Notes under the pieces: generated by a model
What the model saw: the letters and a program-made list of their open reading frames with translations, nothing else
Told to the model about the DNA's origin: nothing
The model's database searches: none
DNA from: Candidatus Baldrarchaeum yapensis
GTDB lineage: Archaea > Asgardarchaeota > Baldrarchaeia > Baldrarchaeales > Baldrarchaeaceae
Assembly (NCBI GenBank): GCA_016840465.1
Contig: JAEOSH010000038.1
Coordinates: 1 to 21,774 of the forward strand
Length of the DNA stretch: 21,774 nucleotides
Direction of reading: 5' to 3'
Program-made: the position numbers and the translations under genes
Shown: positions 1 through 21,774 of the stretch, piece after piece
Numbering within the stretch: the stretch's first letter is position 1
Layout of the letters: each line of letters starts with the position of its first letter

Positions 1-504
1 CTCGGTCGAAATGTCGACTATCGTTGGTAGCACCATCATCGTCAGAACAATTGCACTCGTCAGCACCACCTGTCCGCTACTCAGCCCAAAAAACTCCGCA
101 ATGGCGGGAGCTATGAACATGAGCCCGACGAAACCATAAACTATTGACGGAATTGCGGCAAGCATTTCAATCATGGACTTCAGGGGATCTTTCAGCCATC
201 CGGGCGCCCACTCTGATATGTAAATTGACACCGAGATGCCGAGGGGGACTGAGATCATGAGCGTGGTCGCAACGATCAGTACCGACCCGATCATCAGAGG
301 GAGCGCCCCGTACTTTCCATAGTACGGAGCCCACCTGGTCCCGGTGAGCAACTCTCCAATTCCAACCTCCCAAAATGCGGGCAATCCCTCTTCCAAAACG
401 AATATCATCATGAGGATTAACGCAATTATGGAGGAGGACGCCGATAGCAATAGTATGATCTTTATCGGGGCATCCTCAATCCTAAGGCGCCACCTCATCG
501 CCAT
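1..504 (-). CDS. pstC: Phosphate ABC transporter permease PstC (5' part; runs off the left edge)
   Basis: Not in the ORF track because it is open at the edge. Hand translation from ATG 504 (or 498) gives MAMRWRLRIEDARIKIILLLSASSSIIALILMMIFVLEEG...GALPLMIGSVLIV...SVPLGISVSIYISEWAP...MIEMLAAIPSIVYGFVGL...SAIVLTMMVLPTIVDISTE, which has typical PstC motifs. The ATG overlaps the pstS TGA at 504. Confidence 0.93.
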   Translation of the reverse strand, partial: MAMRWRLRIEDAPIKIILLLSASSSIIALILMMIFVLEEGLPAFWEVGIGELLTGTRWAPYYGKYGALPLMIGSVLIVATTLMISVPLGISVSIYISEWAPGWLKDPLKSMIEMLAAIPSIVYGFVGLMFIAPAIAEFFGLSSGQVVLTSAIVLTMMVLPTIVDISTE

Positions 505-1646
505 CACCTTACGAGGAAAACATCGGGGCACACACATCGGATCTCCGCAATGCTAATCAAATAGGTAAAGAGCAAAATTCCGCCGCTGATGGGGCTAAAA
601 GCGCATCCACAGGTTGTAGTATAGAGCATAACTTCGACTTCCTTCTCCATCGTTGCGGAAGATGTCATATTGTGTTTCTCGAGGAAGTAATAGTACGGGA
701 GCGGGAGATAACCCACTTTTTCGACGATCCTCTGGCCCTCAAGGCCCTCGACGAAATCTATGTATCTGTCGACAAGAGATCCGCTCTTAGGCCACCCGTT
801 CGTCACAAAGTAGAGGTTTCTACTTAACGGGTACTTCCCGGCGTATACGTTCTCGGGGGTCGGCGCGTAATACGGTCCTCCTTCCTTCTCCCCTATGTTC
901 ACAACCCTCACATCGGGCGTGACATAACCCAGACCTAAGAACCCTATGGAGTAAGGCGTCTTCTTCACCTGCTCCAGCATCTGCATATTGCTCACAACAT
1001 TCATCGCCTCCTCGCTCACGGTGAAGTTAAAGGGCTTAATGCATTTTTCCTCGAAAATCTCCCTCGTCCCGGATCCCGCCTCGCGCACTATTATCACTAT
1101 CTTCTCCTTCGGCAACCTCGGATCAAAGTCGTGCCACGTGCTGTACTTCCCCGAAAAAATCTCCCCAACTTGTCTCAACGTCAGGTTAAGCGTCCCTCCC
1201 AGCCCCTTCGTGACATTCGGATTCACTACTATGCAAATCGCGTCTATTGCGATCACATGCAATACCAGAGACACACCCCTTTCCTGCGCCTTAGCTATCT
1301 CCTCCGGCTTGGGCTCCCTCGACGCACTGGCAATATCACATAACCCATCTATGAGCTCCGCATAACCCCTGCCGCTACCGCCCCCCTCAACAGTAATGCT
1401 CAGCGGCAGATCCCTGTACTTGTTCATGAAGGCTATGGCAGTCGCATTCGCAATCGGAAGCACAGTAGTGGATCCGACAACCCTGATCTTCTCCGATCTC
1501 CATGCGCTGTCCTCTTCAGTGACTCCTACATAGTACGATCCGGTTAATGGCGCGAGAACCCACAGCCCGACGGCCAATCCGGCGAAGAACACGTAAAAGA
1601 GTACCAGCATTCCCAATCCACTTTTCAGATCCACCGCCACCACCAT
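504..1646 (-). CDS. pstS: Phosphate ABC transporter substrate-binding protein PstS
   Basis: Motifs IRVVGSTTV, VEGGGSGRG, DIASASR, REAGSGT, YPLSRNLY and GYLPLP; N-terminal hydrophobic anchor; directly upstream of pstC. The exact start is uncertain. Confidence 0.93.
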   Translation of the reverse strand: MVVAVDLKSGLGMLVLFYVFFAGLAVGLWVLAPLTGSYYVGVTEEDSAWRSEKIRVVGSTTVLPIANATAIAFMNKYRDLPLSITVEGGGSGRGYAELIDGLCDIASASREPKPEEIAKAQERGVSLVLHVIAIDAICIVVNPNVTKGLGGTLNLTLRQVGEIFSGKYSTWHDFDPRLPKEKIVIIVREAGSGTREIFEEKCIKPFNFTVSEEAMNVVSNMQMLEQVKKTPYSIGFLGLGYVTPDVRVVNIGEKEGGPYYAPTPENVYAGKYPLSRNLYFVTNGWPKSGSLVDRYIDFVEGLEGQRIVEKVGYLPLPYYYFLEKHNMTSSATMEKEVEVMLYTTTCGCAFSPISGGILLFTYLISIAEIRCVCPDVFLVR

Positions 1647-1746
1647 TTGACTTTCTCACAAATGTTTATATAGCTTATCGAAATAGCAATATAAATAGAT
1701 ACGTTTGGTATATAGAGATATGTAGAGGTATGTAGACGGTGGTAAC
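1647..1746. promoter_or_regulatory. Divergent pstS/phoU promoter region
   Basis: 100-bp AT-rich spacer between divergent starts, with TATA-like boxes (TTTATATA ~1667-1674, ATATAAAT ~1689-1696). Confidence 0.65.
1709..1738. repeat. Three tandem imperfect 10-bp repeats TATRTAGAnn
   Basis: tatatagaga (1709-1718), tatgtagagg (1719-1728), tatgtagacg (1729-1738), read directly. Confidence 0.7.
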
Positions 1747-2775
1747 ATGAGCACGGTCACCCGCAAGCTCCAGTTGACCGGGGGGAGCACGATTATCGTC
1801 TCACTTCCCAAAAAGTGGGTATCCTCACTGGGAATGAGGCCGGGGGATGAGGTCACTCTCGTCCTCAATAGGGATGGAACCATCACCGTCATGCCTAAGA
1901 CTCTCCACAGGACGAATGAAAAGCCCGAGGCTGTAATAAGGGTAACGAGGGACATGAGCCCGGAGGTCGCGGTAAGGGAATTCATAGGCTACTACCTCGT
2001 CGGCTACGACGTTATAAGGGTAGAATTTGGAAATGACACGGAGATGCACAGATCCCAGATAAAAGAAGCAATACGAGACAAGCTTATAGGCGTGGAAGTA
2101 ATGGAGGAGTCCGAAGTACATCTCGTAGCCAGGTGTCTCATAACCTACACCGAGTTCTCCCTAAACGACGCCCTTAACAGAATGAGGGCCGTCACAAGCC
2201 TAATGTTAAGAGATGCCGTAAAAGCGCTAATCTCATACAACATAGACCTTGCCGAGGATGTGTGCCGGCGGGATAACGACGTTGACAGGCTCTACTTGTT
2301 TATAGTAAGACAACTAAAAACCCTGATACGCCAGCCTCATACTCTCTCTGACCTCGGTCTCAGAACAGTAAGAGATTGTCTCGGCTACCGCCTTGTTGCA
2401 AAAACTGTCGAGAGAATCGCTGACCATGCAATGCGCATTGCCGAGGTTTCGAAGAGCACGAGACTCCCCAAAGATGAGGATCTGTTCTGGAGGATAGAAA
2501 AGGCCCGTGATCTCGCAATAGATCTCTTCAATGAATCGCTATCTGCGTTCATAAAACTGGATAAACAACTCGCTCATGAGGTCATCGAGCGCTCCAAGGA
2601 GATGTCCTTCCTCGAAGAGGAAATACTCGAAAATCTTCTCAAACACACGGAACTCGATGCAAAGGACGTGGCAAATCTCAGGCTAGCATTTGAAAGTTTG
2701 AGGAGGTCGGCAGAGTACTCGGCGGATATTGCAGAAATAGCAATAAACATGGCAATCCTGGAACCCGTCCTCTAA
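1747..2775 (+). CDS. phoU: Archaeal phosphate uptake regulator PhoU with N-terminal AbrB/SpoVT DNA-binding domain
   Basis: N-terminal RKLQLTGGSTIIVSLPKKWV (AbrB-like) and two PhoU repeats (RDNDVDRLY, VERIADHA, LRRSAEYSADIAE); next to the pst genes. Confidence 0.93.
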   Translation: MSTVTRKLQLTGGSTIIVSLPKKWVSSLGMRPGDEVTLVLNRDGTITVMPKTLHRTNEKPEAVIRVTRDMSPEVAVREFIGYYLVGYDVIRVEFGNDTEMHRSQIKEAIRDKLIGVEVMEESEVHLVARCLITYTEFSLNDALNRMRAVTSLMLRDAVKALISYNIDLAEDVCRRDNDVDRLYLFIVRQLKTLIRQPHTLSDLGLRTVRDCLGYRLVAKTVERIADHAMRIAEVSKSTRLPKDEDLFWRIEKARDLAIDLFNESLSAFIKLDKQLAHEVIERSKEMSFLEEEILENLLKHTELDAKDVANLRLAFESLRRSAEYSADIAEIAINMAILEPVL

Positions 2776-4175
2776 CCCTCTCTCTTCAGCCATGTCGAAT
2801 ACTCTAAGGAGCGCGCAAGCACGTTAACCGCCCGTTCAGGCGTAAAGTAGCATGGTATACCTAACTTTTCCACTTCCTGAACGTCTCCTATTACGATGTC
2901 ACCCATGGGGACGCAGAAGACGACAGGCTTTCTCACGCATCCCGCCTCCATAATCTCGTGTACCGCCTGCCCAACCTCCTTAACCCTCATCGCTGGAACT
3001 ATGCATATTATTCCGTCCACGTTTCTGTTGTGCAGTAAGATCTCAACCCCGCGCTGATACTGTTCGGCAGTCACTAAGAAACTCAGGTCGAGGGGATTGA
3101 AGCAACTGGTCCATGGGAATGCTATCTGCTTCAACACTTCGAGGGTGTTATCATCGTATGCCGCGAGTTCTAAGCCGAGTGAACTCGCATGGTCGACGCT
3201 CAGAATCCCCATGCTACCGCTATATGAAATTATAGATAGCCTCGGACCCCGCATCGGAGGTTGCATTGAGAAAAATTTCAGCAAATCAAAGAACTCCTCC
3301 AGAGAATCCGCCTTCAATGCTCCGCTCTGTCTCAACGCAACATCCCATATTGTGGCATCTCCGGCCAGTGAGGCCGTGTGAGAAAGTGTAAGTTGGCTAC
3401 CTGCTGCGGTCTTTCCACCCTTGAGGACAACCACCGGCTTCTTCCGGGAAACAGCCCTCAATACTCTCATAAGCCTCCTTCCATCTCGGGTTCCCTCAAT
3501 GTACATGCCTATTACGCTGGTCTCCGGGTCCTCCGCGAGAAACTCCAGAAAATCCGTCTCGTCGAGGTCAGCCTTGTTTCCTATCGTTATCAGCTTGCTT
3601 ATCCCCCACGGGTAAACCTCCAGCATCCCAGCAGCGAATATCCCCGCTTGCGCAATTATACTTATAGTGCCTTTCCTTAGGCCCGGAAGAGGCGCAAATG
3701 TGGTTGCCAGATTGCAATAGGTGTTGACAAATCCGGCACAGTTTGGCCCAAGCACGCGTATGCCATATTTTCTCGCAACTTCAACTATTTTCGACTGAAG
3801 TTCCCTCCCATATTCTCCCATTTCTGCAAATCCCGCAGCCTCTATGACCACGAACTTCACACCCTTCTCTCCGCATTGCTCAAGTGCTCCCAGAACCTTG
3901 TCGGCGGGGATTATGATTATGGATAAATCTATTTCACTAGGAACGTCAAGTACCGATGGATAACATTTCAAACCCAAAATTTCCTTCTCTTTTGGGTTTA
4001 TCGGGAACACTTTCCCCGGAAATCCGAGACTCACAAGGTTCTTGAGAATGTTATGCCCAAGCTTCGCCGGATTGGAGGAAGCACCTATCACTGCAACCGA
4101 TTTTGGATAGAAAAAAGACCTCAACTCCTCATACTTTCTCTTGATGTCCTCGGGCTCTATATTGTCATCCGCCAT
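2772..4175 (-). CDS. acdA: ADP-forming acyl-CoA synthetase, alpha subunit (CoA-binding and ligase domains)
   Basis: FFYPKSVAVIGAS, PINP, GPNC, GNKADLDE and KGGKT..G...SHTASLAG (phospho-His); no ATP-grasp beta domain; GGTGA upstream of the ATG. Substrate unknown. Confidence 0.88.
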   Translation of the reverse strand: MADDNIEPEDIKRKYEELRSFFYPKSVAVIGASSNPAKLGHNILKNLVSLGFPGKVFPINPKEKEILGLKCYPSVLDVPSEIDLSIIIIPADKVLGALEQCGEKGVKFVVIEAAGFAEMGEYGRELQSKIVEVARKYGIRVLGPNCAGFVNTYCNLATTFAPLPGLRKGTISIIAQAGIFAAGMLEVYPWGISKLITIGNKADLDETDFLEFLAEDPETSVIGMYIEGTRDGRRLMRVLRAVSRKKPVVVLKGGKTAAGSQLTLSHTASLAGDATIWDVALRQSGALKADSLEEFFDLLKFFSMQPPMRGPRLSIISYSGSMGILSVDHASSLGLELAAYDDNTLEVLKQIAFPWTSCFNPLDLSFLVTAEQYQRGVEILLHNRNVDGIICIVPAMRVKEVGQAVHEIMEAGCVRKPVVFCVPMGDIVIGDVQEVEKLGIPCYFTPERAVNVLARSLEYSTWLKREG

Positions 4176-4757
4176 CGCCGATCATCACCGGAGAGTTTTC
4201 TCCTCATAAAACATGTGAGCGGAAAACGCAGTAAATATCTCTCAAGATCAAGATGTTTATTTAGGCTAATACATCCAACTTATAACGATTTCCAAGGAGA
4301 AACCTTCAGAAAAATGATATAAATTGATCAATTATTCGGTAATTGTCGAGAAATAAAAAGACGAATTTTCAAAAATCACATATCCAATCAACTGTTATCA
4401 TATCTATTTCGAAAAACATAGTTTTTCTATATACAGTACTGCTCTGCAGAACTGTGGATACTGCTGGAAGAAATGTTCTATCCCGCCCTCCGACAAAGGA
4501 TCTTGCCCTTAGGGTCAATATTCACAACCAATTCCCCTATGAGAAAAATTGACTCACATGTACGTAAAATTTGTGCTGAAGTTGAGAACCAAGACTTATA
4601 ATTGGCAATCAGCAAATGAACGTTATGCTACATCGGATGATACCGTAAAAATCGTTGATCTCCCAAGACGTTACAACTTTAATTACCGAGAACATGCGTA
4701 TTGTTTTTTGATGATGTTTTGGAATGCGAACTTGTTTTTTCAGAAGTCTGCTGTAAA

Positions 4758-4807
4758 TATGGGCATTTTTCTTTGCCCATAAATAAAAATGAAGCAAATA
4801 TGCTTCA
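4758..4807. promoter_or_regulatory. Two adjacent inverted repeats, candidate operators upstream of the maoC-maoC-abfD cluster
   Basis: TATGGGCA-N8-TGCCCATA (4758-4781) and TGAAGCA-N4-TGCTTCA (4790-4807), followed by a TATA-like TTATAA at 4817-4822. Confidence 0.45.
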
Positions 4808-4911
4808 CCAATGAAGTTATAAGCACTATTACTCGGAATTTTCAGCGCACTGGGATAACTGCTCCCTGCGCGGATACTACGAGGCTATACGAGTAATCTT
4901 CTTTAGTATGG

Positions 4912-5370
4912 GTGATGTACATGCCGGGCATGTACTTCGAGGATTTCGAAGAGGGTCAAGAGTTTGAAACACCCGCCAGAACGGTCACAGAAGCCGATAT
5001 TATAAACTTCGCCGGGATAAGCGGAAACTTCAACCCACTGCACATAGACGAAGAGTTCGCAAGAAAAACGAGATTTGGAAGAAGGATAGCGCAGGGTGCT
5101 CTAACATTTGCAATATTAACGGGGCTGTGGGCAAGGCACGGCTTTTTGGAAGGAACGGTAGAGGCGCTATACGGCATGGATAGAATGAGGTTTACTCGCC
5201 CTGTCTTCATTGGTGACACCCTCCGAGCAAGGATAAGAGTTGTAAAGAAGGAGGACAGAGGAAATTGTGGCTTGGTAACCATCCATAATGAGGTTGTGAA
5301 CCAGCGCGGCGAGATAGTACTGGTATGCGATGCAAAGCTACTATTCAAGAAACGGAAGAATAGTAAGTAA
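4912..5370 (+). CDS. MaoC-family (R)-specific enoyl-CoA hydratase-like protein, copy 1 (catalytic Asp replaced by Asn)
   Basis: YFEDFEEGQEF, RTVTEADIINFA, SGNFNPLHID and RFTRPVFIGDTL hot-dog-fold motifs. The true start is probably ATG 4915 or 4921. Confidence 0.9.
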   Translation: MMYMPGMYFEDFEEGQEFETPARTVTEADIINFAGISGNFNPLHIDEEFARKTRFGRRIAQGALTFAILTGLWARHGFLEGTVEALYGMDRMRFTRPVFIGDTLRARIRVVKKEDRGNCGLVTIHNEVVNQRGEIVLVCDAKLLFKKRKNSK

Positions 5371-5476
5371 GCCCAAACATTCCATCACACATTTTTCTGT
5401 CTCATTTGCTTCTCGTAACAAAGAATAATTACCTTACCATTTCCATTATTTTTGTAAAGATGTGCGTGGGGTCCCT

Positions 5477-5923
5477 ATGCCGGGTATGTACTTCGAGGAT
5501 TTTGAAGAGGGTCAGGAGTTCGAAACCCCTGCTAGGACAATCACGGAGGCTGATATCGTAAACTTTGCGGGAATAAGCGGAGACTTCAACCCTCTACACA
5601 TAGATGAGGAGTTTGCGAAAAGGTCGAGATTCGGGAGAAGAATTGCACATGGTGCCCTTACGTTTGCAATAATGACAGGGTTGTGTGCAAGGCTAGGAAT
5701 GCTAGAGGGAACCGTCGAGGCATTTTACGGCGTTGACAAACTGAGGTTCACGAGACCCGTGTTCATTGGAGACACACTAAAGGTCAGAGTAAGAGTCGTG
5801 AAAAAGGAAGATAGAGGAAATGCGGGGCTTGTGACTTTCCATAATGAGGTTGTGAACCAGCGCGGTGAGGTAGTGCTCGTCTGCGATACAAAGATTCTGT
5901 TTAGGAAACGAAAATCCGCCTAA
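5477..5923 (+). CDS. MaoC-family (R)-specific enoyl-CoA hydratase, copy 2 (intact motif)
   Basis: Hydratase motif SGDFNPLHID, plus RIAHG. Start placed at ATG 5477 by alignment to copy 1 (the ORF track starts at 5462). Confidence 0.92.
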   Translation: MPGMYFEDFEEGQEFETPARTITEADIVNFAGISGDFNPLHIDEEFAKRSRFGRRIAHGALTFAIMTGLCARLGMLEGTVEAFYGVDKLRFTRPVFIGDTLKVRVRVVKKEDRGNAGLVTFHNEVVNQRGEVVLVCDTKILFRKRKSA

Positions 5924-5974
5924 CGCTCAGACAACATTTATCAGCCGTCACAATATTATCTCTTATTTAGCAAG

Positions 5975-7447
5975 ATGGGGGGTACTTTCATGGTTTTGAT
6001 GACGGGAGAGGAGTACATTAAGAGTCTTAAGAGAAGGAAGAAGCTTGAAGTGTATGCTTTCGGAGAAGAGATAGACGATCCGGTGGAGCATCCCCTACTT
6101 CGCCCGTCCCTTTATTCGATCGTAGAAACCTATGAAATCGCGCATGACGAAAAGTACAAGGATCTAGCAACGGCTAAATCGCACCTCATCGGGGAAATAA
6201 TAAACAGATTCACTCACATCCACCAAAGTGTCGACGACCTCGTAAAGAAGGTGAAGCTTCTGAGAGTACTGTGTCAGCGGACCGGAACCTGCGTGCAGAG
6301 GTGTGTCGGGTGGGACGCGCTCAACGCCCTGTACATAACAACCTACGAAATAGATGCAAAGCACGGCACTAACTACCACGAGAGGTTCAAGAACTACCTG
6401 AAATACGTGCAGCAGAATGATCTGATGTGCGCTGGCGCGATGACCGATGTTAAAGGCGATAGAAGCTTGCGCCCATATGAACAAAAGGATCCCGACCTCT
6501 ATGTGAGAATTGTGGAAAGGCGGGATGACGGGATAGTTGTCAGGGGAGCCAAAGCCCATACCACGGGGGCAGTTCACTCCCACGAGATAATAGTTCTGCC
6601 GACACGTGCAATGACCGAGAACGACAGAGACTACGCGGTTGCATTTGCAATACCGACCGACACCGAGGGCGTAAAGATGATAGTCGGAAGACAGATGGGC
6701 GACCGGAGAAGGCTTGAGGAGGAGTGGTTCGACCTGGGAAACTACAAATACGGTGCGACTGGACACGAGACGCTGACAATATTTGATGACGTGTTCGTTC
6801 CGTGGGATAGGGTCTTCATGTGCGGGGAAGTGGAGTTCGCTGGAATGGTCGTAGAAACCTTCTCGTCATACCACAGGCAGAATTATGGAGGGTGCAAGGC
6901 GGGGATGGGAGATGTACTCATAGGGGCCAGCGCACTTGCGGCGCTCTACAACGGCGTTCCAAATGCCCCTCATATAAGGGAGAAACTTGTGGAAATGGTA
7001 CACATGAATGAGACCCTATATGCGTGCGCTCTCGCATGCAGCTACGAGGGATATAAAACACCTTCGGGCGCCTACAGACCGGAGCCCCTGTTGGCAAACG
7101 TATGCAAGTTGAACGTCACGAGGTTTCCATATGAAATTGCTAGGCTTTCACACGACATAGCGGGAGGGTTAGTTGCAACAATGCCCAGCGAGAAGGATCT
7201 TCGCAACGAGAAACTAGGGAAGTACATAGTGAAGTACCTGCAGGCGAACGCCAAGTACCCGACCGAACACAGGATGCGCGTCTTTAGGTTGATAGAGAAC
7301 ATGACCATGAGCACGGGATACCTGATAGAGTCCCTCCATGGGGCGGGGTCTCCCCAAACGCAGAGAATAATGATTTCGAGGCTGGCCAATTTCAAGGAGA
7401 AAATGAAGATGGCCGCACGGCTGGTCGGAGTGCCGTTCGAAGAGTAA
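5975..7447 (+). CDS. abfD: 4-hydroxybutyryl-CoA dehydratase / vinylacetyl-CoA isomerase
   Basis: Fe-S ligand pattern TGTCVQRC and YHRQNYGGCK, plus AMTDVKGDRS, VRGAKAHTTG and ESLHGAGSPQ. The start may be ATG 5990. Confidence 0.92.
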   Translation: MGGTFMVLMTGEEYIKSLKRRKKLEVYAFGEEIDDPVEHPLLRPSLYSIVETYEIAHDEKYKDLATAKSHLIGEIINRFTHIHQSVDDLVKKVKLLRVLCQRTGTCVQRCVGWDALNALYITTYEIDAKHGTNYHERFKNYLKYVQQNDLMCAGAMTDVKGDRSLRPYEQKDPDLYVRIVERRDDGIVVRGAKAHTTGAVHSHEIIVLPTRAMTENDRDYAVAFAIPTDTEGVKMIVGRQMGDRRRLEEEWFDLGNYKYGATGHETLTIFDDVFVPWDRVFMCGEVEFAGMVVETFSSYHRQNYGGCKAGMGDVLIGASALAALYNGVPNAPHIREKLVEMVHMNETLYACALACSYEGYKTPSGAYRPEPLLANVCKLNVTRFPYEIARLSHDIAGGLVATMPSEKDLRNEKLGKYIVKYLQANAKYPTEHRMRVFRLIENMTMSTGYLIESLHGAGSPQTQRIMISRLANFKEKMKMAARLVGVPFEE

Positions 7448-7462
7448 ACGAGTTAATAATTG

Positions 7463-7954
7463 TTACCATACGATCTCTTTCAGTGTGAGCACTTCCACGC
7501 CGATAAGTTCTTTTATTCTCTTCCTCTTTCTTGCTAGGCTTCTCTCATCGGTCGTGACAACAGGAACATCGCATTTGAATGCCAAAATCAAATAGGGAAC
7601 ATCTTTTGGCTCTATTTCCAATATTTGTGCGATCATCAGTATCTCAGGCCTTCTTCTCATCATGTTAATCAGATCATCGGTAATAGGATGAATAAAGTCC
7701 TTCACGACGTTGTCCGAATTTAAAATTCTCCAAAAAGATCTTTCAAGTTCTAAGGGGTCACGACGGATTTCTATGGCCACCCTCTTCAACACCCTCGTAA
7801 CCTCAGCAACTACATAGCTGTTTACTACGACTTTACATTCTCCTTTAAGGCACCTTGAAATCAGGTCCATTGCGTCCCGAGAAGTCCCTAAAAGTCCATA
7901 AATCCACACATTAGCGTCGAGTACTAACGTTTTCGCCTTTGAGGAGTTTTTCAA
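7463..7954 (-). CDS. vapC: PIN-domain (VapC-like) toxin
   Basis: LVLDANV, VVAEV, PKDVPYL and VVTTDER (acidic PIN residues); overlaps the upstream RHH gene. Confidence 0.82.
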   Translation of the reverse strand: MKNSSKAKTLVLDANVWIYGLLGTSRDAMDLISRCLKGECKVVVNSYVVAEVTRVLKRVAIEIRRDPLELERSFWRILNSDNVVKDFIHPITDDLINMMRRRPEILMIAQILEIEPKDVPYLILAFKCDVPVVTTDERSLARKRKRIKELIGVEVLTLKEIVW

Positions 7955-8234
7955 GTTCCTCCCTGCCTTCTCTTAATGCCTTCTCGACAACCTCTTTCGG
8001 TACCTTTAATTCAAGTAACCGCTTTAAGGCATCAAAGGGATCCCCTCTCTCATTTGAGAGGACGTCCATTGTGTATAATCCCAGTAGGCCTATATTCTTC
8101 CGTAATATTGCGTCTCTGACAGCCTCCCTAATAAATTCAGCTTTACCCGTATATCCAAGCTCTTTAACAAGTTCACTCACTAATCTATCGAGGTCTTTAC
8201 TCACTTTTATCGTCCACACAACTGACAATGTCAA
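7911..8234 (-). CDS. Ribbon-helix-helix (CopG/VapB-like) antitoxin
   Basis: VVWTIKVSKDLDRLVSELVKELGYTGKAEFIREAVRD is a beta-strand/helix/helix pattern. Start moved to TTG 8234 (or 8228) behind GGAGGG; the ORF-track extension to 8297 runs through the operator repeats. Confidence 0.8.
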   Translation of the reverse strand: MTLSVVWTIKVSKDLDRLVSELVKELGYTGKAEFIREAVRDAILRKNIGLLGLYTMDVLSNERGDPFDALKRLLELKVPKEVVEKALREGREELEKLLKGENVSTRR

Positions 8235-8245
8235 ACCCTCCAGCG

Positions 8246-8281
8246 GAAATACCTCAGTATTTAAGAAATACCTCGGTATTT
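8246..8281. promoter_or_regulatory. Tandem palindromic operator GAAATAC-CTCR-GTATTT x2
   Basis: 17-bp direct repeats at 8246-8262 and 8265-8281 (1 mismatch), each containing AAATAC-N4-GTATTT; immediately upstream of the RHH gene. Confidence 0.75.
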
Positions 8282-8340
8282 TTTTAATTTTCTCCAAGGA
8301 GGTGAAAATCTCATGTTATTATTTATCGGCATAAATCGAT

Positions 8341-8347
8341 AAAAAAA
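8341..8347 (-). terminator. Putative oligo-T terminator of mpg
   Basis: T7 tract on the minus strand 23 nt after the mpg stop; archaeal intrinsic terminators are oligo-T. Confidence 0.35.
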
Positions 8348-8369
8348 CTTATAATTAATGTTTAAGGAC

Positions 8370-8957
8370 TTAGACTTTCTTAGAAACATATGGATTCCCT
8401 TTGATAAAAAATCTCCACGGCCAGTCCTTGGCCGCCCTCACACCTATTCTCCCGCTTCTGCCTATCTCGAAACTTTCCTTCCTTTCGGGTTTAACAACGT
8501 AGAGGGGTCCTCTCCTCGTCATATCGACACCATTGAGTTCCCTAGTTATGTTCATAGCCTCGGTCAACTTACCCGGCCCATTGGTCAGATCCACGAGCCT
8601 CCTAACTTTGCGGTACCTCATCATGACATTTACGCCGTTAATAGGTTCTAACGCCCGTATCAAAACCGCCGCCGGGACTCCCTCGGGCTCCGTCACTATG
8701 TTCAGGCAGTAGTTCTTTCCGTATATGAAGTAGACGTAGGCTCTTCCGGGAGGACCGAACATCACGGCGTTTCTCGGAGTCTTTCCCCTATATGCGTGGC
8801 TTGCCGGGTCCTGAAACCCCTTATACGCCTCGGTCTCGACAATTTTGCCAACCATTCTCTCCCCGGTTGGAAGTTCCCTCACCAAGTACATTCCCAGAAG
8901 TTCCCTAGCAACCACCAGCGTGTCCCGATTGTAGAAACTCCGAGGCAAGATCCTCAT
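8370..8957 (-). CDS. mpg: DNA-3-methyladenine glycosylase (MPG/AAG family)
   Basis: LPRSFYNRDTLVVARELLG, IVETEAY, D.ASHAY, MFGPPGRAYVYFIYG, AVLIRALEP, NGPGKL and RIGV..A.DWPWRF. Start set at ATG 8957 after GGAGGA. Confidence 0.95.
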   Translation of the reverse strand: MRILPRSFYNRDTLVVARELLGMYLVRELPTGERMVGKIVETEAYKGFQDPASHAYRGKTPRNAVMFGPPGRAYVYFIYGKNYCLNIVTEPEGVPAAVLIRALEPINGVNVMMRYRKVRRLVDLTNGPGKLTEAMNITRELNGVDMTRRGPLYVVKPERKESFEIGRSGRIGVRAAKDWPWRFFIKGNPYVSKKV

Positions 8958-9088
8958 CGACGATCCTCCGAACGCCAAATTGACCTGCCACTTGTAACAA
9001 CCCTCTAAGTAATGTTATTAGATCACGGAACTATCAACTTAAAGGCGGGCGGTGTAATTATAAATTAAGTGAGAACCCGACGAGACTG

Positions 9089-9598
9089 ATGACTATGGAT
9101 GAGGGCCCGGGTCTGAGAAAAGGCCTGGAGCACGTGCCGGAGAAGTTCAGGGACGCGGTTTCGGAGTTTTTAGAATTTTTGAAGGAGAAGTTTGGGGAAA
9201 AACTGGTATCCGTCGTGGTATATGGATCCGTTGCGCGGAGCACGTACAGGGAGGGGAGTGATGTCGACATCCTTGTGGTCTGCGAGAACTTCCCGGAAAG
9301 ACTTCTGGAGCGGATAGACCTGTTCGTGGACAAGAAGTTCGAGATCGCGGTCGAGAGGGGAGTGAGGATTTCCGTGATGCCCCTCTCCATGGAGGAGGCG
9401 AGATGCAACCAGCCAATATACCTCGACATGGCGTTCGAGGGGATCATACTCTACGATAAGAACGGATTCATTGAAAACGTGCTTAAGAACCTCAGGAGGA
9501 AACTTGAGGAGCTGGGCGCTGAAAGGGTAAGGTACGGGCGCTGGTACCTGTGGAAGCTAAAGCGGAACATCAAAGTGGGAGAGGTAATAAGGATATGA
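9089..9598 (+). CDS. Minimal nucleotidyltransferase (MNT) antitoxin
   Basis: YGSVARSTYREGSDVD is GSx10DxD; ATGA overlap with the downstream HEPN gene. Confidence 0.9.
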   Translation: MTMDEGPGLRKGLEHVPEKFRDAVSEFLEFLKEKFGEKLVSVVVYGSVARSTYREGSDVDILVVCENFPERLLERIDLFVDKKFEIAVERGVRISVMPLSMEEARCNQPIYLDMAFEGIILYDKNGFIENVLKNLRRKLEELGAERVRYGRWYLWKLKRNIKVGEVIRI

Positions 9599-10051
9599 TC
9601 TGTGATAAAGAGGCCGAATATCTGCTTAAAAAGGCAAAACGTGAGATTTTTACTGCGAGGAGAAATCTTGAGGACGGTCTTTATCCCGAGGCTGTTTATG
9701 ATGCTCAAAGGGCCGCTGAAAAGGCCATGAAAGCGGCGATAAGAATCACTGGACGGGAGTATCCAAGAAATCACGACCCATCTGGAGTATTTGGTGAAAT
9801 CATGCTTAAAGATCTGAAGAACGAACTGCCCAAAGAACTTCTCAAAAGTTACTAAATTGGGGCGTGCAATGAACAGGCTCGCCGATATGAGGTTTGTAGC
9901 AGAATATCCGATTGAGAAGGGCGACGAAGTAGTGCCGCCGTGGGAAGAAATAGGGAGAAAGGATGCGGAGGAGGCAATAAACGCAGCTGAAGAGATAATT
10001 TCATGGGTTGAGGACTTCATAAAATGGTGGAGAAAACGCGGCAAAAAGTAG
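9595..10051 (+). pseudogene. HEPN-domain protein split by a +1 frameshift
   Basis: The 5' part from ATG 9595 (YLLKKAKREIFTARRNLEDGLYPEAVYDAQRAAEKAMKA...YPRNHD) stops at 9855. The 3' part (KLGRAMNRLADMRFVAEYP...DAEEAINAAEEII) is in the next frame. Removing one A from the A4 run at 9844-9847 fuses them. Confidence 0.82.
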
Positions 10052-10347
10052 CTAGAAAGCTATTTGTCGAAAATCTTCGGAAAATCTGAATTGGTTAAGA
10101 ATATCAATCGATGCGATAGTGGCTTGGGGCCATTTTCAAGCTATTGCAAGTTGTACATTTTCTTGCGGGAGTCCTATTCTATGAGTGCATATCGCACGTC
10201 TGTGGCACATTGATGATGCCGTACTGCCCAGCGCTGGGTACATCGACCGCCCGTGTACTATTTTCTCCCGCGATCGTGCGATCTGCACTTTTTATCTCAA
10301 ACACCTTATTATAGACCGTCAGCGAAAAATTCCTTGAGGTGCGTCTC

Positions 10348-11286
10348 ATGAATTTGGAAAGGGTTCGAAAGGCCTTAGAAAAGTTGGGGCTTCCAGGTCG
10401 TGACCTCTACGAACTTCCCACGTCGGAGAAGAGGTTCCCCGACGGGTGTCATTATCGTATTGAGATATCCGGCGTCGAAAGGCCGAACGTTCTTGAGGCC
10501 GTGATAAAGGAGTCGGAAAAGCGTGATATGCCGGTGCACAGACTGATCAGTATGGTGATGGGCTCCACGCTCCTCAGCGAGAAGGAGTTGAGAGAGTTTG
10601 CGCAAATGGCGGCGGACGCCAAGATGGAGGTGATAGTAACCCCAGGACCCCGCCCAACATGGGATGTTGGAAGACAAATAATAACCTCTGAGGGCGCCCT
10701 CTCGGGGCTGAGGCATAGAGGAGCGGATCAACTCGCATACGTGATCGCTGACATAATGAGGGCCATAGACATAGGATTTCGGGGATTCCTCGTGACTGAT
10801 GAGGGCCTTCTGTGGGTACTAAACGAGTTAAAGAAGATGGGTGAAATTCCGAAGGACGTCGTGTTCAAGGTATCGATATTCGCCGGGCACGGAAACCCTG
10901 CGGGGGCAAAAGTTCTAGAGATGTTGGGTGCGTCCACATTCAACCCGGTGGGAGATCTAACCCTCCCGCAACTTGCGGCGATGAGAAAGGTGATCAATAT
11001 ACCCATGGACATACATGTGTACCTGTTCGACTCATTCGGAGGCTTCGTGAGGTTCTACGAGTGCCCCGAGATCATAAGGGTCGCCGCGCCGTGCTACTTC
11101 AAGATAGAGCCGGGTCCCAGCGTTGCAACACTGTACAAGCCGTGGGCAAACCCCGACCACCTGGCGTTCCTCGCTAGGGAGAAGGTGAAGTACGCGGAGA
11201 TCATAAGGGACATTGTTGAAAAGAACTACCCCGAGGCAAAACTCTCGGAAAGAGGTCCCTCCGATCTCGCAATTCCAAAACCATAA
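10348..11286 (+). CDS. Uncharacterised TIM-barrel protein, peptidase-U32-like family
   Basis: Clean 313-aa ORF with GAGGT before ATG 10348. Segments SEKRFPDG.HYRIEI, GFRGFLVTDEGLLWVL, FKVS...GHGNP, DLTLPQLAAMR...IPMDIH and GGFVRFYE.PEI resemble proteins usually labelled U32-like. Recognised from memory; function unknown. Confidence 0.6.
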   Translation: MNLERVRKALEKLGLPGRDLYELPTSEKRFPDGCHYRIEISGVERPNVLEAVIKESEKRDMPVHRLISMVMGSTLLSEKELREFAQMAADAKMEVIVTPGPRPTWDVGRQIITSEGALSGLRHRGADQLAYVIADIMRAIDIGFRGFLVTDEGLLWVLNELKKMGEIPKDVVFKVSIFAGHGNPAGAKVLEMLGASTFNPVGDLTLPQLAAMRKVINIPMDIHVYLFDSFGGFVRFYECPEIIRVAAPCYFKIEPGPSVATLYKPWANPDHLAFLAREKVKYAEIIRDIVEKNYPEAKLSERGPSDLAIPKP

Positions 11287-11301
11287 GGAAGATGGTGATG
11301 G

Positions 11302-12714
11302 ATGGCAAGGTTGCACGAAGTTAAAGGAATCCTTCCCGCCCTCGTTACACCTTTCAAAAAGGACGAAAGTATAGACGAACAGGCCCTCAGAGACCTGGTG
11401 AACTTCGTCATAGAGAAGGGAGTGCACGGAGTCGTTCCCGTGGGAACCACGGGTGAGTTCATGTACATGAAGCCGGAAGAGAGGGAAAAAGTGTTCAAAA
11501 TAGTGGTGGACGAGGTAAACGGAAGAGTTCCCGTAATAGCCGGATGCGGAGCCAGCGGAACCGATATTGCACTAGATCTCGTAAAGAGAGCGGAAGATAT
11601 TGGGGCGGACGCCGCACTCGTTGTTTCTCCATTTTACATTGCACCATGGGACAAGGGCGTATTCGAACACTTCCGCAGGATATGTTCGTCCACGGACCTG
11701 CCGATCGTCGTTTACAACATACCTCAGTGTACCGGATACTTCATAAGCGGAAAAGTGATCGAGGATCTGGCCGAATTCGAGAACGTCATAGCGCTCAAGG
11801 ATAGTAGTGGGAGCATTGCGTACATACTCGAGGTTATCGAGAGGACCGAAGGTAAGTTGAACGTACTGGTCGGGCATGACGAGATCGTAATGGCGGCCCT
11901 CATGGCGGGGGCTTCCGGGGCAATCCTCGCATCCGCAAACGTCATACCCGAAGTTTGGTGCCAGTTGTACGACGCCGTTCAACGAGGAGATATCACGAAG
12001 GCCCGGAAGCTTCAACTTGGTGCACAAAAGGTTGCAAGGATAATCACCAGATACGGCGGACCGGTGGCCGTTAAGGCCGCATTGGGAATGCGCGGCATCA
12101 AGGTTGGTAAGACCAGGAGGCCTTTGGTTAGCGGTGGGGTTCTTTCCTGGGAAGACAGGGAGGAGTTAAGGCTGGAGCTGGAGAAACTCGGAGTGCTGAA
12201 GCCCTCTTACGGAAGGGTTGAGGAGTTTCCAAAGGAGGAATTTTCCGATATTGGGCTTACCCCTGAAGTCATCGGAAAACACGGCATGCGAGTTGCCAAA
12301 TGTAGCGCAGGATCTGGAACCGAAGAGGTCATTCTAAGCGCGGTAGTCGGAACCCTAGAGAGCCCCATTTCTGAGGCGTTTGCCCTCGCGTTGTCACTAC
12401 CCAGAGAGGGGTATGAAGCACTGACCGCAATACTGGAACCGAACCTCATGGTACGGCCGGCAACGCTCATAGTTCCCGCAGTTAAAGTCGAAAATATGAG
12501 GCAGGCAAGCATGATTTACGGCCCTGTGCAGGCGGCTGTTGCCAAGGCAGTTGCGGACTCTTTAGAGGAAGGAACGATTCCTAAGGAGTTCGCGGAGACG
12601 GGACTGATGATAGTTAAGGTGAGAATACACCCGAACGCCTTGAATAGAAAGATGATCTACGGGAACACGTACGAGGCCATGCGGACCATAATTAAGGAAA
12701 TATGGGGAGGATGA
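11302..12714 (+). CDS. DapA/NAL-family class I aldolase fused to a C-terminal Fae (formaldehyde-activating enzyme) domain, subunit A
   Basis: Aldolase motifs GTTGEF, PFY, YNIP and LKDSSG. From ~12286 a Fae-like domain: [38 protein letters not shown]. Confidence 0.88.
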
Positions 12715-12720
12715 GTTGTT

Positions 12721-14190
12721 ATGAGCAAGAAGTTCTGGCCGAGAGGAGTAATACCGGCTCTGGTCACTCCATTTACGAAAGACGGCAAGATAGATGAGGA
12801 GTCCTTCAGGAGGCTAATCGATCACCTTATAGAGCAAGGGGTCACCGGAATAGTCCCCGCCGGAACGACCGGGGAGTTCATGTACATGAAGCCTGAGGAG
12901 CGCAAAAGGGTGATCGAAATAGCAGTGGAACAGGCGGACGGCAGGGTTCCCGTAATTGCTGGAACGGGGGCGGCATCAACAAAATTAGCGTTAGAATTTA
13001 CAAAACATGCCGAGGATGTTGGAGCGGATGCGGCACTGGTAGTAACTCCGTACTATGTGCGCCCGACCGATAAGGAGGTATATGAGCACTTCGAGAAAAT
13101 CGCAACATCCGTCGGCATACCCATTGTCATGTACAACATACCGCAGTGCACGGGGTTCATGATGCAGTGGTGGCTGGTGGAGGGACTCGCTGAAATAGAT
13201 AATATAGTGGGAATTAAGGACTCCAGCGGTGACATGCGCTTTCTGTGCTCGCTTTTCGAGAAGGTGGGCGGTAAGATTTCCATAATATGTGGGCATGATG
13301 AGATTGCCGCTGCAGCGCTATTGGCTGGTGCGGATGGTGTGATCCTCGCGAGTGCAAACGTTCTGCCCGACATATGGTTGAAGATCTACAATGACGTTAA
13401 GGAGGGGAGAATCGAAAGTGTTAGGAAGACCCAGCGCAGAATGCAAAAACTGCTCAGGATTCTGGTGAGGGGCGGCGCCCTTGCAATAAAAGAGGCACTC
13501 AGAATGATGAGCCTACCGAGCGGTTACCCCAGACTTCCACTAATTCTCGGTGACGTGTTCGGTTATGAGCATTGGGAGGAGATGAGGATAGAGCTGGAGG
13601 GCATCGGAAAGATTCCAAAGTCTGAGGTGACATTTGAGGTACGCGGAAAAACCATCAAGAGTATGGTGCCGGCAATTCCGGAGACTCCAAGAAAAATTTC
13701 GAATCTGACGTTTAGGGTGGGAGAAGGCTTCGCCGGCCCTCCGATATTCGAGGTTGCACATATAGACCTCATCCTGGGACTTAAGGACGGCCCAGTTGGT
13801 AGAGTGTGCGAAAAAATTCTAAAGCAACCGCAAAAGGGACACGAACCGAAAGTGGTGATGGAGCGCCCGTTCACGGTCTTGGTTCCAACTGTCACCGTGA
13901 GGACGGAGAGACACGCGAGATTGGTATACGAGCATGCCTTAAACGGCGTAAAAATGGGTGTGGAAGCGAGTATAAATGATGGATTTCTGCCGGAGCCGTT
14001 GCTTGACGATCTGGTGCTAATAGCAAATGTGTTTGTGCACCCGGTTGCATCTAATGCGAGAAGGGTCATGCTGAATAACTTTAAGGCCATGAGATATGCT
14101 ATCAGGAAAGCAATCGAGGGAAGACCGACAGCAGACGCGATATTCATGTACAAGGAGTCCGCACGTCACCCGTTCAGGTATACACCCTGA
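12721..14190 (+). CDS. DapA/NAL-family class I aldolase fused to a C-terminal Fae domain, subunit B
   Basis: Aldolase motifs GTTGEF, PYY, YNIP and IKDSSG. From ~13711 a Fae-like domain: VGEG..G...EVAHIDLILG.KDGPVG, NVFVHP, AIRKAIEG.P, RHPF. Confidence 0.9.
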   Translation: MSKKFWPRGVIPALVTPFTKDGKIDEESFRRLIDHLIEQGVTGIVPAGTTGEFMYMKPEERKRVIEIAVEQADGRVPVIAGTGAASTKLALEFTKHAEDVGADAALVVTPYYVRPTDKEVYEHFEKIATSVGIPIVMYNIPQCTGFMMQWWLVEGLAEIDNIVGIKDSSGDMRFLCSLFEKVGGKISIICGHDEIAAAALLAGADGVILASANVLPDIWLKIYNDVKEGRIESVRKTQRRMQKLLRILVRGGALAIKEALRMMSLPSGYPRLPLILGDVFGYEHWEEMRIELEGIGKIPKSEVTFEVRGKTIKSMVPAIPETPRKISNLTFRVGEGFAGPPIFEVAHIDLILGLKDGPVGRVCEKILKQPQKGHEPKVVMERPFTVLVPTVTVRTERHARLVYEHALNGVKMGVEASINDGFLPEPLLDDLVLIANVFVHPVASNARRVMLNNFKAMRYAIRKAIEGRPTADAIFMYKESARHPFRYTP

Positions 14191-14225
14191 TCGAAAAAAT
14201 GGTGGCCCGTAATCCGAAATGATAA

Positions 14226-14948
<723 letters not shown>

Positions 14949-14968
14949 AAAAGATGAGGTTTTGCTTA

Positions 14969-16798
14969 CTACTTTTTTCTTACAATTTTTGACATTGCAA
15001 TGTGAACCGTAGCGTTCAGTAGAAGGCCGAGCAACACCACAAGCGATGAGAACACCATCAGGTACGTTATCGATATCAGCACCGTGAAGAAACCAAACGC
15101 CAGGCTCCATTCGTCGTTCTCGGGGAAGTACCACCCCAACGTCGCGCCCCACTTGACGTAGAACCACCCGTAGACCAGAGCATTCACGATGATGATCAAT
15201 AGCAGGCCGAATAGCGATGCAAACAGGACCCTGTAAACTCTATCCTTCTCCCCGATTATGAACCTCGATGCAACACCTCCCACAACCCCGGAAACCACCG
15301 CACCTACTAACGTGAAGAGCATGATTCCGTCGTAAAACTGGTCCAGATCTTCGATTATGCTTATTGAGAAGTACCACCCTGCTCCGAAGAACGCCGACCA
15401 GAAGCCGACATAGAAGAGTGCAGCGAAGATCGCCGACGCAAATGTGACCCTCACATCGATCCTGTCCCTATAAAGGTAACATAACGCGATGATTGCCGAT
15501 AATATGACCATAATTATCGTCATCACAACCCTCTGGCGCTGCTCGATCTCCATCGCAAGTTTCAACTTCCTCATTCCCTCAAAGATCGTCGAGTACTTCT
15601 GCACAAGCTTGCTTGCTGCATTGTAGGCTTCCTGATACTTTCCGTTGAGGTAAAGCTGCTCCACGGCCTCGAGTTCGTGAGTCCCGTTAACTAAGGCGTT
15701 AACATACTCCTCCGGCATTTCCAAGATTCCAACGTTGAGTTGGTCGCTAAGCCAGGTCATCATGTTGTACTTTATCCTCGCAAGCGAGATCTCGTAAAGT
15801 GTCTTCCTCTGAACATCCTCCTCAAAGGCCTCGTAGAGAACCCTTCCCGTGGTCGCCGAGGGGAGCCTGAGCCCCAAGAAGTAGCAGATCGTCGGCGCAA
15901 TGTAGTCCTGATACACGTAATCGGATATCGTTACGTTCTTCCGAACCTTGGGACCGCTGAACACGAGAAGTATCTTACGTGCGACCTCCTCGGAACCCCC
16001 ATGCCCTCCCCTGTCTATATGTCCATGATCACTGAAGAGCACGATGAGGGCGTCGTTGTAGATTCCGGCATCCTTAAGCGCGTCTATTATCTTTCCGATG
16101 TACTGGTCCGTCTTCTCTATCGCCTTCTTGTACTGCTCGCTCACTCCACCGTACATGTGCCCGTACTCGTCAACCGTGCTGAAGTGTATCACCATGAACG
16201 TCGGTTTCACGTTCTTTATTATCTCAATAGACGTGTTGAAAACGGCCTCGTCCCACTCCTCGATTCCACCGTAGTCCTTGAGGGGTGGACCAACGTAATC
16301 CACGTACCTACCGAAGTATTGAGCGACGCCGGTATCCCCAATGTGCGCGGTCGTCCCATTGGCCTCCTTCACTATCCTGAAGATGTTGTCTATCTCCATT
16401 CCGCCGGGAAACTTCTGCCAGTTCGAAACCACTCCACTGATCGCGGGCCTCGTGCCCGTAAGTAGACACACAGTTCCGGGGTGGGAGAGCGAGGGAGTGT
16501 AGCAGAAAGCGTTGGAAAAGTATACGCCGTTCCCGAGGAGTTCATCCATGTTCGAAGTGTTCGCCTTCTTGACCATGTCGGGACGTGCGCCGTCTATGAA
16601 GATAACAATCACGTGGTTTCCGTAAGGTTGTGGTTTCTCCAAGAGCCCAGTAGTCGGCAACTTGCTGAAGTCCAAAACTGGCTCATAATCGGCCCAACTC
16701 AGGAAAACATCAACCGCACAGTAGTAGAATATCTGGAATGTCGCTGCGAACAACAAGGCAAAAGTTAGCACCAGCACCACGTACCTCGCTACCTTCAT
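14969..16798 (-). CDS. Membrane-anchored alkaline-phosphatase-superfamily (NPP/PIG-like) phosphotransferase
   Basis: Metal ligands IFIDGARPD, VDEYGH, SDHG and GGHGG; nucleophile segment PSLSHPG; one N-terminal and about 5-6 C-terminal hydrophobic helices. Confidence 0.85.
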   Translation of the reverse strand: MKVARYVVLVLTFALLFAATFQIFYYCAVDVFLSWADYEPVLDFSKLPTTGLLEKPQPYGNHVIVIFIDGARPDMVKKANTSNMDELLGNGVYFSNAFCYTPSLSHPGTVCLLTGTRPAISGVVSNWQKFPGGMEIDNIFRIVKEANGTTAHIGDTGVAQYFGRYVDYVGPPLKDYGGIEEWDEAVFNTSIEIIKNVKPTFMVIHFSTVDEYGHMYGGVSEQYKKAIEKTDQYIGKIIDALKDAGIYNDALIVLFSDHGHIDRGGHGGSEEVARKILLVFSGPKVRKNVTISDYVYQDYIAPTICYFLGLRLPSATTGRVLYEAFEEDVQRKTLYEISLARIKYNMMTWLSDQLNVGILEMPEEYVNALVNGTHELEAVEQLYLNGKYQEAYNAASKLVQKYSTIFEGMRKLKLAMEIEQRQRVVMTIIMVILSAIIALCYLYRDRIDVRVTFASAIFAALFYVGFWSAFFGAGWYFSISIIEDLDQFYDGIMLFTLVGAVVSGVVGGVASRFIIGEKDRVYRVLFASLFGLLLIIIVNALVYGWFYVKWGATLGWYFPENDEWSLAFGFFTVLISITYLMVFSSLVVLLGLLLNATVHIAMSKIVRKK

Positions 16799-17082
16799 AC
16801 AGAACCCCTCAAAACTTACTCCGGCAAACTCGATTTAAAACTTCTGAACATTTTTCAATTCGACAAGCGCCTAAAAGGTGCAAGTCGGAAGGATCGCCCC
16901 ATCGACCGCAAAGGATAAAATATCCGGACGTTTCGGGAGAATGAAGACCCACGTTTGGACGGGAGGTGTGAGATCTCCGAAATACTATCGGAAATATCAG
17001 CAGGGTCTTGCTACCCGCCGAAACATAGGTTTAAATTTAGATGCTGCGTGAAAATCTTATCAAAACAGTGCAGGTGGTCCCC

Positions 17083-17424
17083 GTGGGTGAGAAAGAGGAA
17101 CTTTTCGATGTCGAGGAGTTCTGGAAGTTCAAGATGCGGATCGGCTTTGTGAAAAGTGCAGAAAAAGTGCCAAAGTCCAGAAAGCTAATAAAGCTTACCG
17201 TGGACTTCGGAGATGAGGAAAGGACCATAGTTGCGGGCATCGGGGACCAGTACGAGCCCAAGGACCTGGAGGGCAAGAAGATGATATTCGTTGTGAACCT
17301 TAAACCCAAAAAGTTGATGGGCGTGGAGAGCCAGGGGATGCTGGTCGTCGCCGAGGACGAAGAGGGAAAGGTCTACCTGATAACCGCCGGGGACGAGGTT
17401 CCGGTGGGCTCCAAGGTCTGGTGA
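17083..17424 (+). CDS. tRNA-binding OB-fold protein (Trbp111/CsaA/MetRS C-terminal-like)
   Basis: FDVEEFWKF.MRIG, SRKLIKL.VDFG, VVNLKPKKLMGVESQGM, VPVGSKVW. Start set at GTG 17083 after AGGTGG (the ORF track starts at 17041). Confidence 0.9.
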   Translation: MGEKEELFDVEEFWKFKMRIGFVKSAEKVPKSRKLIKLTVDFGDEERTIVAGIGDQYEPKDLEGKKMIFVVNLKPKKLMGVESQGMLVVAEDEEGKVYLITAGDEVPVGSKVW

Positions 17425-18390
17425 TCAGATGCTACACTTGAGATAGTAGCCTGTGTACGGGTCTCCCTCCAATATCCCTTCGCGCTTCAACTCACGCTTT
17501 ATTTCCAGAAAGACCTCCGGATCTACATCCTTGCCGTACAGCTCCCTGAACTTGGGAGAAATGCACCTTTCCACAAGCTCTATCTCGCTCATCGGACCAT
17601 CCGAAGACCTCAAGCACTCTATCACTATTTTCTTCAAAACCTCCTTGGGATCCCTGTTCTCCTCCTCAATCAACTTTATAAGCCTCGCAAGGGCGGACGC
17701 CACCCTTCTGCCCTCGTCCGTCAACTCCATGATCGGCGCCCTCTTGACGCGCGAGACAACACCCTTCCTCAACAGGCTGTTTACTCTCTTGTACACGGTC
17801 CTGGGCTTTATGCGTGCTCTCTTGATTATTTCCTTCACCGGCGCCATCTTAAGCTCCTTGAGTATGTTGAAGACCTCGAGTTCGCTCTCCCTCGAGCAGA
17901 GCGACGGGTCCTCCTTCTCGATCTTGAAGAAGTTCCCGGCCCGACTCTTAACAACGTACTTCGAAATCCTTCCTATGATACGGGAGATCTCGTTCCACCG
18001 CAGATTCCCCAGAACCTCCCTCACGTCCCTGGGTCCGTCGATCAGCGAGACGAGAGCCAACTCCTCGTAGCACTTGCTGCCATACGGAAACTCGCTCAAG
18101 AAGTACAACTTGTCCAGCATTTTGAAGATCCTTCTACCGAACGCGGTCAACTCAAAGCAACCATCGTCTCTCCTGCTCAGGATCCCCACCCTGATTAGAG
18201 GATCGATGTAACATGTCAGAATAGTGTGCTTGCTGTGAACATGCCCCCTCGCCTTCAACTGCCTCTGCAACTCGGCGATGTCCATCCCACCATTTTCCCC
18301 AAGAAGAAGAATTATGCTCCGCCGGCTGTTGTTCTTAAGTGCATTCAGCACCCTGCATACCGTGTCCCACGAACTCCCAATGACCCGCAT
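17425..18390 (-). CDS. Multi-winged-helix DNA-binding protein
   Basis: ArsR-like N-terminus (LNALKNNSRRSIILLL...LIRVGIL...FELTAFG), an internal HTH (PRTVYKRVNSLLRKGVV) and MELTDEG wing. Start set at ATG 18390 after GGTGA. Confidence 0.72.
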   Translation of the reverse strand: MRVIGSSWDTVCRVLNALKNNSRRSIILLLGENGGMDIAELQRQLKARGHVHSKHTILTCYIDPLIRVGILSRRDDGCFELTAFGRRIFKMLDKLYFLSEFPYGSKCYEELALVSLIDGPRDVREVLGNLRWNEISRIIGRISKYVVKSRAGNFFKIEKEDPSLCSRESELEVFNILKELKMAPVKEIIKRARIKPRTVYKRVNSLLRKGVVSRVKRAPIMELTDEGRRVASALARLIKLIEEENRDPKEVLKKIVIECLRSSDGPMSEIELVERCISPKFRELYGKDVDPEVFLEIKRELKREGILEGDPYTGYYLKCSI

Positions 18391-19109
18391 GTTCACCACT
18401 ACATCACTTCTACTATTATGCATTTTGAATGTAGCATTTAAAAGCACTTCCTTCAGATTGTAGATAACTACTCGCATTAAGCTACACACATTCGCATCGG
18501 CTCCGCATCACGTGTATTCGACAAACCGCTCAATGGAAGTCGAGATCGGAGACGTATAACCAACGGGGTCGTAAAGGGGTCCAAATCGCTGCAAACCCAG
18601 AGAGCAAAACCCCAAGAATAATCTTATCGGACATGAAGCCTTTCGATAAGAGCAGGAGGACCTTGTGACGCCTGAAAAGGATGTCCATTGGATGCCTACC
18701 ATCTTGAGGACAACTAGCATAGTAGGGAGAGCAGGGCATAATAGCCGAGAATCCCGAAGGGTAATACAAATCTTCGTATTCGTGGCTCTACCGTCCACGA
18801 ATCTTGCTAAGAACTTTGTCCGGCGAGAAAGGAATAAACGCGACGGGGGCCATTACTGGGCAAGTGTCCAGCGAAATAACAGCAGGCACTACTGAAGAAG
18901 ACCGAAAACGTCGAAAATCCCGCGTATATGTGGCGAATTTGCTGTCTGCGGAAGTGCTTCTTGCATTGGGGACAATTGCATCAGGCGGTTCGTGTGGCGG
19001 GGGCGCCCCCTCCGCGGTGATAGATTTTAGAATTTAACGTGGAAAGCTATAATAACTGGATGCTTAAGGATAAAAGTGAGCAATACCTCAAAGCTAGGGA
19101 GGACACCAC

Positions 19110-19679
19110 GTGACTCTCGACCATCTGGACAAGAGGCTGATCGAACTCCTCACGAGGGACGGGAGACTGACGCTGACCGAGATAGGCAGGATTCTCGGAA
19201 TATCGCACGTGGCCGCGGGAAAGCGCCTGAGGTCGTTGATAAACAGGGGGATAATAAAGGTCGGCGCCCAGCTGAATCTCAAGAAGATGGGGATAAAGAT
19301 AGCGGTGATAATGGCGGAGGTCGAGAGCAACCGCAAGATGCTCGAAATCGCGGAGAGGTTCTCCAAATGCCCGCGCATGATCCTCCTATGCTCGACCACC
19401 GGTAGGTACAACCTCCTGGGGCTCATGATCGCCGAAAACATGGACACGCTGGAAAGTGTTGTCAACACCTGCGCATTCAGAACCTACGAGGGAATCAGAA
19501 AGAGCGAGGTGCACGTCACCGACATGATATTTCACCCGGAGTTCTTCCCACTGATGGTTATTTCCGAGAAAAAGGAGAAAACGCCGCCATGTGGGGCTGA
19601 TTGTGGAAACTGCGAAAGATACAAGAACAATAAATGCCTGGCATGCCCTCTCACTGTGTTTTACAAGGGCCCCATTTGA
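19110..19679 (+). CDS. Lrp/AsnC-family transcriptional regulator with Cys-rich C-terminal tail
   Basis: LDHLDKRLIELLTRDGRLTLTEIGRILGISHVAAGKRL HTH, a RAM-like domain (TTGRYNLL), then Cx3Cx2Cx7Cx2C. Confidence 0.9.
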   Translation: MTLDHLDKRLIELLTRDGRLTLTEIGRILGISHVAAGKRLRSLINRGIIKVGAQLNLKKMGIKIAVIMAEVESNRKMLEIAERFSKCPRMILLCSTTGRYNLLGLMIAENMDTLESVVNTCAFRTYEGIRKSEVHVTDMIFHPEFFPLMVISEKKEKTPPCGADCGNCERYKNNKCLACPLTVFYKGPI

Positions 19680-19744
19680 TCTCACGGACGCAGAACTATC
19701 ATTTTATCTCGTACGTTTTCTTCGCCGAAGTCTCGGGATGGAAA

Positions 19745-19789
19745 AATATTTGAAAATTTACCACATATTTATAAATATTCTCCAATATT
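19745..19789 (+). promoter_or_regulatory. AT-rich promoter of the AbrB-VapC operon
   Basis: Palindrome ATATTTATAAATAT (19765-19778) containing TTTATAAA; AATATT also at 19745 and 19784. Confidence 0.5.
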
Positions 19790-19812
19790 ACTTAAATCAA
19801 TGGTGAAATGCT

Positions 19813-20046
19813 GTGATAATAGCAAAAATAGATTCGCAACGTAGGTTGTACCTTCCTAAGTCTCTGGGAATATCGGAGAAGAAGGTAATAATAATTCCCA
19901 TTGGGCGGGCATATCTGATGATCCCAGTACCCGAGAAGGCCATAGAAATAGATGTGAAGAAGGATAGCCATGAACTTCTGAAATTGGCGGATAAGCGTGC
20001 GAAGGAAGATGTCATTTCGAGGGCAAGACGTAGAGGACAGCTGTGA
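19813..20046 (+). CDS. vapB: AbrB/MazE/SpoVT-fold antitoxin (VapB-like)
   Basis: AKIDSQRRLYLPKSLG swapped-hairpin motif; small gene 9 nt upstream of a PIN gene. Confidence 0.8.
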   Translation: MIIAKIDSQRRLYLPKSLGISEKKVIIIPIGRAYLMIPVPEKAIEIDVKKDSHELLKLADKRAKEDVISRARRRGQL

Positions 20047-20055
20047 GGGGATGAC

Positions 20056-20487
20056 ATGTTAATAGAGTCCGACATCCTAGTCGCGTACCTAAAAAAGGAG
20101 GACTGGCTGAAAAGCGTTGCAACGCGCGTAATTGAAGACGCAAAAAGTGGGAAGTTCGGAAGGGTGCAGGTATCGACGGAGGTTTTTCACGAACTATACT
20201 ATGTCTTCTCCGAGTATACTTCTCTAGACGTGATAGCGACGGACTTTGCCCATATAATCGGGTTGAAAAACGTGGAGATAGTTCCTGCAACTGCAGAGAT
20301 ATACCTTTCGGCGATAAACCTGATGCTCATGTATAATATTTCATCGATATTCGACGCAATCTACGCCGCCACAGCCCTTTCTCCCATGGTGCCCGATAAC
20401 ACCATTCTTTCGACCGATAGAGTCTACGACAGAATACCCGGGATAAAAAGGATAGACCCGAGGTCGATGTACTCCGAGCACATATGA
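20056..20487 (+). CDS. vapC: PIN-domain toxin VapC
   Basis: LIESDILVAY, STEVFHE, SIFDAIYAATA, ILSTDRVYD; GAGGGG upstream. Confidence 0.88.
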   Translation: MLIESDILVAYLKKEDWLKSVATRVIEDAKSGKFGRVQVSTEVFHELYYVFSEYTSLDVIATDFAHIIGLKNVEIVPATAEIYLSAINLMLMYNISSIFDAIYAATALSPMVPDNTILSTDRVYDRIPGIKRIDPRSMYSEHI

Positions 20488-20569
20488 ACTAGTAATGTGG
20501 GTTGTTTGGATCTCGCGAAAAAGAAGTAGTAAGGTGCATCGTACCTGATCGTAACGCCCATCACCAACC

Positions 20570-21358
20570 TCAGGCAACGATCCTCCGTGGGTTCTTGAAC
20601 AGCATCAACTCTCCCCTACCGGCCCTCAGCGTAAACTCTCCCTTCTTAACCGCCTCAACTCTCCTCTTTATCCTATCCTTGATGTCCGAGTAGTACTTCA
20701 GCATCGCGGCGAACATCAGGGTGACGCGGGTGAGGACCTCATTCGCGGCCGCCTCCTCGTCATAAAACTTGACGTCTATCCTGCCACCCAGATCCAGAAC
20801 CTTCCCGTCAAGCGAAGCTACGGCCTTCTTCTCTCCCCCTTTCAAGAGCTCCCAGTCGGATCCGAGCGTAAACACCTTCTCCTTGAAAATGTAAACCGGG
20901 AACTCCTTCGTCTTCTTGTCGTAGTACGTGAACATCATCACATCCCCGTACTTGAATGGCCTCCGAGCCTTCTCGACCCATATCAGGTACTCGTACCCCG
21001 GAACCATGACCACAAACGAGGGCAGAACGTCGTTCGCCGAGAGGCTCCTCATCGTCTCCAGTGTGACGATCTCCTCTATCGATCCCATCCATCTGCCCTC
21101 CGAGGTGAACGCCCTCACCACAAGACGACCCCTGAGCTCGTTCTCTCCCTTCTTGGACCTCCCGCGCCAGACGTTCTCCCGCCTCGCAACGATCCCGACC
21201 TTTTTATCCTCCTCCTCAATCGCGCCGTAGATATCCATGTCCCTCGTAAACATCCGACTCTTCGCCATCCACTGCTCCTTTTGCCTTATCCCGATCTCCT
21301 CTCCGTGAAGTCCGGTCGCCCAGAAGTCAACAACAAATTTCTTGACCGTGCGGGGCAC
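20570..21358 (-). CDS. Hypothetical beta-rich protein, possibly Tubby-C/LURP-one/scramblase-like
   Basis: Clean 262-aa ORF with a strong coding-like purine bias; repeated beta-hairpin pattern ending in a hydrophobic helix (NEVLTRVTLMFAAML). The fold is inferred. Confidence 0.6.
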   Translation of the reverse strand: MPRTVKKFVVDFWATGLHGEEIGIRQKEQWMAKSRMFTRDMDIYGAIEEEDKKVGIVARRENVWRGRSKKGENELRGRLVVRAFTSEGRWMGSIEEIVTLETMRSLSANDVLPSFVVMVPGYEYLIWVEKARRPFKYGDVMMFTYYDKKTKEFPVYIFKEKVFTLGSDWELLKGGEKKAVASLDGKVLDLGGRIDVKFYDEEAAANEVLTRVTLMFAAMLKYYSDIKDRIKRRVEAVKKGEFTLRAGRGELMLFKNPRRIVA

Positions 21359-21641
21359 CGCAATCCCCCTTGTTTTCCTTTAATATCTTCTCCATCCCAA
21401 ATTTTATCAACTTTTCTTAGTCGGGAGAATCCGCCCACCCCTCACCACAATCTCGGAAAACCACGACATGGTACCGCAAAGGGGACCGACACCCGGACAA
21501 GTAAACATATAACTCCCGGCATTCCAGTTTATAGGGGCGATGAAGAGCCTCCAATCATCTGAGAGGTGAAGAAGTTATCCCCGCCTGAGCCCCACTCCAT
21601 AAGGATCAATGATCCGAATGAAATTTTGGGACATGGGACAC

Positions 21642-21773
21642 TTAGAGCAGAAAGAGACCGCCTTTTATTACGACCTCGCCCTTTATCACATCTAGTTCTA
21701 TCCCCCAAGTCTCCATAGTCGGCGCCCCTATTATCAAATCCGGAAGCCGCATCTCCTTTTCACCAACGAAAAC
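21642..21773 (-). CDS. 3' end of a probable clan AA (retropepsin-like) aspartic protease; 5' part outside the window
   Basis: Hand translation VFVGEKEMRLPDLIIGAPTMETWGIELDVIKGEVVIKGGLFLL*. The D.IIG...ME.WGIELD...G ending resembles archaeal retropepsin-like proteins. The catalytic DTG motif is not visible. Confidence 0.5.
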   Translation of the reverse strand, partial: VFVGEKEMRLPDLIIGAPTMETWGIELDVIKGEVVIKGGLFLL

Positions 21774-21774
21774 C

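Follow-up and report, generated by a model that had tools for sequence, protein, structure and literature searches.

The window analysed here, a stretch of 21,774 nucleotides from Candidatus Baldrarchaeum yapensis (contig JAEOSH010000038.1), contains three tandem, probably co-transcribed genes, two of which encode an aldolase-like barrel joined to a Fae domain. The question raised by this locus is which reaction such proteins would catalyse, in which direction, and what the first gene contributes to it. As the original prediction had supposed, no characterised enzyme with this architecture was found described: the literature search on the DHDPS-Fae fusion, U32-like aldolases and the Fae active site returned nothing relevant.

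Organization of the Locus

The three open reading frames are located on the + strand, and their coordinates give the same tight spacing that had been claimed, with gaps of 15 nt between g1 and g2 and 6 nt between g2 and g3. The ribosome binding sites proposed for the last two genes were also recognized as purine-rich, SD-like motifs, GGTGA (11294-11298) upstream of g2 and GGGGAGG (12704-12710) upstream of g3. The features are as follows:

10348-11286, + strand: g1, 312 aa, ATG start; alternative upstream GTG at 10339
11302-12714, + strand: g2, type A DHDPS-Fae fusion, 470 aa
11320-12132, + strand: DHDPS-family domain of g2, with GTTGE, FY, YNIPQC and Lys166 within ALKDSSG
12313-12696, + strand: Fae domain of g2, C-terminally truncated (profile positions 8-135 of 159)
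12721-14190, + strand: g3, type B DHDPS-Fae fusion, 489 aa
12742-13542, + strand: DHDPS-family domain of g3, with GTTGE, YY, YNIPQC and Lys166 within GIKDSSG
13717-14175, + strand: Fae domain of g3, full Fae profile

Aldolase Barrels and Fae Domains of g2 and g3

The N-terminal part of both proteins matched the Pfam DHDPS profile (g2, 1.8e-76, aa 7-277; g3, 2.9e-81, aa 8-274). The Schiff-base and Tyr/Thr catalytic motifs, GTTGE, (F/Y)Y, YNIP and the K of (A/G)(L/I)KDSSG, are present in the two barrels, and the Lys motif is kept in 219 of 223 members of the fusion family. Judging by these motifs, g2 and g3 are predicted to hold intact class I Schiff-base aldolase barrels. The C-terminal domains exceeded the curated cut-offs of both Fae profiles: with PF08714 (cut-off 27 bits) g2 gave 128 bits (3.8e-37, aa 338-465) and g3 109 bits (2.9e-31, aa 333-485), and with TIGR03126 (cut-off 118 bits) the domain scores were 126 and 122 bits, respectively. 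The proposal of DapA-family barrels carrying a C-terminal Fae domain was thus borne out for both proteins.

Fae is a homopentamer that condenses formaldehyde with H4MPT. In the Fae domain of g2, aligned to Fae 1Y5Y, the EPNL loop is kept, but there is no His/Asp motif and no C-terminal tail; in that of g3 the AHID motif (His347/Asp349) and the RHPFRY tail are kept and the EPNL loop is deleted. The full set (AHID, EPNL and HPF tail) is therefore found in neither protein, and it is complete across the pair or in a fusion of single type. The family separates accordingly into three clades: S, the single form, has every Fae element, A retains just the loop, and B just the His motif and tail. Within each clade the retained elements are invariant; the single form has a complete Fae domain, scoring about 190-215 bits.

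When the A-Fae and B-Fae domains were modelled as a pair, the ipSAE was 0.87 and that of the best control 0.00; 58 of 80 solved complexes attain the ipSAE mark, as do 2 of 110 mismatched pairs. The runs shared at least 86% of the contacts, partner pLDDT was at least 87, and the modelled interface includes residues 377-385 of A and residues 347, 349 and 469-485 of B. The pass of this model may in part mirror the likeness to the solved Fae pentamer. Hence two tandem DHDPS-Fae fusions are present as first described, but not as redundant copies: g2 and g3 are probably complementary, half-degenerate paralogues, A bringing the loop and B the His motif and tail, that form one heteromer. If this reading is correct, the split Fae site would clearly exemplify subfunctionalisation, with an obligate heteromer as its outcome.

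The g1 Barrel and Its Remote Relative

No match to g1 was obtained in Pfam or NCBIfam profile searches, nor with PF01136 at E <= 1, and a g1 profile run against PDB sequences gave only noise (E 0.06-0.17). Proteins from Asgard, Bathyarchaeia, Aigarchaeota and Anaerolineae that are annotated as "hypothetical" share 72-81% identity with g1, and among the close homologues compared the family is 65-81% identical over two domains of life. The AF2 model (pLDDT 84) has a (beta/alpha)8 fold, and the fold search returned a flat list of TIM barrels, including CutC, class II aldolases and the U32 protein Mk0906 (5D88; Z 13.8, rmsd 3.1 over 186 residues, 17% identity), which stands among many barrels at Z 12-15. 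The list being flat, these matches to a model carry no readable function. Of the named folds, those of U32 proteins and class II aldolases come closest; TM values were 0.5-0.6 for the fold matches to the U32 family and 0.5-0.9 for U32 clusters in Atlas and AFDB.

The description of g1 as U32-like stood only in a remote sense, through the fold matches of its model and through distant relatives (29-46% identity) that reach PF01136 with 19-33 bits (cut-off 22.4). Characterised U32 members bind an Fe-S cluster on conserved Cys ligands, but neither the close nor the broad alignment of the g1 family contains an invariant Cys. With the peptidase U32 proteins (RlhA, TrhP, UbiU/UbiV and Mk0906) g1 shares the TIM-barrel fold, and it lacks their conserved Cys cluster and C-terminal domain; class II aldolases and CutC match its fold equally well. 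We conclude that g1 is a TIM-barrel enzyme poor in Cys, that its family is uncurated, and that its likeness to U32 is remote.

In fusion-bearing Asgard genomes without g1 we found a remote relative of 430 aa, named G1L, immediately upstream of the single-type fusion. The homology between G1 and G1L is given by hhalign with E 5.5e-4 and a probability of 30%; their invariant residues align and their folds agree.

Gene Neighbourhood and Distribution

Among 74 g1 loci, the gene that follows g1 is a fusion in 29 and PanB in 13; no transporter or regulator is conserved beside these loci. The fusion is present in 37 of the 50 g1 genomes, and PanB in 12 of the 13 without it, 10 of which carry it as an extra copy on top of a PanB-PanE pair. 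This extra, g1-linked PanB forms a separate clade. PanB is absent from 25 of the 37 fusion-bearing g1 genomes, and the remaining 12 hold PanB too, mostly as the PanB-PanE pair. These and the following genome counts include related genomes and are not independent samples.

The idea that g1 is obligatory for every fusion was first contradicted in the Asgard set (121 genomes surveyed), where 34 of 55 fusion carriers lack g1. It was resolved once G1L was found: 52 of the 55 have g1 or G1L, and never both. In family f7, two ORFs of 873 and 816 aa lie ahead of the pair; neither contains a Pfam domain, and they resemble neither G1L nor each other.

The recurrent neighbours of the barrel are genes for an aspartate-type aminotransferase, homoserine dehydrogenase (HSD), threonine synthase (ThrC), AOR and formate-THF ligase. 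The orders observed were G1L, aminotransferase, homoserine dehydrogenase and AOR, with the threonine synthase gene divergent from G1L; G1, PanB and aminotransferase; and, in a co-transcribed layout in Bipolaricaulota, formate-THF ligase, G1 and PanB. Most fusion-bearing Asgard families have threonine synthase and lack ASD and homoserine dehydrogenase. In the fusion-plus-barrel families (f7, f12, f13, f19 and f25) ASD was found in 4, HSD in 1 and ThrC in 39 of 42 genomes, and HSD is absent from 28 of the 50 g1 genomes, 20 of which have ThrC above the cut-off. This gap is not exclusive to the module, since families f2, f6, f11 and f18 show the same absence of ASD and HSD with ThrC present and have no module.

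The H4MPT pathway, whose presence the original prediction had asked about, is represented in the host genome by the marker Mch and by a separate Fae-Hps-type frame. H4MPT cannot be a universal carrier, as Mch is absent from 12 of 15 Chloroflexota bearing the fusion pair.

Proposed Enzyme and Pathway

The reading we favour, and hold with about even confidence, is that g2 and g3 form a heteromeric, pterin-linked hydroxymethyltransferase acting on a 2-oxo acid, preferably pyruvate to give 4-hydroxy-2-oxobutanoate, with g1 as companion; an aminotransferase of aspartate type would then turn 4-hydroxy-2-oxobutanoate into homoserine. In each subunit the barrel would work as a class I 2-oxo-acid aldolase with a lysine Schiff base, and the EPNL loop of A together with the His/Asp motif and tail of B would build a single pterin/formaldehyde site. 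The enzyme would move a formaldehyde-level C1 unit between C3 of the 2-oxo acid and a carrier, methylene-tetrahydromethanopterin or, in many bacterial hosts, a folate. It would be a non-homologous counterpart of the PanB-type hydroxymethyltransferases, and g1 would be an obligatory companion working on the same 2-oxo-acid pool. Powers and Snell reportedly observed in 1976 that E. coli PanB does not use pyruvate, so that equivalence with PanB could instead point to a 3-substituted 2-oxo acid. The earlier proposal of a pterin-linked hydroxymethylation of pyruvate, or cleavage of 4-hydroxy-2-oxobutanoate, gained comparative support from the alternation with PanB and from the aminotransferase, homoserine dehydrogenase and threonine synthase neighbours. 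What was observed is the domain make-up, the conservation of motifs, the order of the genes and their co-occurrence; from these we still infer the heteromer, its substrate, its direction and its physiological role.

More tentatively, the module may be a natural pterin-linked route that joins a C1 unit of the Wood-Ljungdahl pathway to pyruvate, or to oxaloacetate, and leads through 4-hydroxy-2-oxobutanoate to homoserine. In many Asgard, Bathyarchaeia, Bipolaricaulota and Chloroflexota this possible route would stand in for aspartate kinase, ASD and homoserine dehydrogenase, with DHDPS-Fae as its form in H4MPT hosts and a dedicated PanB in folate hosts. The present host has an asd-hom cluster (on C48), and the module is thus not needed for homoserine there.

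A synthetic homoserine cycle has been engineered in E. coli with the promiscuous RhmA and aminotransferases for the HOB aldolase and aminotransferase steps, HOB being termed a non-native metabolite in the review (PMC8879981). The proposed intermediates are the same, from pyruvate and formaldehyde-level C1 through 4-hydroxy-2-oxobutanoate to homoserine, but the synthetic cycle relies on a class II aldolase and on formaldehyde in free form, whereas the enzyme proposed here is natural, dedicated and pterin-linked. If the homoserine reading is true, the module would be a natural counterpart to that cycle. Energy-limited subsurface anaerobes would then make homoserine from pyruvate and Wood-Ljungdahl C1 with no ATP or NADPH, and, homoserine being the precursor of threonine, methionine and isoleucine, the metabolic reconstructions of Asgard and Bathyarchaeia would change. 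If the proposals are correct, a gene pair that carries the label DapA or Fae in hundreds of uncultured species, archaeal as well as bacterial, would represent a new type of C1-transfer enzyme, the 312-aa barrel family, outside any curated family, would gain a pathway context, and synthetic methylotrophy would have a dedicated enzyme forming 4-hydroxy-2-oxobutanoate.

Alternative Readings

The same chemistry is reversible, and the module could be catabolic: the barrel or an aminotransferase would make a 4-hydroxy-2-oxo acid, the aldolase would cleave it, and the formaldehyde, captured at the Fae site as methylene-pterin, would feed the Wood-Ljungdahl pathway. The original prediction gave this as its primary direction. 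The hosts are Wood-Ljungdahl anaerobes, AOR genes repeatedly adjoin the module, and distant g1 relatives occur in catabolic operons for acid sugars and tricarboxylates, next to DHDPS genes that stand alone. We nevertheless consider it unlikely, as the contexts look like housekeeping, with no conserved transporter or regulator, and the retention of ThrC without ASD and HSD suits synthesis better.

A slightly less likely reading is that the pair is a strict PanB substitute, converting alpha-ketoisovalerate to ketopantoate for coenzyme A in H4MPT-using hosts. The fusion takes the slot of PanB (EC 2.1.2.11, PF02548) beside g1 or G1L, most fusion-bearing g1 genomes lack PanB, and in this host (96% complete genome) PF02548 had no match in g1-g3 or elsewhere although PanE and the archaeal phosphopantothenate synthetase are present. 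The host, however, also has an HPS-RraA fusion gene overlapping PanE, another candidate for the ketopantoate step; the PanB-PanE pair persists in most of the 12 genomes with both fusion and PanB, and bacteria retain it alongside the g1-linked PanB; the neighbours indicate the aspartate/homoserine family rather than coenzyme A; and a hindered ketone would be an unusual substrate for a class I aldolase. Replacement of the housekeeping PanB by the fusion pair is thereby weakened. PanB and the fusion share the proposed net chemistry, methylene-pterin and 2-oxo acid to 4-hydroxy-2-oxo acid, but show no sequence or fold kinship: PanB belongs to class II, depends on Mg, carries the pterin within the same active site and has alpha-ketoisovalerate as substrate, and the fusion is of class I, probably with another substrate. 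A role of g1 as ketopantoate reductase substitute was also discarded, since most g1 genomes have PanE and the barrel lacks a dinucleotide-binding fold.

It is improbable, and a shade more so, that the Fae domains no longer bind pterin and act as a scaffold, for oligomerisation or for handling formaldehyde, that serves an aldolase using free formaldehyde or another aldehyde. Their partial degeneration and the lack of Mch in most Chloroflexota hosts would fit, but the retained elements are clade-invariant and converge at one modelled interface, the single form keeps Fae complete, PanB as alternative partner needs pterin, and formate-THF ligase is co-transcribed in Bipolaricaulota.

Finally, the label of relatives in databases, 4-hydroxy-tetrahydrodipicolinate synthase (DapA), agrees with the TIGR00674 scores (242 and 245 bits, cut-off 206) and with g2 and g3 being the only DHDPS-family genes of the host genome, but the possibility of ordinary dihydrodipicolinate synthases, raised at the outset, is contradicted and almost certainly wrong, because the position of E. 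coli Arg138, which binds the aspartate-semialdehyde carboxylate, is Cys in both (YNIPQ-C-TG) and C/V/A/T across the family, DapB was not found in the host genome, and all homologues of the fusions carry the fused Fae domain. The sole PF01113 match in that genome (20.7 bits, below the cut-off) shares a 359-aa frame with an ASD C-terminal-domain match, and for this reason we read it as the NAD-binding domain of the ASD protein.

Relation to Known Aldolases

With the DHDPS/NAL class I aldolases (DapA, NanA, KDG aldolase, YagE/YjhH) g2 and g3 share the fold and the Lys, Tyr and Thr-Thr motifs, and they differ in the missing DapA Arg, the C-terminal Fae and a host without the DAP pathway. The archaeal Fae-Hps likewise joins Fae to an aldol-type TIM barrel with formaldehyde as co-substrate, and formaldehyde hand-over between aldolase and H4MPT is a logic common to both. 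In Fae-Hps, however, Fae is N-terminal to an OMP-decarboxylase-family Hps, whereas here it is C-terminal to a DHDPS-family Schiff-base aldolase and its function is split over two paralogues. As speculation only, the g1 barrel could decarboxylate hydroxymethylated oxaloacetate, an idea suggested by weak BKACE matches of the g1 family, by its many conserved Arg residues and by neighbouring aspartate aminotransferase, malic-enzyme-like and fumarase genes.

Organization of the operon

The window is contig C65 of an assembly of 2.27 Mb that is 96% complete. The three genes under study (g1, g2 and g3) and the two that follow them are listed below.

10348-11286, + strand: g1, 312-aa TIM-barrel protein, no Pfam or NCBIfam family matched
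11302-12714, + strand: g2, DHDPS-family domain (E 1.8e-76) and C-terminal Fae domain (E 3.8e-37)
12721-14190, + strand: g3, DHDPS-family domain (E 2.9e-81) and C-terminal Fae domain (E 2.9e-31)
14262-14948, same strand as g3: archaeal-type triose-phosphate isomerase, 71 nt downstream of g3
14969-16798, - strand: 609-aa alkaline-phosphatase-superfamily protein with phosphodiesterase, sulfatase and metalloenzyme matches, convergent with the triose-phosphate isomerase gene

The gaps are 15 nt (g1/g2) and 6 nt (g2/g3), and a Shine-Dalgarno-like purine run precedes both g2 and g3. The C-terminal domains of these two proteins, assigned to Fae in the original prediction, both score above the curated NCBIfam Fae cut-off, which confirms that identity. 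The feature is real, uncharacterised and mislabelled in databases; no paper on the DHDPS-Fae fusion was found in the literature. The description that best fits g2 and g3 together is a pterin-linked 2-oxo-acid hydroxymethyltransferase of two subunits, working with a conserved barrel enzyme. The leading hypothesis for the physiological role of the module (a barrel with the fusion or with ketopantoate hydroxymethyltransferase, PanB) is homoserine synthesis.

The fusion proteins and DapA

Both barrels retain the Schiff-base lysine and the Thr-Thr and Tyr motifs, and the database relatives are labelled DapA because the generic dapA model is passed, as it is by g2 and g3. At the position aligned with Arg138 of E. 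coli DapA, g2 and g3 have Cys, and the fusion family has C, V, A or T. They are the sole DHDPS-family genes of their genome, in which DapB was not found (96% completeness). Since this position is not Arg and the genome is without DapB, the label of the relatives is a mis-annotation, and the same observations rule out g2 and g3 as ordinary DapA.

Division of the Fae elements

Three forms were separated when 59 fusions were aligned and placed in a tree and motifs were counted in 223. The single, undivided form (about 493 aa) retains the full Fae set, namely AHID motif, EPNL loop and C-terminal HPF tail. Type A, which includes g2, keeps only the EPNL loop of these; type B, which includes g3, has the AHID motif and the tail, the EPNL loop being deleted. 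The elements kept by a clade are invariant inside it, and g2 and g3 show their clade's pattern when aligned to the solved Fae 1Y5Y. In that structure the His is catalytic and the pterin lies between adjacent subunits.

The complex predicted for the two Fae domains had an ipSAE of 0.87 (best control 0.00); 58 of 80 solved complexes attain that mark, compared with 2 of 110 mismatched pairs. Contact agreement among runs was at least 86%, and partner pLDDT was at least 87. The modelled interface is formed by residues 377-385 of A (loop) and 347, 349 and 469-485 of B (His, Asp and tail), and in this model it is precisely the Fae parts surviving in A and B that meet there. The prediction supports binding of the two domains without being proof; as the structure of the Fae homo-oligomer is already known, the high score may in part reflect likeness to it.

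The g1 family and its alternation with PanB

The g1 protein was modelled as a TIM barrel (pLDDT 84). Fold searches gave just weak, non-specific matches, to U32 proteins (the original description was U32-like) as well as to class II aldolases and CutC. The g1-family alignments contain no conserved Cys cluster. Members of the family are present in 416 species-representative genomes; g1 shares 72-81% identity with unnamed proteins from Asgard archaea, Bathyarchaeia, Aigarchaeota, Nitrososphaeria and Anaerolineae, and 65-70% with copies from Bipolaricaulota, Fraserbacteria and further Chloroflexota.

The gene 3' of g1, at 74 g1-anchored loci, is the fusion in 29 and PanB in 13. The fusion is present in 37 of 50 g1-bearing genomes; 12 of the other 13 have PanB, 10 of them with an extra copy. 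Where two PanB exist, the canonical copy adjoins PanE, away from g1. The g1-linked copies form their own clade, closer to archaeal and Chloroflexi sequences, which suggests that the two genes travel as a pair. In acid-sugar and tricarboxylate operons, distant g1 relatives adjoin stand-alone DHDPS genes, and this suggests that the family acts on 2-oxo acids that DHDPS-type aldolases make or cleave.

At nine loci of Bipolaricaulota, Fraserbacteria and 'Thermotogae' MAGs (L047, L053, L055, L060, L061, L063, L064, L068 and L087), two thiolase-like genes, together with two DUF35/OB-fold genes and a flavin reductase, lie divergent to the pair of a g1 copy and PanB. After the pair comes a convergent gene encoding about 750-790 aa, with a PTA_PTB domain as its C-terminal part; judged by size, it could be a malic enzyme. 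At Asgard loci L083 (3717-4853), L088 and L089, a D-threonine-aldolase/3-hydroxy-D-aspartate-aldolase-like PLP barrel is encoded beside g1, and an M20 peptidase and a gene of the CitG family lie downstream of the fusion.

A second barrel family in Asgard archaea

Among 121 Asgard genomes sampled, 55 carry the fusion and only 21 carry g1. The remaining fusion-bearing genomes have instead a protein of about 430 aa (G1L) that matches no Pfam family and is 63-90% identical among copies in the sample. No co-occurrence of g1 and G1L was seen in the 121 genomes, and one or the other is present in 52 of the 55. G1L lies directly upstream of a single-type fusion, in the same direction, at 11 loci; examples (L106:6252-7559, loci L108-L137) stand 5' of such a fusion or head an operon of aminotransferase, homoserine dehydrogenase (HSD) and aldehyde:ferredoxin oxidoreductase.

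Comparison with the g1 family by hhalign covered 228 columns (E 5.5e-4, probability 30%) and placed the near-invariant g1 residues Glu39, Lys174, Ser176, Asn199, Asp221/His223 and Lys252 opposite invariant G1L residues. The G1L model shows a helical N-terminal extension and then a barrel, and its best named Atlas match is a 316-aa U32-tinged cluster of the kind that matches g1. G1L is probably a remote homologue of g1 with the same role. Five G1L-only genomes checked have one PanB each, not adjacent to G1L.

Upstream of the A/B pair in Asgard family f7 are two large ORFs of the same orientation, about 870 and 816 aa long (L103:8448-13519, L105:1103-6162), with an ArgE/DapE-type M20 deacylase nearby. 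Neither of these ORFs contains a Pfam domain, and they resemble neither each other nor G1L.

Pathway context

In G1L-only Asgard genomes, G1L is followed by an aspartate-type aminotransferase and HSD, often then by aldehyde:ferredoxin oxidoreductase (families f5 and f20 among the loci fetched); the lone HSD match of f5, f20 and f22 lies 2-9 kb from G1L. Aminotransferases 38-46% identical to the G1L-linked one were found in two further settings: one comes after a g1 copy and PanB in a Bathyarchaeon, and in other Bathyarchaeia such genes run in the same direction as the single fusion. In f7, the neighbouring gene that diverges from G1L encodes a threonine synthase-PadR fusion, and formate-THF ligase lies 5' of the g1 copy and PanB in Bipolaricaulota.

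Five families with fusion and barrel (f7, f12, f13, f19, f25) have an aspartate-semialdehyde dehydrogenase (ASD)-family gene in 4, HSD in 1 and threonine synthase in 39 of 42 genomes, counts that come from related genomes and not independent samples, gene absence in MAGs being weak evidence. HSD is missing from 28 of 50 g1 genomes (four phyla), including 8 of 9 Bipolaricaulota or Fraserbacteria with g1-PanB, and threonine synthase is above cut-off in 20 of these 28. On the simplest reading, the hydroxymethyltransferase would yield 4-hydroxy-2-oxobutanoate, which the aminotransferase would turn into homoserine. The same two steps make up part of the synthetic homoserine cycle, where, according to a review, they are engineered, promiscuous reactions and the intermediate is non-native (PMC8879981).

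Four Asgard families without the module are also without ASD and HSD, yet have threonine synthase. Pyruvate lies outside the reported substrate range of PanB. The genome of the window has a canonical asd-hom cluster and no PanB. On its contig C54 (L101:5289-7543), the gene for a 437-aa protein that joins an OMP-decarboxylase/Hps-type barrel to an RraA-like aldolase overlaps the beginning of PanE (320 aa). This protein is another candidate folate-free ketopantoate-forming enzyme, and the operon may cover ketopantoate. Taking into account the asd-hom cluster and this operon, the module is not obviously essential here.

The C1 carrier

The original prediction linked the Fae domains to tetrahydromethanopterin (H4MPT), and the host indeed has methenyl-H4MPT cyclohydrolase (Mch), our marker for that pathway. 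It also has a separate 416-aa frame containing a Fae domain, which we read as Fae-Hps. Of 15 Chloroflexota carrying the A/B pair, 12 had no detectable Mch (G022, G024, G027, G029, G031, G038-G042, G045, G048); in these hosts the Fae-type domain appears to function without an H4MPT pathway; the carrier there is therefore probably folate, or none.

Neighbouring genes in the window

No obvious terminator separates g3 from the triose-phosphate isomerase gene, which may be co-transcribed with it; its position is not conserved across the other loci compared. Upstream of the operon, an acyl-CoA cluster (2772-7447) contains an ADP-forming acyl-CoA synthetase alpha-like gene (- strand), two MaoC-type hydratases and an HpaB/4-hydroxybutyryl-CoA-dehydratase-family gene. 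Acyl-CoA synthetase genes occur near g1 repeatedly, and an HpaB-family gene lies directly 3' of g1 in two Bathyarchaeia loci (L012, L013). Two PIN-domain genes and a minimal nucleotidyltransferase (MNT/MntA-like) gene around the operon, at 7463-7954 (-), 9089-9598 (+) and 20056-20487 (+), are probably toxin-antitoxin components.

Follow-up and report, generated by a model that had tools for sequence, protein, structure and literature searches.

Two adjacent genes in the window (the whole 21,774-nucleotide stretch of Candidatus Baldrarchaeum yapensis DNA that was analyzed) each encode an aldolase barrel fused to a Fae domain, and the two Fae domains keep complementary parts of the canonical Fae motif set. 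The encoded proteins, A and B, are probably subunits of one obligate heteromeric enzyme whose Fae site is divided between the two paralogues. The initial annotation had proposed such an obligate heteromer, and the proposal is supported by the linkage of the two genes, by the position of their retained motifs on opposite faces in a heterodimer model, and by sequence conservation that is specific to those faces.

Gene A (11302..12714, + strand) encodes a 470-aa protein with a class I aldolase barrel of the DHDPS fold and an A-type Fae domain, and gene B (12721..14190, + strand) encodes a 489-aa protein with a class I aldolase barrel and a B-type Fae domain. B starts 6 nt past the A stop codon, and a GGAGG sequence is present within the 3' end of A. 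By Pfam and alignment, the aldolase domains span 11320..12132 (A) and 12742..13542 (B), and by Pfam and alignment to 1y5y, the Fae domains span 12313..12696 (A) and 13717..14190 (B), all on the + strand. In protein A, Pfam places DHDPS at residues 7-277 (257 bits) and Fae at residues 338-465 (128.2 bits), the latter matching positions 8-135 of the 159 in the Fae profile; in protein B, the corresponding matches are residues 8-274 (273 bits) and 333-485 (109 bits, profile positions 1-158). Both Fae matches exceed the Pfam cut-off for this family (PF08714, 27 bits) and that of TIGR03126 (126.4 bits for A and 122.3 bits for B, cut-off 118.05), and phmmer comparisons with Fae of Methylobacterium extorquens (1y5y) gave E values of 6e-18 (A) and 3e-18 (B). 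Pfam and a check of the open reading frames recovered both genes and both DHDPS-Fae fusions where the initial annotation had placed them.

When the Fae domain of A was aligned to 1y5y, EEVILSA was found to replace the EVAHIDL of M. extorquens Fae, with Ile344 (codon ATT, 12331-12333) at the His22 position and Ser346 at the Asp24 position. This domain ends ~25 residues early compared with 1y5y and is missing the C-terminal arm, and it keeps the ILEPNL loop (12430-12447) and YGPVQ (12517-12531), in which Gln410 is the equivalent of Gln88. The Fae domain of B keeps VGEGFAG (13717-13737), EVAHIDL (13750-13770), in which His347 (codon CAT, 13759-13761) and Asp349 are the equivalents of His22 and Asp24, and the C-terminal arm, with RHPF at 14164-14175. 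The PNL loop of B is lost through a 6-residue deletion at about 13849-13869, and YEHAL (13927-13941) stands where M. extorquens Fae has FGPAQ. Neither chain combines the PNL loop, GPxQ (Gln88), and HPF arm, a set that is complete only when A and B are taken jointly. The alignment and the reading of codons bear out what had been said of the two domains, namely that A retains PNL without the EVAHIDL histidine or the HPF tail and that B retains VGEG, EVAHIDL, and RHPF without the PNL loop and with EHAL for GPAQ.

The same residue states were found in a survey of 57 A-type, 62 B-type, 51 C-type (class C, complete fusions encoded by solo genes), and 9 canonical Fae sequences. His22 is kept in all 62 B and all 51 C sequences and in 22 of the 57 A sequences; Asp24 is kept in 62/62 B and 16/57 A sequences. 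Gly85, Pro86, and Gln88 are each present in every A sequence (57/57), whereas among the B sequences Gly85 is found in 2/62, Gln88 in 6/62, and Pro86 is absent from the six commonest residues listed for its position. The PNL proline is present in 53/57 A sequences and the loop is deleted in 62/62 B sequences, whereas the tail His of the HPF arm is present in 61/62 B and 0/57 A sequences. Class C Fae domains retain every motif, and the PNL loop and GPxQ are invariant in the canonical and solo forms. Because the same states occur in 57 A and 62 B sequences from several phyla, the complementary motif loss is not due to chance, and the pattern recurs beyond this genome, a recurrence that the initial annotation had put forward for checking.

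The Lys71 position is substituted in both chains, as had been noted earlier; A has Ala there and B has Thr. This position is Thr in 51/51 complete solo fusions and Lys in 9/9 canonical archaeal Fae sequences. Because class C, with its complete Fae domain, also has Thr there, we set this change apart from the complementarity of A and B; the Lys71 replacement marks the fused family as a whole.

Replacement of Lys71 across the fused family would also be expected if formaldehyde condensation had been lost, with the Fae heterodimer serving as a dimerization or ligand-sensing module and the barrels performing unrelated chemistry. Such a module would suit bacterial hosts without H4MPT synthesis and Mch, as Mch and beta-RFAP synthase were not found in the Anaerolineae that contain A and B and H4MPT is therefore not a universal ligand of these proteins; it would also suit our analysis of neighboring genes at 43 loci, in which no C1 genes conserved beside the pair were found. 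We nevertheless consider a module of this type unlikely, since His22 and Asp24 of B, and likewise Gly85, Pro86, and Gln88 of A, do not vary across phyla, as would be expected of a catalytic or ligand-binding site more than of a mere contact surface, and since solo class C proteins retain the full canonical Fae motif set.

The two genes are inherited together. At all 26 loci where gene order could be tested, gene A is immediately upstream of gene B; these loci span Asgard, Bathyarchaeia, Thermoplasmata, and Chloroflexota, whereas class C genes are solo in 14 of 14 loci. Within one Anaerolineae order, 14 of 15 Fae-bearing genomes contain both types, and the genes are adjacent in 13 of them; in one genome, A and B are on separate contigs. 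Among Thorarchaeota, A and B are adjacent in 5/5 sampled genomes, and in Thorarchaeota and some Anaerolineae the A/B pair provides the only Fae domains of the genome. The pairwise distance matrices of A and B are correlated (r = 0.96; Mantel 0/2000). Based on these counts and this correlation, the distribution of A across genomes is not independent of that of B, which is what the proposed heteromer had implied. In phylogenetic trees, the A clade and the B clade are each monophyletic and contain the respective proteins from the window. The fusions are monophyletic overall relative to canonical Fae and also relative to stand-alone DapA-like proteins; the placement of class C is unstable and differs between the two domain trees.

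When the two Fae domains were modeled as an A:B dimer, the only complex modeled and one that the score does not rank against A:A or B:B, the predicted heterodimer had an ipSAE of 0.86 in three runs, compared with 0.00 for the best of 3 controls; the score mark that it passes is met by 58/80 solved complexes and 2/110 mismatched pairs, counts that apply approximately here, with the custom alignments used. The runs had at least 86% of contacts in common, and the partner pLDDT was at least 85. This pass may, perhaps probably, reflect guidance of the predictor by the Fae pentamer structure already solved. On the B side, the predicted interface contains residues 333-337, His347, Asp349, and the tail (467-484), and on the A side it contains residues 377-385, Gly407, and Gln410, extending to 411. 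The model thereby sets the His/Asp strand and tail of B against the PNL loop and GPVQ of A, so that, as the initial annotation had required, the retained motifs are predicted to occupy opposing faces that come together in the heterodimer. From this model, and from the published abstract on the Fae structure, the His22 and Gln88 equivalents would lie on different subunits that share a single site.

The proposed catalytic His and Asp are present in 62/62 B sequences and not consistently in A, which raises the alternative that B alone holds a working Fae-type site and that the Fae domain of A is a dead scaffold or chaperone-like "prozyme" partner that contributes no residue to it; a scaffold partner would also predict the constant linkage of A and B. 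This alternative is improbable, because B is without the PNL loop and GPxQ that are invariant in canonical and solo forms, because conservation in A of Gly85, Pro86, and Gln88 (57/57) and of the PNL proline (53/57) is more than a scaffold needs, and because the loop and GPxQ of A adjoin the His/Asp strand of B in the predicted interface.

Conservation of the two faces of each Fae domain is consistent with a site divided between A and B. Column entropy on the used and unused faces was 0.78 and 1.46 in A (p = 8e-4) and 0.80 and 2.02 in B (p = 2e-7), whereas the same two faces had entropies of 0.46 and 0.38 in class C (p = 0.38). The unused faces of A and B have the highest entropy within the Fae domain. 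As judged by these sequence comparisons, constraint on the unused face has been relaxed in both A and B, whereas class C shows no such relaxation, and this face-specific decay argues against a homomeric Fae ring. Canonical Fae is a stand-alone homopentamer with active sites between adjacent subunits. Because the reciprocal interface would be without the tail and the loop, the ring has probably been lost; breakage of the ancestral pentamer into heterodimers would resolve the puzzle, raised in the initial annotation, of how a pentamer-derived domain fits a usually tetrameric barrel. The established pentamer of canonical Fae (1Y5Y) and the conservation of both faces in class C are also compatible with a closed mixed ring of Fae domains (A2B3 or even-numbered, for example) in which only some interfaces are active. 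A mixed ring is quite improbable, since the reciprocal interface is without the arm (57/57 A sequences) and the PNL loop (62/62 B sequences), which account for a large share of the predicted interface, since entropy within the domain is highest on the unused faces, and since a 1:1 gene pair does not match a five-membered ring.

We infer a physical A:B heteromer with one site per pair, which could have arisen as follows. The ancestor would have been a single aldolase-Fae fusion with active sites each built from two adjacent Fae subunits, and after duplication each copy would have retained one face of the Fae interface. B would give the His347/Asp349 strand together with its C-terminal arm and VGEG turn, and A would give its PNL loop as well as Gln410 within the GPxQ segment, forming one full Fae-type site per B-to-A interface. 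The reciprocal A-to-B interface, its arm and loop gone, would be drifting. The Fae A:B heterodimers would most likely be seated on a dimeric or tetrameric core of the DHDPS type. Each of the two barrels retains its Schiff-base lysine along with catalytic Thr and Tyr residues.

The aldolase motifs of both proteins were located by alignment (all + strand). Barrel A contains GTTGEF (11443-11460), PFYIAP (11629-11646, with the Tyr107 equivalent), YNIPQCTG (11713-11736, in which Cys143 occupies the DapA Arg138 position), ALKDSSG (11791-11811, with the Schiff-base Lys166), and GHDE (11872-11883), and barrel B contains GTTGEF (12862-12879), PYYVRP (13048-13065), YNIPQCTG (13132-13155), GIKDSSG (13210-13230, with Lys166), and GHDE (13291-13302). 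Neither class shows variation in GTTGEF, YNIP, or the Lys of KDSSG, and the DapA catalytic set is present, with Lys166 (Lys161 in DapA), Thr49/Thr50 (Thr44), Tyr112 (Tyr107), and Tyr138 (Tyr133) invariant or nearly so in A and B. In DapA, Arg138 is needed to bind aspartate semialdehyde; the structure 3pud has YNVPGRTG where A and B have YNIPQCTG. A and B are the sole DHDPS-family genes of their own genome. That both are true DapA 4-hydroxy-tetrahydrodipicolinate synthases with an extra domain, acting as independent homo-oligomers, is very improbable, even though both score above the cut-off of the NCBIfam dapA equivalog TIGR00674 (241.9 and 245.2 bits versus 206.15) and the closest solved structures are DHDPS, because Arg138 is replaced by Cys, because no match to DapB_C or to DAP epimerase (DapF) was found in the 96%-complete genome, and because strict linkage and complementary loss speak against independence. 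By their sequences and genomic setting, the A and B barrels appear instead to be pyruvate-type aldolases that are mislabeled DapA, and the two proteins lie outside a DAP lysine pathway.

The substrates and reaction direction of the A/B enzyme are a matter of speculation. By analogy with Fae-Hps, the enzyme would most likely couple a reduced pterin to aldol chemistry on a 2-oxo acid, with formaldehyde passing between the two. H4MPT is available to the enzyme in Baldrarchaeum, because the genome encodes Mch and beta-RFAP synthase, so the pterin there would be methylene-H4MPT, and the simplest reaction would be pyruvate + formaldehyde <-> 4-hydroxy-2-oxobutanoate. A tentative, rather doubtful, extension is that A/B (and solo C) proteins are a natural hydroxymethyl-transferring aldolase, in which formaldehyde from the methylene-pterin is handed to the Schiff-base barrel and pyruvate + C1 is interconverted with 4-hydroxy-2-oxobutanoate. 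The composite Fae site would then release or capture formaldehyde, and archaea would use H4MPT as the pterin, with H4F perhaps taking its place in Chloroflexota. Two other candidate roles were considered. An analogue of PanB (ketopantoate hydroxymethyltransferase) had been suggested by the absence of PanB from 4 A/B hosts checked, but was rejected because PanB was found in 7/15 A/B-bearing Anaerolineae genomes; a substitute for the aspartate route to homoserine was not supported, as homoserine dehydrogenase is encoded in the Baldrarchaeum genome and in 3/4 other hosts checked.

A and B jointly carry the VGEG, His22, Asp24, PNL, GPxQ, and HPF arm elements of M. extorquens Fae (1Y5Y/1Y60; PF08714, TIGR03126). 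In canonical Fae, all motifs are present in every subunit and Lys71 is retained, whereas in A/B two aldolase-fused chains divide the motifs between them, Lys71 has been substituted, and the proteins also occur in bacteria without H4MPT synthesis. The best functional analogy is Fae-Hps of methanogens and other archaea (NF009833), in which Fae is likewise fused to a formaldehyde-making or -consuming aldolase-type enzyme. Its partner is a C-terminal Hps, whereas that of A/B is an N-terminal class I pyruvate-type aldolase of the DHDPS fold, and the A/B system differs further in having two genes, a proposed heteromeric state, and a split Fae site. A and B score 113.7 and 80.1 bits against NF009833 (cut-off 274), with the Fae part alone matching and no Hps domain. 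Elsewhere in the same genome, a canonical Fae domain (234 bits) is present in a 416-aa frame that is Fae-Hps-like by length alone.

With the DHDPS-NAL family (PF00701; YagE/YjhH, NAL, and KDG aldolases), A and B share the fold, the Schiff-base Lys, the GTTGE Thr, and the Tyr107/Tyr133 equivalents; they differ from DapA in the Arg138 to Cys change, the GHDE segment, the added C-terminal Fae domain, and the absence of a DAP pathway from the genome. Class C proteins, from Bathyarchaeia, Promethearchaeota, and Hermodarchaeota metagenome-assembled genomes, share the two-domain layout, YNIPQC, KDSSG, and the Lys71 to Thr change with A/B, but have a complete Fae domain with both faces conserved, are encoded by solo genes, and are presumably homo-oligomeric. 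Trypanosomatid deoxyhypusine synthase and AdoMetDC-prozyme are heteromers of paralogues with complementary impaired sites. Their logic matches that proposed for A/B (an interface site, duplication, complementary loss, and an obligate heteromer), whereas their folds and chemistry are unrelated, and in A/B the loss also seems to break a cyclic oligomer.

In the literature available for searching, no paper on an aldolase-Fae (DapA-Fae) fusion was found, and hundreds of subsurface archaeal and bacterial genomes label A/B-type genes "DapA", a label with which sequence and genomic context disagree. If the proposed explanation is true, the pair would offer a clear example from nature of two paralogues dividing an active site that lies at a subunit interface, with the solo ancestral-type form extant, and of a cyclic pentamer turned into a heterodimer. 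It would also point to an uncharacterized enzyme that connects one-carbon carriers with the metabolism of 2-oxo acids in groups at the center of debates about how Asgard archaea and Bathyarchaeia live. Were hydroxymethyl transfer also true, it would provide an undescribed C1-to-C4 link, spread widely among Asgard archaea, Bathyarchaeia, and the anaerobic Chloroflexota, and a natural counterpart to the engineered homoserine cycle.

Upstream of A, gene U (10348..11286, + strand) encodes a conserved protein of 312-315 aa with a predicted TIM barrel. It matched no Pfam or NCBIfam family, and its atlas neighbors are labeled in part as peptidase U32. Its AF2 model has a pLDDT of 75, and the best PDB folds are class II aldolases (TM 0.47-0.56); a U32 structure ranks 40th. 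Gene U, an accessory neighbor, adjoins A/B or C genes in 6 loci, and we rejected it as an obligate third subunit because it is present in only 5/15 A/B-bearing Anaerolineae genomes, where it is unlinked to A/B; its similarity to class II aldolase and U32 folds is modest. An archaeal-type triosephosphate isomerase gene (14262..14948, + strand; NCBIfam NF003302, 335 bits) lies 71 nt downstream of B, a linkage that is unique to this window and does not recur in the 43 related loci. No conserved neighbor hinting at a substrate was found among these 43 aldolase-Fae loci; among the genes beside them are those for TrmI, an MBL hydrolase, an M20 peptidase, SAH hydrolase, and a nitroreductase, all of them lineage-specific.

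Genes A and B are the middle two of four closely spaced genes on the plus strand, preceded by gene U (10348-11286) and followed by a gene for an archaeal triosephosphate isomerase (14262-14948). The products of A (11302-12714, 470 aa) and B (12721-14190, 489 aa) are 43% identical and share one layout, in which a DHDPS-fold class I aldolase domain is connected by a ∼35-residue linker to a C-terminal Fae domain. B starts 6 nt past the stop codon of A, and a GGAGG sequence lies within the 3' end of A.

The initial annotation proposed that the two Fae domains have degenerated in complementary fashion, and all of its statements on their sequences hold when the domains are aligned to M. extorquens Fae (1y5y, whose numbering is used below) and the codons are inspected. 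The Fae domain of A, which aligns to 1y5y without gaps, has Ile344 (ATT, 12331-12333) at the position of His22 and ends ∼25 residues early, without the C-terminal tail; it retains the PNL and GPxQ motifs (as ILEPNL and YGPVQ). Domain B still has VGEG, EVAHIDL (His347, CAT, 13759-13761), and the tail bearing RHPF; where the PNL loop would be, six residues are deleted, and YEHAL replaces FGPAQ. Neither domain has Lys71: at this position A carries Ala and B carries Thr.

Homologue searches with A and with B each returned thousands of matches, and the best 120 matches of each query all combine DHDPS and Fae domains. Their hosts are mostly Bathyarchaeota MAGs, with Thermoplasmata, Methanomassiliicoccales, Chloroflexota, and Asgard archaea also represented. 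A tree of these 240 best matches contains three clades, A (∼477 aa), B (∼493 aa), and C (∼492 aa, solo fusions whose Fae domain is fully canonical). Classes A and B each form a monophyletic group, as do the fusions relative to both canonical Fae and stand-alone DapA-like proteins; the placement of C disagrees between the aldolase-domain and Fae-domain trees.

Residue counts over 57 class A, 62 class B, 51 class C, and 9 canonical Fae sequences show that the complementary states recur in other genomes and are a property of the family. His22 is present in 62/62 B and 51/51 C sequences and in 22/57 of class A (otherwise Gln, Ser, Arg, Tyr, or Ile), and Asp24 in 62/62, 50/51, and 16/57, respectively. 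The tail histidine is found in 61/62 B, 50/51 C, and 0/57 A sequences. Gly85, Pro86, and Gln88 are each invariant in A (57/57) and C (51/51); in class B, Gly85 occurs in 2/62 and Gln88 in 6/62 sequences, and proline is outside the six commonest residues at position 86. The PNL proline is kept in 53/57 A and 51/51 C proteins and deleted in all 62 of class B. What A lost B retains, and vice versa, with the retained parts invariant. At the residue level, neither chain alone passes as Fae, nor as DapA. Position 71 is Thr in 51/51 complete solo fusions and Lys in 9/9 canonical archaeal Fae proteins, so its change marks the whole fused family and falls outside the complementarity.

To ask whether the two types occur independently, as the heteromer proposal would not allow, all fusion ORFs were called and classed in 80 loci from species-representative genomes. 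They do not: A is directly upstream of B on the same strand in all 26 loci with DNA upstream of B (25 fetched loci and the window), in Bathyarchaeia, Thermoplasmata, Anaerolineae, other Chloroflexota, Thorarchaeota, and one Sandaracinaceae MAG. No second fusion gene was found within the flanks of 14/14 class C loci (those listed being L010, L011, L013, L020, L024, L026, L036, and L043). In one Anaerolineae order, 15/18 genomes have Fae matches; both types are present in 14 of these 15 and adjacent in 13, with A and B on separate contigs in G410. In a Thorarchaeota family of the same phylum as the window's genome, 79/86 genomes have Fae matches, nearly all of them exactly two weak matches without a canonical Fae, and A is followed by an adjacent B in 5/5 genomes sampled. 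For 19 A proteins and the 19 B proteins paired with them, the two sets of pairwise distances correlate (r = 0.96; Mantel, 0 of 2000). The A/B pair is inherited as one unit.

Complex prediction with the Fae domains (A 320-470 and B 320-489, class alignments) gave an ipSAE of 0.86 in 3/3 runs, with 0.00 for the best of three controls; at least 86% of contacts were in common between runs, and partner pLDDT was at least 85. The ipSAE mark is reached by 58/80 solved complexes and 2/110 mismatched pairs, rough figures because our own alignments were used. Since a similar complex, the Fae pentamer, has already been solved, this pass may reflect memory of that structure and shows likeness rather than binding; the geometry of the model, not its score, is the informative part. 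In the model, the interface comprises residues 377-385 (ILEPNLMVR), Gly407, Gln410-Ala411, and the helix that follows on chain A, and residues 333-337 (VGEGF), His347, Asp349, and the tail (467-484, with Arg-His-Pro) on chain B. Because this interface holds the retained segments and excludes the degenerate ones (EEVILSA of A; YEHAL and the deletion site of B), the retained motifs are predicted to lie on opposite faces that are joined in the B-to-A orientation.

When the two predicted faces were mapped on the 240-sequence alignment, column entropy in class A was 0.78 on the A-used face and 1.46 on the B-used face (9/38 columns deleted; p = 8e-4), and in class B it was 2.02 (6/32 columns deleted) and 0.80, respectively (p = 2e-7). 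The corresponding values in class C were 0.46 and 0.38 (p = 0.38). Canonical Fae is a five-membered ring. Because arm and loop are both missing from the reciprocal A-to-B interface, which is drifting, this ring most likely no longer closes in A/B. The puzzle of how a pentamer-derived domain fits a DHDPS-type core would then probably be answered by the Fae domains of A/B no longer being pentameric; the simplest architecture would place an A:B heterodimer of Fae domains on an aldolase core that is an A:B dimer or an A2B2 tetramer. In class C, one chain joins a pentamer-forming Fae to a dimer- or tetramer-forming barrel, which could close only as a large symmetric assembly, such as a D5 decamer or a cage.

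The domains of A and B are members of the Fae and DHDPS superfamilies, and a search of the available literature found no description of an aldolase-Fae fusion. Fae-Hps is the nearest functional analogue, and paralogue heteromers with complementary impaired sites are the nearest evolutionary paradigm. Both barrels score above the NCBI dapA cut-off, with DHDPS as nearest structures, and GTTGEF, the equivalents of Tyr107 and Tyr133 (DapA numbering), and the Schiff-base lysine (KDSSG) are invariant in classes A and B. The DapA label is nevertheless unsupported because the Arg138 position is Cys (YNIPQCTG) and the 96%-complete genome has no match to another DHDPS-family gene, DapB, or DapF (DAP epimerase); another pathway presumably supplies lysine. 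A role as PanB analogue was dropped, as PanB occurs alongside the pair in 7/15 A/B-bearing Anaerolineae genomes; PanB has no match in the window's genome. Replacement of the homoserine route was also dropped, homoserine dehydrogenase being present.

The presence of Mch (methenyl-H4MPT cyclohydrolase) and β-RFAP synthase indicates that H4MPT is made in the window's genome, which also encodes a further, canonical Fae domain within a frame of 416 aa, as long as a Fae-Hps fusion. In four Anaerolineae hosts (G400, G401, G405, and G411, which hold loci L018, L027, and relatives), the A/B pair provides the only Fae domains; β-RFAP synthase was not found in any of the four, nor Mch in the two checked (G400 and G401). 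H4MPT is therefore not the ligand everywhere, and a Fae-type site without it requires a different one, possibly tetrahydrofolate or another nucleophile in these hosts. By analogy with Fae-Hps, the composite Fae site would condense formaldehyde with a reduced pterin or release it from one, and the barrels fused to it would consume or make this formaldehyde by aldol chemistry on a 2-oxo acid bound as a Schiff base. In the simplest case, pyruvate and formaldehyde would be interconverted with 4-hydroxy-2-oxobutanoate.

Gene U has no family match in Pfam or NCBIfam; its product is 50-69% identical to those of genes adjoining aldolase-Fae in loci of Chloroflexota, Sandaracinaceae, and Asgard archaea. 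A TIM-barrel fold is predicted for it (pLDDT 75); its closest folds in the PDB are those of class II (metal) aldolases, at a modest TM of ∼0.5, and a U32 structure ranks 40th. An obligate subunit role was dropped, as only 5/15 A/B-bearing Anaerolineae genomes contain U, there unlinked to A/B; U is accessory to the pair.

The window's pair, compared with loci L004, L018, L034, L038, and L039, shares 53-59% identity with those of Bathyarchaeota and Chloroflexota and only ∼46-50% with Thorarchaeota pairs, despite a shared Asgard phylum with the latter. This similarity, and the lack of the pair in the other four of the five genomes of its class, which have only canonical-type Fae in a ∼400-420 aa frame, suggests that A and B were acquired laterally as a unit. 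In a Bathyarchaeota chromosome (G403, locus L033, 6004-7483), a class C gene is broken into two overlapping ORFs and a canonical-type Fae match is broken too, through either assembly frameshift errors or real pseudogene formation. In the window, only TGA GTT GTT separates A from B (12712-12723) in one frame, and read-through of the TGA would yield a single 962-aa polypeptide; the shared frame is probably a coincidence, because junctions elsewhere vary from overlaps to gaps of up to ∼500 nt. The flanks are unrelated to A/B: upstream are a DNA glycosylase gene and genes resembling toxin-antitoxin systems, and downstream is a convergent gene for a membrane phosphodiesterase-like protein. Just 5' of the operon, a gene for a PIN-domain protein, partnered by a ribbon-helix-helix gene (7463-8294), and a nucleotidyltransferase gene overlapped by an unassigned ORF on the minus strand (9089-10044) are likely toxin-antitoxin modules.
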